A stretch of DNA of 64,000 bases from Acidobacteriota bacterium (GTDB lineage Bacteria; Acidobacteriota; UBA6911): positions 2,432,001 to 2,496,000 of the forward strand of contig OY761556.1 in NCBI GenBank assembly GCA_963664705.1, given 5' to 3'. The notes beneath the pieces were generated by a model. It was not told the origin of the DNA. It saw only the letters and a program-made list of their open reading frames with translations, and ran no database searches. This document shows, one piece after another, positions 1-64,000 of this stretch (positions within the stretch are counted from its first letter, which is position 1; the number at the start of each line of letters is the position of its first letter). Both the position numbers and the translations under genes were made by a program.

Positions 1-73
1 CGCGAGCCGCCCAGGTACCGAAGGCTTCCGCGTATGTGTCCTCTACTTCAACGCCGTTGATCTGGTATGTCAT
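1..73 (-). CDS. ftr: Formylmethanofuran:H4MPT formyltransferase, N-terminus (runs off the left edge)
   Basis: Manual translation from ATG at 73 gives MTYQINGVEVEDTYAEAFGTWAAR, the Ftr/FhcD N-terminal signature (INGVxIEDTFAEAF). It lies directly downstream of fwdA, as in bacterial fhcBADC. Not in the ORF track. Confidence 0.9.
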   Translation of the reverse strand, partial: MTYQINGVEVEDTYAEAFGTWAAR

Positions 74-110
74 AGTCGTAGGTTTGCTTCCATTTACATT
101 CAGCAGCTCT

Positions 111-1733
111 TCACTTCACCGCGACTTCTCGCGGCCGCTGGAGATAATGCTCGGCTTGCACAGGATAGTTCTCGAACTCAATGGTGTAGTATTTGCTGAA
201 AAAATCCCGAATATCGTTTTCCACGGCCACGTCATACGCAGGAGAAACAAAAAGGGTATGACCGTAGGTCTCCTTGCGAATATGGCCATCCTCCACCAGC
301 ACTTCCCCTTCCTTGATCACATATCTCGGGTTTGCAAACATCTGCTCTTTGTCATCGTGCTTGTCATAGATGGTGATATCCGCATCCGCGCCACAACCGA
401 GATGCCCCTTGTGCGTCAGACCTAAGATCTTTGCCGGCGCAGCCCGGGTAATGATTGCAATCTCGTATAGCGAATATTCCCGATCATGATCCGGCAGACT
501 GGTTTTGGCAATTGCCTTCGGGTTGACCGTTTTCAGGACATCTTTCCGGTATTGCCGATCCATCAACAGCCGGATGATCTGCGGATATGCGACGAAGGAC
601 GCCCCGTTGGGATGATCGGTAGACAAGGCTATTCGCCAGGGATCATTGACAAGGAGGAACCATTCCAGGCCAATGGCCCACTGAGTAGCATGAACATAAT
701 TCTTATCTTTGTATTCTATCGGAACGATGCCGCATCCTTCCTCACACTCCACATCCACATTGACCCATTTTCGGCCGCCAATCTGATGCAGAAGGTAAGC
801 GAGGGGGCCGTCGCCGGTCATAGAGGTGGTTTCCCCGAAAAGAACCTGCCCGATATCCACAGTCACATTTGTGTGCGTATTCACGTACTCGGCCAATTCG
901 GGCACGCGTGAAGTGAATAATCCACCCGGTCGACCGCCATAGCTGTGAAACTGAATATGCGCCAGGTGCCCCGGCCTGCCATCCAGCGCCTTCATGGTTT
1001 CCAGGGTGGCCTGCCAGTTTCCGGCTATTCCAAGGTTATTGCAATGGATGTGCACGGGGTGCGGCAGTCGCAACTCCATACTCGCTTCGGCAAGAGACGA
1101 GATAATCTGGCGCGGCGTAACGCCAAAGCCCGATACTTCGTCGTCCAGCGCATGAACGTTTCCTCTGAATTTCCACAATTCCACGCCGCCCGGGTTCACA
1201 ATCTTGATGGCATACCCTTTTGTTGCCTGCAGCAGCCATGCTACATAGTGCTTCACTTTTTCACGTTCACCGGCGGCGATCTGCTTCATGATGAATTCGT
1301 TATTCCCCATCAAAACAAAAAAGCCTTTGTCGATGACAGGAGTATCCAGAAATTCCTCATGCGCATGTCGCGCCGCCATTGGAGGAACGGCGGCATCAAA
1401 AGCAGTGGTATATCCCATTGCCGCATAACGGTAGCCTGTAGTAAATGTCGATGGAATCGATTTCCCCACGCCGGATCTGGTAATCGCGGTTTTGGACACC
1501 GGGTCCCGCCTGTGATCCTCCGGGCGCATTTTGCGGGCTGTATTGACCTTTGGCCCGGCAATGTGGCAATGCATATCCACACCACCTGGCATAATCACCA
1601 TTCCGGCGGCATCAATTGTCTTTCCTTCCTTGACGGTATCGACGATCCGCCCTTCGCTGACGCAGATCTCTCTCACCTCGCCGTTGATGCCGTTGATCGG
1701 ATCGTATACTTCACCATTGATGATCTTCAGCAT
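111..1733 (-). CDS. fwdA: Formylmethanofuran dehydrogenase subunit A (amidohydrolase, FwdA/FhcA)
   Basis: Metal-site motifs DMHCHIAGPKVN, KIVNPGG, HIHCNNLG, HLAHIQF and STDHPNG; 540 aa. Confidence 0.95.
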   Translation of the reverse strand: MLKIINGEVYDPINGINGEVREICVSEGRIVDTVKEGKTIDAAGMVIMPGGVDMHCHIAGPKVNTARKMRPEDHRRDPVSKTAITRSGVGKSIPSTFTTGYRYAAMGYTTAFDAAVPPMAARHAHEEFLDTPVIDKGFFVLMGNNEFIMKQIAAGEREKVKHYVAWLLQATKGYAIKIVNPGGVELWKFRGNVHALDDEVSGFGVTPRQIISSLAEASMELRLPHPVHIHCNNLGIAGNWQATLETMKALDGRPGHLAHIQFHSYGGRPGGLFTSRVPELAEYVNTHTNVTVDIGQVLFGETTSMTGDGPLAYLLHQIGGRKWVNVDVECEEGCGIVPIEYKDKNYVHATQWAIGLEWFLLVNDPWRIALSTDHPNGASFVAYPQIIRLLMDRQYRKDVLKTVNPKAIAKTSLPDHDREYSLYEIAIITRAAPAKILGLTHKGHLGCGADADITIYDKHDDKEQMFANPRYVIKEGEVLVEDGHIRKETYGHTLFVSPAYDVAVENDIRDFFSKYYTIEFENYPVQAEHYLQRPREVAVK

Positions 1734-3016
1734 GCTTTCAGCTCCTTCACTCGCGTCAACAACCGGCTGAGCAATTCCTGATCAGACGGATACGGAGAGG
1801 GCAGGACTTTCCGCAGCAGAATCGGGATGTTATCCATGCGATATACCGTTCCCTCCACATGAATTCCCGCTGTACATGTCGTGAACGCAACATGCGCGAT
1901 TTTCGTGGTTTCACTTTCATGCGTGTCCACCGCGATTGTGGGAATGGAAGCCAGGTGGCGAACCGCTCTTGCGGGCAGCGTTGCCGCCGGATCGGCGGCC
2001 ACCACGATGGCCGCATCGGCCTCCTTTCGACTGCATACATCGACAACCGTATACTCTCCCGGATTGAAACGAGGGTAGCCCAGGCTGAAGTTGACACCGA
2101 AAGGATACCCCGTCTGCCACGCGACGACATTATCCACGCCGGTTACATTGCCGTGGCCTCTCATAGGAATAATGGCAAATTTTGTATGCTGATGAAGCGC
2201 GCGCACCAGCAGAAAAGCGGCGGTAGTATTGAAGTGCTTGCCCCGCGTTTGCGTCAAGCCCTGACCGGCAAAGAGCACGCCAAATTTGCAGTGCATCATC
2301 TTTTCCGCCAGAGCATTCAGCTGATCGATCGTCAGGCCGGTTTCTTCGACGGACGCTTCATCCACCTTTTGGCCCTTCACAAGAGCCTGGAGAGCCCAAA
2401 GCACCTCAAAATCCTTGCCGGGCTTTATCTGAATAAACATATCCACGGCGGCAGCGCTCGCGGTACGGCGTACATCCACAAGCACGACGGTGCGATCTTT
2501 TCGTCCTCGAGGAATAAACATGCCTTTGGGCATTACAGCATAACGCACCATGTGGCGCGGATGCGATTCCCCCGGATTCGATCCCCAATAAATGATCAGG
2601 TCAGCCCGGTTCTTGACCTCACCCAGGGTACAAGTGGGCTCGCCGACGCCCTGCAGCGCCATGCCTGAAGGGCCATGACATACGGAGGTGCAACAATCCA
2701 GGCACCCGCCCAAAAGCTCAGCCAGCGCCACGGCCGAACGCTGTGCTTCACAGGAAGTGCTGCTCAACCCGTAAACGAGCGGATATCGCGATGCAGCCAG
2801 GCAGCGAGCCGCTTCATGAATCCCTTCTTCCAGGCTGACGGCCTGCCCCTGGATCCGGGCCAACGGGAGGTTCGATGGTTGGCCATGGTTCAGAAACCAT
2901 GCTTTCCCAAGAACACAGGCATTCTTAACCTGGGTAACACGATCCTCTTCAACCGTCACCCGGATATCGTCACAATCACACCCGCAAAATGCGCACACTG
3001 CGTGATCCACTTGCAT
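1727..3016 (-). CDS. fwdB: Formylmethanofuran dehydrogenase subunit B (Mo/W-bis-pterin, 4Fe-4S)
   Basis: N-terminal CAFCGCDCDD...NAC cluster motif, SVCHGPS metal-ligand Cys, TLGEVKNRAD, MRGHGNV, GTVYRMD. Confidence 0.95.
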   Translation of the reverse strand: MQVDHAVCAFCGCDCDDIRVTVEEDRVTQVKNACVLGKAWFLNHGQPSNLPLARIQGQAVSLEEGIHEAARCLAASRYPLVYGLSSTSCEAQRSAVALAELLGGCLDCCTSVCHGPSGMALQGVGEPTCTLGEVKNRADLIIYWGSNPGESHPRHMVRYAVMPKGMFIPRGRKDRTVVLVDVRRTASAAAVDMFIQIKPGKDFEVLWALQALVKGQKVDEASVEETGLTIDQLNALAEKMMHCKFGVLFAGQGLTQTRGKHFNTTAAFLLVRALHQHTKFAIIPMRGHGNVTGVDNVVAWQTGYPFGVNFSLGYPRFNPGEYTVVDVCSRKEADAAIVVAADPAATLPARAVRHLASIPTIAVDTHESETTKIAHVAFTTCTAGIHVEGTVYRMDNIPILLRKVLPSPYPSDQELLSRLLTRVKELKAC

Positions 3017-3025
3017 ACGCCAATC

Positions 3026-3409
3026 CTATGACTCCATTATCCCGGACCCGGGCTTCTGTTCCTGATTTTTGGGAACAGCTCTTGTAATCTCGATCTCCAC
3101 GTGTTTTGAATCGGGCATTCCTGACGCGTAGGTTTCACCGCCAACCAATCGGTTGCACGCCGGACCGAATGCAATGAACGCCATCCCCGGGGGTATATCG
3201 GCAGCACGGCATATGACTTCCGCCGATCCATACTCCGTGGTTATCCGAACGGCATCTCCCTCAGCCAATCCTGACCTCTCCAGATCAACAGTATTCACAT
3301 CCAGGATGCGGGTAGCCTCTTGATAATCCAGGTATTCCTTACCGCTCGAAATTCCAGCACCCTGCTTGGTGGACCTGCCGGTAACCAACATCAGCTTAAG
3401 CGTTGCCAT
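3026..3409 (-). CDS. fwdD: Formylmethanofuran dehydrogenase subunit D (molybdopterin dinucleotide-binding)
   Basis: LVTGRSTKQG, AFIAFGPACN and ETYASGMPDSK match FwdD/FmdD; directly upstream of fwdB. Confidence 0.9.
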   Translation of the reverse strand: MATLKLMLVTGRSTKQGAGISSGKEYLDYQEATRILDVNTVDLERSGLAEGDAVRITTEYGSAEVICRAADIPPGMAFIAFGPACNRLVGGETYASGMPDSKHVEIEITRAVPKNQEQKPGSGIMES

Positions 3410-4553
3410 AAATCCGATCTCTCAACAATCGAGCCTGTCGAACCAACTCGCCATACGTTTCCGCCCGCGTTGCCCCTTGCGCAAGCAGGGTACAAACCGG
3501 ACTGCCTTTCCGCAATAACTGATCCGGGGCCGGAATATCCCTGAGCTGGCAGCCCGGCATATTCAAGACTCCCGGGCAGACGGAATCTTTTTCGCAAAAC
3601 AGAATGCTTTTACCGAAAAAACGGTCGGAACTCAATCGCGATTCCAGTCGAAATTCCGGCAATCTTCGATCGACAACCGCCTCCATATGACAACCAAAAA
3701 TCGACAAGCCATATGCCCGTTCGATCAATTCCATAGAAGCGGAATATCGGGGATTCACCTCGATAAGATATACTTCATCACGATTCAGGATAAAATCAAA
3801 ACCATTGATGCCTATTAATCCATATTCACGGACAAGGAATTCGCATAACCGCCTAACCCGGCTAACCACGGGCAGGCCGGGTTCAAGAGCCTCCGGCAAA
3901 GGCAGGATATTTCCGCAATAGCGATAGCCCTGTGTCCCAAAGTGGCAGTCCCCGATCAATTGCTCCGTGATTCCAAGGAGTACGGTTTCCGATCCGTTGG
4001 CAACAAATGTTGCCGAACAGGCTTTTCCTGCAATGAATTCCTGCACCAGCGTTTCTTTTTCAGGCGTCTGTCCATGAAGGAGGAAGATGCCATGCCCCCC
4101 TCCACTCTTAACCGGTTTACTGAGCCACTGACGTCCCTCATCCAATCCGCGACTATTCTGGCGGGAAAGGGTCTCCGGAACGGAAAAGCCACCCGCCCGC
4201 AGGCGAGCAAATAAAACCGGCCAATCACGGATGGCGGCAACGCTGGCAGGAGAGTTGCCAGCCAGCGGATGGGTCGATTCAAACCTTTGAAGTATTTCAG
4301 GATGGTTCTCGAGATTGGAGGTATAGGCAACGGAGTGAAAATCAAGTTGTCGACTCGCCTCAAACAGCGCACGGGCGCTATAGGGGACATTAAAATCCCG
4401 CGGGAGGGAATAGCAACCGGCAAGTGCTCGCAAATCCTCATCCCCAAAAGCATCCAATGCAACGACCGGGTAGCGGCTTTGGACCGCCGACTCGACAAAG
4501 GCGCGCACACTGATGCCAATGACCAAAATTCTGCATTCTTGCGAAGACGTCAT
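3396..4553 (-). CDS. ATP-grasp ligase (COG2232-like) associated with H4MPT/MFR clusters
   Basis: KPVKSGGGHGI, VQEFIAG, GINGFDF and LIEVNPRYSASME. Start placed at 4553 (GGAG-N4-ATG); an alternative start is 4589. Confidence 0.8.
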   Translation of the reverse strand: MTSSQECRILVIGISVRAFVESAVQSRYPVVALDAFGDEDLRALAGCYSLPRDFNVPYSARALFEASRQLDFHSVAYTSNLENHPEILQRFESTHPLAGNSPASVAAIRDWPVLFARLRAGGFSVPETLSRQNSRGLDEGRQWLSKPVKSGGGHGIFLLHGQTPEKETLVQEFIAGKACSATFVANGSETVLLGITEQLIGDCHFGTQGYRYCGNILPLPEALEPGLPVVSRVRRLCEFLVREYGLIGINGFDFILNRDEVYLIEVNPRYSASMELIERAYGLSIFGCHMEAVVDRRLPEFRLESRLSSDRFFGKSILFCEKDSVCPGVLNMPGCQLRDIPAPDQLLRKGSPVCTLLAQGATRAETYGELVRQARLLRDRIYGNA

Positions 4554-4604
4554 TTCACTCCCTGATTTTCTCCGCAGGTCTTCAGACATTAAAGATCATC
4601 CATC

Positions 4605-4617
4605 CATATTGAAAAGG
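4605..4617 (-). promoter_or_regulatory. Candidate operator CCTTTTCAATATG (copy 1)
   Basis: Exact 13-mer shared with 11249-11261, about 52 bp upstream of the ATP-grasp/fwd operon start. Confidence 0.4.
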
Positions 4618-4793
4618 TGCTCAGTCTATCACAGGGATGAGACTTCCCACACTGGAAGCTCCGGCATATTTCCCGCTCCGGGATTTGCTAAATCCTTCTG
4701 TGCCTGTTTTGCGGCGCGTGAGGTAATATAGCTGTCGTTGCGGAGTTTATTTCGCAGTACAAAACCGAAAAGGCTTCCGGAGGATACCACCGC

Positions 4794-5651
4794 ATGAAGA
4801 AGATACTTATCCAACTCGACAGTGACCGTGTGCCCAGCGTATTTGACGCCGTAACGGCTTACGATGCGGGAGCGGATCGATTGCTTCAACATGGTGGAAT
4901 CGTTCCCACTGAAGTGCGCGACCTCGTTTACGGAGCCATGTTCACGCGCGGACCTTCGGATTTGAAAAACACCGCTGTATTCATCGGGGGAATCAGCGTT
5001 GCAAAAGGAGAGGCCATTCTCAAGGAAACCCTGGCAGCATTCTTCAACCCCTTGAGAGTCTCGGTAATGCTTGACTCCAACGGCTGCAACACAACGGCCA
5101 CGGCCGCGGTGGTCAAAGTCATTTCCGCAGTCCCGGTCCGCGGACAAAAAGTGGTTGTGCTGGCGGGAACCGGACCCGTAGGCCAAAGGGTTGCCGCCCT
5201 CCTCGCCAAAGAGGGAGCCGAAGTCACACTCACATCACGCACTTTTGAGCGAGCCAAAACCGCTTGCGATGCTTTGAAAGAGCGATTTGGGTCGAATGCA
5301 ATTCCGGCAGCCGCGGCCGACTTCGCGGCCACAGCAGCGGTACTTGAAGATGCATGCGCCGCCATCTGCACCGGAGTGGAAGGGGTCATGCTCATTCCGG
5401 AAGATGTCTGGAAAAAGCACCCGACGCTGCAGGTCCTGGCAGACGTCAATGCAGTCCCTCCCCTTGGAATCGAGGGAACGCAATCTCATTGGGACGGTCA
5501 GCAGGTCAATGACAAGCGGATATTCGGTGCCATTGGAATCGGCGGCCTCAAAATGAAAGTCCACAAGAGATGTATTGCACGGCTTTTTGAGCGCAATGAC
5601 CTGGTATTGGACGCAGAGGAGATAATGGTCATCGCCAAGGAATTGGCCTGA
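4794..5651 (+). CDS. mtdA: NAD(P)-dependent methylene-H4MPT dehydrogenase, MtdA/MtdC type
   Basis: KILIQLDSDRVPSVFD, FTRG, MLDSNGCNTTA, AGTGPVG, DVNAVPPLGIEG, GAIGIGGLKMKVH; RBS GGAGGA. Confidence 0.88.
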   Translation: MKKILIQLDSDRVPSVFDAVTAYDAGADRLLQHGGIVPTEVRDLVYGAMFTRGPSDLKNTAVFIGGISVAKGEAILKETLAAFFNPLRVSVMLDSNGCNTTATAAVVKVISAVPVRGQKVVVLAGTGPVGQRVAALLAKEGAEVTLTSRTFERAKTACDALKERFGSNAIPAAAADFAATAAVLEDACAAICTGVEGVMLIPEDVWKKHPTLQVLADVNAVPPLGIEGTQSHWDGQQVNDKRIFGAIGIGGLKMKVHKRCIARLFERNDLVLDAEEIMVIAKELA

Positions 5652-5673
5652 GGAAATGCGCGGAGGGCTTGTC

Positions 5674-6696
5674 TCAAAGGAGGAGGGTGCTGCGGGACAC
5701 GAAGGCTTCGGATTTTTGAATCTTCACCTGAGCGCCCCTGTTTCGGGGCTGTACGCAGAGAACCTGTCCTTCGCCGCAGGTTTGGAGAAAGTCCTTCACC
5801 TGCTGAGTCAGTTTTCGTGCGGACGCTCGCCCCTGGACCAGGCCATAAACAGCGGGTCCCCAGGAACTCTGCCCTGCTCCGACCGCTCCGTTCGCCAGCA
5901 GAAAGTCGATTATCTTTTCGGATAGAGGATTCGAATATCGCCCCCCCTGAACGGCGGCAAAACAATCTCCTATCATCTGCTGTATGATCGTCATCGCCTT
6001 TCCGAAACCATCGATATCTTTTTCAACAAGCGCGGGCAGCATTTTCATCAGAAGCAGATGACTGACTTTTCCCACCAGATCCGGGTTTGCCTCCGGCAAA
6101 TGCGAAAAAGCGCTGCATTCCCTTTCACCGCTGATACCTTGCCCGGTGCCCGGAATACATACAATGAAAAACCAGTCTTTCGGCACCGCACGGTGAAACA
6201 GGATAGGAGGGACATGCTTTCCTGCCTGCCGGGTTGCCCTCGCGGAATCAACGGGCTCGGGGATTCGGTGCCCACCATCCAGAACGAAACCGCCATGTTG
6301 GAAGGTTGCAATCCCTATGCCCGATCTCATGCCCCTTCCGGCATCCAGTGCAATCTCCTCGACGCTCAACGGCAAACCCGCCAGATGAGCCAGTGCCGTC
6401 CCAACCGCAAGCGCTATCTGGGTCCCCGAACCCAGGCCGACGTGCGCGGGGATTCCCGAGATCAGTTGAAGGCGCGCTCCGGCAGGAATCCCATATTTTT
6501 CCACGAAGCGGACGGCGTAAGTTTTTACGCGGTCCGATTCCGCACCCTCGATTATCAGGTCATCCGCCGATTCGGCCTTTAGCCGCAGCTGCGGATGATC
6601 CACCGCCACACCAATGCTGCCATACAGCCGGCCACACTCCCCATTGTGATCCAGCAAACCCAGATGAAGGCGCGCACAGGTTCTGACCTCAATCAT
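5674..6696 (-). CDS. mptG: Beta-ribofuranosylaminobenzene 5'-phosphate synthase (GHMP family)
   Basis: ARLHLGL, PAHVGLGSGTQ, RGMRSGIG, GGFVLDGG, GQSSWGPAVYG. Confidence 0.93.
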   Translation of the reverse strand: MIEVRTCARLHLGLLDHNGECGRLYGSIGVAVDHPQLRLKAESADDLIIEGAESDRVKTYAVRFVEKYGIPAGARLQLISGIPAHVGLGSGTQIALAVGTALAHLAGLPLSVEEIALDAGRGMRSGIGIATFQHGGFVLDGGHRIPEPVDSARATRQAGKHVPPILFHRAVPKDWFFIVCIPGTGQGISGERECSAFSHLPEANPDLVGKVSHLLLMKMLPALVEKDIDGFGKAMTIIQQMIGDCFAAVQGGRYSNPLSEKIIDFLLANGAVGAGQSSWGPAVYGLVQGRASARKLTQQVKDFLQTCGEGQVLCVQPRNRGAQVKIQKSEAFVSRSTLLL

Positions 6697-7244
6697 TACG
6701 CTCCCTTTCGAACAAAGTCTTGTACCATCTGTAAGGCTTGTTTATCGATCGCATCCCCGGTTTTTTCTACGATCTCCCCATACTGCATCAGCTTTTCTTC
6801 CACCCAAAGCGGTTCGTAGAACATCCGTCGCGTGGCCACGATGGTCGCTTCCAGCACGGCATTGCTGCCGCGACGAAACCCAAGGAATTCCTTCTGCCGG
6901 CCCTCGTAGAGCACCCTGCATTGGATATTGGCTCGCACATCGTCCCCTGAATCGGAAATCACCTCCATTTCCCGCCAGGAACAAGTTTCGCTGAACACGA
7001 CACACGGGCTCGCCTTCCCCGGGAAATGAGGAAGCACTGCATCATATAGCGCACTCCGGACATACGCCAGAATATCATCGCTTATGTTTGCTACTCCATA
7101 CCTGGTAGAGAGAAGGTTCCGACAGGTATGGCTGTCACGGAATGGCCTCACGACGACAATGTTCCGGTCCCACACCACTCCCATAGGTGCGAAGTTGGGT
7201 TTCCCGCTCTCATCCAGAGTGGAGAAAATCGTCTCAACAATCAT
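6696..7244 (-). CDS. DUF447 family protein (H4MPT biosynthesis-associated)
   Basis: IVETIFST...PNFAPMG, PFRDSHT, NAVLEATIVATR; its stop overlaps the mptG start. Confidence 0.82.
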   Translation of the reverse strand: MIVETIFSTLDESGKPNFAPMGVVWDRNIVVVRPFRDSHTCRNLLSTRYGVANISDDILAYVRSALYDAVLPHFPGKASPCVVFSETCSWREMEVISDSGDDVRANIQCRVLYEGRQKEFLGFRRGSNAVLEATIVATRRMFYEPLWVEEKLMQYGEIVEKTGDAIDKQALQMVQDFVRKGA

Positions 7245-7317
7245 ATTTCGAATTTTGCATAAAACTCAGCACCGTGAGTTTAACCCAAAAAACCGAGGAC
7301 TCAGATAACAAAACAAA

Positions 7318-9216
7318 TCACTGAACCACAGACAAAACCCGATAGGAATGCGGCTTGATCTGCAGCGGGAATTGCAGCCTGTTGCCGCCCCCTTGCCCGA
7401 ACCCAAACCAGGCAGGAGCAGAGTTCTTGGGCGGCGTCTGAGGGGAAAACTCCTCGCCACTGACGATATCCCTCAGCCGGGGAAATTTCGGATCGAGCGA
7501 GATTCTGATATCCACGCTATCGGGAAGGAAGGACTCCACGATAAACGTATTATTGTCATACATGAACAGACTGACATCCCCCGGGCTTTCAATACGGACA
7601 AAGGAGTCCCGCAACAATACATTTCGGATTTGAGTTAGAACAGGAGCAGGAAAACTATACAGGTCGCTGAAGTTTTCCGGAACCGTCAAAACATAGAGCT
7701 GCCCTTTTGAGTATCCAGCCTGGATCAGCAGCGGATAGCCCAGATCATTCTGCGTCATGCCGCTGACCAGTTCCCATGCATCGTTAGTGAGATACTGCAG
7801 TTCCGGTATGATGATGTGGAGATCAGGCGAGACCGCGCTTTGCCCTCTGAAACTCTTTATAATCGCCTTTCTATCTGTCACGCGAATTTCCGCAATATCC
7901 TCGATACCCCTCCCCTGGAGAGCCCGCAGAAGGCCGGAGGTGATGACCACAGACTTCCCATCTACCAATTGTTTTTTGATTTTCACAACGACAGAAGGAT
8001 CCGCCGCCGCACTTTCGGTAAGCAGTACCATCGCGGCTTCGCTTGGGAACTCCGGCACGAGGTCGATTGGAATGCCCACCATGCCGAGGTAGGTCTGAAG
8101 GAAATCCTCGCCGGTGGAATGATAGGGGCGATAGCTTTTGAGACCAACCGGTTTCCCCAGCTTGCCCAGGAAGGTATCCGCCTGTTCAAAGGCAACGCCG
8201 GCCGCGCGGGCGATGGTCGTGGGCTTGATGGAGCTTCCATCCTGCTGTTTGATCGGCTCCATCATCCGGTCAAAATCGAAGCTTGTTTGCTGCCCCTGCC
8301 ACGGTCCACGGTCTGCCGGCCGAAGCTGCCGCTGCAGTTGGGCAAAATCGAACAGTGTAACTTCCGGCGTTTTGGCAAAAAGTGTCAGCCAGAGCTGCTC
8401 TGCATAGCGGTCCAGAAACCGGCTTGCCGCGGTATCGACCCAGCCACCGCCATTCCCGCCGGGCTTTAAATTCTCAAAGTACCGAAAAATGGAGTATCCC
8501 AGGTACTCCTGCAGATGCTGATCGCCGGTTCGATCCCGTGTTTCTGTTCCGGTATAGATCCCATCAAATAGCTTTGGCTCGGTTTCCAGGTTGAAACCAA
8601 GTCCCTGAAAGTGCTCATACCAATTGGGATACTTAATGACCAGCTTTACTTTCGGATTCACAGCCTTGGCCGGCTTGACCACAAGCTCACGGGCTGCTTC
8701 ATCCATCAAGGCCAGCCGAAACTGGGTCCAGCTTCGGGTTCCCTTGGCACGAATACAGGCATCGCATTTGCAGTTCGTAAAGAAGAAATCGTCAAAAATG
8801 ATCTCGTCAAAAAGGCCGGCCGTAAATTCCACTACCTGCTTCAAGTGCTTCCGATGTTCCGGGTTGGTATAACAGAATGTCTCAAAACGGTTCATCTCGT
8901 TCACAGTGGCTGTGATTCCACCTGCCACCGTAACCCCGCGATCCTGAAAAAAGCGTTTCAGCTTGAGAATAGTATCCTTCCCCGCCACCTTCATGTCCCG
9001 GTGAGTTTCCAGATATATCTTGTCTACCTTTACCTGCCGCGCAATCTCATTCCAGCGAGGCTCGAGCCACGAGAGGTCGTCCATGCGAAGCACTTCATAG
9101 ACGCGGGCGTAAACAGACACCTTAAAGTTGTTGTAATGATCTGCAGCACCGGCTGCATAGGGAATCAGTGAGCATGCGAAAACAACCAGCAATCGAAGAG
9201 CAAGAGAACGTTTCAT
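7318..9216 (-). CDS. Secreted protein with probable glycoside hydrolase-like TIM barrel
   Basis: Signal peptide (MKRSLALRLLVVFAC...AAGA), DEIIFDDFFFTNCKCDAC putative Zn motif, KYPNWYE. Fold is inferred. Confidence 0.5.
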   Translation of the reverse strand: MKRSLALRLLVVFACSLIPYAAGAADHYNNFKVSVYARVYEVLRMDDLSWLEPRWNEIARQVKVDKIYLETHRDMKVAGKDTILKLKRFFQDRGVTVAGGITATVNEMNRFETFCYTNPEHRKHLKQVVEFTAGLFDEIIFDDFFFTNCKCDACIRAKGTRSWTQFRLALMDEAARELVVKPAKAVNPKVKLVIKYPNWYEHFQGLGFNLETEPKLFDGIYTGTETRDRTGDQHLQEYLGYSIFRYFENLKPGGNGGGWVDTAASRFLDRYAEQLWLTLFAKTPEVTLFDFAQLQRQLRPADRGPWQGQQTSFDFDRMMEPIKQQDGSSIKPTTIARAAGVAFEQADTFLGKLGKPVGLKSYRPYHSTGEDFLQTYLGMVGIPIDLVPEFPSEAAMVLLTESAAADPSVVVKIKKQLVDGKSVVITSGLLRALQGRGIEDIAEIRVTDRKAIIKSFRGQSAVSPDLHIIIPELQYLTNDAWELVSGMTQNDLGYPLLIQAGYSKGQLYVLTVPENFSDLYSFPAPVLTQIRNVLLRDSFVRIESPGDVSLFMYDNNTFIVESFLPDSVDIRISLDPKFPRLRDIVSGEEFSPQTPPKNSAPAWFGFGQGGGNRLQFPLQIKPHSYRVLSVVQ

Positions 9217-9288
9217 ACATCAACCTCGATAAAAATGGCTTGTACCGCCATACACCTGCGCACCCGGCACCGGCCATTTTGGTGTAAA

Positions 9289-9813
9289 TTACCAACCCAT
9301 CCGTTTTTTTAGTTCGGTAATGTGCGCCGTGTGATGCCTGCCGTGCCAGGCCATCATCGGCAACAGCGTATCCAGCGTCATCAACCCTCGCTCAGGGTGG
9401 ATAAGCTTCCGGGACCAATCTGCAGGCTGCAGCGATTCAAACATCTGCGTCCAGCGTCCATGGAGACCATCGAGCAGCGCAAGCGAATGCAGGACCGGAG
9501 ATGTGCGCGCATCAGACAATTCGGCCCAGAGGGCCTCATCGAAAGGTTTGATGATCGGCTCATTTTCCGTCAATCCAAGCTTTGTACGCACATACCAGTT
9601 CATATGAGAATCAGCCAAGTGATGAACAACCTGGCGCACAGTCCATCCCTCCGGACGATACACCGTATCCAGTTGGCTGTCGGCAAGGCCCTGCACAGCC
9701 AGGCGCAGCAGATTCGGCAACTCTCCTATCTGCCGCATGCAGAGAATCCGCTCCGCTGGTGTTGTTGTGGAAGCTGCCTGGTATTGTCCAATCGGGTATC
9801 GCAAATCAGACAT
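9289..9813 (-). CDS. yfiT: YfiT/DinB family thiol S-transferase (bacillithiol transferase-like)
   Basis: DLRYPIG, YRPEGWTVRQVVHHLADSHMN, WHGRHHTAHI; RBS GGAGGAG before ATG 9813. Confidence 0.88.
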   Translation of the reverse strand: MSDLRYPIGQYQAASTTTPAERILCMRQIGELPNLLRLAVQGLADSQLDTVYRPEGWTVRQVVHHLADSHMNWYVRTKLGLTENEPIIKPFDEALWAELSDARTSPVLHSLALLDGLHGRWTQMFESLQPADWSRKLIHPERGLMTLDTLLPMMAWHGRHHTAHITELKKRMGW

Positions 9814-9848
9814 CGTCTCCTCCATTACTCAACGGAAAACATGGAATT

Positions 9849-11198
9849 CTAGTCCGCCTTCGGTGTTCTCCGCGTTTTCAAATCTTTCGACAGATAACCC
9901 CAGCGCAGTTCCTCTTCCTGCGCATATGTCTTTCCCAGTTTTATGGCAATCGATGCTTTCTGGAGTTCCCTGCCCAGGTAAAAGGCATGGGCTCCATCCA
10001 CCTCTCCCAACTCTCTGAAAATGGAGTCAATCTCAATCCCTTTTACAAACAGCTCTCGATTGAAAACATAAATGAACTCGCGATCAGTGAATATACGAAA
10101 GTGGCGGTCCTTGATGTTCGACTGCATTGAACGCAGTTCATCCTCTCGAAAGCTCTCAAAAGACGGATCCTTAACCGTAAGTAATCCATCGTTCAAGTGC
10201 TTGGGCAGAACGCGGTTCATTTGAGCATAGTGCATCAGACGCCGGGCATGATCCAGCTCACACACTGCTCCGCGCGCCCAATGCCCGACTTCCGTCGTCA
10301 GCACATAATCAATACCCAGTTCTGCAACGATACCCGCGATCAGAGCATTCATTCCGGTTGTGTCGGCATCCGTCAATTCGGTGATATTCCCGGCACCCAG
10401 GAGCATTTCGGATTTCGGATATTTCCGCCGGATGGAAGCAAAGCTTTCAATGGATTCGGTAAAACCGAAACAAACCGGCTTCAAAATCGGGTCAATGATG
10501 TATGGAACGCGCCAGGATTCCAGCTTTGCGATATTGGCCGACAGCGATTCCAGCTCGCTCGCTTCGTCCGGAATAACAACCACCTTGCAGTGCAGATGGC
10601 GCGCGACATCAATATTCCTCGAGTTAACGCTCAAAACAAAATCCACGCCGGCGCGATCGGCACTCAGGATATCGTCCGGATTGAAGGAATCGATGCTGAC
10701 AGCATAGCCTGCCTGCTTCAAAGCCCGCACCGTTATCTCGATTTCGGGGAAAGAGCCGCTGACCGGGCATCCCAGGTCGATAATGTCCGCGCCGCTCGCC
10801 CGGTAATAGCTCGCGCGATTTAGAATCTCCTCCAGGGTCATGCGATGCGCATCCACAATTTCAGCCAGGATCTTCGCATGATATTCGCCGTAGCCCTCCA
10901 GTCTTTGGGAGGCGCCAAAATAGCCTGGGATATCCTTCAGGCTTTTGGGGCCCCGGATGACCTCCGCACCGGTCTTCTGCTCAACCAGAGCCAGATCCCC
11001 CTCGCAGGAACCGGGAATCATGATCCTGTCGCATCCGTTGCTTCCGCTTATATGTTTTGAGATGAAACGGGTATCCATGAGCGCGGCCACCGAAATCGGC
11101 ATGACAGACACATCGTATTCAAGGGCTTGTATCCCCTGCAAACAGTCGCGCAAAGACTGTTCTGCCAGTTTTCCCGTTATAAACAGGTACCGAGGCAT
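9849..11198 (-). CDS. Dihydropteroate synthase-like protein (Orf20/MptH type)
   Basis: LFITGKLAE N-domain, ILAEIVDA, GADIIDLG, GNITELTDADTTG and HAFYLGRELQKA...YAQEEELRWG C-domain. Confidence 0.88.
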   Translation of the reverse strand: MPRYLFITGKLAEQSLRDCLQGIQALEYDVSVMPISVAALMDTRFISKHISGSNGCDRIMIPGSCEGDLALVEQKTGAEVIRGPKSLKDIPGYFGASQRLEGYGEYHAKILAEIVDAHRMTLEEILNRASYYRASGADIIDLGCPVSGSFPEIEITVRALKQAGYAVSIDSFNPDDILSADRAGVDFVLSVNSRNIDVARHLHCKVVVIPDEASELESLSANIAKLESWRVPYIIDPILKPVCFGFTESIESFASIRRKYPKSEMLLGAGNITELTDADTTGMNALIAGIVAELGIDYVLTTEVGHWARGAVCELDHARRLMHYAQMNRVLPKHLNDGLLTVKDPSFESFREDELRSMQSNIKDRHFRIFTDREFIYVFNRELFVKGIEIDSIFRELGEVDGAHAFYLGRELQKASIAIKLGKTYAQEEELRWGYLSKDLKTRRTPKAD

Positions 11199-11248
11199 TT
11201 GGCTCCCCCTGCCATATCTAACTAATGTACCCGTTTGGCCATGATTTA

Positions 11249-11261
11249 CATATTGAAAAGG
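11249..11261 (-). promoter_or_regulatory. Candidate operator CCTTTTCAATATG (copy 2)
   Basis: Identical to 4605-4617; 51 bp upstream of the Orf20 ATG, with TACATT downstream on the minus strand. Confidence 0.4.
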
Positions 11262-11331
11262 AGGCCTCGTCGGCGTTTTGCTGTGATGGAATGATAGCGA
11301 ATGAGCGGAGGATTGAAGGAATCTCTGTCGG

Positions 11332-12372
11332 CTAGCCTGGCCGTGTTTTGATCATTGTATCCAGTGGGGAGTTACCCAGCAACAATCGGTAATGAATCCG
11401 GCCTTTGCTGTTCTCGAGCCTTTCGACGGTGCCGGTGGCGACTACAGCGTCGCCAATACAGGCCTGTTCGCAGAACCTGCCGCGAAATGAGACGATTTCA
11501 TCAATAGGGATTTCCGGGCCGTCCAGAATCTTGACGCCGGACACCCCATATCTGCAGGGAGTAAATATTGCATCCTGATCGTCAACTATACTGGCTTCAA
11601 TGGTAGCGCGCCCCATGGCCGAATATCGTATTTCTCCATAGTTTTCCTGGATCTCTTGAGGATCTTTGAGAAAACGGATGAAATAGGGGCGCGCACGAAA
11701 GCTGCCTTGACAGATCTTGTTTCTCTCGGATGCCACAAAGTCATCAAACGCCATCTGCGTATCCGGAGTGCGCTGCTCGTATAGCTCCGCAACACCAGCC
11801 GCGTCGAGCCGATTCCATTCCGGATCAGATCCCGACTGCAAAATGGATTGCAGAGCCTGATACACTTTTTGGCTGTTTTGCAGCCCAAAAACGGAGATAT
11901 CCAGGTCAGAGGAATCCCTATGCATGTCGATAAGAATCGATCCCGAAATTCCAATCGCGGAGGACGGAACACCGGATCTTGTCTGAAGTGACTTAATGAA
12001 ATCGGCAGCATCGGTCAAAACCGGATGAGATTGTTGCTCAGAGCATAATTCGACGGCGCGTGTGCGCGGATCATACACTCGCCCAATCAGGGTTCGGGGC
12101 ACGCTCTGCAGAGTGGTCTGAAAAACCGGATCGTGTTTGAGGTAATGCGGAAATTGCGACCGAAGCAGCTGTTCCTGTTCCGGGAAATGATAGAGCCGCC
12201 GATAAGCCATCCCGGATCTTACCCTGCTTCCATGATCCGCGTCCGGCACATAGCGAACGACGCCAATCACACGATCCGGAGGATGTACCAATCCTTTTAC
12301 GGCAAAGAAGAGACCTTCCCGCGTTTCCAGATAAAAGCTCTCAATAATGCCAAGTGCAGCAAGAGCATCCAC
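11332..12372 (-). CDS. Archaeal-type predicted nucleotidyltransferase (COG1665-like)
   Basis: Pol-beta motif GISGS...SDLDISVFG; N-terminal ETREGLFFAVKGLVHPPDRVIGVVRYVP; C-terminal FTPCRY and SFRGRFCEQA. Family assigned from recall. Confidence 0.7.
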   Translation of the reverse strand: MDALAALGIIESFYLETREGLFFAVKGLVHPPDRVIGVVRYVPDADHGSRVRSGMAYRRLYHFPEQEQLLRSQFPHYLKHDPVFQTTLQSVPRTLIGRVYDPRTRAVELCSEQQSHPVLTDAADFIKSLQTRSGVPSSAIGISGSILIDMHRDSSDLDISVFGLQNSQKVYQALQSILQSGSDPEWNRLDAAGVAELYEQRTPDTQMAFDDFVASERNKICQGSFRARPYFIRFLKDPQEIQENYGEIRYSAMGRATIEASIVDDQDAIFTPCRYGVSGVKILDGPEIPIDEIVSFRGRFCEQACIGDAVVATGTVERLENSKGRIHYRLLLGNSPLDTMIKTRPG

Positions 12373-12395
12373 AAGGGTGACCCCGGCAAACGCAA

Positions 12396-12453
12396 AAACG
12401 CCACAAATTGCAGGAATTTCAACTATCGGAAATTCATGCGATTCGTGGCGTTT
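12396..12453. terminator. Long imperfect inverted repeat (25-bp arms) after nuoM
   Basis: aaacgccacaaattgcaggaatttc / gaaattcatgcgattcgtggcgttt with an 8-nt loop. Confidence 0.55.
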
Positions 12454-12462
12454 CCGCTCTGC

Positions 12463-14040
12463 TTATCTAATATCCGCTGCCGGCGAACTCACCGAAGGCT
12501 TCTGAATATCGGCAACTTTTGCCTTGCTATAGTCGACGCGCACCCGCTCCACGATCGCGTTGACCGGTTCATCCAGGTATTTTGTAAAATACGTTGGATA
12601 GATTCCAATCCAGAACGACAGGATGATCAGCGGAACGAAGGTGACGATCTCCCTCAGGTTCAGATCCGGCAAAGCCTTATTCAACGGGTTTTCCAGTTTT
12701 CCAAACATCACGCGCTGGTACAACCAAAGCATATACGCGGCTCCCAGCACAATCCCGATCACAGCCAGGGCTGCATAGGGCCAGAGTCCAGGAGCAGCGA
12801 AGGTACCCTGAAGAATAAAGAATTCGCCGATGAATCCATTCAGCCCGGGCATGCCAATCGAGCTGAGAGTCATGATCAGGAAAATCGTGGCATAGACCGG
12901 CATAATATGGCTCAACCCACCGTAATCGGCGATCATACGGGTATGCCGTCTTTCATATACGATACCGACAATCAAGAAGAGCGCTCCGGTCGAAATACCG
13001 TGGTTCAGCATCTGCAGTACTCCGCCCTGCAGGGCAACCGGTGTTGCAGCAAACACGCCGAGCATCACAAAACCGAGGTGACTGACGGAGGAATATGCAA
13101 CCAACGATTTCATATCCTTCTGCATCATGGCTACCAGGCCGCCATAAATGATCCCGATCAGGGAAAGGATCAACATTGGCTTCAGGAAATGCATGGTTGC
13201 CCACGGGAACATCGGAAGGGAGAATCGAACGAATCCGTAGGTCCCCATCTTCAGCAAAACGCCGGCCAGGATCACGGAGCCAGCGGTCGGAGCTTCCACG
13301 TGTGCATCCGGCAACCAGGTGTGAAACGGAAACATCGGAACCTTGATTGCAAACCCCACGAAGAAGGCCAGGAAGACCCACCATTGAAGACCGGTCGGAA
13401 AACCCAGTTTTTGGAAATTAATGATGTCGAACGAATAGATGCCGCTGACATCGTGTTGATAAAAATAAATCGCCAGGATTCCAACCAGCATCAACACAGA
13501 ACCAGCCAGCGTATACAGGAAGAACTTGATGGCGGCATAGAGTTTTCGCGGACCGCCCCATACTCCGATCAGGAAGTACATGGGGACCAGCATCACTTCC
13601 CAGAACACATAAAAGACCAGGAAGTCCAGGGACATGAAAACACCCAGCATGCCGGTCTGCAGCAGGAGCATAAAGGCATAATATTCTTTCACTCTGTCCT
13701 TGATAGCGGTCCATGATGAAAGAATGGCAATGAACCCCAGAAGCGTTGTCAACATGATGAGCAGCATGCTGATGCCATCAATCCCGATTTTATAATTCGC
13801 TCCGATCAACGGGATCCATGAGTGCTCATAGTTGAACCTGAATCCATTGGATCCGATATACCGCGGATTGTTGAACAAAGTCAGGAGCGGGATGGAAATG
13901 AGAAAACCGATGAAAGCGGTGATGTTTGCGACCCATCTGATCGCATTCCCATTATCCCGCTTGATGAACATAATCAGAATCATCCCGACCAGCGGAAGAT
14001 AGCAGACAATGTTCAAAATGTTGTTCATGAAGAAGTCCAT
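12463..14040 (-). CDS. nuoM: NADH-quinone oxidoreductase subunit M
   Basis: GIDGISM, FWEVMLVPMYFLIG, KVPMFPFHTWLPDAHVEAP, LLKMGTYG, AYSSVSHLG. Confidence 0.95.
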   Translation of the reverse strand: MDFFMNNILNIVCYLPLVGMILIMFIKRDNGNAIRWVANITAFIGFLISIPLLTLFNNPRYIGSNGFRFNYEHSWIPLIGANYKIGIDGISMLLIMLTTLLGFIAILSSWTAIKDRVKEYYAFMLLLQTGMLGVFMSLDFLVFYVFWEVMLVPMYFLIGVWGGPRKLYAAIKFFLYTLAGSVLMLVGILAIYFYQHDVSGIYSFDIINFQKLGFPTGLQWWVFLAFFVGFAIKVPMFPFHTWLPDAHVEAPTAGSVILAGVLLKMGTYGFVRFSLPMFPWATMHFLKPMLILSLIGIIYGGLVAMMQKDMKSLVAYSSVSHLGFVMLGVFAATPVALQGGVLQMLNHGISTGALFLIVGIVYERRHTRMIADYGGLSHIMPVYATIFLIMTLSSIGMPGLNGFIGEFFILQGTFAAPGLWPYAALAVIGIVLGAAYMLWLYQRVMFGKLENPLNKALPDLNLREIVTFVPLIILSFWIGIYPTYFTKYLDEPVNAIVERVRVDYSKAKVADIQKPSVSSPAADIR

Positions 14041-14109
14041 TGCGTTCCAATTCCCTTTCGATTCGAGATCAGAGAAGAAAACCCAAATCCAAAATCTCGT
14101 TCGTCGAAC

Positions 14110-16194
14110 CTAGTAAAAGGTCACCCATTGTTTCCAGAAGCCGGGGTTTAACAAACCGTTATGGTAAATCAGGACGAAAACTACAATACCCAGAACGGCT
14201 ACAAGCACATAGCGCTGCACCAGCCCCGTCTGAAACGATGTAACAATGCGATTTAAACCCATATTTATCCAGCCAATCAGATTCACCAAACCGTCGACAA
14301 CGTATTTGTCAAAAAGCCTGGAGAGGCTGGAAGCGCCGCGCGTGGTTGCGGCCGTTCCGTTCACCGCGCCGTCTACGAATTTCGAGTCCACCCAGAAAAA
14401 TGCTCTTCCCAGGTCTTTGGCACGGTTAACGAACAAAGCATCATAAAGCTCATCCACGTAATACTTGTGGAATACCAGATTGTAGAATCCTTTGATTCTT
14501 TCTGTGACCCGATCCGCCAATCCCGGCTTGGAAATATAGAACCGGTAGGCCAGGGAAATTCCCGTAACAGCAATAGCCACCGAAAGCAGGGTAAACAGCA
14601 ATTCCTGGCTTGCGTGATGAGCCACCGGCTCAGCGTTTTCGGGGAGCCGAAGTACCGGTTCAAGAAAATGTTCAAACCGATTTGAGAGTCCGGTCCATCC
14701 CGGGAAACCGACCAGGCCGCCTATGGTGGAGAGCACGGCAAGCGCAGCCAGCGGATATACGACGCGCTTCGGAGATTCATGGAGGTGATGTTTCGTGTGC
14801 TCATCCATTCTCTCCTCTCCCCAGAACGTCAGGAAAAGGAGCCGGAACATATAGAAGGCCGTCATCCCGGCGCCGCACCAAAGCAGGAACCAGATGACCG
14901 GATGGCCATTGCTCCATGCCTTCCAGAGTATCTCGTCTTTGCTGAAGAATCCTGCAAAAGGAGGAATGCCGGCGATGGCAATAGTGCCGACAAACATGGT
15001 CCGGTAGGTCCATGGCAGGTGCTTTCTAAGCCCGCCCATCTTCATCATATCCTGCTCATGATGCATGGCCATAATTACGGATCCGGATCCAAGGAAGAGG
15101 AGCGCCTTGAAAAATGCATGGGTCATCAGATGGAACACGCCGCCCACGAAAGCGCCCACACCCAAAGCCGCAAACATATATCCAAGCTGGCTAACGGTGG
15201 AGTAGGCGAGCACGCGCTTGATATCCGTCTGGGTAAATCCGATCGTGGCCGCGAAGATGGCCGTCAGCGAACCGACAACAGCAACAATCACCAGGGTTTC
15301 CGGAGCACGGCTGTAAAGCGCATTGCTGCGGCAGACCATGTAGACACCGGCAGTCACCATCGTGGCGGCATGGATGAGAGCAGAAACAGGAGTCGGCCCT
15401 TCCATCGCATCCGGCAACCACACATACAATGGTATCTGCGCGCTTTTTCCGCAGGCACCAACAAAGAAACAGAGGGTCGCCCAAAAGAGGAATGTGTGCC
15501 CGGTTTGGACCGGGAGTTCTGCCGCCCTGCTGAAGACCTCTTCAAACCGAAGCGAGCCGAAATGGACAAAGACGAGCATCATACCCAGGATAAAGCCGGC
15601 ATCGCCGATCCTGTTTACAACGAATGCTTTCTTCCCTGCATCGCCGGCACTCTTTTTGTCGAAATAAAAGCCGATCAGCAGATACGAACATAGACCTACG
15701 CCCTCCCACCCGACAAACATCATCACATAGTTGTTTGCGAGTATCAGGGTCAACATCGCAAACATGAACAGATTCAAATAGGCAAAGAAACGATAGTATC
15801 CGCTATCGTCCCACATATATCCCGTGGAATAGATGTGGATCAGAAAGCCTACTCCTGTAACGACGAGCACCATGATTGAGGACAGTGCATCAAGCTGAAA
15901 TCCCCAGGGCACCTCGAAGTTGGCCATGCCGCCATTGGCTAGCGGGAGAGCTCCGCCGCGAAACCACGTACACAGGTCTCTGGTAAAGAGCTCTTTGTGT
16001 TCAACGCCGAAGAGCTGGTACACAAGCAGAAGGCTCAGGATAAAGGCCAGACCAACGGAAGCCAGGGCAATGAACGACACAATCCTTTTGTCGAGCTTAT
16101 TGCCGCCGCTCCGCACTTTGGCAAGCCCCAGAAGACCTATCAGAGCACTGCCGGTAAACGGTAAAATCGGTATCAACCAGATATAGTTCAACAT
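14110..16194 (-). CDS. nuoL: NADH-quinone oxidoreductase subunit L
   Basis: GWEGVGLCSYLLIGF, GKSAQIPLYVWLPDAMEGPTPVSALIHAATMV, THAFFKALLFLGSG. Confidence 0.95.
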   Translation of the reverse strand: MLNYIWLIPILPFTGSALIGLLGLAKVRSGGNKLDKRIVSFIALASVGLAFILSLLLVYQLFGVEHKELFTRDLCTWFRGGALPLANGGMANFEVPWGFQLDALSSIMVLVVTGVGFLIHIYSTGYMWDDSGYYRFFAYLNLFMFAMLTLILANNYVMMFVGWEGVGLCSYLLIGFYFDKKSAGDAGKKAFVVNRIGDAGFILGMMLVFVHFGSLRFEEVFSRAAELPVQTGHTFLFWATLCFFVGACGKSAQIPLYVWLPDAMEGPTPVSALIHAATMVTAGVYMVCRSNALYSRAPETLVIVAVVGSLTAIFAATIGFTQTDIKRVLAYSTVSQLGYMFAALGVGAFVGGVFHLMTHAFFKALLFLGSGSVIMAMHHEQDMMKMGGLRKHLPWTYRTMFVGTIAIAGIPPFAGFFSKDEILWKAWSNGHPVIWFLLWCGAGMTAFYMFRLLFLTFWGEERMDEHTKHHLHESPKRVVYPLAALAVLSTIGGLVGFPGWTGLSNRFEHFLEPVLRLPENAEPVAHHASQELLFTLLSVAIAVTGISLAYRFYISKPGLADRVTERIKGFYNLVFHKYYVDELYDALFVNRAKDLGRAFFWVDSKFVDGAVNGTAATTRGASSLSRLFDKYVVDGLVNLIGWINMGLNRIVTSFQTGLVQRYVLVAVLGIVVFVLIYHNGLLNPGFWKQWVTFY

Positions 16195-16291
16195 AGCGTA
16201 TGTCTTGGTGAATTTGCGAGCTCTGCTATTACCCGAACCTCAGCCCCTATTGCTGTGGATAGATTCCGGCAGGTCTCTTAACAAACCGTAT

Positions 16292-16343
16292 ATAGTAACA
16301 CTCGAATCAGCAACTAGTAACACAGGAAACAAGAATAAGTCAA
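16292..16343 (-). promoter_or_regulatory. Probable nuoLM promoter with tandem GTGTTACTA elements
   Basis: Minus strand reads TTGACT...GTGTTACTAG...GTGTTACTAT; a 9-bp direct repeat at 22-bp spacing, each resembling an extended -10. Confidence 0.45.
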
Positions 16344-16401
16344 TTGCTCAATCCTGGGGATAAACTCCTGGCGAGGCAAATGAGGAAGGCATTAAAAAGC
16401 C

Positions 16402-17034
16402 CTAATGGCGCTCCTTAAGCCGGATTTCCTGAATCAAAAGATCTCGATAGATGGCTTCAGCCTGGTCCCTTGTCTGCTTAAGCGTTCCGGATGTATCGAT
16501 TGTGTAGTCCGCCAGCTTCAGCTTTTCCTCGATCGGCATTTGCGAATCCATGCGGGCGCGGGCCTCTCTCTCGCTAAGCTGGTCGCGACTCATCAGCCGA
16601 ACCAGCTGAAGAGAAGGATCGCAGGTGACCACAATCAATCGGTCGTATATCTTATACCCTCCTGTTTCAATCATCAGCGCGGCATCAACAATAACAATTC
16701 CACGCGAAAATGTCTGCTCCAGTTCGAAGATTTCATGAAGAATTGCCGCCCCCACATCGTGATGAGTCAGCTGATTGAGCAGCTTTCGTTTTTCTTCGTC
16801 GAAAAACACGATTCGACCCAGTTTTTTACGGTCGATCTCGCCTCCGACACCAAGGATCTGTTCTCCAAATGTGTCGACGATCCCCTGGTAGGTTTTGGTC
16901 CCCGGGCACAGCAGGTTATGCGCAACAATATCCGCATCGATAACGTGCGCCCCCATCTCCGCAAAAAGCAAAGACGTATGGCTTTTCCCTGAGGCGATAT
17001 TCCCCGTAAGGCCAACATGCAACATGGCCGACAT
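16402..17034 (-). CDS. coaE: Dephospho-CoA kinase
   Basis: VGLTGNIASGKS, VIDADIVAH, IDRKKLG, SQMPIEEK. Confidence 0.95.
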   Translation of the reverse strand: MSAMLHVGLTGNIASGKSHTSLLFAEMGAHVIDADIVAHNLLCPGTKTYQGIVDTFGEQILGVGGEIDRKKLGRIVFFDEEKRKLLNQLTHHDVGAAILHEIFELEQTFSRGIVIVDAALMIETGGYKIYDRLIVVTCDPSLQLVRLMSRDQLSEREARARMDSQMPIEEKLKLADYTIDTSGTLKQTRDQAEAIYRDLLIQEIRLKERH

Positions 17035-17129
17035 AATAGCACAGCCAGAGGATTGACTCCCCTCTCATAAATCGGATAGTTTGACAGTTCAACTCGGGGG
17101 GCAGCAAACCATTCTGATGGAGACTAGTC

Positions 17130-18077
17130 ATGCGAGTGCTCATCACCGGCGGCGCAGGGTTTATTGCTTATCATCTGGCTTCGGCATTGCTTCGAAACAA
17201 GGCCGATGTTGTCCTGCTCGACAATTTCAACACCTTCTACAATCCGGAACTCAAAAGAAAAAACGTGCGGGATCTGCAGTCTCAGGGAACGGTGCCGCTG
17301 CATGAGGTTGATATTCTCGATCGAGAAAGCCTTCAGGCGGTATTTCACGCCATGCGTCCAGAGGTGGTGGTTCATCTTGCCGCCTGGGCGGGTGTGCGCC
17401 CATCCCTTGAAAAACCAGCCCTGTATTCAGATGTAAACGTCACCGGAACCGTCAACCTGCTTGAGATGGCAAAGGAATATTCCACGCGGTGTTTTATTTT
17501 CGGTTCTTCATCATCGGTGTATGGAGGAAACACCAAGGTTCCATTTTCCGAAGAGGACCTGGTCGACAGACCGGTATCGCCATATGCGGCGACCAAGAAA
17601 GCGGGAGAACTCCTTTGCCACACGTATGCTCACAATTTTGGGATGCACATCACCTGCCTTCGTTTCTTCACGGTGTATGGCCCCAGGCAACGCCCGGAGA
17701 TGGCAATTCACAAGTTTGCCCAGCTAATGGCGGCCGGGAAGGAAATCCCAGTCTTCGGATCGGGGGAATCGCGCCGGGACTACACCTATGTCGAAGACAT
17801 CGTATCCGGAATCCTCGGTTCAATTGAAGCAAATCTCCCGTACGAAATCCTCAACCTTGGGGAATCCCAAACCATTACCCTTATTGAAATGATCCGTCAC
17901 CTGGAGGACGCTCTGAGTCTGAAGGCTCAATTGCGCTTGCTGCCCAATCAGGCGGGAGATATGGAAATCACGTATGCAGACATTGCCAGGGCTCGAAGGA
18001 TGATCGGGTATGCCCCCCAGAAGCCCTTCAAAGAAGGTATTCGTCTATTTGCGGACTGGTTCCAGCACAATGCGTGA
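17130..18077 (+). CDS. NAD-dependent epimerase (UDP-glucuronate 4-epimerase-like)
   Basis: TGGAGFI, HLAAWAGVRPS, SSSSVYG, YAATKK, LRFFTVYGPRQRP. Confidence 0.9.
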   Translation: MRVLITGGAGFIAYHLASALLRNKADVVLLDNFNTFYNPELKRKNVRDLQSQGTVPLHEVDILDRESLQAVFHAMRPEVVVHLAAWAGVRPSLEKPALYSDVNVTGTVNLLEMAKEYSTRCFIFGSSSSVYGGNTKVPFSEEDLVDRPVSPYAATKKAGELLCHTYAHNFGMHITCLRFFTVYGPRQRPEMAIHKFAQLMAAGKEIPVFGSGESRRDYTYVEDIVSGILGSIEANLPYEILNLGESQTITLIEMIRHLEDALSLKAQLRLLPNQAGDMEITYADIARARRMIGYAPQKPFKEGIRLFADWFQHNA

Positions 18078-18164
18078 TTTCGCGGGCAGGCTTTCGGCGT
18101 AAGGGCGCGCTTGCTGCGAACCAGGCTATCGGCCGTAGCCTCGGCAAAGGCGACGATCGCCGTA

Positions 18165-19130
18165 TCACTCAAACTCTGCGATCACCACAGTACCGGAGAG
18201 TTCGTTAACGACATAGACGGTGTGGCCGTCAGGTCCAACCTTGATATCTGTGGGGCCTCGATCAACCGCAAAGGTTTCGGGATCCAGACTACTGAGATCG
18301 GTCGGCAGCATGGATACCATCCTGGCTTCACTATTGACCACAAATACCCTCTTCCCATCCTTGCTGATCGCCACCCCAAACGGTGACTTGCCAATCGGGA
18401 CTGTAACGATAACCTTCCGGGTTTGCGCATCGATAACAGAAAGGTCGTTGCTTTTACTGTTGGCGACGAATATCCGCTTCCCATCCGGCGTTATCGCAAT
18501 CCCATCAGGGGCATCTCCTACCGCGATTTTTTGCACGACCGACTTTCTGTCGGGATCAATGACCCAGACTTCATTGTTGCCGCCCATAATAACGTAAACC
18601 AGCTCCGTGGTGGGCGAGACCGCGATGGAGAATGGAGAGACCCCGACTTTCAGGCTTTGAATCAGCGTGCGCTCACGAATGTCGATAATGTAGACGGACC
18701 CTTCGCGTGACCGGCCATAGGCGGACACATAAGCCTGATACCCACGCGGGCTAACGGCCACGGAAGTGGGCTGCCCTCCAACATTGAGATCTCGCAGGAC
18801 CGTGAAGGTCTCCAGGTCCACAAACGTAACAGTGCCGGATTCCTTGCACGCAACCAGCGCCAGTTTCCCCTGGTCCGCGATTGCCAGCCCCAGGGGAGCC
18901 GCTCCCACGGTCACACTTCTCGTAACAAGCTTCTGCGCCAAATCGATTTCCAGCAATTCATCGGTGCCATAGGATGTTGCATACATCTTCTTTCCATCCG
19001 GACTCAGGGCGATAAAATTGGGAGAACGCCCTACCTTGCGCACCCGGGAGATTTTAGCTGCGCTGCCATAAAGCGGCAGAATGAAGAGCAGCGAAATTAT
19101 GACGACACAGATTCGGCGCAATCCCTTCAT
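18165..19130 (-). CDS. Exported YVTN/YncE-type beta-propeller protein
   Basis: Signal peptide and about 7 repeats of VGxxPxxIAxSPDGKxxYV. Confidence 0.85.
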   Translation of the reverse strand: MKGLRRICVVIISLLFILPLYGSAAKISRVRKVGRSPNFIALSPDGKKMYATSYGTDELLEIDLAQKLVTRSVTVGAAPLGLAIADQGKLALVACKESGTVTFVDLETFTVLRDLNVGGQPTSVAVSPRGYQAYVSAYGRSREGSVYIIDIRERTLIQSLKVGVSPFSIAVSPTTELVYVIMGGNNEVWVIDPDRKSVVQKIAVGDAPDGIAITPDGKRIFVANSKSNDLSVIDAQTRKVIVTVPIGKSPFGVAISKDGKRVFVVNSEARMVSMLPTDLSSLDPETFAVDRGPTDIKVGPDGHTVYVVNELSGTVVIAEFE

Positions 19131-19143
19131 ACGAGTTTCCTTG

Positions 19144-19887
19144 CTATTTGGTAGCAGCAATCAGGCTGAACACCCCTGAATTGGGATTTTCAGGCACACT
19201 CAAACCTTGGATGATAACCTGTCGGAAGCCGACCTTGAAAAACAAATCAACAATTTCCTCTCGGTCATAATATACGGCGCGCGCTTCTGTGGGGTTCTTC
19301 TGAACAAACTGCAGGTGGGCCCTGCGCCACAAACGCGACCAGGAAAGTGAAGAGGACTTCGGCTCGAGCATTTCCGCAACAATCAAATATCCATCCGGAA
19401 CCAAAACCCTCAAGGCCTCCGTCAGATATTGCTCGGCGGGATGCCGGTGAAGGTCGAAAATGGAGACGGCAAGATCGCAATAGCTATCGGGAACGGGATA
19501 TCGCGGCTCCTGAAAGTGCCTGAAGTCCACAGTCTGCTGCATATTCAGATGCACGGCTCGTTGCTTCGCCCGTTCCAGCAAAGTGATGTTGTTGTCATAA
19601 GAAAATATGCGGCCCGGAAATGCCTTGCGGCCAGCCAGCCGAAGCGAAAAAACAGCCGTGTCGGTCAGAAGATCCAGAACTTTCACTCTCCGGGTATTGA
19701 CCACAAAATCCACGATCTGATCCATTGTCAGGTAGTAATCCAATCCCGTCCGCCACCGAAAGAAGCGCGCAACCCCTTCTTCATAGGTGTCGATTCTGGC
19801 GGGTAGATTGGCCAGGAATGGCCGAGGCTGGGCCGCCGAAAAATTGAATTTTTTCTGATGCTCCTGGGCAGAAGTTTCGGTTTTCAA
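19144..19887 (-). CDS. Class I SAM methyltransferase-like protein with degenerate motif I
   Basis: KVLDLLTDTA at the motif I position, LLERAK, EALRVLVPDGYLIV; TTG start. Confidence 0.6.
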   Translation of the reverse strand: MKTETSAQEHQKKFNFSAAQPRPFLANLPARIDTYEEGVARFFRWRTGLDYYLTMDQIVDFVVNTRRVKVLDLLTDTAVFSLRLAGRKAFPGRIFSYDNNITLLERAKQRAVHLNMQQTVDFRHFQEPRYPVPDSYCDLAVSIFDLHRHPAEQYLTEALRVLVPDGYLIVAEMLEPKSSSLSWSRLWRRAHLQFVQKNPTEARAVYYDREEIVDLFFKVGFRQVIIQGLSVPENPNSGVFSLIAATK

Positions 19888-19977
19888 TCGAGTCGCCCAA
19901 TCCTAGAAGTCGCCATTCCGGGCTGACACAAAACCATCGAGACTTTCAAATCAGACCTTGAATCGAGCCCGGAATCA

Positions 19978-21612
19978 TTATTTCAATCTATATAAGGAAA
20001 AATGCTCGGTTTTCACCGCAAGAGCATACCCAGCCGTCCAATTGGGGTCAACCTGCATGCGTTCCCAAATGGCATCGCCGTTTTCCGTGCACATCCATCC
20101 CACCACGCGCGCGGGATTTTGTAGCGCATCATGCCAAAGCGATTCGCCGCCTTCGTTATAAACAAACTCCTTCACGTTAATGCCTAGATCATAGACCAGT
20201 GGAGCCTGTTTTCCCATGTCGATAAGAATTCGCTTCCCATCGTAATTCTGTCGGATATATCGCATGACTTCCTGCCGCTCCGGCTCAATAAACCCATGCT
20301 CCATTGTCTCGACAAGCATTGGATGGTACTCGCGCTCCAACGGTGGAATCTGCATCCCCAGAACACACAGCAAAAGCAATGCCCAGACATATTGCCGGCT
20401 TACCCTCGCCACCATAAACAGAATCAATGCCGCTATTGGCACAATCGATGCGCCGGGTCCGGCGACCAGCCGTCCGTCCGGATCTGTTTGCGCATAATAC
20501 CAGGAGAGCCACGGCAAACCCGATACCACAAACGTCAAAAGGAGCAAAGCCCGTTTCTTCGCGGCTTCCGAGGTAAAAACCATACTGGCAAACACCACAA
20601 CCGCCGGCAGCAGAAGAACTGAATATCGAAGACGGTATACCAACCCCCAGTACAAAGCGGAGATGTTTATAAGCGATGGAAGCCAGAGCAGGAATAAGGG
20701 CAGCCGGAATGCCAGCAGTTTCCGCTGGCACACAATCAGCATCATGCCAGCAGCAGCCACCAGAAGTGGCAGCAGTGCAGACATCTGGGAAAGCTCTCCC
20801 AGATGATAAACAGCCGACATGATCGGATGCTTATAAGTGAGGTACGGACTGGGATGGCCACCCGCAACCCGGCCGAAAAAGCTGTCTCCCAGGCGCAGGT
20901 ATATATATCCGAAGTGGGCAAGAGCCGGAATGCCAAAAACCGTCGCAAACACAAAAGCTGCCTGAATTACCTTTTGCCTCGGCATATACCTGCGGCAGTA
21001 ATCATGAAACAGAAGCAGCAGGACGCCAACGATTACGTACCATCCTTCGTACCGGCAAAGCCCTCCCAGGGAAAACCATAGGGCCGCCATCCATGGTTGT
21101 CTGGAATGATCGGATTCCCGCCAGGCAAGCAGGCTGTCCATTGCCAATAACAGGAGCATCATGTACAGAGGCTCTGTCAGCGGGCAACTCTGCAGGTATT
21201 GGAGATTTGGATTTGCCAGAAGAATGGCTGCGGCAAAAATCCCGGCCGAAATCGAACCGGTAAAACGATAGGAGATCCGGTATGTCATCCACCCGGATAC
21301 CGCAAAGGCAACAACGGAAATCAAACTGGGTAACAGCCCGGAGTGATATTGCGAATCAAACAAGACCAGCGGCAGGTAAACAAGATGGAGCAGCGGCAGC
21401 CAATTCACACCCATCTGACCATAGCCGGGCTCCAGCGAATCAAACATCCGCCGCGCCACAAGCAGATGCGCCTTGGCGTCGTAATGGGCAACGGTCAAGC
21501 CTTGCCTGTAATAGTAAACAAAAAAGGCAATCCCTGTAATCAGACCCGCCAGGAAAACCAGATAAGGTACTCTTTTTGCCAACAAGCTTCGGTTTTGAAT
21601 TGTAAGGCTCAT
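19978..21612 (-). CDS. GT-C fold membrane glycosyltransferase (ArnT/PMT-like)
   Basis: Multi-TM, HYDAKAHL, WLPL, LTEPLY, RYEGW; ATG overlaps the asnS stop (TGATG). Confidence 0.7.
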   Translation of the reverse strand: MSLTIQNRSLLAKRVPYLVFLAGLITGIAFFVYYYRQGLTVAHYDAKAHLLVARRMFDSLEPGYGQMGVNWLPLLHLVYLPLVLFDSQYHSGLLPSLISVVAFAVSGWMTYRISYRFTGSISAGIFAAAILLANPNLQYLQSCPLTEPLYMMLLLLAMDSLLAWRESDHSRQPWMAALWFSLGGLCRYEGWYVIVGVLLLLFHDYCRRYMPRQKVIQAAFVFATVFGIPALAHFGYIYLRLGDSFFGRVAGGHPSPYLTYKHPIMSAVYHLGELSQMSALLPLLVAAAGMMLIVCQRKLLAFRLPLFLLWLPSLINISALYWGLVYRLRYSVLLLPAVVVFASMVFTSEAAKKRALLLLTFVVSGLPWLSWYYAQTDPDGRLVAGPGASIVPIAALILFMVARVSRQYVWALLLLCVLGMQIPPLEREYHPMLVETMEHGFIEPERQEVMRYIRQNYDGKRILIDMGKQAPLVYDLGINVKEFVYNEGGESLWHDALQNPARVVGWMCTENGDAIWERMQVDPNWTAGYALAVKTEHFSLYRLK

Positions 21613-22904
21613 CAGGGGTAAATCCTGTAAAGCATGCGAGGAAAAGCAATGGCCTCGCGCAGATGGCTCAGGTTGCATATCCAGGCCACCATTCTTTCAA
21701 TCCCCATTCCAAAACCCGCATGAGGCACACTTCCGTATTGGCGCAGATCCAAATACCACTGGAAGGGTTCAACCGAAAGATTATGTTCCTTGATTCGCTT
21801 CATCAATAGGTCGTAGTCGTGAATGCGCTGCCCACCGCCAATGATCTCGCCATACCCTTCAGGAGCAAGGACGTCCACGCACAAAGCAACTTCCGGACGC
21901 TCTGGATCCGGCTGCATATAAAAAGCCTTCACATCCGATGGGTATCGATGGACCATCACCGGAGACGTATACTGCTCTGACAGGATCGTTTCATCTCCGC
22001 CACCAAAATCCCCGCCCCATTGTATTTCCGATCCGGCCGCCTGCATCTTCTTTACGGCCTCATCATAGCTGAGGCGCGGGAAGGGCTTGGTTATTCGTTC
22101 CAGGTTGGCGACATTTCGTTCCAGTATTTCCAGTTGAGGCCTGCGTCTCGTCAGTACACGCTCAAGGATGAAACAGATCATCCCTTCCGCCAGTTGCATC
22201 GTATCCTCGAGATTTGCATAAGCCACTTCCGGCTCAACCATCCAGAATTCCATCAGGTGCCTTCGCGTTTTGGACTTCTCAGCACGAAATGTCGGGCCAA
22301 AACAGTATGTTTTTCCGAAGGCGGCCGCGGTCGCTTCGTTATAAAGCTGCCCACTCTGGGTCAAATAGGCCATCTGATCGAAATACTGGGTTTCGAATAG
22401 TGTCGTGGTGCCTTCACAGGCATTTGGGGTGAATATCGGTGTGTCCACCAGCGTAAATCCGAGATCGTCAAAATAGTCTCTGCAGGCTTTGATGACCTCA
22501 TGCCGGATCTTGATGATGGCATGCTGCCGGGAACTCCGAAGCCACAGGTGGCGGTTTTCCATAAGGAAGGCCGTCCCGTGCTCCTTGGGAGTAATCGGAT
22601 AATTCTCTGTCTGCTGGACAACCGTGAAACCGGTCACATCGACTTCATATCCGCCGGGAGAACGCACATCCTTCCGAACCTTGCCCTGGATCTCGATACT
22701 GGATTCCTGCGTGAGCTTATCGAGCGCATCGAACTGCTCTGGAGAAAAATTTCCTTTGAAGGCAACGCACTGGATTGTACCTGTACCGTCACGCAGGAGA
22801 ATGAACTGCAGTTTCCCGCTACTGCGCTTGTTATAGACCCAGCCACGCAGCGTGACTTCGTTCCCTTCGTGGTCACCAATGTTTTCGATATATGCTACCG
22901 GCAT
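21612..22904 (-). CDS. asnS: Asparagine--tRNA ligase
   Basis: [10 protein letters not shown]-fold, [49 protein letters not shown]. Confidence 0.95.
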
Positions 22905-22949
22905 AACGATCCTTTGAAGATTCGAGATTCGCTTCTGCAAATCTCGGGA

Positions 22950-23507
22950 TTAAGTCTCGTGTTCAAACACCATGAAGCCGGGAGTCACTCCCCGCTCACT
23001 GCAATACTCGAGATAAAGTGAATAATAGCTGGAACGAAGAAACTGCGTTCGCGCTATCCCCAACTTTTCGGCAACATGCAAAATTCCCTGCTCCAGGCCT
23101 TCCAGCTCCACATAATTCCCGATCGGGGTCTCGTCAACCGCAACATGCACCCCGCCAACCAGAAATTCCCTGCGGTATTTTTGATACCGGAAGGCAACGA
23201 CCAGTCCAATCCTCTCCAACGCCTGCAGGAGAATTGTCCCATCGCCGACGGGAGTTTCCAACTCCTCTCGAGTCTTGAATATCCCGTTGGGTTGAGGGGG
23301 GCCTTTATAGGTAAATGAATGCTTCCCGTCTTCGAGCCGCACCCGGATCAGCGAACGACTCGATGCCAGCCTGCGATCGGAAAAATCGAGCAGATTGTTG
23401 TCTTCCAGGTGCCTTGCGGACAGAATCTCCGGATTCAATACACTCAGGCTGCGGCAGAAATCCTCCGCTTCTCGGATCCTGATTTTAACTTCGGTTTCTA
23501 TGCCCAA
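22950..23507 (-). CDS. CYTH domain protein (class IV adenylate cyclase-like triphosphatase)
   Basis: ExExK motif (IETEVK), FTYKGP, REELET, DETPIGNYVELEG; probable TTG start at 23507. Confidence 0.85.
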   Translation of the reverse strand: MGIETEVKIRIREAEDFCRSLSVLNPEILSARHLEDNNLLDFSDRRLASSRSLIRVRLEDGKHSFTYKGPPQPNGIFKTREELETPVGDGTILLQALERIGLVVAFRYQKYRREFLVGGVHVAVDETPIGNYVELEGLEQGILHVAEKLGIARTQFLRSSYYSLYLEYCSERGVTPGFMVFEHET

Positions 23508-23517
23508 TTGAATCCGC

Positions 23518-24516
23518 TCACATCCTGCAGCGGCGCAGAACAACTCCACATTCGGCCAATAGTGACAGCGCCCTGTCGTTCAATGGATATTCTTGATTGT
23601 AAACTACTTCGACGATGCCGCTGTTGATGATCATCTTCGTGCAGAGGAGACACGGCGCAAAGGTTGTATAGAGGGTCGATCCCTTCAAGCTCGTTCCATG
23701 ATAAGCCGCCTGCGTGATGGCATTTTCCTCTCCGTGACAGCACAGGCATTCGTCCAGAGCCGTCCCGCTCTGCGCCATGCTGTTGCAGCGCGGGCAGCCG
23801 CCTTCATTACAGTTCTTTGCACCACGTGGCGTCCCGTTATACCCGGTCGAAACAACTCTCCGGTCCTTCACAATGATGGCGGCAACCTTTCGTTTCATGC
23901 AGTTGCTTCGCATTGCCACAACCTTGGCAATGTTCATGAAATACTCATCCCAGCTCGGACGCATAAAGCGGCTCATCAGTGGAGGCAGCATTTCATCCAG
24001 CCGTCGATGTAAGTCTTCCAAAGTCCCATTGTTGTCGACGACAATGTCCGCCTTTTCCCTCGTTGCCAGGAGTTGCTGGTTTGCCGGGTTTTTCGACTCC
24101 AGCTCACGGTTTTCCTCAGCTGTAAACTGCTCAAAGCTCTGGGCAGCACTCTCCCGTCCCCTGACCCGGCTGCGCTCAAACCGGATTTGCGGGTCCGCCT
24201 CGATAGCCATCAGGACAAAATCCTGACGCCTCCGGAGGACATCCACCTCCATGGGGTTTCGGATAGAGTCCACCACATAGTTATGCTCTCTTTCAAGGCT
24301 TCCAAGAATCCTCTCCGCCAGAATGCCCGGGCCGAAAGTCTCACGCAAATCATTGCCCACAACAATCAGGACATCCCGCGTTATTTCCTTTCCACGCCGT
24401 CGTATCTCCTCCCGAATTGCATCGGAAAGCGAGTGATACTCAAATCCACGGCTTTTCAGATAATCCGAAACCGCTGTTTTGCCCGATCCATTTTTTCCTG
24501 TCAGTCCAATGATCAT
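23518..24516 (-). CDS. P-loop nucleotide kinase-like domain fused to dCMP deaminase
   Basis: GLTGKNGSGKT, DSIRNPME; RPSWDEYFM, TGYNGTP, HGEENA, PCLLC. Confidence 0.9.
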   Translation of the reverse strand: MIIGLTGKNGSGKTAVSDYLKSRGFEYHSLSDAIREEIRRRGKEITRDVLIVVGNDLRETFGPGILAERILGSLEREHNYVVDSIRNPMEVDVLRRRQDFVLMAIEADPQIRFERSRVRGRESAAQSFEQFTAEENRELESKNPANQQLLATREKADIVVDNNGTLEDLHRRLDEMLPPLMSRFMRPSWDEYFMNIAKVVAMRSNCMKRKVAAIIVKDRRVVSTGYNGTPRGAKNCNEGGCPRCNSMAQSGTALDECLCCHGEENAITQAAYHGTSLKGSTLYTTFAPCLLCTKMIINSGIVEVVYNQEYPLNDRALSLLAECGVVLRRCRM

Positions 24517-24596
24517 AAGCCCAGTATGTTAACACATTTAGAGGTTTGCCGTTCCCGTTTTCCCTTCACCTTCGCATGACAAAGGGTGTCACCATC

Positions 24597-25766
24597 TCAA
24601 TAAAGCAAATAGGGCTTCCGTCGGCTTCGAAACTGCTCCAGCTCCGTCTGCCAGCTTTGCCTTACCTGATTCATCGGAATTCCCCTCATGATCATCTCCG
24701 GGATCTCTGTTCCACCGCACAATATCTCGATGGGCAGCTTCTCGAGCTCGTACTCATAGGGCGGCTTGCGCCACTCAAATGACTCCGGATACAAAGCCTT
24801 CGCCACGGATAAAATTGCAATGCCGGTGAGATACGGCTCATAGGCGTTGCGATCGAGAACATGAATTTGCACCCCTCCACACATCTGGCCAGCCCACTTC
24901 TGAAATGTCGGCTGAAAATGGGCCGGCCTGAATTGAACACCGGGCAAATGCAGAGAATTCAGTGCTTCTGCATATTGTCGACTGCGGATAAAGGGCGCTC
25001 CGATCAGTTCAAAGGGGCGCGTTGTTCCCCGCCCTTCCGACAGACAGCTTCCCTCAAGGAGCACCATTCCAGGATACACAACTGTAGAATCCATGGTGGG
25101 AAGGTTTGGCGAAGGGAGCACCCACGGTAAGCCTGTTTGATCAAAGTAATAGTCTCTGTTCCAGCCCACCATTGGAACAACTTCCAGATCGCAGCATATC
25201 CCGAATTCGGAATTAAAAAACAAAGCAAGTTCGCCCACGGTCATTCCGTGGCGCATCGGTATCGGATAAAGCCCAACAAAGGAGCGATAAGCCGGATCCA
25301 ACAGGTTCCCCTCCACGGCATTGCCATTGATCGGATTGGGCCGATCCAAAACAAGCATCTTCTTTCCATACCTGGCACACGCTTCCATGCAATAGGCCAT
25401 CGTATAGATGAATGTGTAGACTCTGGTTCCCGCATCCTGCAGGTCAAAAAGAAGAACCTCTACATCGGACAACATCTCTTCCGTAGGACGACGTGTTTCT
25501 CCATACAGACTGTGCACCGGCAGGTTGGTGTCCGGATCCCGATAAAACTGCGACTCCACCATGTTGTCCTGCTTTTCGCCGCGAGCCCCATGCTGCGGGC
25601 CAAACAGAGAAACAAGTTCACAACCGTCCATACGATGGAGCACATCGGCTGCATGCCGCAGATCGGGCAGAATCGAAGCAGGATGAACGACAATGCCGGC
25701 ACGCAATCCGCGCACAAGATCCGTTCTTCTGGTTACCAGCACTTCAATTCCCGGTATCACGCGCAT
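24597..25766 (-). CDS. namZ: Exo-beta-N-acetylmuramidase NamZ (DUF1343)
   Basis: LFGPQHG, HSLYG, FDLQDAGTRVYTFIYT, LDRPNP, PSPNLPT, SEGRGTTRPFE. Confidence 0.88.
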   Translation of the reverse strand: MRVIPGIEVLVTRRTDLVRGLRAGIVVHPASILPDLRHAADVLHRMDGCELVSLFGPQHGARGEKQDNMVESQFYRDPDTNLPVHSLYGETRRPTEEMLSDVEVLLFDLQDAGTRVYTFIYTMAYCMEACARYGKKMLVLDRPNPINGNAVEGNLLDPAYRSFVGLYPIPMRHGMTVGELALFFNSEFGICCDLEVVPMVGWNRDYYFDQTGLPWVLPSPNLPTMDSTVVYPGMVLLEGSCLSEGRGTTRPFELIGAPFIRSRQYAEALNSLHLPGVQFRPAHFQPTFQKWAGQMCGGVQIHVLDRNAYEPYLTGIAILSVAKALYPESFEWRKPPYEYELEKLPIEILCGGTEIPEMIMRGIPMNQVRQSWQTELEQFRSRRKPYLLY

Positions 25767-26003
25767 CGATTTCCTCTGATAAAATGAATAGGATGAAAAA
25801 AACTCAAAGAAAGGCAGGCAAAGCCCAGGAGATTATGGCTGTACCGCCTATCCGGTGAATCCCGGAAAAGCGCTTGACTTAAAAAAATGGTTATATTTGA
25901 ATTACCTCAGCTTGCGCCAAGGCTTGATTTCGCTACCATTCCCAAATTGATTCGTTGCCCCGCTGAACCAGTAAGCCTGGCCTAAACACTGCGAGTACTG
26001 GCA

Positions 26004-26543
26004 ATGGAACATACGCTGGTTTTAAATGCGACCTATGAACCGATCAACATTGTCACCTGGAAAAGGGCGCTCAGCCTGCTATGCCAGGGCAAAGTTGAAG
26101 TTCTAGCCGAATATGACCGCGAAGTCCGAAGCATCAGCTTTACCATCAGGATGCCCAGTGTCCTCCGTCTGCTCAAATATGTAAAGGTCAGAAAACAATT
26201 CCAGCACGTAAAATTCTGTAGAGCCAATATCTACGCCAGGGATCATCATACCTGCCAGTACTGTGGCAAAAAATGCTCAACTGAAAACCTCACCTTCGAC
26301 CATGTTACCCCGATCGTCAAAGGAGGGGCAAAGACCTGGGACAATATCGTAACCTGCTGCTTTGAGTGCAATCACAAAAAAGGAGGGCGCACTCCCGAAG
26401 AAGCCGGAATGCGGCTGGTCCGCCGGCCAAAGGAACCGGAATGGGTCCCCTCGATGCTACATATAACTATCGGCTTCAAAACAGCCCCGCAGGCCTGGCG
26501 AGACTACTTCTATTGGAATGTGGAGCTGGAAAAGGAGGAATAA
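26004..26543 (+). CDS. HNH endonuclease (McrA-like, LVLNA family)
   Basis: LVLNATYEP, RDHHTCQYCG, TFDHVTP, WDNIVTCCFECNHKKG. Confidence 0.9.
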   Translation: MEHTLVLNATYEPINIVTWKRALSLLCQGKVEVLAEYDREVRSISFTIRMPSVLRLLKYVKVRKQFQHVKFCRANIYARDHHTCQYCGKKCSTENLTFDHVTPIVKGGAKTWDNIVTCCFECNHKKGGRTPEEAGMRLVRRPKEPEWVPSMLHITIGFKTAPQAWRDYFYWNVELEKEE

Positions 26544-26567
26544 AAGATAGAAGCCAGGAGACAGGGA

Positions 26568-27362
26568 TCAGGAGGCGAAGCGCAGACTTCGCACCTCCGG
26601 AATCAGTGCCTGCTCTTTCGCCAGCTCATAAAAGCGATTTAATCCATTAATATGGCCATCTTCCATGTCGTAGTTAATGTTCTGATGCAGATATTCCTCC
26701 AAAAATTCCTTCGGTAAACCCAAAGAGCGCGAAAACACGGAAGCAATTTCATCCCTGCGCTGCAGGCCCCATTCCTTGGCCTCCTGGAAAATGGAGACCA
26801 GGTTTTCCGGCAGGCGGGCTTTCGTTCGACACGCCCACACGGCACACACGAACGGCCTCTGCTGCCACTCCACCCATGTCTCGGTAAGATCTATGGTCTC
26901 ATAATCTTCCGGATGTACCTTCAAGGCGGTGTCCCCGATGAGGAGAGCAGCGTCACAGACTTTGAGCATAGCCACCGGATCCGGAGGATGAGGCACAAAC
27001 ACGGGGCGCAATCCCATTTTGGCCTGTACCAGAATCTTCGTCAGCGCCACCGATGTCCGCGATGTGGTATCCAAGGCCACCGAACGGATCAGGCGAGTAC
27101 CTTTATGCCTGATCAGCAGAAGGCTGCGGACAGCAGCCAGCGATGAAATGGAAATACCCGGAATTATCTGAAGATCGGGAATGGTCTGATATTCGATGCT
27201 CGGGATAAGACCTATATCCACTTCTCCTTTGGAGAGTTGGTCTGCGCACACGGCAGGAAAGGAAGGAATGACTTCGAACTGATCTCGAAAGGGCCCATGT
27301 AGAAAGGCCCAACCCAGCGGCGCTGAATTCAGGTATTGCACAAGGGAAACTTTGATTTTCAT
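26568..27362 (-). CDS. mqnA: Chorismate dehydratase (futalosine menaquinone pathway)
   Basis: VQYLNSAPL, LIPSIEY, AVRSLL, SRTSVAL, AALLIGDTAL, PFVCAVW. Confidence 0.9.
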   Translation of the reverse strand: MKIKVSLVQYLNSAPLGWAFLHGPFRDQFEVIPSFPAVCADQLSKGEVDIGLIPSIEYQTIPDLQIIPGISISSLAAVRSLLLIRHKGTRLIRSVALDTTSRTSVALTKILVQAKMGLRPVFVPHPPDPVAMLKVCDAALLIGDTALKVHPEDYETIDLTETWVEWQQRPFVCAVWACRTKARLPENLVSIFQEAKEWGLQRRDEIASVFSRSLGLPKEFLEEYLHQNINYDMEDGHINGLNRFYELAKEQALIPEVRSLRFAS

Positions 27363-27538
27363 AATTCCGATCTTACAATAATCAAACAGATACAAATTCC
27401 GCGAAATAAACCGCGTCTCACCCAAACAGTTATCCCGGCGATTATATCTGAATTGCGCTCCATGTTGCAGATTTCAGGTTGTGGACCGAAACCTGCAACA
27501 TGAGCTTTGCATGGGAACCGCACAGCCAACAAACGCCT

Positions 27539-28681
27539 ATGACACTTGCAACCGATGAAATAATCAAAATGGCCATTGAGCTTACCCTGATACCTGGGCT
27601 TGGGACCATTACCCAGAACCGAATCTGGAACACGCTTGCCGACATCTCCTCCCTTTTCCAAATGAAGGATAAATCGCTCGAATCTTTTGGTCTTCCCAGC
27701 GAAACCTGCACCATCTTGCGATCGCGCGCCTACAGGGCGATCGCGTCCGAGCTTTTTGACTGGGGCACGCGCGAGGGATGTCTGTTCCTCGTGCGTGGCA
27801 TGCCGGAATACCCTGCGCCGCTGGAGGAGATTTACGATCCGCCGCTGGTCCTCTATGCACGCGGTCACATGGATATCCTGGTCAAACCCTGCATTGCTAT
27901 CGTAGGAACGCGAAAGCCGACAGTCTATGGCTTGCAGATGGCTCAGGGATTGGCCTCTGATTTGGGCAGCCGCGGAATCACGATCATCAGCGGACTTGCC
28001 CGCGGGATCGATTCCGCCGCACACCGCGGATGCCTTCAGGGAGGAGCGGGGACGGTGGCCGTTCTTGGATCCGGAATCGATGTCATCTATCCTCGTGAAA
28101 ATCGACAGCTTTCCGAACAGATTCTTGGAAGTGGCCTGATTATTTCCGAATTTCCTCCCGGCACATCGCCGACTCCGCAAAACTTTCCGGTCCGAAATCG
28201 CATCATTAGTGGGTTGGCGCTGGGAGCCATCATTATTGAAGCCAGTGAATACAGTGGATCTTTGATTACGGCAAGATTGTCGATGGAACAGAATCGAGAG
28301 GTCTTTGCAATTCCCGGAAACCTGACTACGCCACAAAGTTTTGGGCCGAACTTCCTGATCAAGCAAGGTGCAAAACTGGTGCAGTCGTGGAGAGATGTTG
28401 TCGAGGAATTGCCGCCCGAGCTCCGGCAGGATATTTTGGTTCGAGAAGACGCGAAACCTCCAGGAAAGCTGGAATTGGAGCTCTTGTCGCCGGAGGAAAT
28501 TTCCGTTCTGGATCACCTGAAGATGGACGAAGCAACACAATTTGATAAGATTTTCCGCAGCAGTGGTGCCGATATTTCTAAGTTGAGCGGCCTGCTGCTA
28601 AATCTGGAAATGGGCGGCTGGATACGCCAGCTGCCGGGCAACATGTATGTGAAGCTCAGAAAGAGACAAACCGAATCATAA
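27539..28681 (+). CDS. dprA: DNA-processing protein DprA
   Basis: IAIVGTR, ISGLARGIDSAAH, FPVRNRIISG, SGSLITA; dprA-topA synteny. Start position uncertain. Confidence 0.93.
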   Translation: MTLATDEIIKMAIELTLIPGLGTITQNRIWNTLADISSLFQMKDKSLESFGLPSETCTILRSRAYRAIASELFDWGTREGCLFLVRGMPEYPAPLEEIYDPPLVLYARGHMDILVKPCIAIVGTRKPTVYGLQMAQGLASDLGSRGITIISGLARGIDSAAHRGCLQGGAGTVAVLGSGIDVIYPRENRQLSEQILGSGLIISEFPPGTSPTPQNFPVRNRIISGLALGAIIIEASEYSGSLITARLSMEQNREVFAIPGNLTTPQSFGPNFLIKQGAKLVQSWRDVVEELPPELRQDILVREDAKPPGKLELELLSPEEISVLDHLKMDEATQFDKIFRSSGADISKLSGLLLNLEMGGWIRQLPGNMYVKLRKRQTES

Positions 28682-28743
28682 ATATGGGCGCTCTGATATT
28701 TTTTCTGGAATTTCTTTCTGGCTTGGTATAGTTTGCGCGCGCT

Positions 28744-31149
28744 ATGGCTAAATCACTTGTCGTCGTCGAATCACCCGCTAAAGCAAAAACGATTAGTAAG
28801 TATCTTGGCAAAAACTTCGTCGTCAAAGCATCAGTGGGCCACATCAAGGACCTGCCCAAAAGCAAGCTGGGCGTTGACGTTGAGGAAGATTTCACTCCGC
28901 ATTATGCGGTGATTCCAACGAAAACCAAGGTAGTCAAGGAGCTGAAAGCCGCGGCTAAAGGCATTCAGGATGTCTACCTGGCAGCGGACCCTGACCGCGA
29001 GGGAGAGGCCATTTGCCAGCACCTCTTTGAGGAGCTTTCAAGCAAATCCCGCAATATCTACCGGGTGCTTTTTCATGAGATAACGAAAAATGCTATCGAG
29101 GAAGCGTTCAAAAATCCGGGACGCATTAACCAGAACAAAGTCGATGCCCAATTGACCCGACGGATTCTGGACCGGCTGGTTGGATACAAAATCAGCCCGC
29201 TCCTCTGGGATAAGGTCAGACGCGGATTGTCAGCCGGCAGAGTTCAAACGGTAGCCTTGCGCCTCATCGTGGAGCGAGAACAGGAAATCCGCGCCTTCAA
29301 ATCGGAGGAATACTGGAGCCTGGACGCAAAGCTTGAAGGCAAAACCCCGCCGGAATTTCTCGCGAAAGCCCGGTTGCTCGATGGCGCCAAATGGGATGTT
29401 ACGGATGGCAGCACAACGAACGCCCTCACGGAGGAATTGAAGCAGGCTCGATTCGTCGTTCGTGGGATCCGACGCAGGGAAAAAAAGAAATATCCCGTCC
29501 CTCCCTTTATCACCAGCAAACTGCAGCAGGATGCCGCCCGGAAACTGAATTTCTCGGTTAAGCGGACCATGGTCCTGGCACAACGGCTCTATGAAGGCAT
29601 AGAAATCGGAAATGAGGGGGCTGTTGGTCTGATTACCTACATGCGAACCGACTCCAGCCGAGTGGCCGAAAGCGCCTTGCAGGAGGTGCGCAGTCTCATT
29701 CATCGGGATTTTGGCGAAAACTACCTGCCGCACCATCCGATTTATTACAAATCAAAGAAAACGGCACAAGACGCCCACGAAGCGATTCGACCGACGTCCG
29801 TTGAGCGTACCCCGGAAAGTCTGAAGAACGACCTGGAACCGGATTTATGGAAACTGTATTCCCTCATCTGGACTCGCTTTGTGGCATCCCAGATGAACCC
29901 CGCCGTATTTGATCAGACAGACGTTCAAATCGAAGCCGGGCGGGTGGAATTCAAGGCGACCGGATCGATCACCAAATTCGCAGGGTTCCTGGCGGTATAC
30001 CAGGAGTCCAAGCCCGAGGACCGCGATGGATCTCAGGAGGAAGAATTGGTGCTGCCTGAAATGCAGGAAGGCGAAGAGCTGTCGTTGAAAGAGCTTCTTC
30101 CTGCGCAGCATTTTACTCAACCACCCGCACGCTATAACGAAGCCAGCCTTGTAAAGGCGCTTGAGGCCAAGGGGATTGGCAGACCCAGTACCTATGCGAG
30201 CATCTTGAGCACTATCCAGGATCGCGATTACGTGGACAAGCATGACGGAAAGTTCTACCCGTCCGAAATCGGAGAGGTGGTGCTCGAACTGCTTGTCGCC
30301 AGTTTCCAAGAGCTTTTCGATTACGAATATACCGCCCGCATGGAGGATCATCTCGACAGAATCGAATCGGGACGAGAGCAGTGGAAACAGGCAATGCGGG
30401 ATTTCTACGATCGCTTCTCCAGCAAATTGGAGATCGCGGTCAAGGAAATGCGCGATGTCAAGACCGAGGCTATCGAAACCGATGAGGTCTGCGACAAATG
30501 CGGCAGTAAGATGGTGATCAAGTGGGGCAAATTCGGCAGGTTCCTTGCCTGCTCCGGATATCCAGGTTGCCGCAACACAAGGGAAATACCGAAAGCTGGC
30601 GGCTCGGACGAACAGGAAAAGCCCAAAGTAGAAGAAATACAGTGTGAGAAGTGCGGGAAACCGATGGTGCTGAAGCGCGGGCGCTTTGGTGAATTTATGG
30701 CCTGCTCAGGATACCCGGATTGCCGAAACACAAAGAAAATCGTTAAATCGGCACAGGAAATGACCGTCAAGCAGGACATACCTCTCGACGAAGATTGCCC
30801 CGTTTGCGGAAAGAAGCTGGCTATCAAGCACGGCCGGTTTGGTGAATTCACGGCATGCAGCGATTACCCTACTTGCAAGTACATCAAATTGAAAACAACG
30901 GGCGTTCGCTGCGGCAAGGAAGGCTGTACCGGCGAAATCGTAGAACGGAAATCCCGCCGGGGAAAGACATTTTACGGCTGCTCGAACTATCCTGATTGCG
31001 ATTTCGTGCTTTGGAACAAGCCCGTTCCCGAGCCCTGTCCGCTATGCGGCGCTCCGTTTACAGTGATGAAGACAACGAAACGGACAGGCACCGTCAGGCT
31101 CTGCAATAATGAGAATTGTGACTTTAAGGAAACCGTTGAAGATCAATAA
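28744..31149 (+). CDS. topA: DNA topoisomerase I with C-terminal Zn ribbons
   Basis: VESPAKAKTI, DPDREGE, SAGRVQ, ITYMRTDS, AHEAIRP, GIGRPSTY, repeated C4 zinc ribbons. Confidence 0.97.
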   Translation: MAKSLVVVESPAKAKTISKYLGKNFVVKASVGHIKDLPKSKLGVDVEEDFTPHYAVIPTKTKVVKELKAAAKGIQDVYLAADPDREGEAICQHLFEELSSKSRNIYRVLFHEITKNAIEEAFKNPGRINQNKVDAQLTRRILDRLVGYKISPLLWDKVRRGLSAGRVQTVALRLIVEREQEIRAFKSEEYWSLDAKLEGKTPPEFLAKARLLDGAKWDVTDGSTTNALTEELKQARFVVRGIRRREKKKYPVPPFITSKLQQDAARKLNFSVKRTMVLAQRLYEGIEIGNEGAVGLITYMRTDSSRVAESALQEVRSLIHRDFGENYLPHHPIYYKSKKTAQDAHEAIRPTSVERTPESLKNDLEPDLWKLYSLIWTRFVASQMNPAVFDQTDVQIEAGRVEFKATGSITKFAGFLAVYQESKPEDRDGSQEEELVLPEMQEGEELSLKELLPAQHFTQPPARYNEASLVKALEAKGIGRPSTYASILSTIQDRDYVDKHDGKFYPSEIGEVVLELLVASFQELFDYEYTARMEDHLDRIESGREQWKQAMRDFYDRFSSKLEIAVKEMRDVKTEAIETDEVCDKCGSKMVIKWGKFGRFLACSGYPGCRNTREIPKAGGSDEQEKPKVEEIQCEKCGKPMVLKRGRFGEFMACSGYPDCRNTKKIVKSAQEMTVKQDIPLDEDCPVCGKKLAIKHGRFGEFTACSDYPTCKYIKLKTTGVRCGKEGCTGEIVERKSRRGKTFYGCSNYPDCDFVLWNKPVPEPCPLCGAPFTVMKTTKRTGTVRLCNNENCDFKETVEDQ

Positions 31150-31151
31150 GC

Positions 31152-31186
31152 GCAGGAGACAGGAATCTGTGTCTCCTGTCTCCTGC
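31152..31186. terminator. Perfect 13-bp inverted repeat between convergent topA and M28 genes
   Basis: gcaggagacagga / tcctgtctcctgc with a 9-nt loop. Confidence 0.65.
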
Positions 31187-31207
31187 TAGCTGTCTCTTGT
31201 TTTCTGA

Positions 31208-32107
31208 TTACTGTTGCAATTCTGGAAGCATTGCCAACACGACCTTCCCGACTTTCTCCATGCTTTGCGGGCTGATTTTGTCCAGCGTGTCCGCTGGCGT
31301 GTGCCAGTAGGAATTCTGCGGACCATAATTGAAATCAATGATGTCAACGCAGGGGATTCCTACATCAAGAAATGCAAGGTGATCGTCTCCGATCCCACTT
31401 TTCACTTGGGAGAGAATGGAGCTGAGGCCGATACGTTCAGCGGTCGACCAGAACAGATCCATCAGTCGCTTCGTGGAATTGGTTTCATACCAGACATCCA
31501 GATCCTTATCGCCGATCATATCGAGAAGAATCAGCGCGCGGACCTTAGCGGCTACGTTTTCGTTCTTCCACCTTTGTGCCAGGTGTCGGCTTCCGTAGGT
31601 GCTGTCAAAGGTACTCCATTCGACAAACGCCTCTTCGCCATCCAAAAAAACAAACCAATAATCCACGGCATCATTGCTGCCCGACAGGACTCGCGCCAGC
31701 TCGAGCAAAAGGCCCGTGCTGCTGCCGGCATCGTTAGCCCCCACAAAAGTTTGCCCTTCCATCAGTTTTGTATCGTAATGACTCGCGATGGCCACTACAT
31801 TCCGGCCGCCGTTCCCTTTATGCGCGATCAGGTTTTTCATAGCAATCGGCCCGTAGGGTGTTTGAGCCACAAAGGCATCCTCATCGATCTTGTACCCGTA
31901 GCTGCTTAACTGCTGCCGGATATAGGTCCGGCACTTTTCCAATGCCGGCGAGCCGGGAGGACGAGGACCAAAGGATACCTGCGCCCGTACTTGCTCCATT
32001 GCTTTTTCGCCGCTGAGCCCGGATTTGCCGGATGTGGAGCGCGGGGCTTGCGCGCAGGCGCATAGGGTAATGGTTAACAAAACCCCGATGCCAATCGTGG
32101 AGCGCAT
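31208..32107 (-). CDS. Exported M28 peptidase / glutaminyl cyclase-like protein
   Basis: Signal peptide, SHYDTK, GANDAGSS, LDGEE, LDMIGD, DDH, WHT. Confidence 0.85.
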   Translation of the reverse strand: MRSTIGIGVLLTITLCACAQAPRSTSGKSGLSGEKAMEQVRAQVSFGPRPPGSPALEKCRTYIRQQLSSYGYKIDEDAFVAQTPYGPIAMKNLIAHKGNGGRNVVAIASHYDTKLMEGQTFVGANDAGSSTGLLLELARVLSGSNDAVDYWFVFLDGEEAFVEWSTFDSTYGSRHLAQRWKNENVAAKVRALILLDMIGDKDLDVWYETNSTKRLMDLFWSTAERIGLSSILSQVKSGIGDDHLAFLDVGIPCVDIIDFNYGPQNSYWHTPADTLDKISPQSMEKVGKVVLAMLPELQQ

Positions 32108-32123
32108 ATCTTCTCTCCCTTTC

Positions 32124-32193
32124 AGGTTGCAGGTTACAATTTATAGGCTGAAGGTTACAGGCTGCAGGCTTCAACTTGCAACCTGCAACTTAA
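32124..32193. repeat. Heptamer tandem repeat with inverted arms (AGGTTGC-type then AACCTGC-type)
   Basis: aggttgc aggttac aatttat aggctga aggttac aggctgc aggcttc aacttgc aacctgc aacttaa. Confidence 0.7.
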
Positions 32194-32205
32194 AACTGAT
32201 CTGAA

Positions 32206-32234
32206 TTGCGACAGGCATAGCCCTATGGTAGTAT
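32206..32234 (+). promoter_or_regulatory. Sigma70-type promoter of the fusA-like operon
   Basis: TTGCGA-N17-TAGTAT with a TG extension. Confidence 0.5.
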
Positions 32235-32280
32235 CTTTTTCTTTTATTGATGCGAGCTATTCCTCCTGAAAGGAGCCTTT

Positions 32281-34374
32281 ATGCGGGTTTTTGAGAGCGA
32301 TTTCATCCGAAATATTTGCATTGTCGGTCACGGAGCTGCGGGAAAAACATCTCTGACGTCCGCGATTCTCTTTGATTCCGGAGCTGTCAACAGGCTTGCG
32401 CGAGTCGAAGACGGCAACACCGTTACCGATTATGACGACGAGGAAATAGAGCGCAAAATCAGTATTAATGCGGCACTGGCGCATTGCGAATGGAACAAGA
32501 AGAAGATCAACATTCTCGATACTCCGGGTTACCGCCCATTCCTGGCCGAGACGCAGCTCTCCGTGAGAGCCGCAGACGCAGCCCTGGTCGTGGTCGATGC
32601 CGTTTCGGGAGTGGAGGTGCAGACGGAAAAAGTCTGGACATTCTGTAATGAATATTCCCTCCCCCGACTGATCGTCATCAGCAAAATCGACAGGGACAAT
32701 GCGAGCAGTGAGCGTTGCCTGGCATCGTTGGAAGAAGCCTTCGGCCGCGGGGCCGTGCCTCTTCAAATCCCCATGGGAGTGGAAAAGAACTTTGAAGGAG
32801 TCATCAGCATTGTAACGGAAAAAGCCTATAAATATGCCCGTGATGGATCCGGCAAATTTCAGGAAGAGGAAGTCCCGGCACAGTACAAAGACGAACTCAG
32901 CGGCATGCGCGATAAGCTCATCGAAAAGGTTGCGGAAGCCAGTGATGCGCTGATGGAGAAGTTTTTTGCTGAAGGCACGCTGGATCAGGCGGACCTTGTG
33001 GAAGGGTTGAAGGCCTCTATTCTACAGGGAAATATCTATCCCGTTTTCTACGCAAGCTCAACCTTGAACATGGGGATCGCACAGATATTGGATGCGGTCA
33101 CCGATCTCCTTCCGTCTCCTGCCACGGTCGGCAAAACCAAAGGAACCGATCCGAAAACAAAGCAGCCGGTGGAACGGGCGATTTCGAGCAAAGAACCCTA
33201 CGCCGCTTATGTATTCAAGACCATCGCGGATCCATTCGCCGGACGCATCAGCCTTATCAAACTGTATTCCGGAACGATGAAGTCCGACAGCACCTATAAC
33301 AACCAGACCAAGGGAAAAACCGAAAAATTCGGACCGCTGCAGATACCTCAGGGAAAAACCATGGTCCCGGTCGGTGAAGTGCATGCCGGAGACTTTTTTG
33401 CCGTGACCAAGCTCAAAGAAACCACGACCGGAGACACTCTTTGTGATCCGTCCAGCCCGGTAGCATTTGCGAGCGTCGAAGTCCCGGAACCATCCATTAC
33501 CTTTGCCATCGAGCCGAAGAGCCGGGGAGACGAAGACAAGATCAGCAATGCCTTGGCCCGTATTCTGGAAGAGGATGCGGCGATCAAATATACGCGGGAT
33601 GCCCAGACAAAGCAGATGCTCCTGTCAGGCTCCGGGCAACTGCATGTGGAAGTCACCGTCGCAAAGCTGCGAAAGCGTTACGGCGTTGATGTACTGCTCA
33701 AAACACCAAAGATTCCGTACCGCGAGACCATCCGAGGAAAAGCAGACGTGCAGGGTCGGCACAAGAAGCAGACCGGTGGACACGGACAGTTTGGCGATTG
33801 CTGGATCAAGCTGGAACCGCTGGCGCGCGGCGGCAAGTTTGAATTTGCCGACGAGATTTTTGGCGGGTCGATCCCACGCAACTTTATCCCGGCGGTTGAA
33901 AAGGGGATTGTAGAAGCTGCCGCCCGTGGATACCTGGCGGGATACCCCGTGGTTGACTTCAAAATTACTCTCTACGATGGCAGCTACCATCCGGTTGACT
34001 CTTCGGAAATGGCCTTCAAAACGGCCGGTCGTATCGCTTTCAAAAAGGCGATGGAACAGGCAAACCCGGTTCTTCTCGAACCCGTCATGGATGTTGAAAT
34101 TTATGCCCCCCAGGAATATGCGGGCTCGCTGACCGGAGACCTGAGCAGCCGTCGCGGAAGACTCCAGGGGCTGGATATCAAGCGCGACATCCAGATCATC
34201 AAGGCGCAGGTGCCGATGTCGGAAATGGTCTCCTACGAACCAGTTCTGACTTCGATGACCGGAGGACGCGGGACCTACCATATGGAATTCTCGCATTACG
34301 ATGAAGTCCCGGCCCATATTGCGTCGAAGATCATCGAGGAAGCCAACAAAGACAGGAAAGAAGAGGAAGAATAG
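32281..34374 (+). CDS. fusA: Elongation factor G paralog (EF-G2-like)
   Basis: GHGAAGKTS, DTPG, YRETI, HKKQTGGHGQFG, DSSEMAFK; 697 aa; not in an rpsL-rpsG-tuf context. Confidence 0.88.
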   Translation: MRVFESDFIRNICIVGHGAAGKTSLTSAILFDSGAVNRLARVEDGNTVTDYDDEEIERKISINAALAHCEWNKKKINILDTPGYRPFLAETQLSVRAADAALVVVDAVSGVEVQTEKVWTFCNEYSLPRLIVISKIDRDNASSERCLASLEEAFGRGAVPLQIPMGVEKNFEGVISIVTEKAYKYARDGSGKFQEEEVPAQYKDELSGMRDKLIEKVAEASDALMEKFFAEGTLDQADLVEGLKASILQGNIYPVFYASSTLNMGIAQILDAVTDLLPSPATVGKTKGTDPKTKQPVERAISSKEPYAAYVFKTIADPFAGRISLIKLYSGTMKSDSTYNNQTKGKTEKFGPLQIPQGKTMVPVGEVHAGDFFAVTKLKETTTGDTLCDPSSPVAFASVEVPEPSITFAIEPKSRGDEDKISNALARILEEDAAIKYTRDAQTKQMLLSGSGQLHVEVTVAKLRKRYGVDVLLKTPKIPYRETIRGKADVQGRHKKQTGGHGQFGDCWIKLEPLARGGKFEFADEIFGGSIPRNFIPAVEKGIVEAAARGYLAGYPVVDFKITLYDGSYHPVDSSEMAFKTAGRIAFKKAMEQANPVLLEPVMDVEIYAPQEYAGSLTGDLSSRRGRLQGLDIKRDIQIIKAQVPMSEMVSYEPVLTSMTGGRGTYHMEFSHYDEVPAHIASKIIEEANKDRKEEEE

Positions 34375-34380
34375 CCCTCA

Positions 34381-35175
34381 ATGTTTCCTAAGATTCTGGA
34401 TTTGGGTCCCGTCACGATCCACACGTACGGGCTGTTGCTCGCCGCTGCATTTATTGCAGGCATCTGGCTGACCAGCCGGAACGCAAGGAAGCACGGGATC
34501 AATCCGGATTCGGTCTGGAATTTGGGATTGATTGTAATTTTTGCCGCCCTCGTGGGCGCAAAGGCTATATTGCTCTTCTCCAATTTCCAGTATTACTCCC
34601 AAAATTTTCGGGAGGTCTTTTCTCTTTCCACCCTTCGCTCGCCCGGTGTCTATTACGGAGGTCTGCTGCTTGCGTTAGGTGCGGCTGCTTTGTATATCAT
34701 CGTCAAGAAGCTGCCCCTCATGACCATGGCGGACATTACGGCTCCCGGGCTTGCGCTGGGACAGGCGGTCGGACGCCTCGGCTGTCTTTCTGCCGGCTGC
34801 TGCTACGGCAAACCTACCAAGCTGCCGTGGGGCATCACTTTCACCAACCAATATTCCTATGACAACGTCGGTGTCCCCCTCAATGTCCCGCTCCATCCAA
34901 CCCAGGTGTATGACTTGGTGGGCGCGCTGGCGCTTTGTGTGTTTCTGACGTGGCGTCTGTCAAAACCCCATGTTCTGGGCCAGATCATTCTGGAATACCT
35001 GGCACTTTTCGCCTGCCTGCGCTTTATCGTCGAATTTTTCCGTGACGATGACCGCGGCTTTGTGCTGTACGGGCTTCTTTCAACATCGCAGTTCATCGCT
35101 ATTCTTACAATTATCGGATCGGCAGCGGCCTATCTCTGGATCAAGCGCCGGCCCACAAAAGTCCCTCAAAATTGA
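34381..35175 (+). CDS. lgt: Prolipoprotein diacylglyceryl transferase
   Basis: IHTYG, YYGG, GQAVGRLGC, HPTQVY, RFIVEFFR. Confidence 0.92.
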   Translation: MFPKILDLGPVTIHTYGLLLAAAFIAGIWLTSRNARKHGINPDSVWNLGLIVIFAALVGAKAILLFSNFQYYSQNFREVFSLSTLRSPGVYYGGLLLALGAAALYIIVKKLPLMTMADITAPGLALGQAVGRLGCLSAGCCYGKPTKLPWGITFTNQYSYDNVGVPLNVPLHPTQVYDLVGALALCVFLTWRLSKPHVLGQIILEYLALFACLRFIVEFFRDDDRGFVLYGLLSTSQFIAILTIIGSAAAYLWIKRRPTKVPQN

Positions 35176-36113
35176 GCAACCCAAACGAATCCTGGACCGT
35201 AGAAGCGGATGAATCGCGTATTCGACTGGATCAATTCCTTTTAAACCACATCCAGGGAGAGAGCCGCTCGCAGCTGCAGAATTGGATCCGGAAGGGTTAT
35301 GTCACGGTAAACGGGAGCCTGGTAAAAACCGGCTACACGGTCAAGCAGGAAGACCGGATCACTTTGAATGTCCCTTCGGCTACGCCGGATCAACCCTTTG
35401 CGGAAAACATCCCGCTGGATATTCTCTACGAGGACTCGGATCTGGCCGTAATCAACAAGCCGGCTGGCCTTGTCTGTCATACCGGCGCCGGCGTCCGATC
35501 CGGCACGCTCGTCAATGCCCTGCTCTTTCACATGGGACCTTTGAATGCCGGCGATCCGGGCAGACCTGGGATCGTCCATCGCCTGGACAAGTACACCAGC
35601 GGAGTCATGATTATCGCCAAAAACGGGAATGCCCATCGCAACCTGGCCCAGCAATTCAAAAACAGAGAAGTCCGGAAGGAATACCTCGCGATGGTGTACG
35701 GAATCCCTGCGCCACCAATGGGAACGATTGACGTTCCCATTGGCCGAGATCCTAATGACAGAAAGAAGATATCCGCAAGGGCGCGCCACAAGAGAAATGC
35801 TGTCACTCATTACAAAGTCATCCGTATCTATGCTCCCGTCGCATTGCTGAACGTGAGGATTGAAACGGGGCGAACACATCAGATACGCGTTCATCTTGCA
35901 CATAAAGGGCACCCCATTGTTGGGGATGCGGTTTATGGCTCCAACCGGGCCAACCAGCTTCCAGCAAGGCTCGCGCAAGCCGTCCACCGATTGAACCGGC
36001 CGTTCCTGCATTCTCATCGACTTGAGTTCAGCCATCCGGGCACTCATAAGCCGCTTGTATTTGAGGCTCCCTTGCCTCAGGAGCTTCGGCAGTTTATCGA
36101 GGCCATGGAATAG
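35172..36113 (+). CDS. rluD: RluA/RluD pseudouridine synthase
   Basis: S4 domain RLDQFL, NKPAGL, GIVHRLDKYTSG, ETGRTHQIRVH. Confidence 0.9.
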   Translation: MSNPNESWTVEADESRIRLDQFLLNHIQGESRSQLQNWIRKGYVTVNGSLVKTGYTVKQEDRITLNVPSATPDQPFAENIPLDILYEDSDLAVINKPAGLVCHTGAGVRSGTLVNALLFHMGPLNAGDPGRPGIVHRLDKYTSGVMIIAKNGNAHRNLAQQFKNREVRKEYLAMVYGIPAPPMGTIDVPIGRDPNDRKKISARARHKRNAVTHYKVIRIYAPVALLNVRIETGRTHQIRVHLAHKGHPIVGDAVYGSNRANQLPARLAQAVHRLNRPFLHSHRLEFSHPGTHKPLVFEAPLPQELRQFIEAME

Positions 36114-36181
36114 ATTGATCCGGTCAAAGGAAAGAAGCGTCTATGGACATTAAGGGGACTTCGGGGAGCGGCGAGGCCTGC

Positions 36182-36210
36182 TTGACTCGTTTCCAGACCG
36201 AAATTATAAT
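36182..36210 (+). promoter_or_regulatory. Near-consensus sigma70 promoter
   Basis: TTGACT-N17-TATAAT upstream of the VWA gene. Confidence 0.75.
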
Positions 36211-36249
36211 CTGTCAGGCTTAATGAACCGCTTAAATAAAGGACAGAAA

Positions 36250-37224
36250 ATGATTTTCCGATTTCCTCGATCACTGGCAATTCTCGCATTGTGCACTTTG
36301 CTGGCCGCGACCTTTCACAACACTCTTCCGGGCCAGGATTCCAGGAAAACTCAAGCCCCCGAAGGCGGGCTTCCAGGAAGGCTTTCCGATCAGACGTATC
36401 GGGTAAACGTCGACCTTGTCAATGTCCTCTGCTCGGTATTTGACAAAAATACCAATGCCTTCCTTACCAACCTGACGCGCGAGGATTTCTCCATTTACGA
36501 GGATAACCAGAGGCAGGAAATTAACAATTTTTCGCGCGAAACCGATTTGCCTCTGACCATCGCCATGCTGATCGATACAAGCCAGAGCGTGGCCCCGAAA
36601 CTGCGATTCGAACAGGAAGCCGCGATAAGCTTCTTCCAGAGCATTCTGCGAGAAAAAGACCGGGCGATGCTTCTATCCTTCGATTCCGATGTCAACATGC
36701 TCCAGGACTTCACCAACGATCCCAACAAGATGGCCAGGCAAATCCGGAAACTGCGGGCGGCAGGCGGCACCTCCATGTATGACGCGATCTACAAGGCTTG
36801 CGATGAAAAGCTGATCCGCGAAACCGGTCGCAAAGCCATCATCATCCTGTCCGATGGAGAGGATGAATCCAGCAAGGCCACTATCCACCAGGCTAAGGAA
36901 ATGGCGCTCCGAGCAGAGGCGCTGATTTTTGGAATCAGCGTAACACGCGGAGGCTTCTTTGGAGTGGGGGGATCCCGCGAAGGGGATAACGCCTTGAAAG
37001 AACTATCCCAGGAAACAGGCGGGCGTGTTTTCATGCCCTTCAAGCTCGATGAACTGGATGACTCCTTCCGCCAGATAAACCAGGAACTGCGGAGCCAGTA
37101 CAATATCGGGTATTTCTCGACCAATCCCGCCAGGGATGGCAGCTATCGAAAACTTGAGATTAAAGTTCCAGAGAGGGGTCTGAAGCTGACATACCGCAAG
37201 GGATACTATGCACCGTCAAGCTAG
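36250..37224 (+). CDS. Exported VWA domain protein, Acidobacterial type
   Basis: RVNVDLVNV, IDTSQS MIDAS motif, GGTSMYDAI, LSDGED, ETGG, ELRSQYNIGY, RKGYYA. Confidence 0.88.
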   Translation: MIFRFPRSLAILALCTLLAATFHNTLPGQDSRKTQAPEGGLPGRLSDQTYRVNVDLVNVLCSVFDKNTNAFLTNLTREDFSIYEDNQRQEINNFSRETDLPLTIAMLIDTSQSVAPKLRFEQEAAISFFQSILREKDRAMLLSFDSDVNMLQDFTNDPNKMARQIRKLRAAGGTSMYDAIYKACDEKLIRETGRKAIIILSDGEDESSKATIHQAKEMALRAEALIFGISVTRGGFFGVGGSREGDNALKELSQETGGRVFMPFKLDELDDSFRQINQELRSQYNIGYFSTNPARDGSYRKLEIKVPERGLKLTYRKGYYAPSS

Positions 37225-37283
37225 AAGCGAGTCTGAGACTCGCCTCCAACAACTCATGGGTTGATAACCTAACCCACTAAGAA

Positions 37284-37303
37284 GGGCGGCGTTCGGGCCG
37301 CCC
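37284..37303. terminator. GC-rich hairpin between convergent genes
   Basis: gggcggc-gttcgg-gccgccc; a second hairpin gcgagtc-tga-gactcgc lies at about 37227-37243. Confidence 0.55.
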
Positions 37304-37315
37304 CTCCCGTTCCGT

Positions 37316-37729
37316 TCAGGCGACCTGGTTCTCTTTTTCGCCAGACTCCTGCGGCCAGGCTTCCAGCAGACTCTTTACCGTACCAAGTTGCTCGGATTCC
37401 TTCACTTCATTTTCCAGTACGCTTTCAATCATCTTCTCGGGATTGCCGTCAAAAAAGCGGGTGAGAACATCGTGGATTTGGTTTCTCGTGGCCTGTTCGC
37501 GCGATAATAGCGGTTTGTAGACATATGCGCGACCGGATCTCGTGTGAATCAGCGCCCCTTTTTCTTCCAGAATACCCATCAAAGTCAGAATAGTGGTATA
37601 GGCGGTTACCTTCGTTTGGGACATTGCGTCGCAAACCTCTTTCACCGTAGCCGCTCCTTTATCCCAAACCACTTTCATGATTTGAAGCTCCTGCCGTGTA
37701 AGGATTATGGATTCTAAATCCTTTTTCAT
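37316..37729 (-). CDS. BlaI/MecI/CopY family transcriptional repressor
   Basis: LTRQELQIMKVVW, AYTTILTLM..LEEKG, GRAYVY, RFFDG; RBS GGAGGT. Confidence 0.9.
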   Translation of the reverse strand: MKKDLESIILTRQELQIMKVVWDKGAATVKEVCDAMSQTKVTAYTTILTLMGILEEKGALIHTRSGRAYVYKPLLSREQATRNQIHDVLTRFFDGNPEKMIESVLENEVKESEQLGTVKSLLEAWPQESGEKENQVA

Positions 37730-37957
37730 TTTACCTCCAAAACCAAATGAATTAGCAGTATCTTCTATATAATAATAGTAACATTGCAGCACTTTGAGTT
37801 TAATACGCTTGTGAGAGGCTGAAGTTTCTATGTCTTTGAAAAAAAATTATTAAATTAGTACTTAACTTACTAGTGGATTCAAAGACAACTCCAGTTGGTG
37901 TTTTTTTCCGGCTCAATTCCTGCCCAAATCAGCTGATTCATGGGTTAAGATTAGGAC

Positions 37958-39181
37958 GTGAAACAGACAATTTTACTCCATTACCATGAGATCAATCTGA
38001 AGGGCAACAATAGAGGCTGGTTTGAAGCGCATCTGCAGCAGCATGTTGCTTCCCGTCTGAAGGGTTTGAATGTCGGCCCTATTCAACGATTTGGAGGGAG
38101 ACTCCTCGTTGAGCTTCATCCAGACTCCCCGATCGAGGACATTGCGCGGCGCCTCAAAATGACCTTTGGCGTGGCGAATCTGGTTATTGCCAGGGAAATA
38201 CCGGCCGATCTCGATGCCATCAAAGACGAACTGGTCAAACTGATTCCAACCGTGAGTTTTCAGTCCTTCAGGATCGACTCAAGGCGTGGCACCAAGGAAT
38301 TCCCTTTGAATTCCATGGAGCTAAACCGACAGTTGGGCGCCTTTGTCCAGGAGCTGACGCATGCCGATGTCCGGTTGGAAAACCCGGATGCCGTGTTTTA
38401 TCTGGAAATCGTGCGTGGGCGTGCATTCCTGTATCTCTCCAAAATTGCGGGCGCTGGAGGGCTTCCTTCGGGAACGGGCGGAAAAGTCCTGTGTCTTCTT
38501 TCCGGCGGGATCGACTCCCCTGTGGCAGCCTACCGGCTGATGCGACGCGGCTGCCGTGTTTTGTTCGTTCACTTTCACAGCTTCCCGCATACAAGCATTG
38601 AATCTCAGGAAAAGGTTCGACACCTTCTCCGGGTTCTCGCAAGATTCCAGCTGGACTCTCATCTGTTCATGGTTCCATTTGCAGAACTCCAGCGGGAAAT
38701 TGTTGCCTATACTCCGCCCCCGCTTCGCGTTGTCCTCTACCGGCGATTCATGGTCCGGATAGCCGAGGCTCTGGCACAAAAGGAAAAAGCGGCGGCGCTT
38801 GTTACGGGTGACAGCCTGGGACAGGTAGCCAGTCAAACGTTGGAGAACCTCCGGACGGTTTCGGCCGCCGGAACGTTGCCGATCTTCCGGCCTCTGATCG
38901 GCGACGACAAAGAAGACATCATGCGTGTAGCGCGGGAGATCGGCACGTATGATATCAGCATTCTCGCGGATCAGGACTGCTGTTCACTTTTTGTTCCCAA
39001 GCATCCGGAAACCATGTCAAGCCTGGCACGGGCCGAGAGTGCAGAAAGCAATTTGGACATTCCGCGGCTGGTACAATCCGCCCTCAGCGAAACCACACAC
39101 GAGCTGGTTGCCCCGGATTTTACGTTCTCTTTACCGGAGAAAACGTATGCAAAACAGTCCTGCTGCCAAAAACAGAATTGA
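37958..39181 (+). CDS. thiI: tRNA 4-thiouridine synthase ThiI (no rhodanese domain)
   Basis: [16 protein letters not shown] domain, [28 protein letters not shown]. Confidence 0.93.
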
Positions 39182-39665
39182 AGTTGTCCGCGGGGACATC
39201 ACGAAACTGCAGGTCGATGCAATTGTAAACGCGGCGAATAGTTCCCTCCTGGGGGGCGGTGGCGTTGATGGAGCCATTCACTCTGCAGCCGGACCGCAGC
39301 TTCTCGAGGAGTGCAGAAAGCTTGGAGGCTGTCCTACCGGCCAGGCAAAAATAACGGGAGGGTACCGTCTTCCCGCAAAATGGATCATCCACACTGTAGG
39401 ACCGATCTGGCGCGGCGGGGCGCAAAACGAGGAGCAATCGCTCGCAAACTGTTATCGCAACTGCCTCCGGCTCGCAGCAAGCTATGATATTCGAGTGCTT
39501 GCCTTCCCCTCCATCAGCACGGGAGCCTATGGGTTTCCGATCGATAGCGCCTCCAGAATTGCGCTGCACGAGATACGGTCTCACCTCGAGAATAACAAGC
39601 TGCCTGAAAAAGTCGTTATTGTCTGTTTCGATGAGCCAACATTTCGCTGCTATTCTTCGCTTTAG
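39147..39665 (+). CDS. ymdB: Macro domain O-acetyl-ADP-ribose deacetylase
   Basis: [43 protein letters not shown]. Confidence 0.92.
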
Positions 39666-39826
39666 GGGGAACAATTGCAGCATGCGTTGCCATGGAGCCT
39701 CCGCTCGTACACTCTCAGGTACGCGGGAAATCAGCATCGAAACTATCGTTATTGGCGGGATTGCCCGGTATAATGAAAGTTTTTGAATCAGAAATCACTG
39801 GGAAATAAAAAGGAAAGGGCAAAGAA

Positions 39827-41134
39827 ATGGGCAAAGACAATGAGCAATACCGACTGGCAACTCTGGCTCTGCATGCCGGGCAGGAACCGGATTCGGCGAC
39901 CACCGCTTGTGCCGTGCCAATCTACGCAACAAGCAGCTATGTTTTCAAAAGCACGGAACATGCTGCCAATCTGTTTGCTCTGAAGGAATTTGGCAATATC
40001 TATTCCCGGTTGATGAACCCGACCAATGATGTTTTGGAAAAACGTCTTGCCGCCCTCGATGGCGGTGTTGGCGGCCTTGCATTTGCGAGCGGGCAGGCTG
40101 CAATCACTGCAGCAATCCTGACCCTCACGCACTCCGGGCAGAACTTTATTTCAGCCACCAGCCTGTATGGCGGAACGTGGACGTTATTTACCCAGACGCT
40201 GAAAAAACTTGGAGTTGAAGTCCGTTTCTTTGACCCGAACCACCCGGAACAGATTCCCGGCTTGGTCGATGCCAATACGCGGCTTGTTTATCTGGAATCG
40301 GTAGGAAACCCCAAGAATGACGTCCCCGATTTTGCGGCCATATCCGACATTGCCCACAAGCATGGATTGCCGGTCATTGTGGATAACACAGTGTTGACTC
40401 CGGCTATGCTGCGCCCCATCGATCATGGTGCCGACATTGTCGTTTATTCGACCACAAAGTTCATTGGCGGACATGGCGTACATGTCGGCGGTGCTATTGT
40501 CGACAGCGGCAAGTTCCTCTGGGCGGATGATCCGAAAAAGTGGCCCGAATTTACGGCTCCGGATGATGCTTATCACGGAATGGTTTTTACCGAGGCTTTG
40601 AAGCCCATTGGAAATATCGCCTACATTACGCATATCCGAACTCATTGGCTCCGGGATACCGGCGCATGCATGAGTCCATTCGCTGCATTTCTCTTTCTGC
40701 TCGGGTTGGAGACACTGCACGTCCGCATCGAAAGGCACGCGGCCAATGCAATCGCGCTGGCGCGATGGCTCGAAAAGCATCCCGCAGTGCAGTGGGTCAA
40801 CTACCCTGGCCTGGAAAGCCATAAACACTATAAAATGGCGCAGAAATATCTGACAAAAGGGGCCGGCGCCATCCTGGGATTCGGCATCCGCGGCGGTCGG
40901 GAAGCCGGAATCAAATTTATCAACAATGTCAAACTCGCTTCCCACCTGGCGAATATCGGGGATGCCAAGACGCTTGTGATTCACCCTGCCTCCACCACGC
41001 ACTCGCAACTGTCCGAAAAGGAACAGCAGGAAGCCGGCGTCACCCAGGAATACATTCGCGTTTCCATAGGGATTGAGGATATCGAAGACATCCGAAACGA
41101 TTTTGATCAGGCTTTAAAGGCATCGCAGATTTAG
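39827..41134 (+). CDS. metY: O-acetylhomoserine sulfhydrylase
   Basis: YSRLMNPT, ASGQAA, STTKFIGGHG, HLANIGDAKTLVIHPASTTH. Confidence 0.93.
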   Translation: MGKDNEQYRLATLALHAGQEPDSATTACAVPIYATSSYVFKSTEHAANLFALKEFGNIYSRLMNPTNDVLEKRLAALDGGVGGLAFASGQAAITAAILTLTHSGQNFISATSLYGGTWTLFTQTLKKLGVEVRFFDPNHPEQIPGLVDANTRLVYLESVGNPKNDVPDFAAISDIAHKHGLPVIVDNTVLTPAMLRPIDHGADIVVYSTTKFIGGHGVHVGGAIVDSGKFLWADDPKKWPEFTAPDDAYHGMVFTEALKPIGNIAYITHIRTHWLRDTGACMSPFAAFLFLLGLETLHVRIERHAANAIALARWLEKHPAVQWVNYPGLESHKHYKMAQKYLTKGAGAILGFGIRGGREAGIKFINNVKLASHLANIGDAKTLVIHPASTTHSQLSEKEQQEAGVTQEYIRVSIGIEDIEDIRNDFDQALKASQI

Positions 41135-41218
41135 GTTGAGCACCGTCGGGCAACGATTGACGATCGGGAAACTGAATCGTCAACCATGATTTGAGTGGCG
41201 CAGACATAAAGGATTGAG

Positions 41219-43033
41219 ATGACAGCTGAACTATTTCAAAGCACGGATTCGGCTCGCTCCGCGCGGCCGCTGAAGCATGTACAGAATGTCACCTTTGATG
41301 AAACGCTTCAGTTGGAATTGGGCGGCGAACTCCAGGGGATCACAGTAGCATTCGAAACATATGGTCAGCTTAATGCAGCCAAAGACAATGCCGTTCTGAT
41401 CTGCCACGCGCTGAGCGGGGATTCCCACGTGGCTCGCCATGATTCAGAGGATGATCCCGGCTGGTGGGATATTGCAGTCGGACCAGGCAAGTTCGTCGAT
41501 ACCGATCGCTATTATGTGATCTGCTCCAATGCCTTGGGCGGTTGCCGTGGAACGACGGGTCCCAACAGCACCAATCCCAAAACCGGCAGATTGTATGGCG
41601 ATGACTTCCCTACGGTAACCGCAGGAGACATGGTGGAGGCACAGCGCAGGCTGATCGACCATCTCGGCATCCGGACTCTCCTCGGTGCGATTGGAGGATC
41701 GATGGGTGGCCACCAAGCGTTAACATGGGCCATCCATTACCCTGATCGTGTCGCCGGAGTTGTTGCACTCGCCACCTCCGCAAGGCTGACGACTCAGGCC
41801 CTTGCGTTCGATGTTGTCGGAAGGAATGCCATCCGGCGCGACGATAACTTCAAGGCCGGTCAGTATATTGAGGAAGGAACCAATCCTTCCGTTGGGCTGG
41901 CAATAGCCCGGATGCTGGGACACATCACATACCTGTCTCCGCAATCCATGAGGGAAAAGTTTGGAGCGGATCGAATGCAGCCCCGCGACCTGGACACGCT
42001 GTTTGAAAAAAAATTCAGCGTAGGCTCGTATCTGGCCTATCAGGGAGATAAGTTCGTTGAGAGATTTGACGCTAACAGCTACATCCGGCTGTCCCTGGCG
42101 ATGGATCTTTTCGACCTCGGAGACAGCCGCGAGGCCCTGGCAGCCAGCCTTGCGCCGTCGACATGCCGCTGGCTGATTATCAGCTTCACCAGCGATTGGC
42201 TTTTCCCCCCGGAACAGTCCCGGGAACTCGCCAATACGCTAATTTCGCTGAATAAGGACGTCAGTTACTGCAACATTGTGAGCAATTGCGGTCACGACGC
42301 TTTTCTGCTGCCGGACGAATTGCCGGTTTATGGCGGCATGATGAGCGCATTCCTTGGAAACCTCCTCGATGGCAGCCCCCAGGGGCGGGATGATGACGAT
42401 CTCTATGCACATGCCCCAGCCAGCATCTTCGGTCCGCTGCTTCGGAGCCGGCTCGACTACGATCAGATTGCCCAACTCATCACTCCGGATGCGAGTGTGC
42501 TCGATCTTGGCTGCGGGCGCGGATCGCTATTGGCAAAACTGCGCGCCGGCGGTAATCGCAAGCTGGCCGGCCTGGAATTGAATCAGGAGGATATTTTGTC
42601 CGGATTGCAGCGTGGATTGGACATCATTCAGGCTGATTTGAACTCCGGATTGGCATCATTCTCCGATGGACAGTTCGACTACGTTGTACTGTCCCATACC
42701 CTTCAGGCTGTTCGGGATGTGGAAAGATTGATCACAGAAATGCTGCGAGTCGGACGAAAGTCAATTGTCAGCTTTCCCAACTTCGCCTATCACAAACTGC
42801 GCAAAATGCTGAATGAACGGGGACGATCCCCCCTCTCCTCCGGTTTGCTGCGGCACGAGTGGTACAACACCCCCAATATCCGGTTCTTCTCCATTGCGGA
42901 TTTTGAGGAATTCTGCGGGGATCGAAATATTCAGATACATCAACGCATTGCGCTCGATATCGAGGCAGGCAATGTCATCGAAAATGATGTCAATCTGTAT
43001 GCAGATATGGCCATTTTTGTCATCAGCAGGTAA
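41219..43033 (+). CDS. metX: Homoserine O-acyltransferase MetX fused to MetW
   Basis: CHALSGD, GGSMGG, FDANSY, GHDAFL, followed by VLDLGCGRG, FDYVVLSHTLQ, FPNFAY, WYNTPNI. Confidence 0.9.
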   Translation: MTAELFQSTDSARSARPLKHVQNVTFDETLQLELGGELQGITVAFETYGQLNAAKDNAVLICHALSGDSHVARHDSEDDPGWWDIAVGPGKFVDTDRYYVICSNALGGCRGTTGPNSTNPKTGRLYGDDFPTVTAGDMVEAQRRLIDHLGIRTLLGAIGGSMGGHQALTWAIHYPDRVAGVVALATSARLTTQALAFDVVGRNAIRRDDNFKAGQYIEEGTNPSVGLAIARMLGHITYLSPQSMREKFGADRMQPRDLDTLFEKKFSVGSYLAYQGDKFVERFDANSYIRLSLAMDLFDLGDSREALAASLAPSTCRWLIISFTSDWLFPPEQSRELANTLISLNKDVSYCNIVSNCGHDAFLLPDELPVYGGMMSAFLGNLLDGSPQGRDDDDLYAHAPASIFGPLLRSRLDYDQIAQLITPDASVLDLGCGRGSLLAKLRAGGNRKLAGLELNQEDILSGLQRGLDIIQADLNSGLASFSDGQFDYVVLSHTLQAVRDVERLITEMLRVGRKSIVSFPNFAYHKLRKMLNERGRSPLSSGLLRHEWYNTPNIRFFSIADFEEFCGDRNIQIHQRIALDIEAGNVIENDVNLYADMAIFVISR

Positions 43034-43475
43034 TGCAGCCGGGACCCGCCGGGACGATGCCGCATACCATTCGGACACGCCTTTTGGCCATTAGTATGCA
43101 GCGTTAGCCCGGCTGCCAGCGCTCCCGGTAAGCCCATTCCCCTCTCCATTTTTCCAATAAAACAATCCTCACACATACCTGTAACTATACCGGCCGCAAA
43201 GCATCTAATGAACTGAGTGGGTTCTATCGATCAGATATGAAGGGAATGACGCAGAGACGTTTGAAATTGCTCAAATGAGATCTCATAATAATTGCGTGTT
43301 GATTGAGAGCATCGCCATTCCTGACTTGGTTGCTTTCCCATGAATTTCGCCGATCCCGGCATCTATAGCAGCAGACGACTTGCAAATGAAGAAAATGATC
43401 GACTGGAAAGTGGATCTGGGGGTTACTGGCTGGATAGGGGTATTTGCCAGTAACCGAATCAAAAGCTATCGCGCC

Positions 43476-46400
43476 ATGCGTGCGACACATTCCGGCTTTT
43501 TCAAATGGCTCCGCAGGCTTTTGATTTTTGCGATCATTGTGGCGCCCATCATTTATGAGGTCCGAACTTCGGCTCTTCAGTCCTGGGTTCTTTCCAGGTA
43601 TGCGCGAAAAATGTCCTACAAGGTCCATCCGGGCCCGAGTCCCAACATAGTCTTCCCCAAACATGGCCCTTTCGACATTCGCGCAGGTTATGCACTCATA
43701 CCGGACTTTCAGCAACGGCTGCAGGCCAAGGGTTACGTGATTGTTCAACAGGCGCGTTTTTCGCCCGAACTGGAGCGCGCAACCAAATGGGGCATTTTGC
43801 CTCCCTACTCGGAGCCGACTTCAACAAAATTGACCATCCATGGCCCCAGCGGGGAACCGCTTTTCCAGGCGCCGGTGGCAGGTTATTTTTTTGAGAGTTT
43901 CGAAGACATTCCCCCACTGGTCGTGAAAAGCCTTTTGCTGATCGAAAATCGCGAACTAAGCGAACCTGCGGATTCTAGGACCAACCCGGTTGTGGATTGG
44001 GACAGGCTGGCCAAGGCCGCGCTGCTTTATACCGGTCACAAGCTTGGCCTGCCTCTGCCTGTCGAGGGTGGATCTACTCTGGCGACGCAAATCGAAAAAT
44101 ACCGGCACTCCTATGAGGGACGAACCGATTCCATGATGGCCAAGCTCCGGCAGATGACGGATGCAAGCCTGAAGGTTTACCAGAATGGGCAGGACACGAG
44201 GGATGAACGCCGACAGATCATTTTGGATTATCTCAATTCCATTCCACTCGCTGCAGCACCGGGCTATGGTGAATTGCACGGCATTGGGGAAGGAATGAAT
44301 GCCTGGTTTGGCCTTGACCTCTCCGAAATTAAAAAGTCCCTGATGCTGCCGGACGACAGGCCCGAAAAAGTGAAAGCGTTCAAACATGCCCTGGCTCTTC
44401 TGTGCTCTGTAAAAGCGCCCAGCTACTATCTGGTCCAAAACCATGCCGCGCTGAACACGCGTGCCAATTTGTATGCTCAACTGCTGGCAAATGTTCAGGC
44501 CATTTCGCAGGACTTCGCCTCACGCTTGATTGCCGCTCCGCTATCGTTTGATACGCGACGGCCCACCCGTACCCCGCCCTCTTACGCGGAACGAAAGTCG
44601 GTAAATGAAGTCCGGGCAAAACTCGCATCTCTGCTCGGCATGCCGGGCATGTACGAACTCGATCGGCTCCACCTGGACGTGGAAAGCACAATCAATCCAA
44701 ACCTTCAGCACAGCGTAGTGAATCTCTTTCAGCGGCTTCACGATCCCAAGTTTGTCGATGCGGCAGGCCTCCGCGGAGAGCGTCTCCTTGCCAAGGGGGA
44801 TCCGGAAAAGGTGATTTACGGCATGATGCTGTTTGAAAAGACTCCGAAGGGGAATCAGTTGCGCGTCGTTACGGATAATCTCAACGCGCCCTTCGATATT
44901 AATACCGGCATGAAAATGCAGTTGGGCAGCACAGCCAAACTGCGAACACTCGTGAACTATCTGAACATCGTGGCCGATTTACATGCGCAACTGTCCGCTT
45001 TGGATTCAGCCTCGCTGCTGAAACAAAAAGAAGATGCGCGCGATCCCATTACGCTCTGGGCAGCGGAGACCCTGGAGCAGAATTCGGGCATCAACCTCGA
45101 AGCCTTTTTGCAGCTTGCACTGGATCGAACCTATTCCGGAAACCCGGGCGAGGCATTTTTTACCGGTGGAGGGCTCCACACCTTCGGCAATTTTGAAAAG
45201 GCGGAAAATGGCCGTATCTACACGGTTCGGGAAGCCACGGCTCTGTCGGTGAATTTGTCTTACATCCGCCTGATGAGGGACCTGGTGCGCTATTACCAGG
45301 CTCGATTGCCCTACGATACAACCGCCGTTCTCTCCGATATGGATAATCCGATCCGTCGTAAACTCCTGCAGGAAATTGCCGACGAGGAATCAAAATACTT
45401 CCTGTACGAATCCTATAAATCGTTCAGGAAGCAGTCTCCGGATGAAATCATCAAAAACCTGCTGGGGAAAAAGGCTGATTCCGATCGCCATCTGGCCATA
45501 TTGTTTTATGCCTGGAATCACGAGGGAGATGCGGCGGCTCTGGCCGACTGGATACAGAAACGACTGGGAGATGCACCGCCCGCGCAAGTCGCCAAACTGG
45601 CGAAAGCCTATGGCAACCCTCAGCTCAACCTTTCCGATTACGGCTACCTCCTTGGTATTCATCCCTTGAAGGTCTGGGCTGCAGGGGAAGTGGCCAAAGA
45701 CGCAGCCATCTCCTGGGATCAGCTCTGGGATGACAGCAGCGAAGCAAGGAAAATATCCGCAGCATGGCTTTTCAAGACGCGAAATCGATCCGCGCAGGAT
45801 TTGCGGCTGCACATTCGATTTGAACAGGACGCGTTTTTGCGCATGACACCGCAATGGAAACGCATCGGATTCCCCTTTGACAAGCTTGTCCCTTCCCTTG
45901 CCACTGCGATAGGAAGTTCCGGTGACCGCCCGGAAGCGCTGGCGCAGCTCATGGGCATCCTGCTAAATGACGGCGTATTGAAGCCGACAGTCCGAATGGG
46001 CCAATTGCGTTTTGCGGCCGGCACACCCTATGAAACGATTTTCGGACCCGTGCAGCCGGAAGGTACCCGGGTCATGCCGCCTCAAGTAGCCCATGCGATT
46101 CTCCCTGTCTTGGCTCAGGTCGTTCAACACGGAACTGCCGTCCGACTTGCCAATGCCTATAAAGTCGGGAATAGACAGTTGACCGTGGGAGGCAAAACCG
46201 GATCAGGAGACAACCGATTTGATGCAGTCGGAAAAGGCGGCCAGGTCATTTCCTCCCGGCCCATCGACCGAACTGCCGTTTTTGTCTTTTATATCGAGAA
46301 CCGCTATTTTGGAGTGATTACCGTTTTCGTCCCGGGAAAGGAAGCCGGAGACTACGCATTCACCAGTTCCCTGCCCGTCGCGATCCTAAAGCTGCTGGCC

Positions 46401-46574
46401 CCCGATATTGAAAACCTCTGGCAGCAATCTCCGGGCGCACAGTCCAACGGAGTCGTTGTGGTCTCCAATCCATCCGTAAACCATGCCCCAGCCACCGCAC
46501 CCGCTGCGCTATCCAAGCCCAAACAATCGCCCGTAGTCCTCGAAGTTCTCCGAACCAAGCCGGGAGCAGAATGA
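43476..46574 (+). CDS. Large class A penicillin-binding protein-like transglycosylase/transpeptidase
   Basis: N-terminal TM, LIENREL, GGSTLATQIEK, STAK (SxxK), SVN (SxN), KTG. Start uncertain (43380 TTG alternative). Confidence 0.8.
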   Translation: MRATHSGFFKWLRRLLIFAIIVAPIIYEVRTSALQSWVLSRYARKMSYKVHPGPSPNIVFPKHGPFDIRAGYALIPDFQQRLQAKGYVIVQQARFSPELERATKWGILPPYSEPTSTKLTIHGPSGEPLFQAPVAGYFFESFEDIPPLVVKSLLLIENRELSEPADSRTNPVVDWDRLAKAALLYTGHKLGLPLPVEGGSTLATQIEKYRHSYEGRTDSMMAKLRQMTDASLKVYQNGQDTRDERRQIILDYLNSIPLAAAPGYGELHGIGEGMNAWFGLDLSEIKKSLMLPDDRPEKVKAFKHALALLCSVKAPSYYLVQNHAALNTRANLYAQLLANVQAISQDFASRLIAAPLSFDTRRPTRTPPSYAERKSVNEVRAKLASLLGMPGMYELDRLHLDVESTINPNLQHSVVNLFQRLHDPKFVDAAGLRGERLLAKGDPEKVIYGMMLFEKTPKGNQLRVVTDNLNAPFDINTGMKMQLGSTAKLRTLVNYLNIVADLHAQLSALDSASLLKQKEDARDPITLWAAETLEQNSGINLEAFLQLALDRTYSGNPGEAFFTGGGLHTFGNFEKAENGRIYTVREATALSVNLSYIRLMRDLVRYYQARLPYDTTAVLSDMDNPIRRKLLQEIADEESKYFLYESYKSFRKQSPDEIIKNLLGKKADSDRHLAILFYAWNHEGDAAALADWIQKRLGDAPPAQVAKLAKAYGNPQLNLSDYGYLLGIHPLKVWAAGEVAKDAAISWDQLWDDSSEARKISAAWLFKTRNRSAQDLRLHIRFEQDAFLRMTPQWKRIGFPFDKLVPSLATAIGSSGDRPEALAQLMGILLNDGVLKPTVRMGQLRFAAGTPYETIFGPVQPEGTRVMPPQVAHAILPVLAQVVQHGTAVRLANAYKVGNRQLTVGGKTGSGDNRFDAVGKGGQVISSRPIDRTAVFVFYIENRYFGVITVFVPGKEAGDYAFTSSLPVAILKLLAPDIENLWQQSPGAQSNGVVVVSNPSVNHAPATAPAALSKPKQSPVVLEVLRTKPGAE

Positions 46575-46639
46575 AACGCTTCGATTCAAAACCGAATTCG
46601 GGCTAACGAACTGATAGGAGTTTGCGGTACTCTTCAATC

Positions 46640-48175
46640 ATGGAAGCAAACCCTTTACGCCATGGCAGCCTTCGATTGCACCGCACGCCCGAACCCTGCT
46701 CAATGATCATCTTTGGAGGTTCCGGGGATCTGACGCGACGCAAGCTTATCCCCGCACTTTTCCGGCTCTCCCAGCAACGCATGATCCCCGCCGGTTTCAC
46801 CATCATCGGCATGGCACGATCGCCCATGAGCGATGAACAATATCGGTCCATGCTGCGGACATGGATAGAAAAGGAAACGGGCCCGCTGACGGACTCCGCG
46901 CGATGGGACAGTTTTGCCCAGGGCATTCATTATCTCTCGGCGGATTACCATGACCCGGCCGTGTACAGTGGTCTCAAATCAAGTCTTTCGAACACCGAGG
47001 CGGCACGTAAAACTGCAGGCAACCGCATCTATTACCTTGCCACGGCTCCAGGCGATTATGATGGCATCATTCGCAACCTAGGCCAGAGTGGGATGGGGAT
47101 CGAGCATGCGGAAGGAAAGGGCTGGGTTCGCATCATTGTCGAAAAGCCCTTTGGAAGAGACCTGAATTCCGCCCGCGCGTTGAACAACGTGGTCAGCTCC
47201 GTTTTCCGAGAAGAACAGGTATACCGCATCGATCATTATCTGGGAAAAGAGACCGTGCAGAATATCCTGGTCTTCCGATTTGCGAACGGAATGTTTGAAC
47301 CGCTCTGGAATAGACAGTTCATTGAACAAGTCCAAATTACTGCCGCGGAAGATATCGGGGTCGGCACCCGCGGTCCTTACTATGAGCAATCCGGCGCACT
47401 TCGTGACATGGTTCAGAATCACATCATGCAGCTATTAGCGCTTGTGGCGATGGAACCACCACCCGATTTCAGCCCGGATGCGGTCCGCAGCGAGAAAGCG
47501 AAAGTGCTGCACTCTATCCGCCCATTCTCAACCGAGGATGTTCGCCGCTATTCTGTGCGCGCCCAATATGTGCAAGGCCGGATAAGCGGAAAGGAGGTTC
47601 CGGGCTATCTCTCGGAAAAGGGAGTGGCGCCCGATTCAAAAACCGAGACCTTCGCCGCCGTTCGATTCAATATCGATAACTGGAGGTGGGCGAACGTCCC
47701 CTTTTATATCCGGACTGGCAAAAATCTGCCCAAGCGGGTTACGGAAATCGCCATCGTTTTTCAGCGCACGCCACACTTTATCTTCCGCAATGCGCCGTCA
47801 ACCCATGTTGAGTCCAATGTCCTGGTATTTCGCATTCAACCTGACGAAGGAATCAACCTCAAGATAATCGCCAAGATGCCGGGGCAGTCCATGGAAATGC
47901 GGCCGGTAAACATGGATTTTCGCTACGGCAGCACTTTTGGGTTCCATCTCGCGGATGCCTACGAACGCCTCCTCCTCGATTGCATGTCGGGAGATCCGAC
48001 TCTTTTTGATCGCATCGATTCGGTTGAAGCGGCATGGACGCTTATCCAGCCTTTCCTGGAGGTTTGGCATAACGATGCTTTGTCTCGCCTGCCTCAATAT
48101 GCATCCGGCTCCTGGGGGCCGGCTGAAGCGGATGCGCTTCTGGCGCAAGACAATCATGCATGGCGGCTGCTATGA
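46640..48175 (+). CDS. zwf: Glucose-6-phosphate 1-dehydrogenase
   Basis: [27 protein letters not shown]. Confidence 0.96.
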
Positions 48176-49317
48176 ACAACTCCATAACGGCAGCTACAGC
48201 GCCCAGAGAAGTCGATATTGGCCATGTCGAAAAGGAACTGTCGTCCCTTTGGCAATCGTCGGGAGACCCGGGCACCCATACCGCGATGCGGGCTTCCTCC
48301 TGCAATCTGCTGGTCTTCGCACGAAACAGAACGGTCGCCGAGGAATTTCCGGACATCCTCGCCCGCATCGCTGAATGGCATCCATGCCGGTCCATTGTTG
48401 CTTATGTTGAACCGGACGCCAGGCTGGAAGCTCCCGACATGCATGCCTGGATCCGTGTCCTTTGCCAGCTTCCTCCCTCCGGCGGCTCCCGCGTCTGCTG
48501 CGAAACAATCCTGCTCGCGACGCGCAACCGGGCAAAGCCGGATCTGCCCGATACCGTGTCCACTCTCCTGATCCCGGACTTGCCGGTATACCTTTACTGG
48601 CGGTCATTTCGTGCTGAAGATCAGGACATCATCGAACGATTGGCCCGTTTTTCGCGCCTGATGATTGTGGATTCGCATCAAACCAGGGAAAATCCCCAGG
48701 CGAGGCTGGAGGTCCTTCAGCTATTGGTCGACTGCCCGGCGGAAGTGGAAATGAGGGATTTGAACTGGAGTCGGATCACCGCCTGGCGCGATCTCATTGC
48801 ACAGTTTTTCGATTCGACTGCGACGGGTCATTATGTCCGCGAAATTTCCGAGGTGGAAATCACACGGAATCTCTCCGCACCCGATAGCATTCCGACCAGG
48901 ACTCTTCTTCTAACCGGCTGGCTGGCATCCAGCCTTGGATGGCGGCGTGTAACCGCAAAGCGCTCCGGGAACCAATGGATTTCCATCTGGAACTGCCAGG
49001 GGCGCGAGGTACGCGTTACCTTTACAGGCACCGTCGCAGATGAGGGACAAATTCCTGGGATTCACAGCGTCATACTTCGCACCGGCAGCCAAGCGGAGTT
49101 TTCTGTTTCCGTTGAAAGAAGCTCTCAATCCATTACGGCCGTGGCAACCATCGGCGGGACACGCATTATTCACTCTGTCCCGGATGAACCTCTGGACGAG
49201 GCATCGCTGCTGATACGAGAGTTATCGACTTCCGGAAAAGATGAGGCATTTACCGCCGCACTGGCGGAAGCCTGCGATTTGGAAAAAGCCTTCCGCGATA
49301 GCAACCCGAAGGATTGA
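48172..49317 (+). CDS. opcA: G6PDH assembly/allosteric protein OpcA
   Basis: [30 protein letters not shown]; ATGA overlap with zwf. Confidence 0.88.
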
Positions 49318-49331
49318 TATCCAGCACCCGA

Positions 49332-50237
49332 CTATTGGGAATTCCCACCGATCCGCAACTGGAGGCGCGCCCAGTCGTCGTCCACATCCCTCTGAATATT
49401 GCCGATCTCCTCTTCGGTCAGGTGCTTGAACCGACCCTGTTTAGCCAGGTACTCGCGCACGGGCAGGCATCGGGGTTTGTGGTTGAGCGTATACTTCGTC
49501 CCGTTCTCGACTTCATACAGCGGAAATACATTCGTCTCGACCGCAAGGATCGAAAGCTCCGGCGATATATCTGAGGTGGTTCGCCACCCGGTCGGACATG
49601 GAACGAGCATGTGGATGAACTTGGTCCCGCGGATACTTTTCGCCTTCAGGATCTTCCGTCGAAGATCTTGCGGAAAGCCAATGGCGGCCGTCGCGGAATA
49701 CGGATTGTAGTGCGCCGCCATGATTTCCATGATGTTCTTCTTGCGGCGGGGATTCCCTTTCGGCGTGGTTCCCGTCCACGCATACGAGGGAGTTGCGGAA
49801 CTCACCTGTATCCCCGTATTCATATAAGCTTCGTTATCCAGGCAGACATAAATAATATCGTCATTATTTTTGGTTACACCCGAGAGAGACTGCAGTCCGA
49901 TATCGAAGGTTCCACCATCGCCGGCGAAGGCAACTACCTGGACGTCATCCTTCCCCTGGATCTTGAGTGCATTGGCAATGCCTGCCGCAGTGGGAGCCGC
50001 AATCTCAAAAGCGGAGTGGAAAGTGGAAACGCCGTATGCCGTGACCGGGTAGACGCCGCCGATAGATCCTTCACAGGATGGAACAATCACCGCAATGGTG
50101 CGAGGCCCCATCGTTTGAAATACCAGCCTCATGCCGGCGGCAAGTCCGCAGCCAGGGCAGGCTGCGTGCCCTGGTCGCAAAAAATTCTGCTCTGATCCAG
50201 ATGCAAGCATAGATGAATATCCTCTGAGTCCTCTCAT
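49332..50237 (-). CDS. porB: 2-oxoacid:acceptor oxidoreductase beta subunit (TPP-binding)
   Basis: GHAACPGCG, GDGGTFDIG, DNEAYMNTGIQ, PCPTGW. Confidence 0.88.
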   Translation of the reverse strand: MRGLRGYSSMLASGSEQNFLRPGHAACPGCGLAAGMRLVFQTMGPRTIAVIVPSCEGSIGGVYPVTAYGVSTFHSAFEIAAPTAAGIANALKIQGKDDVQVVAFAGDGGTFDIGLQSLSGVTKNNDDIIYVCLDNEAYMNTGIQVSSATPSYAWTGTTPKGNPRRKKNIMEIMAAHYNPYSATAAIGFPQDLRRKILKAKSIRGTKFIHMLVPCPTGWRTTSDISPELSILAVETNVFPLYEVENGTKYTLNHKPRCLPVREYLAKQGRFKHLTEEEIGNIQRDVDDDWARLQLRIGGNSQ

Positions 50238-51386
50238 TCATTCCATAATCCATTCCGGCGCATCCACCGGAACAGATCGGCTCATGGTCTCGAGCGCAAT
50301 TTTCCGAATTGTGTCAGGGTTGACATCCGTTCCGCCACTACCCGCAATGTAGCTGTAAACCAGCGGGCGATCCGCAGAATGAACAAGAGCAGACTTCAAT
50401 TCCTGGCAGAAGATTCCGCCGCCGCCCACTGAAAAATTGCGGTCAATCACGGCGACTTTCTTCTTCCCCGACAACGCCTGCTGAATGGCCTCAACCGGGA
50501 ACGGCCTGAATGCACGTAATTTCAACATCCCGACCTTCAGCCCTTCCTCGCGCATCTGGCTCACCGCCAGTCTGGTCGTGCTTGTCATGGAACCTACGGC
50601 AACAAGAACAACATCCGCATTGTCCATCATGTAGGGCTCTACCAATCCGTACCCTCTCCCGAATTTCGCCTGGAATTCCTGGTCGACCTGTCGGGCAATG
50701 GTTTTGACGGATTCCATACCCACATGAGCCAGGTGCTTGTACTCCCGATACTTTTCGGATGACACGACCGGGACAAGAAATCCGGGCTTATCGACGTCGA
50801 ACCTGTGAGGCAGGTCCAGCGGGGGCAGGAATGAATCCACCTGTTCCTGATCCGGCACTTCCACCGGCTCGACAAAATGAGACACATAAAATGCATCGAC
50901 GCAGACCATCACCGGCAAATAGACCTGCTCAGCAATTTTGTATGCCTGGATAACCGTATCCAAAGCCTCCTGCCCGTTCTCGCAATAAAACTGCATCCAC
51001 CCTGTATCTCGCTGGGACAGGCTGTCCAGATGGTCCGCCCAAAATCCCCAGGGTGCCGAAATAATCCGATTCACGTTGACCATCACAATCGGAAGCCGGC
51101 AGCCCGCGGCAAAGTGCAGCATTTCATGCATCAGCCCGAGCCCCTGGGAAGAGGTGGCGGTAAATGTTCTTACTCCGGTCAGGGACGCACCAATGCATGA
51201 AGCCATTGCCGAGTGCTCGGACTCCGTGCGCATCATGATCCCCTTCAGTTGACCGGAAGCCTCCCAGCTTGAAAGCCGCTCATAAATGGATGTCTGCGGC
51301 GTAATCGGATATGCGGCGATCAGCGGCGTTCGGCAGAGCGAAACGGCATTCGCCACGGCATCGTTGCCGGACATGAACTCTCTCAT
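50238..51386 (-). CDS. porA: 2-oxoacid:acceptor oxidoreductase alpha subunit
   Basis: SGNDAVA, YPITPQT, ESEHSA, TATSSQG, FRPFP. Confidence 0.88.
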   Translation of the reverse strand: MREFMSGNDAVANAVSLCRTPLIAAYPITPQTSIYERLSSWEASGQLKGIMMRTESEHSAMASCIGASLTGVRTFTATSSQGLGLMHEMLHFAAGCRLPIVMVNVNRIISAPWGFWADHLDSLSQRDTGWMQFYCENGQEALDTVIQAYKIAEQVYLPVMVCVDAFYVSHFVEPVEVPDQEQVDSFLPPLDLPHRFDVDKPGFLVPVVSSEKYREYKHLAHVGMESVKTIARQVDQEFQAKFGRGYGLVEPYMMDNADVVLVAVGSMTSTTRLAVSQMREEGLKVGMLKLRAFRPFPVEAIQQALSGKKKVAVIDRNFSVGGGGIFCQELKSALVHSADRPLVYSYIAGSGGTDVNPDTIRKIALETMSRSVPVDAPEWIME

Positions 51387-53101
51387 GACAAATCCTTCAT
51401 CTCAACTGCGTTTCTAGGACAAGCCGTTGCACACGTTCCGCACCCTTTGCAATGCTGGTCGTCGATAGTTCGCGTGCATTGCTCCACATCAACGGTAATC
51501 ACACCTTCCGGACAGTAGTAATAGCAATTGAGACACGCATTACACCGCCCGCAGGAATAGCACCGTGATGCAGACAGAAGCGCGGTCTTCGCATCCGCAC
51601 TCAGGTTTACTTCTGAGAATGTCTGTATTCGCTTTTTGTGGCTGAGTTTTTTATGTTTCAGTCTTTCCGATTGTTCGAAATAGAGCGTGCGGATGGCTTC
51701 GAGCAAAACCACTGATTCGGTTTCCGGCCACACTCCGCTTTCCCTGGCACTCAAATAAGTTTTCATTGAAAGCGATCCTTTGTTGCCTACAGCAACGCGG
51801 GATAACGTCATTGGATCATGAATTCCGCGGAACGCAAGATCCATTGAGATTGCCGCTCTTTTTGCAGACGCAATCGCATTCACGATCGTTCTCGGCTGAC
51901 GCGCGGCATCGCCACCGGCAAAAACGCCGGATCCGGGTACAGGTTCGATCAGTCCCTTTTTTATCAGTTTCTCAGGCACCCATGAAACATCGACCAGTTC
52001 TCCAACTGCAGTGATCAGGCTGTCGGTCTCAATGGTGGTAAATTCCCCTGCCTTTGGCATCGCGGCCGATCGGCCGCTTTCATCCGGGGCGCCCAATTCC
52101 ATCTGCTGAAAGACTACCGCAAGACGCCCATTCATGCGCCTGACCGAAACCGGCTGAAGGAGGAATTTGAATTCAACCCTTTCCTCTTCCGCTTCCCGTA
52201 TTTCATCAGGAATAGCAGGCATTGCCTCTCGCGTCCTTCGATACGCAATGGTCACATTCGAACCAAGGCGGCGCGCGGACCTGGCAACATCCATCGCCGT
52301 ATTTCCGCCACCAATGACCAGCGTCTCAGAGCCAAGCGCGACCTTGTTTTCGGAGTTCAGAGCCTCCAGGAATTCTCCCCCATTCCATATGCCGGCAAGA
52401 TCCTCTGATTCGAACGAGAGAAGTGCATTCAGAGATGCTCCGGGTGAAAGGAAAACAGCGTCATAGGAATCCAAAGCGTCAAATGTTATATCGCGCCCAA
52501 CCTTGCAGTCTGTCCGCAGTTCAATCGGCAGTTTCAGGATCCGACGGATTTCCCTATTTAAAACCGCTTTGGGCAGCCTGAACTCCGGGATCCCCCATCG
52601 CATGACGCCGCCCGCAGCTTCCTTCCCCTCAAATACGGTCGGACGATGTCCGAGAAGAGCAAGAAAGTAGGCGCAGGAGAGACCCGCGGGGCCGGCTCCG
52701 ACGATTGCAATTTTTTTAGGTTCTTTTGCGGGTATAGGCTGCGGCGTAGGGTAAGTCCCGGCCCGCAGACCGGAGACAAAGCGTTCGAGCATCTGAATCG
52801 AAACCGACTCGTCCAGATGCGCCCGGTTGCATCCGCCTTCGCACGGATGGAAGCACACTCTGCCACAGACTCCGGGGAATGGGTTCTCCACAAGAATCGT
52901 GGACATCGCCTCGGCGTATTTCCCCCTATCCGCCAGTTGTACAAACAAGGCAATGTCTGTCCCTGCCGGACATGCCTCCTGGCACGGAGGGACCAGGTGC
53001 TGCGTCCTGGGTTTCAGCGTGCTCCATTTCCCTGTATCTATTGTCTCCGTGCTGCCGTAGGAGATGGGGATGACAAACTCTTTTGATTCCTTACTGCCCA
53101 T
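51383..53101 (-). CDS. Delta-subunit ferredoxin with inserted GltD/NfnB-like FAD/NAD(P)H oxidoreductase
   Basis: PorD-like TGKWSTLKP; PCQEACP and CGRVCFHPCEGGC; GAGPAG; GGGNTAMD; YRR; C-terminal CNACLNCYYYCP and CKGCGTCATACP. Confidence 0.85.
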   Translation of the reverse strand: MGSKESKEFVIPISYGSTETIDTGKWSTLKPRTQHLVPPCQEACPAGTDIALFVQLADRGKYAEAMSTILVENPFPGVCGRVCFHPCEGGCNRAHLDESVSIQMLERFVSGLRAGTYPTPQPIPAKEPKKIAIVGAGPAGLSCAYFLALLGHRPTVFEGKEAAGGVMRWGIPEFRLPKAVLNREIRRILKLPIELRTDCKVGRDITFDALDSYDAVFLSPGASLNALLSFESEDLAGIWNGGEFLEALNSENKVALGSETLVIGGGNTAMDVARSARRLGSNVTIAYRRTREAMPAIPDEIREAEEERVEFKFLLQPVSVRRMNGRLAVVFQQMELGAPDESGRSAAMPKAGEFTTIETDSLITAVGELVDVSWVPEKLIKKGLIEPVPGSGVFAGGDAARQPRTIVNAIASAKRAAISMDLAFRGIHDPMTLSRVAVGNKGSLSMKTYLSARESGVWPETESVVLLEAIRTLYFEQSERLKHKKLSHKKRIQTFSEVNLSADAKTALLSASRCYSCGRCNACLNCYYYCPEGVITVDVEQCTRTIDDQHCKGCGTCATACPRNAVEMKDLS

Positions 53102-53658
53102 CAGACTGTCTCCTCCGGCTCGAATATTGTGATCGTCTCATAGGCACGCTCGACGGCCTGTACATTGACATCAACCTTCGATGGTACCATCTTTCTGACG
53201 GCAGCAATCAGAGTATCCAGGTTTATCAGGCCCGTCAGCCGAGCATAGGCGCCCAGCATCGCGGTATTGAAGTTATCTCCAAGTCCGGCATTCTTGGCAA
53301 TGCCGCTCGCATCGACCAATCCGATTTTGAATGCCCGGAGCGCGGGAAAATGCTCGATTCCGGATCTTGAGTTAATCAGGATGGATCCGCCCGGCTTGAT
53401 TTCCCTCAGTATTTCTTTTTCATCCGCAAGAGACAAATCAAAGACAACAATATGATCCGGATTCTTAATCTGGCATTTCAGCAGTATTGGCTGTTCGTCT
53501 ATGCGCAAAAAACCGAATACGGGAGCTCCCCTGCGCTCTCCCCCAAAAAGGGAGAAAGCCTGGGGATATTTTCCTTCCAGAAAAAAGGATCTTCCCAGAA
53601 TCTCGGCGGCGGTGACGGCTCCCTGACCGCCCCTCCCCTGGAATTTTACTTCAATCAT
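53101..53658 (-). CDS. porC: 2-oxoacid:acceptor oxidoreductase gamma subunit
   Basis: GRGGQGAVTA, FGGERRGAPV, NTAMLGA. Confidence 0.9.
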   Translation of the reverse strand: MIEVKFQGRGGQGAVTAAEILGRSFFLEGKYPQAFSLFGGERRGAPVFGFLRIDEQPILLKCQIKNPDHIVVFDLSLADEKEILREIKPGGSILINSRSGIEHFPALRAFKIGLVDASGIAKNAGLGDNFNTAMLGAYARLTGLINLDTLIAAVRKMVPSKVDVNVQAVERAYETITIFEPEETV

Positions 53659-53865
53659 GCGGCATACCCCTTTATCGAGGCTTCGAGTTTAACCTGAAGT
53701 TGCGGAAGAAGCCAGAATTCAGAGTCCTGAATTTGCCTCGATACGCCAGCACAGGGTGTCTCCGCATTCATATGCTCTTCTGGCGATTTCTTCCTCGCCA
53801 GAATTCCAGAGCTCGAAGCCCTTTGAACGCTTCGAGCCCTGCAGTCTCTGAGATTGAACGCGAAT

Positions 53866-56253
53866 CTATTGGTAGGCGGGGTGGATGCTCCCATCCTGAA
53901 GTTGCCAATGCGGGAGCCATACCAATGCAACCATCCGGACTGCTATGTCCGCTTTTTTCGGTCGTTGCGAGGCGATCTCTATTTTCTGCGTTTGCGGATC
54001 GGTTGTGCCTTCAAGAACCTGAATCTCACTATTCAGTTCCGCCTCAAGATCCGCCTTCTGCTGCTGGAGGGCGTCAAGATTCTCGGAAGCAGCGGCGACA
54101 TCCGATTTTTCCTTGGCGGTGCGCATGCCGCTGCGTATGGTTCCGGAAGCTCTGCTGATATTTCCAGCGGAGAATGTCTTTCGCCCCATGAAAGCTCCCA
54201 GCAAGGTAGCGCCCAGAGACATGGCAGTCTGGACTCCGACCTGGCGCACATCGGACTTTTCTTTCTCAATGCGCTGTTCGGCTCGTCGGATTCGATCCTC
54301 CAGCATGGAGATTTTGGGTCCGTACTTGCGCCGGAGCGCCTCAACCGATTGATCCCGCTTCTCCCTCGCCACCTGGCTCACTCGTATGCGGAAATCTCCC
54401 TCGGATTCTCCCGGGTTTGAACTGAGTTTAAAATCCAGGCTGCGGAAACTCTGGATCTCCGAAGTCCGGTAAATGAAGCTGGCAAAATCCCGTTCCCACG
54501 CCTTGTAGTTTTGAGGCTTGCAGGCGGAGGATGGCAGTTGCACAAAGCTTCCCGTAACAGACGGCTCCTTTTCCATCTCCCTTTCATCAAAGTCGCCCGG
54601 TTTCGATTCATCCCACGATAGAGATATCTCTCCCGGGTCCGCAAGAAAGGAATGCCGTTTATTTTCCACGCCGCGATAGCTGACATCCGCCATACCGCAA
54701 ATCGCGGGTCTATATAGGGGCTGTGCCCCAGCCGGTTGTGAACCACGAAGAGGGAAAAAGTATTGGACTATCTGCGGCGGGAGACTTGGCCGATCCCCAA
54801 GGCCGGATGCGGCGATAACAGGCCTTGGCGGCGGAACTTCCGCCGGAGTCACGGTTTTCTTCGCCGAGCTCAGCATTTTGGTCTGAGCCAGAGTCAACGG
54901 TCCCCGCAGATAGGACAGACACCATCGTGTCTTAAATACTTCGGGAGCATTCTCGTGAATATTCTTCATTAGAAAAACACCTTTGCCCAGAGCGGACAAT
55001 GCGGTGCGCAGATCCGTTTGCGCATCGAGGAAGCCTGATCCCAGCCCTTGCGCCAGGCGATCGATGTCCTGCGCAGTCTGCATCTTCCCCAAAAACCAGG
55101 TCCCAGCGTTGGACAACGCTTTGTAATCAAGATCGACGGGGTTTTGAGTGGCAAGCAGCAGCCCGACTCCAAAGGCCCGTGCCTGTTTGAACAACAGAAG
55201 CAGCGGTTTCTTTGAAGGGGGGTTGGCGACTGGAGGCACATAGCCGGCAACCTCATCCATATAAACAAGCGCACGCAGGCTGGTCGTTCCGGGTTGAGCC
55301 CTCATCCACGCAACCACCTGGTTCAGCAGCAATGTGACGAAGAACATCCGTTCCGCATCGGAAAGATGCGCAATGCTGAAAATCGAAATCCTGGGCTTCC
55401 CTTCCGGCGCATATAAAAGTCTGGCAATGTCCAAGGGTTCCCCCTCAAGCCAGGAACCGAATCCAGGGGCAGCCAGGAGATTATTCAGCTTTAAAGCAAG
55501 CTCAAAGCGCTCCTTTGCCGGAAAGAATGAATCCAGATCGAAAGCTCCGACCCTCTCGAACGGAGGCGTTTGTATCGAGCGGATCAGGATGCCGAGATCG
55601 ACATTTTTCCCATCCCTCCAGTATTGCTGGATCACATTGGAAATGAGAATATGCTCGCGGCTGCTGATCGGATCCGCAGCAATTCCAACCAGACCGAGCA
55701 GTCCTGTCGTAGCCGCGGAAATCAAGTCGGCTACAGCCTCGCGATCTTCCAGCAGGGCAGCCGAAGGACAGGCAAAGCTGTTCATTACGGATATGGGCAT
55801 CCCGGCGGAGCTTCCCGGCGTATAGATGGTAAAATCGGCAGATTCTCGCAGCTTGAGAACTCGGCTTCCATCCTGCCCTGAATCCAAAAGCCCTTTCTTC
55901 CATAACTCCGCCTGAATTGCAGCATATTGCTCAGGGGTTTGATTGGCGCGCACGGCATCGTCGCTGTTGACCCAGGGCAAAAATTCGGCGGCACTGAGGT
56001 TGGGAAAATTCAGGAGCAGATTCCCCATATCTCCCTTGGGATCGATGACCAGCGCGGGAATTCTGTCTATCGCCGCTTCCTCCAGAATTCCAATGCCGAG
56101 ACCAGTCTTGCCACTGCCCGTCATCCCGACACAGACTCCATGGGTTACAAGATCTTTGGAGTCGTACATGACAAGATCATCCTCCACCCGACCGGAGGAT
56201 AGGTTGTATCGCTTTCCCAGGTAGAACTGACCCAGCTTTTCAAAGTCCTGCAT
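53866..56253 (-). CDS. HerA/FtsK-superfamily ATPase with C-terminal coiled coil
   Basis: Walker A GMTGSGKT, IDPKGD, Walker B LVYMDE, QARAFG, ATQNPVDLDYK. Confidence 0.8.
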   Translation of the reverse strand: MQDFEKLGQFYLGKRYNLSSGRVEDDLVMYDSKDLVTHGVCVGMTGSGKTGLGIGILEEAAIDRIPALVIDPKGDMGNLLLNFPNLSAAEFLPWVNSDDAVRANQTPEQYAAIQAELWKKGLLDSGQDGSRVLKLRESADFTIYTPGSSAGMPISVMNSFACPSAALLEDREAVADLISAATTGLLGLVGIAADPISSREHILISNVIQQYWRDGKNVDLGILIRSIQTPPFERVGAFDLDSFFPAKERFELALKLNNLLAAPGFGSWLEGEPLDIARLLYAPEGKPRISIFSIAHLSDAERMFFVTLLLNQVVAWMRAQPGTTSLRALVYMDEVAGYVPPVANPPSKKPLLLLFKQARAFGVGLLLATQNPVDLDYKALSNAGTWFLGKMQTAQDIDRLAQGLGSGFLDAQTDLRTALSALGKGVFLMKNIHENAPEVFKTRWCLSYLRGPLTLAQTKMLSSAKKTVTPAEVPPPRPVIAASGLGDRPSLPPQIVQYFFPLRGSQPAGAQPLYRPAICGMADVSYRGVENKRHSFLADPGEISLSWDESKPGDFDEREMEKEPSVTGSFVQLPSSACKPQNYKAWERDFASFIYRTSEIQSFRSLDFKLSSNPGESEGDFRIRVSQVAREKRDQSVEALRRKYGPKISMLEDRIRRAEQRIEKEKSDVRQVGVQTAMSLGATLLGAFMGRKTFSAGNISRASGTIRSGMRTAKEKSDVAAASENLDALQQQKADLEAELNSEIQVLEGTTDPQTQKIEIASQRPKKADIAVRMVALVWLPHWQLQDGSIHPAYQ

Positions 56254-56429
56254 ACGATCACTCCCGCTCTGATGTTTATGATGCTATTGTACACATCCCA
56301 TGATTATTTCGTGCAACTTCGATCCTGTTTTTTCTCCGGGTATTATGAATTCCTTTCCTGGATGGCAACGGTTCTTTCAGCGCAGCCGGCATTTTCTGCT
56401 AGAATCTGTCGGCAAATAAAGAGGAGCGT

Positions 56430-58187
56430 ATGCAGCCGGCCAATATCCGCAATTACTTGGATAGTCTGAAAAGGGAGAACGAACTTCGAATCATTGATGT
56501 GCCGGTCGACCCTTGTCTCGAATTGGCGGAAATCCAAAGACGCATCGTTGCGCAACAGGGCCCCGCGCTACTTTTTACGAACGTCAAAGGGACCGAATTT
56601 CCCGTTGCCACCAATCTTTTCGGAACTCGCCGCCGCCTTGACCTGGCATTCGGCAAGGAGCCCTATCGCTTTTTCAGGAGAGTGGCGGAAGCCATCGAAA
56701 CCATTGTCGCCCCATCGGCTTCCGCGCTCTGGAAATATCGAGACCTGGCAAAATCCGCTCTCAAACTGGGCACGGTCCGGCGCAGTTCCGGTCCGGTTCT
56801 CGCAAACGTCATGCGCCCGGCCCGCCTGAAGGAACTGCCCCAGATAAAAAGCTGGCCGATGGACGGGGGGCCATTCCTGACTCTTCCGCTTGCGTATTCG
56901 GAGCACCCATTGTCCGGAAAACCGAACCTGGGTATGTACCGGAATCAGATTTTTGACAACACTACCGCGGGAATGCACTTCCAGGTTCAACGAGGAATGG
57001 GCTTTCACTATTTTGAAGCCGAGAAATTGCGCCAACCACTCCCGGTAAATATTTTTTTGGGCGGCCCGCCCTCCCTGATTGTTTCGGCAATCGCGCCTCT
57101 GCCCGAAAATATACCGGAGGCCGTGCTCGCTTCCCTGTTGCAGGGAGGCAAACTGGAACTGATTCACAAGCCGGCCCTCAGCAAACTCCCGATATTCGCC
57201 GAGGCGGAATTCGCCTTGATAGGACAGGTAGCCCCCGAGGCACGTCGCATGGAAGGCCCCTTCGGAGATCATTATGGATATTATGCCCTTGCGCACCCAT
57301 TCCCGTTTATCGAGATAGAAAAGATCTATCACAGGAAAGATGCCATTTTCCCGGCGACTGTCGTCGGAAGACCTCGGCAGGAGGACCACTATATTGGCGA
57401 GTATTTGCAGGAGCTCTTCTCTCCCCTTTACCCATTGGTCATGAACGGCGTTCGCGCGGTCTGGGCTTTTGATGACGCGGGAGTTCATCCGTTGGCGGGA
57501 GCAGTGGTTCGGGATCGCTACCCAAAGGAAGCGTTCATGGCCGGGATGCGAATCCTCGGAGAAGGTCAGCTTTCCTTGACCAAGTTTCTGATGCTTACCG
57601 ATGAAGATATCCCGCTGCAGGATTTCCGACGCTTGCTGATCCACATTCTGGAACGGGCGGATTTTGCTACAGATCTCTTTGTTTTCTCCCCCGTTTCACA
57701 GGACACATTGGATTATACAAGCGGCAGGATGAACGAAGGCAGCAAGGCTCTCCTGATGGGCCTGGGCGACAAGCGATTCGAGCTGCAAGCCGAGCCTTGC
57801 GCCGAATTGAGAAATCCGCTCTTCCGCCAACAGCGGGTATTCGCGCCTGGGGTTCTGGTCGTTGAAGGACCCGCCTGGCAAGATCAGGACTCCGTTGTGC
57901 AACAGCTGCTTGCAGAAAAGGCTGTGCAGCCATTTCGCCTTATCTGTCTGGTAGACAATGCGTCCGAATGCGTCCGGGATGATCCCTCATTTCTCTGGAC
58001 GGTCTTTACCCGATTTGAGCCAGCTGCGGATATCCATGCCCGGGAATCCAAGCTGGAGCGGTTTCATGTCCGGCTTTCGGCTCCCGTTGTATTCGACTGC
58101 CGGATGAAGCCATGGTATCCCTCACCGGTAGAGCCGCTGCCGGAAACGGTGGCCCGTGTCGATGCGCTGTGGCCATCTTTGTTTTGA
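56430..58187 (+). CDS. UbiD family prFMN-dependent decarboxylase (MqnL-like)
   Basis: GPALLF, NLGMYR, EGPFGDHYGYY, VVGRPRQED, DTLDY. Confidence 0.88.
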   Translation: MQPANIRNYLDSLKRENELRIIDVPVDPCLELAEIQRRIVAQQGPALLFTNVKGTEFPVATNLFGTRRRLDLAFGKEPYRFFRRVAEAIETIVAPSASALWKYRDLAKSALKLGTVRRSSGPVLANVMRPARLKELPQIKSWPMDGGPFLTLPLAYSEHPLSGKPNLGMYRNQIFDNTTAGMHFQVQRGMGFHYFEAEKLRQPLPVNIFLGGPPSLIVSAIAPLPENIPEAVLASLLQGGKLELIHKPALSKLPIFAEAEFALIGQVAPEARRMEGPFGDHYGYYALAHPFPFIEIEKIYHRKDAIFPATVVGRPRQEDHYIGEYLQELFSPLYPLVMNGVRAVWAFDDAGVHPLAGAVVRDRYPKEAFMAGMRILGEGQLSLTKFLMLTDEDIPLQDFRRLLIHILERADFATDLFVFSPVSQDTLDYTSGRMNEGSKALLMGLGDKRFELQAEPCAELRNPLFRQQRVFAPGVLVVEGPAWQDQDSVVQQLLAEKAVQPFRLICLVDNASECVRDDPSFLWTVFTRFEPAADIHARESKLERFHVRLSAPVVFDCRMKPWYPSPVEPLPETVARVDALWPSLF

Positions 58188-58437
58188 TGCCAGCCCCCAA
58201 GCAGCCGCGGCAAAACTTCTTCACGAATGGGCTGCTTTGACCATTCCCCTTGGTTCCCCAAGAGGCGATTTTCCGCATCCCCTGAACCAAACAATCTGGC
58301 GAAATAGCCGGACCAAAATTCATAAGTATCCTAAAATTAGCGACTTATCCGCTAAACCTTTTCCCGGGATCGGCCGATCATTAGATCGGCTTTTAATCTT
58401 TTCTATTGGTACGAAAACTGATAGGTGGGAATACGAT

Positions 58438-58953
58438 ATGCGAGTGAAGAAAAGGGTCTTGGATTCAGAACGAAGGAGATGGCCCAGGCTTAAGCCCTCG
58501 GCTGTACCGTTTCTGAAGTCGGTAACTCTAAGCCAGGGTGCCGAAGTGCAGGCCATTGACATCTCTCGAGGCGGGATGCTGATCGAAACCGAGGTACGGC
58601 TTCGCCCTCAGATGAAGATTTTCCTGCGGCTTGTAACCGTTGATGGGATTATCAAACTTGAGGGATCCGTGGTCCGCTCATCCATCACATCTCTCACCGG
58701 CGCGCCGAAGTATCAGTCCGCGATATCCTTCGAGCATCCTTTTCATATGTTGGATGATATTTCCGAAGAGCCCGCGGCGATGCCGGTATCCGAACCGTTG
58801 CCTGAAGCCGAACTACCTCAGTTGCCCATCGAGCATTCATCGTTTCAGCCAATCTGGGGCCAGTTCGATGAAGATTCTTCAGTGATGACTTTCATAACTC
58901 CGGAACCGCAGGTAACCGATATACGGGACCGACTTAAAACCAATGACTGGTAA
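58438..58953 (+). CDS. PilZ domain protein
   Basis: ERRRWPR (RxxxR) and DISRGG (DxSxxG), acidic tail ending NDW; start placed at ATG 58438. Confidence 0.85.
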   Translation: MRVKKRVLDSERRRWPRLKPSAVPFLKSVTLSQGAEVQAIDISRGGMLIETEVRLRPQMKIFLRLVTVDGIIKLEGSVVRSSITSLTGAPKYQSAISFEHPFHMLDDISEEPAAMPVSEPLPEAELPQLPIEHSSFQPIWGQFDEDSSVMTFITPEPQVTDIRDRLKTNDW

Positions 58954-58983
58954 CTCCTGGCCGCGCTACAGGCGTCCTTTATT

Positions 58984-61900
58984 ATGAATATTGTCTTTAT
59001 CAGCAATGATGCCCGTGATGCAGACTTCTTCAAACACGAATTGGAGAAGTCCGGGGCTCCCATTCATGTTGAACTCTCACCCAGCGTCTTGGATGCAATG
59101 GTACGCATTGGGAATGGGGGCAACTATGATGTCGTCGTTCTGGATACATCCCTCTCGACGACGGATGCGGTTAGCCTGGTCTCCTTTATCCGGCAGGAAA
59201 AGAAGCAGCTATCCATCATTGCTCTGACCGCCAGTGATAGCCAAACCGTGCCGGCTGAACTGCAAAATGCGGGGATCGATCAGGTCATTACCAAGCGACC
59301 CGGGTATACGGTTCAATTCCCTGAAATCCTGCAACATTTGCACCAGCCTCAGCAAGGCGAGAGCGCTTCCCGCCGCAGACAGGTGCAACTGCTGTATGCA
59401 GGAAAATTTGAAATTGCCCAGCGATACCTGTCCAATGTCACCCAACTAAAACTGGAACCCGCTCCTATCGCGCCCGATGGAACCTGGCAGATTTCCGAAA
59501 ATTCCGCGACTCCCACGGCAGACGCCTTGGTCCTGGATTTAGGGCTGACGGCCGCACAGGCACTCAAGGCTGTCAAAGATTCCGTTCAGCGGCTGCAGGA
59601 CGTACCTGTCATCCTGTTGACTATTCCCGGCGATGATGACACCGCATTGCATGCCATTAGAGCCGGAGCCGCCGATTGCATTGAAAAGTCGGGAAATTTC
59701 TTTCATCGTCTCCTGCTGGTGCTTCAACGCGAAATCGGCCGCCGGGAGTTGGCCCGGGAGCGAGCAACCCTTCGTGCCCGCGAGGAACGCCTGCGATTGA
59801 TCGTCGAAACGCTGCCGACCGGCGTCACCGTGATTGCTCCCGATGGCTCCATACTCGCGATGAACAATGTCGGGCTCCAAACGGTCAGCGCCCTCAATCT
59901 CGATCAAATCATTGGCAAGAGTCTTGCGGACCTTACTCCCGCAGCAGTGCATCAGGAGATCCTTTCCTTTGTAGCCGCGGTTTGTAGCGGCAAATCAGGA
60001 TCGTTCAAAACGGACCTGCACAGTCTTGATGGTTCGACGCGCCCGGTCGAATTGCGCGCAGTTCCAATGAAAAGAGACGGGAGCGGATCCACTGCAGCAC
60101 TTGTCGTCCTGCATATGGGCGGCGACGCTGCGGCACAACAGCTCGCTCTTCAGCAGACCGCCAAACTGGAAACGGCTGCAAAGGAGCACACAGCCAGAAT
60201 TCGCGAACTGGAAGACGACCTGCAGCGGCGGCAGTCCGAATGGGAATCGGATTTGAAGGCCGCGGATGCGCGGCGCATTGTGGTCGAAGCCGAAAAGGAA
60301 ACACTGCGGTTATCCGTCGAACAAGCTGCCGGCCGCTACACTCAGCTTCTTGCCGAACAGCAGATTGAGCGCAACAACTGGGAAGAACTGCGCCAGGAAC
60401 TCCAGGAACAGTACTCCAAAATTGAGGAAGTCGCGCAGTCGCTTCGATCCGAACAGTCCAGTCTTCAGGAAACACATCGCGTTGGACTCGAAGAATGGAC
60501 ACGGCAGAGAAACGAATTTGATGAAAAGCAGAAGGCGGCGGAACAACAGGCTTCGGATCTTTCGCTTCAACTCGAGCGCGAGCGCTCAGAATGGGCTCAC
60601 CAGCGACAGGAACTGGAACAGCAATGCACCGACAATGAAGGCAGAAGATCGCAGCTGGAATCTTCGCTCCGAAGCGTTGAGTCTAACCTGGCTCAGATTT
60701 TGGAGCAGAACAGACAGGAATTATCTGGAAGGGATGCTGTATTCCAGGAACTGGAACACAAATGCCATGCCGCGGAGGAACGGTGCCAAGAGCTGCAGGC
60801 TGCGGCCCAAAGTCACCAGTCCAGGGTTGCACAACTAACCGATGCCCACTCCGCCGAAATAGGATTGCGCAACTCCGCCTATTCCGATCTCGAGCGCAGG
60901 CTCCGGGAGGCAGAGGAACTCGTTGAAGCAAAGGATTCCGCCTGTATAGCTGCGGAATCACAGCTCGCGCAACTGACGGAAAGTCACGCCCGGGAAATTT
61001 CCGCCCTTGAGGACAAATACCGGTCGGCCGAAGACCGGCTCGCTTCCCAGGAGTCGACCCGGATTGAAATGGCATCCAAATTTGCACAGCTGGATGACGA
61101 GCACCACCGCAACCTCGAGGCAAAGGAATCGGAGCATCGTGAACTTCTGTCAAAACTCCAGATTTCGGAACAGCAGAACTCTGCGCTGGAATCGGCCCTG
61201 CGCAATGCCGACACAGGCGTCGCACATCTGACCGAGAAGCACAGTGCTGAAATATCGGAACTCACGTCCGCAAGGCAACAGCTTGAACAAAAGCTTCAGA
61301 ACGCGGAAGCGCAGAAGGTTCTGCTCGAATCAGCTTTGCGGCGCATTGAATCGAACCTGACGGAATTGGCTCAAATCCACACGCTTGAATCGGCGCAGCA
61401 GGCTCAGGCACAACAGGAGCTCGAGTCGCGATGCGCTGCTATGCAGACCGCATTGCGGGAAGCCGAATCCGGATTTGCGCTGCAAAAGGATGTTTATGAA
61501 AAACAGCTTGCGAGCCGCGAAATTGAGCTGAAATCCTTTGAGCAACAATGCGGCGCTCTCCAGAATGAGACCACCGCCTTAAAAACGGCTCTGCACGATG
61601 CAGAATCCCGTCTTGGACAGGCGACACAAGCACAGAAATACGAAAGCGACCGTCGCGATGCATCCCATAGAGATCTGGTACAGCTCTGCCAGGATCTCAA
61701 GGCTCAAGTAGCCGCGCTTCAGACAGCACTTGGCGATGCTCAAATGGCTCTGACGAGGCAGGCGGAGTCCCACGCAACCGAGATCTCACGCCAGATGGCA
61801 ATAGCCCAGGAACTGGAAAGCAAAGTCGAGGTTGCCGGATCGCGGACTCTTGATCTCCAAAACGAGCTCAACCAAAAACAATCCGAGTACTCGGAACGCG

Positions 61901-64000
61901 TGACCGAACACCGCGCCGAACTAAGCCGACGGGAAACGGTATATCTGGAACTCGAGCAGCGATATCAGGACATGCAAGCGCAAGCGGCGGCATTTCAGAC
62001 TGCTCTGAATGATTCGCAAATGGCTCTGTCACGCCAAGCCGAAACGCACGATACCGAAATTTCCCACCTTGAAGCAGCTCGAAAAGAACTGCAGGAAAAA
62101 CTTCAGACTGAAGAGCCGCAGATTCGTGAACTCCGGCAGGAGCTGGCCAATGCGCAATCTGCCATGGAACGGATCGTTGCAGAACATAGCAGCGAATTGC
62201 AGCGCAGGGATGCCGCACACCTGGAATTAGAGAAACTCTTCCTGGATGCCCAGGCTCAAATAATCGCGCTTCATACAGGCATGGGCGATGCTCAAATGGC
62301 GCTGTCACGCCAGGCCGAAATGCACGATGCCGAAATTTCCCACCTTGAAGCAGCTCGAAAAGAACTGGAGCAAAAACTTCAGACTGAAGAGCCGCAGATT
62401 CGTGAACTCCGGCAGGAGCTGGCCAATGCGCAATCTGCCATGGAACGGATCGTTGCCGAGCATGGCAATGAACTGCAGCGCAGGGATGCCACACACCTGG
62501 AATTAGAGAGACTCTTCCTGGATGCCCAGGCTCAAATGGCCGCGCTTCAAACTGCAATGGGCGATGCTCAAATGGCGCTGTCACGCCAGGCCGAAGCGCA
62601 CGATGCCGAAATTTCCCGCCTTGAAGCAGCTCGAAAAGAACTGGAGCAAAAACTTCAGACTGAAGAGCCGCAGATTCGTGAACTCCGGCAGGAGCTGGCC
62701 GATGCGCAATCTGCCATGGAACAGATCGTTGCAGAGCATAGCAGCGAATTGCAGCGCAGGGACGCTGCACACCTGGAATTAGAGAGACTCTTCCTGGATG
62801 CCAAAGCTCAAATGGCCGCGATTCAAACCGCAATGGGCGATGCTCAAATGGCGCTGTCACGCCAGGCCGAAGCGCACGATGCCGAAATTTCCCGCCTTGA
62901 AGCAGCTCGAAAAGAACTGGAGCAAAAACTTCAGACTGAAGAGCCGCAGATTCGTGAACTCCGGCAGGAGCTGGCCGATGCGCAATCTGCCATGGAACAG
63001 ATCGTTGCAGAGCATAGCAGCGAATTGCAGCGCAGGGACGCTGCACACCTGGAATTAGAGAGACTCTTCCTGGATGCCAAAGCTCAAATGGCCGCGCTTC
63101 AAACAGGCCTGGGCGATGCTCAAATGGCGCTGTCACGCCAGGCTGAGGCCTATTCCGAGGAATTCGCCAGGCGCGATCACGAACAAAAAGATTCCGAACA
63201 GAAGAGGGAGTCTGCGGTATCCCAACTGCTTTCACTTCAAACCGATCTGGCCCAACAGGCACAGGCTCATATGGCAGAACTCTCCCGGCGAGATCTTGCC
63301 TACCAGCAGCTGGAACAGCGCTTCAGCAGCCTGCAGACTTCTCTTGATAAAACAGAGGCGGAGTTGTCCTCGCAGATTGAAAAACACATCACCGAAAGTG
63401 ATCAGTGGAAAAACGCGCTGCAGGAATTGGAACAAAAGGTAAATGCCGGCAATCAGCATCACGCGGAAGCCCTTCAGGCCGAAATCCGTGAATCTGATAC
63501 GCGCATCGCCCAACTGGCAAAGGAAAACCAGTCCACAGCAATGCAGCTGGATCGCATTCGGCAGGAACTGGGACAGGTCCGGACCGAATTCGACGATCTG
63601 CAATCCAGGTATCACCGTCTGTCTGTTCTCTCTTCTTCGGGTATTTTGATTACAAGCATTGAAGGAGATGTATTGCAATGCAATGATGCCGCGGCCAGGA
63701 TGTTCGGTTTCCCGTCCTCCAAAGAGATTCTCCCGCAAGCCGGGAGGCCCCCCCTCAGAATATATTCTTTCGAAGGAGCTCTCGCAGCCCGGTTCCAGCA
63801 GGATGGCAGACTCGAAAATATCGAATGGGCTTCCTTGAATCGGGCAGGCGTTCTTTGCTATTTCAGGGAAAATGCCACGCTGATAGAGGCTGCTTCGGCG
63901 GATAAGGAACCGGTTGTTGAAAGGGTCCTGACCGACATCACCGCGGTGCAGAAACTGAAGGAGGAAATCAGGCGCGTCCGCAGATTGGATACGACCGGCG
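58984..64000 (+). CDS. Giant cytoplasmic signalling protein: REC-REC-PAS-long coiled coil-PAS, probably followed by HisKA (3' truncated)
   Basis: Frame open from ATG 58984 to the window end (so absent from the ORF track). REC1 DVVVLDTSL/IIALTA; REC2 ALVLDLGL/AGAADCIEK; PAS after EERLRLIVETLPTG; second PAS GILITSIEG..CNDAAARMFG; ends LTDITAVQKLKEEIRRVRRLDTTG. Confidence 0.85.
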   Translation, partial: MNIVFISNDARDADFFKHELEKSGAPIHVELSPSVLDAMVRIGNGGNYDVVVLDTSLSTTDAVSLVSFIRQEKKQLSIIALTASDSQTVPAELQNAGIDQVITKRPGYTVQFPEILQHLHQPQQGESASRRRQVQLLYAGKFEIAQRYLSNVTQLKLEPAPIAPDGTWQISENSATPTADALVLDLGLTAAQALKAVKDSVQRLQDVPVILLTIPGDDDTALHAIRAGAADCIEKSGNFFHRLLLVLQREIGRRELARERATLRAREERLRLIVETLPTGVTVIAPDGSILAMNNVGLQTVSALNLDQIIGKSLADLTPAAVHQEILSFVAAVCSGKSGSFKTDLHSLDGSTRPVELRAVPMKRDGSGSTAALVVLHMGGDAAAQQLALQQTAKLETAAKEHTARIRELEDDLQRRQSEWESDLKAADARRIVVEAEKETLRLSVEQAAGRYTQLLAEQQIERNNWEELRQELQEQYSKIEEVAQSLRSEQSSLQETHRVGLEEWTRQRNEFDEKQKAAEQQASDLSLQLERERSEWAHQRQELEQQCTDNEGRRSQLESSLRSVESNLAQILEQNRQELSGRDAVFQELEHKCHAAEERCQELQAAAQSHQSRVAQLTDAHSAEIGLRNSAYSDLERRLREAEELVEAKDSACIAAESQLAQLTESHAREISALEDKYRSAEDRLASQESTRIEMASKFAQLDDEHHRNLEAKESEHRELLSKLQISEQQNSALESALRNADTGVAHLTEKHSAEISELTSARQQLEQKLQNAEAQKVLLESALRRIESNLTELAQIHTLESAQQAQAQQELESRCAAMQTALREAESGFALQKDVYEKQLASREIELKSFEQQCGALQNETTALKTALHDAESRLGQATQAQKYESDRRDASHRDLVQLCQDLKAQVAALQTALGDAQMALTRQAESHATEISRQMAIAQELESKVEVAGSRTLDLQNELNQKQSEYSERVTEHRAELSRRETVYLELEQRYQDMQAQAAAFQTALNDSQMALSRQAETHDTEISHLEAARKELQEKLQTEEPQIRELRQELANAQSAMERIVAEHSSELQRRDAAHLELEKLFLDAQAQIIALHTGMGDAQMALSRQAEMHDAEISHLEAARKELEQKLQTEEPQIRELRQELANAQSAMERIVAEHGNELQRRDATHLELERLFLDAQAQMAALQTAMGDAQMALSRQAEAHDAEISRLEAARKELEQKLQTEEPQIRELRQELADAQSAMEQIVAEHSSELQRRDAAHLELERLFLDAKAQMAAIQTAMGDAQMALSRQAEAHDAEISRLEAARKELEQKLQTEEPQIRELRQELADAQSAMEQIVAEHSSELQRRDAAHLELERLFLDAKAQMAALQTGLGDAQMALSRQAEAYSEEFARRDHEQKDSEQKRESAVSQLLSLQTDLAQQAQAHMAELSRRDLAYQQLEQRFSSLQTSLDKTEAELSSQIEKHITESDQWKNALQELEQKVNAGNQHHAEALQAEIRESDTRIAQLAKENQSTAMQLDRIRQELGQVRTEFDDLQSRYHRLSVLSSSGILITSIEGDVLQCNDAAARMFGFPSSKEILPQAGRPPLRIYSFEGALAARFQQDGRLENIEWASLNRAGVLCYFRENATLIEAASADKEPVVERVLTDITAVQKLKEEIRRVRRLDTTG
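61741..63150 (+). repeat. In-frame 276-bp (92-aa) tandem repeat, about 5 units
   Basis: CAAATGGC(T/G)CTG recurs at 61741, 62017, 62293, 62569, 62845 and 63121. The units at 62569 and 62845 are identical over about 250 bp. Confidence 0.95.

Follow-up and report, generated by a model that had tools for sequence, protein, structure and literature searches.

The left end of the window (the whole 64,000-nucleotide stretch analysed here) carries fwd genes in one operon with ftr, which raises the question of whether they encode a redox-active formylmethanofuran dehydrogenase or an Fhc-like complex that releases formate. Judging from sequence, FwdABCD and Ftr likely form one complex, whose predicted reaction turns the formyl group of formyl-H4MPT into CO2. 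We show the genes, their residues and their co-occurrence, model the docking of Ftr on FwdC, and infer the cofactor loading, activity, direction and electron acceptor of the complex.

Minus-strand ORFs and family profile matches agreed with the order fwdD-fwdB-fwdA-ftr given by the first-pass annotation, as summarized in Table 1. The presence of FwdD was also borne out, with PF01568 above its cut-off and a match to 5t5i_D (E 4e-16); NF042908 gave 75 bits, below its 175 cut-off. Reading the left flank for fwdC and mch, as had been proposed, we found both beyond ftr. The genes to the left of the window, after ftr, are fwdC, mch, orf5/myfB, orf7, fae, orf17, an mfnD-like gene, orf9, orf21, mfnB, and an AOR gene. 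In ftr and this block (locus L001), TIGR03119, TIGR03122, and TIGR03120 scored 428, 264, and 409 bits, respectively, and Fae was recognized by PF08714. The AOR gene was rejected as a part of the system, as it recurs in no more than 3 of the 46 bacterial loci. Judging from gene order, the ATP-grasp ligase that overlaps the fwdD start is likely OrfY/MyfA. A promoter and terminator scan gave a signal no better than chance.

Table 1. Features of the operon and its right flank (window coordinates)
Feature	Position	Strand	Evidence or remark
ftr/fhcD, 5' end (protein 299 aa)	1..73	-	start at 73
fwdA, binuclear amidohydrolase, 540 aa	111..1733	-	TIGR03121, 779 bits, above cut-off
fwdB, predicted Mo/W-bis-PGD formate-oxidising subunit, 429 aa	1727..3016	-	TIGR03129, 521 bits, above cut-off
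FwdB Arg286 (RGHGN motif), counterpart of catalytic Arg288	2159..2161	-	alignment to 5t5i_B
FwdB Cys113 (metal ligand, codon TGT) and His114	2675..2680	-	alignment to Cys118/His119 of 5t5i_B
FwdB [4Fe-4S] ligands Cys8, Cys11, Cys15, Cys34	2915..2995	-	sequence
fwdD, pterin-capping domain IV subunit, 127 aa	3026..3409	-	PF01568 (Molydop_binding), 46.7 bits
ATP-grasp ligase	3396..4589	-	PF02655; kept directly upstream of fwdD
mtd, NAD(P)-dependent methylene-H4MPT dehydrogenase	4794..5651	+	PF09176 Mpt_N, 105 bits; 33/46 bacterial loci
mptG, beta-RFAP synthase (H4MPT biosynthesis)	5674..6696	-	TIGR00144, 228 bits
DUF447 protein of H4MPT clusters	6696..7244	-	PF04289/PF20766; 17/46 bacterial loci
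orf20-like dihydropteroate-synthase-like protein	9849..11198	-	TIGR00284, 218 bits, below cut-off; 17/46 bacterial loci

FwdB contains the motifs claimed for it, namely C8-x2-C11-x3-C15...C34, C113-H114-G115, and R286-G-H-G-N. When aligned with archaeal FwdB and with FhcB, as suggested earlier, it scored 413 bits against 8rja_B, 405 bits against 5t5i_B, and 58 bits against 6s6y_B (FhcB). Cys113, His114, and Arg286 line up with Cys118, His119, and Arg288 of Methanothermobacter wolfeii FwdB (5t5i_B; residue numbering from PMC6926001). The FwdB model has a TM score of 0.80-0.81 to FwdB and 0.57-0.58 to FhcB, with residues 111-127 and 289-322, in the pocket region, being unreliable. FwdA reached 481-551 bits against archaeal FwdA and 352 against FhcA, and His55, His57, His230, His259, Lys177, and Asp373 of its binuclear metal site are present in 87/87 rows.

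We compared these positions across bacterial loci. The four Fe-S cysteines of FwdB are kept in all 47 bacterial rows with an N-terminus. Of 50 rows, 44 have Cys and 6 have UGA at the metal-ligand position, and 49 retain Arg286. FwdD residues R12, Q16, G23, F78, G82, T93, G97, and P99 are invariant (51/51 bacterial rows). The Fe-S motif alone is not diagnostic, because 6 of 7 proteobacterial FhcB controls retain all four cysteines, yet lack the Cys/His/Arg triad and FwdD. The Fe-S loss in the earlier description of methylotroph FhcB, known from Methylorubrum extorquens, is not general for FhcB. Across loci, the metal ligand and FwdD share the same fate: fwdD lies in the same locus in 63 of 66 rows with ligand-intact bacterial FwdB (two misses are contig ends) and in none of the 11 rows with ligand-less FwdB/FhcB. 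Decay of the module does occur, since locus L040 has Gln in place of His114 and no fwdD. In three congeners (G120, G123, and G124), fwdB is split into two pieces.

We wondered whether the complex may nevertheless be an Fhc in function, with a relic metal site, formyl-MFR being hydrolysed and formate passed to separate formate dehydrogenases. The search for Mo/W cofactor genes proposed earlier returned moaA, moaC, 4 moeA, and modA above cut-off, and mobA-like and tupA-like genes with matches below cut-off only. This formate-releasing reading is favoured by the failure to find the FdhD sulfurtransferase in the genome or FwdF/FwdG in the left flank and cluster, and by several other Mo/W enzymes in the genome, including a Sec-type FdhF. 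It also agrees with a published reading of the genus UBA6911, in which the H4MPT pathway ends at formate and its value is unclear (10.1101/2021.04.09.439258). The local absence of FwdF/G does not discriminate, because only 3 of 35 archaeal loci (and 2 of 46 bacterial loci) gave an ORF with the CxxCxxCxxxC motif. Set against this reading are the conservation of the ligand triad and FwdD motifs across phyla, the lack of FwdD beside ligand-less FhcB (11/11 rows), and the swapping in of a Sec module by congeners, which requires recoding that a mere scaffold would not need. We therefore regard it as improbable.

The Sec modules were found in five genomes of the same genus, in which fwdD-fwdB is missing from the cluster and a separate fwdD-fwdB-fwdC operon is present instead, with UGA (selenocysteine) exactly at the metal ligand. 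All five genomes with such an operon contain selA, and downstream of the UGA there is a 7-bp hairpin in 86/86 Sec-type rows (63 distinct), as against 0/37 Cys-type rows. These putative replacement modules are the strongest sign that the enzyme may be redox active.

As for the place of Ftr, FwdC carries an FhcC-type helix-loop-helix tail (helices 223-234 and 241-244) that aligns to the tail of 6s6y_C, with an rmsd of 1.9 A for FwdC to 6s6y_C versus 3.1 A to 5t5i_C. The FwdC-Ftr complex model scored 0.80 versus 0.00 for the best of 3 controls, passing a mark that was attained by 116 of 157 solved pairs and by 2 of 215 mismatched ones, although this score may mirror resemblance to the solved 6s6y. 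In the model, the interface is at FwdC 215-231, runs share at least 96% of contacts, and the partner pLDDT is at least 90. The modelling thus supports docking of Ftr on the FwdC tail. Alternatively, a redox-active FwdABCD could work with a free-standing Ftr and a diffusible methanofuran as in archaea, ftr being merely co-transcribed. In many Sec-type loci ftr is divergent or was not seen within the stretch examined, congener G127 has ftr far from its separate fwdDBAC, and the docking model may simply reproduce 6s6y, all in line with a free Ftr. But the FhcC-type tail is found in 40/40 bacterial and 0/23 archaeal FwdC, also where fwdC is encoded away from ftr, and the methylofuran biosynthesis genes flanking the operon, orf5/myfB and the orfY-like ligase, point to a long polyglutamate tail (PMC8141765). 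Free-standing Ftr thus seems rather unlikely to us, and we favour docked Ftr.

In the complex with docked Ftr, Fae would put formaldehyde on H4MPT, and Mtd and Mch would yield formyl-H4MPT. The Ftr dimer may then hand the formyl group over to methanofuran, which would be polyglutamylated and probably tethered. After hydrolysis of the formyl-methanofuran by FwdA, formate would reach the Mo/W-bis-PGD site of FwdB/D by an internal tunnel and become CO2 there. CO2 formation would be the last step of formaldehyde oxidation, and formate would not be released. Electrons are predicted to leave FwdB through its only [4Fe-4S] cluster; the carrier that takes them up would be encoded at another locus and is probably a soluble ferredoxin. 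The redox potential of formyl-MFR is about -0.5 V; this low potential would be preserved, unlike in Fhc, and would suit an anaerobe.

The first-pass annotation had allowed either C1 oxidation or CO2 reduction. Oxidation, the likelier of the two with Fae and Mtd present, is the probable direction because Fae is there and neither ACS nor Mer was found in this genome. In the opposite direction, the same redox-active complex would convert CO2 to formyl-MFR and methylene-H4MPT, serving as an electron sink or C1 supply, which we consider unlikely. Archaeal Fwd is reversible (PMC6926001), the genome is rich in hydrogenase-like and HdrA-like proteins, and the fwdDBAC of G127 adjoins an NADH-dependent group A6 [FeFe] hydrogenase, the only genome with a hydrogenase beside the module. 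However, without Mer and ACS, methylene-H4MPT would have no known sink, and Fae goes along with the cluster. Among the 30 genus genomes, which are related and hence not independent observations, FwdA, FwdB, FwdC, and Ftr co-occur in the same 23; Fae is found in 21/23 of these carriers and 0/7 non-carriers, and ACS in only 5/23 carriers and 2/7 non-carriers. A Wood-Ljungdahl link was rejected on these ACS counts. As formaldehyde sources, PQQ methanol dehydrogenase, MtaB, and MttB were not found in this genome; across the genus, MtaB was rejected at 0/30 genomes, as was MttB, present in 11/30 with no tie to carriers.

We also looked for the electron partner. No conserved ferredoxin or flavoprotein ORF was seen in 46 bacterial loci, nor in those metagenome loci that exceed 4 kb (50 of 80), and a partner from the neighbourhood was rejected. 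Genome-wide, no ORF has more than 4 CxxCxxCxxxC motifs, and 8 small ferredoxins matched no Fwd-named NCBIfam model, a scan that a distant FwdG could escape.

Compared with FwdABCDFG of M. wolfeii (5T5I; core 8RJA), the operon shares the FwdA metal ligands, the FwdB Fe-S motif and triad, a separate FwdD, and the fold. It differs in that no FwdF/G was found, ftr lies within the operon, FwdC ends in the helix-loop-helix tail rather than a beta-hairpin, and the setting is Fae/Mtd formaldehyde oxidation. With FhcABCD of M. extorquens (6S6Y; PMC6926001), it shares the order B-A-ftr-C, the tail predicted to bind the Ftr dimer, the orf5, orfY-like, and orf17 methylofuran genes, and Fae-Mtd-Mch upstream; unlike here, FhcB lacks Cys118/His119/Arg288 and there is no FwdD. 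The Hakuba Actinobacteria SAG S47 (2020) has the identical order fwdDBA-ftr-fwdC, the Fe-S domain, Cys118, and no fwdFG, and its authors suggested possible activity (PMC7325909). This SAG was reported to lack methanopterin biosynthesis genes, whereas H4MPT and MFR genes flank the operon here. For planctomycete P2 (2016), PMC4807772 gives a Sec-encoded fmdB in fmdD-fmdB-fmdA-fmdC, that is, an intact-ligand FwdB beside fwdD with UGA at the ligand, as in the replacement operons of the genus. In the window, by contrast, fwdB is of the Cys form and shares its operon with ftr, and the P2 paper gives no account of a Sec module taking the place of a deleted Cys module. According to these two sources (PMC7325909 and PMC4807772), the operon type is already known from genomes; the gene arrangement is not new, and the novelty is modest.

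What H4MPT/MFR genes do in non-methylotrophic bacteria has been called enigmatic (PMC5020050). If the terminal complex is redox active, such clusters would oxidise C1 units fully to CO2, giving low-potential electrons that anaerobes could gain from formaldehyde, and their annotation as 'Fhc' would be wrong for that reason. There is perhaps an even chance that, outside Proteobacteria, many bacterial H4MPT clusters code for a formyl-H4MPT:acceptor oxidoreductase in a single complex, with redox-active Fwd and docked Ftr, tethered methylofuran, swappable Cys/Sec B/D modules, and an undiscovered acceptor replacing FwdF/G. This would be a surviving intermediate on the way from archaeal Fwd to Fhc and would show Ftr docking to have preceded metal-site loss, and the FhcC tail on redox-intact enzymes would reorder the three-step Fwd-to-Fhc path given in PMC6926001. 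Studies of CO2/formyl interconversion would also gain a small scaffold in an Fwd core of four subunits that has Ftr built in and lacks a polyferredoxin.

Of the proposed 'hybrid or ancestral' type, hybrid fits the triad, FwdD, tail, and cofactor genes; 'ancestral' is plausible, and the quick FwdA trees do not show it. These SH-aLRT trees (midpoint-rooted; 86/87 rows and 47 chosen rows), which carry long-branch warnings and have archaeal rows mostly from ANME-1, resolved neither the transfer direction nor the number of FhcB origins. They set proteobacterial Fhc apart and placed this genome (G000) among Acidobacteriota rows, in agreement with the acidobacterial host first suggested from the sequence.

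The gene order fwdD-fwdB-fwdA-ftr proposed by the first-pass annotation was borne out on the minus strand, between positions 73 and 3409, where neighbouring genes are separated or overlapped by at most 37 bases. The flank beyond ftr, which the annotation proposed to read for fwdC and mch, contains both, together with orf5, orf7, fae, orf17, an mfnD-like ligase gene, orf9, orf21 and mfnB, and to the right of fwdD are an ATP-grasp ligase gene, mtd, mptG, DUF447 and orf20. The cluster is a near-complete H4MPT/methanofuran gene set, and a genome-wide look found no second copies of C1 enzymes. We also observed two proteins without a family assignment. One, with an apparent signal peptide, is an insertion that separates DUF447 from a YfiT-family gene; the other lacks Pfam and NCBIfam matches, is conserved beside 7 of 46 clusters, and has mostly archaeal Atlas look-alikes, some with NTP_transf_2 (20-49% of members). 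At the cluster edge, left of the window, is an aldehyde:ferredoxin oxidoreductase gene (L001:3871-6042, minus strand), a family with more than 20 paralogues in the genome.

Features in the window (all on the minus strand)
Feature	Position	Remark
ftr	73	start only
fwdA	111-1733	
fwdB	1727-3016	
fwdD	3026-3409	
632-aa protein	7318-9216	no family match
346-aa protein	11332-12372	no Pfam or NCBIfam match

Comparison of FwdB with five archaeal FwdB/FmdB structures gave 348-413 bits, whereas FhcB of Methylorubrum extorquens gave 58 bits. In the alignment, Cys113, His114 and Arg286 of FwdB pair with Cys118, His119 and Arg288, which are described as gone from FhcB in PMC6926001. FwdD matches 5t5i_D, and FwdA keeps six of six metal ligands. 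Judging from these alignments, the FwdB metal site looks intact, and the earlier claim of an intact Cys/His ligand pair, the Arg and FwdD stands. The FwdB structure model gave TM scores of 0.80-0.81 to FwdB and 0.57-0.58 to FhcB, with pLDDT below 50 at residues 111-127 and 289-322, pocket included.

As controls, we used seven proteobacterial fhc operons from plasmids, leaving out an eighth locus without fhcB. The Cys/His/Arg triad and fwdD were each found in 0/7, whereas all four Fe-S cysteines were retained in 6/7, so that the cysteine motif is not diagnostic of Fwd versus Fhc. The annotation was right that Fhc has no FwdD, but loss of the Fe-S motif, as described for M. extorquens, does not hold for FhcB in general. 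Across 77 bacterial rows, the locus also encoded FwdD in 63 of the 66 with a ligand-intact FwdB and in 0 of the 11 with a ligand-less one. Two observations count against the reading of an active enzyme: fwdB is split into two pieces in three congeners, and one related locus (FwdB at L040:10001-11287), with His114 replaced by Gln and fwdD and mch absent from its 21 kb, looks like a decaying cluster. Separately, Acidobacteriota family f51 (L203-L206, L207-L208) carries a Sec-type intact FwdB plus degenerate FhcB-like copies without fwdD, possibly by separate loss or transfer.

The FwdC alignment to FhcC (6s6y_C) extends to residue 265, while against archaeal FwdC/FmdC structures it ends at 202-222 in four of five and reaches 255 in 9sfi_R. 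A 21-residue insert is present in 40/40 bacterial and 0/23 archaeal rows, the latter mostly ANME-1, and forms helices 223-234 and 241-244 in the structure model. PMC6926001 names this feature in the FhcC tail as the docking site of FhcD. FwdC modelled with the Ftr dimer scored 0.80 (best control, 0.00); FwdC 215-231 lies at the interface, the runs agree on at least 96% of contacts, and the partner has a pLDDT of at least 90. Of the solved pairs, 116/157 reach the mark applied, as do 2/215 mismatched pairs; since 6s6y is a similar complex, passing may reflect likeness alone. The ftr gene is present in 37/46 bacterial and 0/35 archaeal loci. Taken together, the predicted complex is probably not an Fhc: its metal site resembles that of archaeal Fwd, and its Ftr interface that of Fhc. 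The hybrid Fwd-Ftr reading was right in substance, given the ligand triad, FwdD and the FhcC-type tail.

The genome search for Mo/W cofactor genes, proposed in the annotation, recovered moaA, moaC, four moeA and modA, with mobA-like and tupA-like genes below cut-off; selA, selB and 12 molybdopterin-oxidoreductase matches are also present. FdhD was not found in the genome; some tungsten enzymes mature without it. Fhs is present, and ACS, Mer, PQQ methanol dehydrogenase, MtaB and MttB were not found in the genome. Since Fae and Mtd are present and methylene-H4MPT has no known sink here, the likelier of the two directions first considered, C1 oxidation and CO2 reduction, is the oxidative one, from formaldehyde to CO2. 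In the UBA6911 preprint (10.1101/2021.04.09.439258), the pathway of the genus is read as formaldehyde to formate. Elsewhere in the genome, a UGA-containing FdhF-like gene lies beside a formate-hydrogenlyase-like membrane hydrogenase operon (L111:3993-16577), and hgcA-hgcB mercury methylation genes are both above the NCBIfam cut-off (L103:3816-5165).

Five congeneric genomes (G112, G119, G126, G128, G131; loci L083-L088, L095-L099) have the cluster without fwdD and fwdB, three of them also without fwdC there. The ATP-grasp gene abuts fwdA in four; the G112 contig stops just upstream. All five have selA. Each also encodes fwdD-fwdB-fwdC in an operon apart from the cluster, where UGA occupies the ligand codon of fwdB (S-L-U-H-G); in G119 this operon occurs at least twice, alongside a third fwdC match. 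A sixth congener, G127, instead has a divergent Cys-type fwdDBAC (~50% identity, L089:6802-15452). The module placed back to back with it is an NADH-dependent group A6 [FeFe] hydrogenase, which is an electron-partner candidate for that one genome.

Searching metagenomes with the Sec form yielded 526 related stretches; 80 were retained (L123-L202), each with UGA as the ligand codon. In 86/86 Sec rows (63 distinct) but 0/37 Cys-type genes, a 7-bp hairpin (loop AGUU) lies 25 bases 3' of the UGA; the Leu codon within the hairpin is UUG in 86/86, against 12% elsewhere in those genes. These rows are related to one another, and compensatory change is scarce. By sequence, the metagenome Sec-type FwdB is a large bacterial clade with a near-invariant SECIS-like hairpin. 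One neighbour among these loci has a prepilin-type N-terminus, a feature typical of Planctomycetes. Seventeen of 401 Acidobacteriota genomes match: three Cys-type, six TGA, four degenerate and four weak matches in much longer proteins. A catalytic role seems probable, because a scaffold would need neither recoded selenium nor a matched FwdD.

The operon type is already known from genomes, and the window holds a further predicted case. PMC7325909 describes fwdDBA-ftr-fwdC in Actinobacteria with the Fe-S domain and Cys118, activity being suggested by its authors. PMC4807772 describes a planctomycete fmdDBAC operon with Sec-type fmdB, an operon that it also records for Methylomirabilis. In PMC5020050, fwdD is noted from Synergistetes, Firmicutes and NC10, and PMC10100899 counts 149 bacterial FwdB. 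Our literature search, covering parts of the sources, turned up neither biochemical work on such a bacterial enzyme nor any description of a Sec module taking the place of a deleted Cys module. The present analysis adds this replacement and a proposed order in which the FhcC-type tail preceded metal-site loss.

Bacteria contribute 45 of the 80 best genome loci (Acidobacteriota, Chloroflexota, Desulfatiglans, Thermoleophilia and one Planctomycetota), and most of these retain the block. Within the window's class, 23/137 genomes match, every one in the window's genus; FwdA, Ftr and FwdC are confined to the same 23 of its 30 genomes. Fae occurs in 21/23 carriers and 0/7 others, and Mch tracks less closely (21/23 carriers plus two non-carriers). 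In the FwdA tree, the window's genome groups among Acidobacteriota rows, one titled UBA6911, which makes a host of that family likely, in line with the acidobacterium first suggested. Two loci (L026, L030) have two fwdA per cluster, one ahead of ftr-fwdC-mch and the other in fwdD-fwdB-fwdA, and the copies fall in different clades. DUF2193 occurs in 13/46 bacterial loci (e.g., L042:3178-4731 and L019:4150-6150), with Chloroflexota and Thermoleophilia H4MPT clusters. A glutaredoxin-like gene often accompanies it, an aquaporin-family gene occasionally, and this group is a possible C1 entry module.
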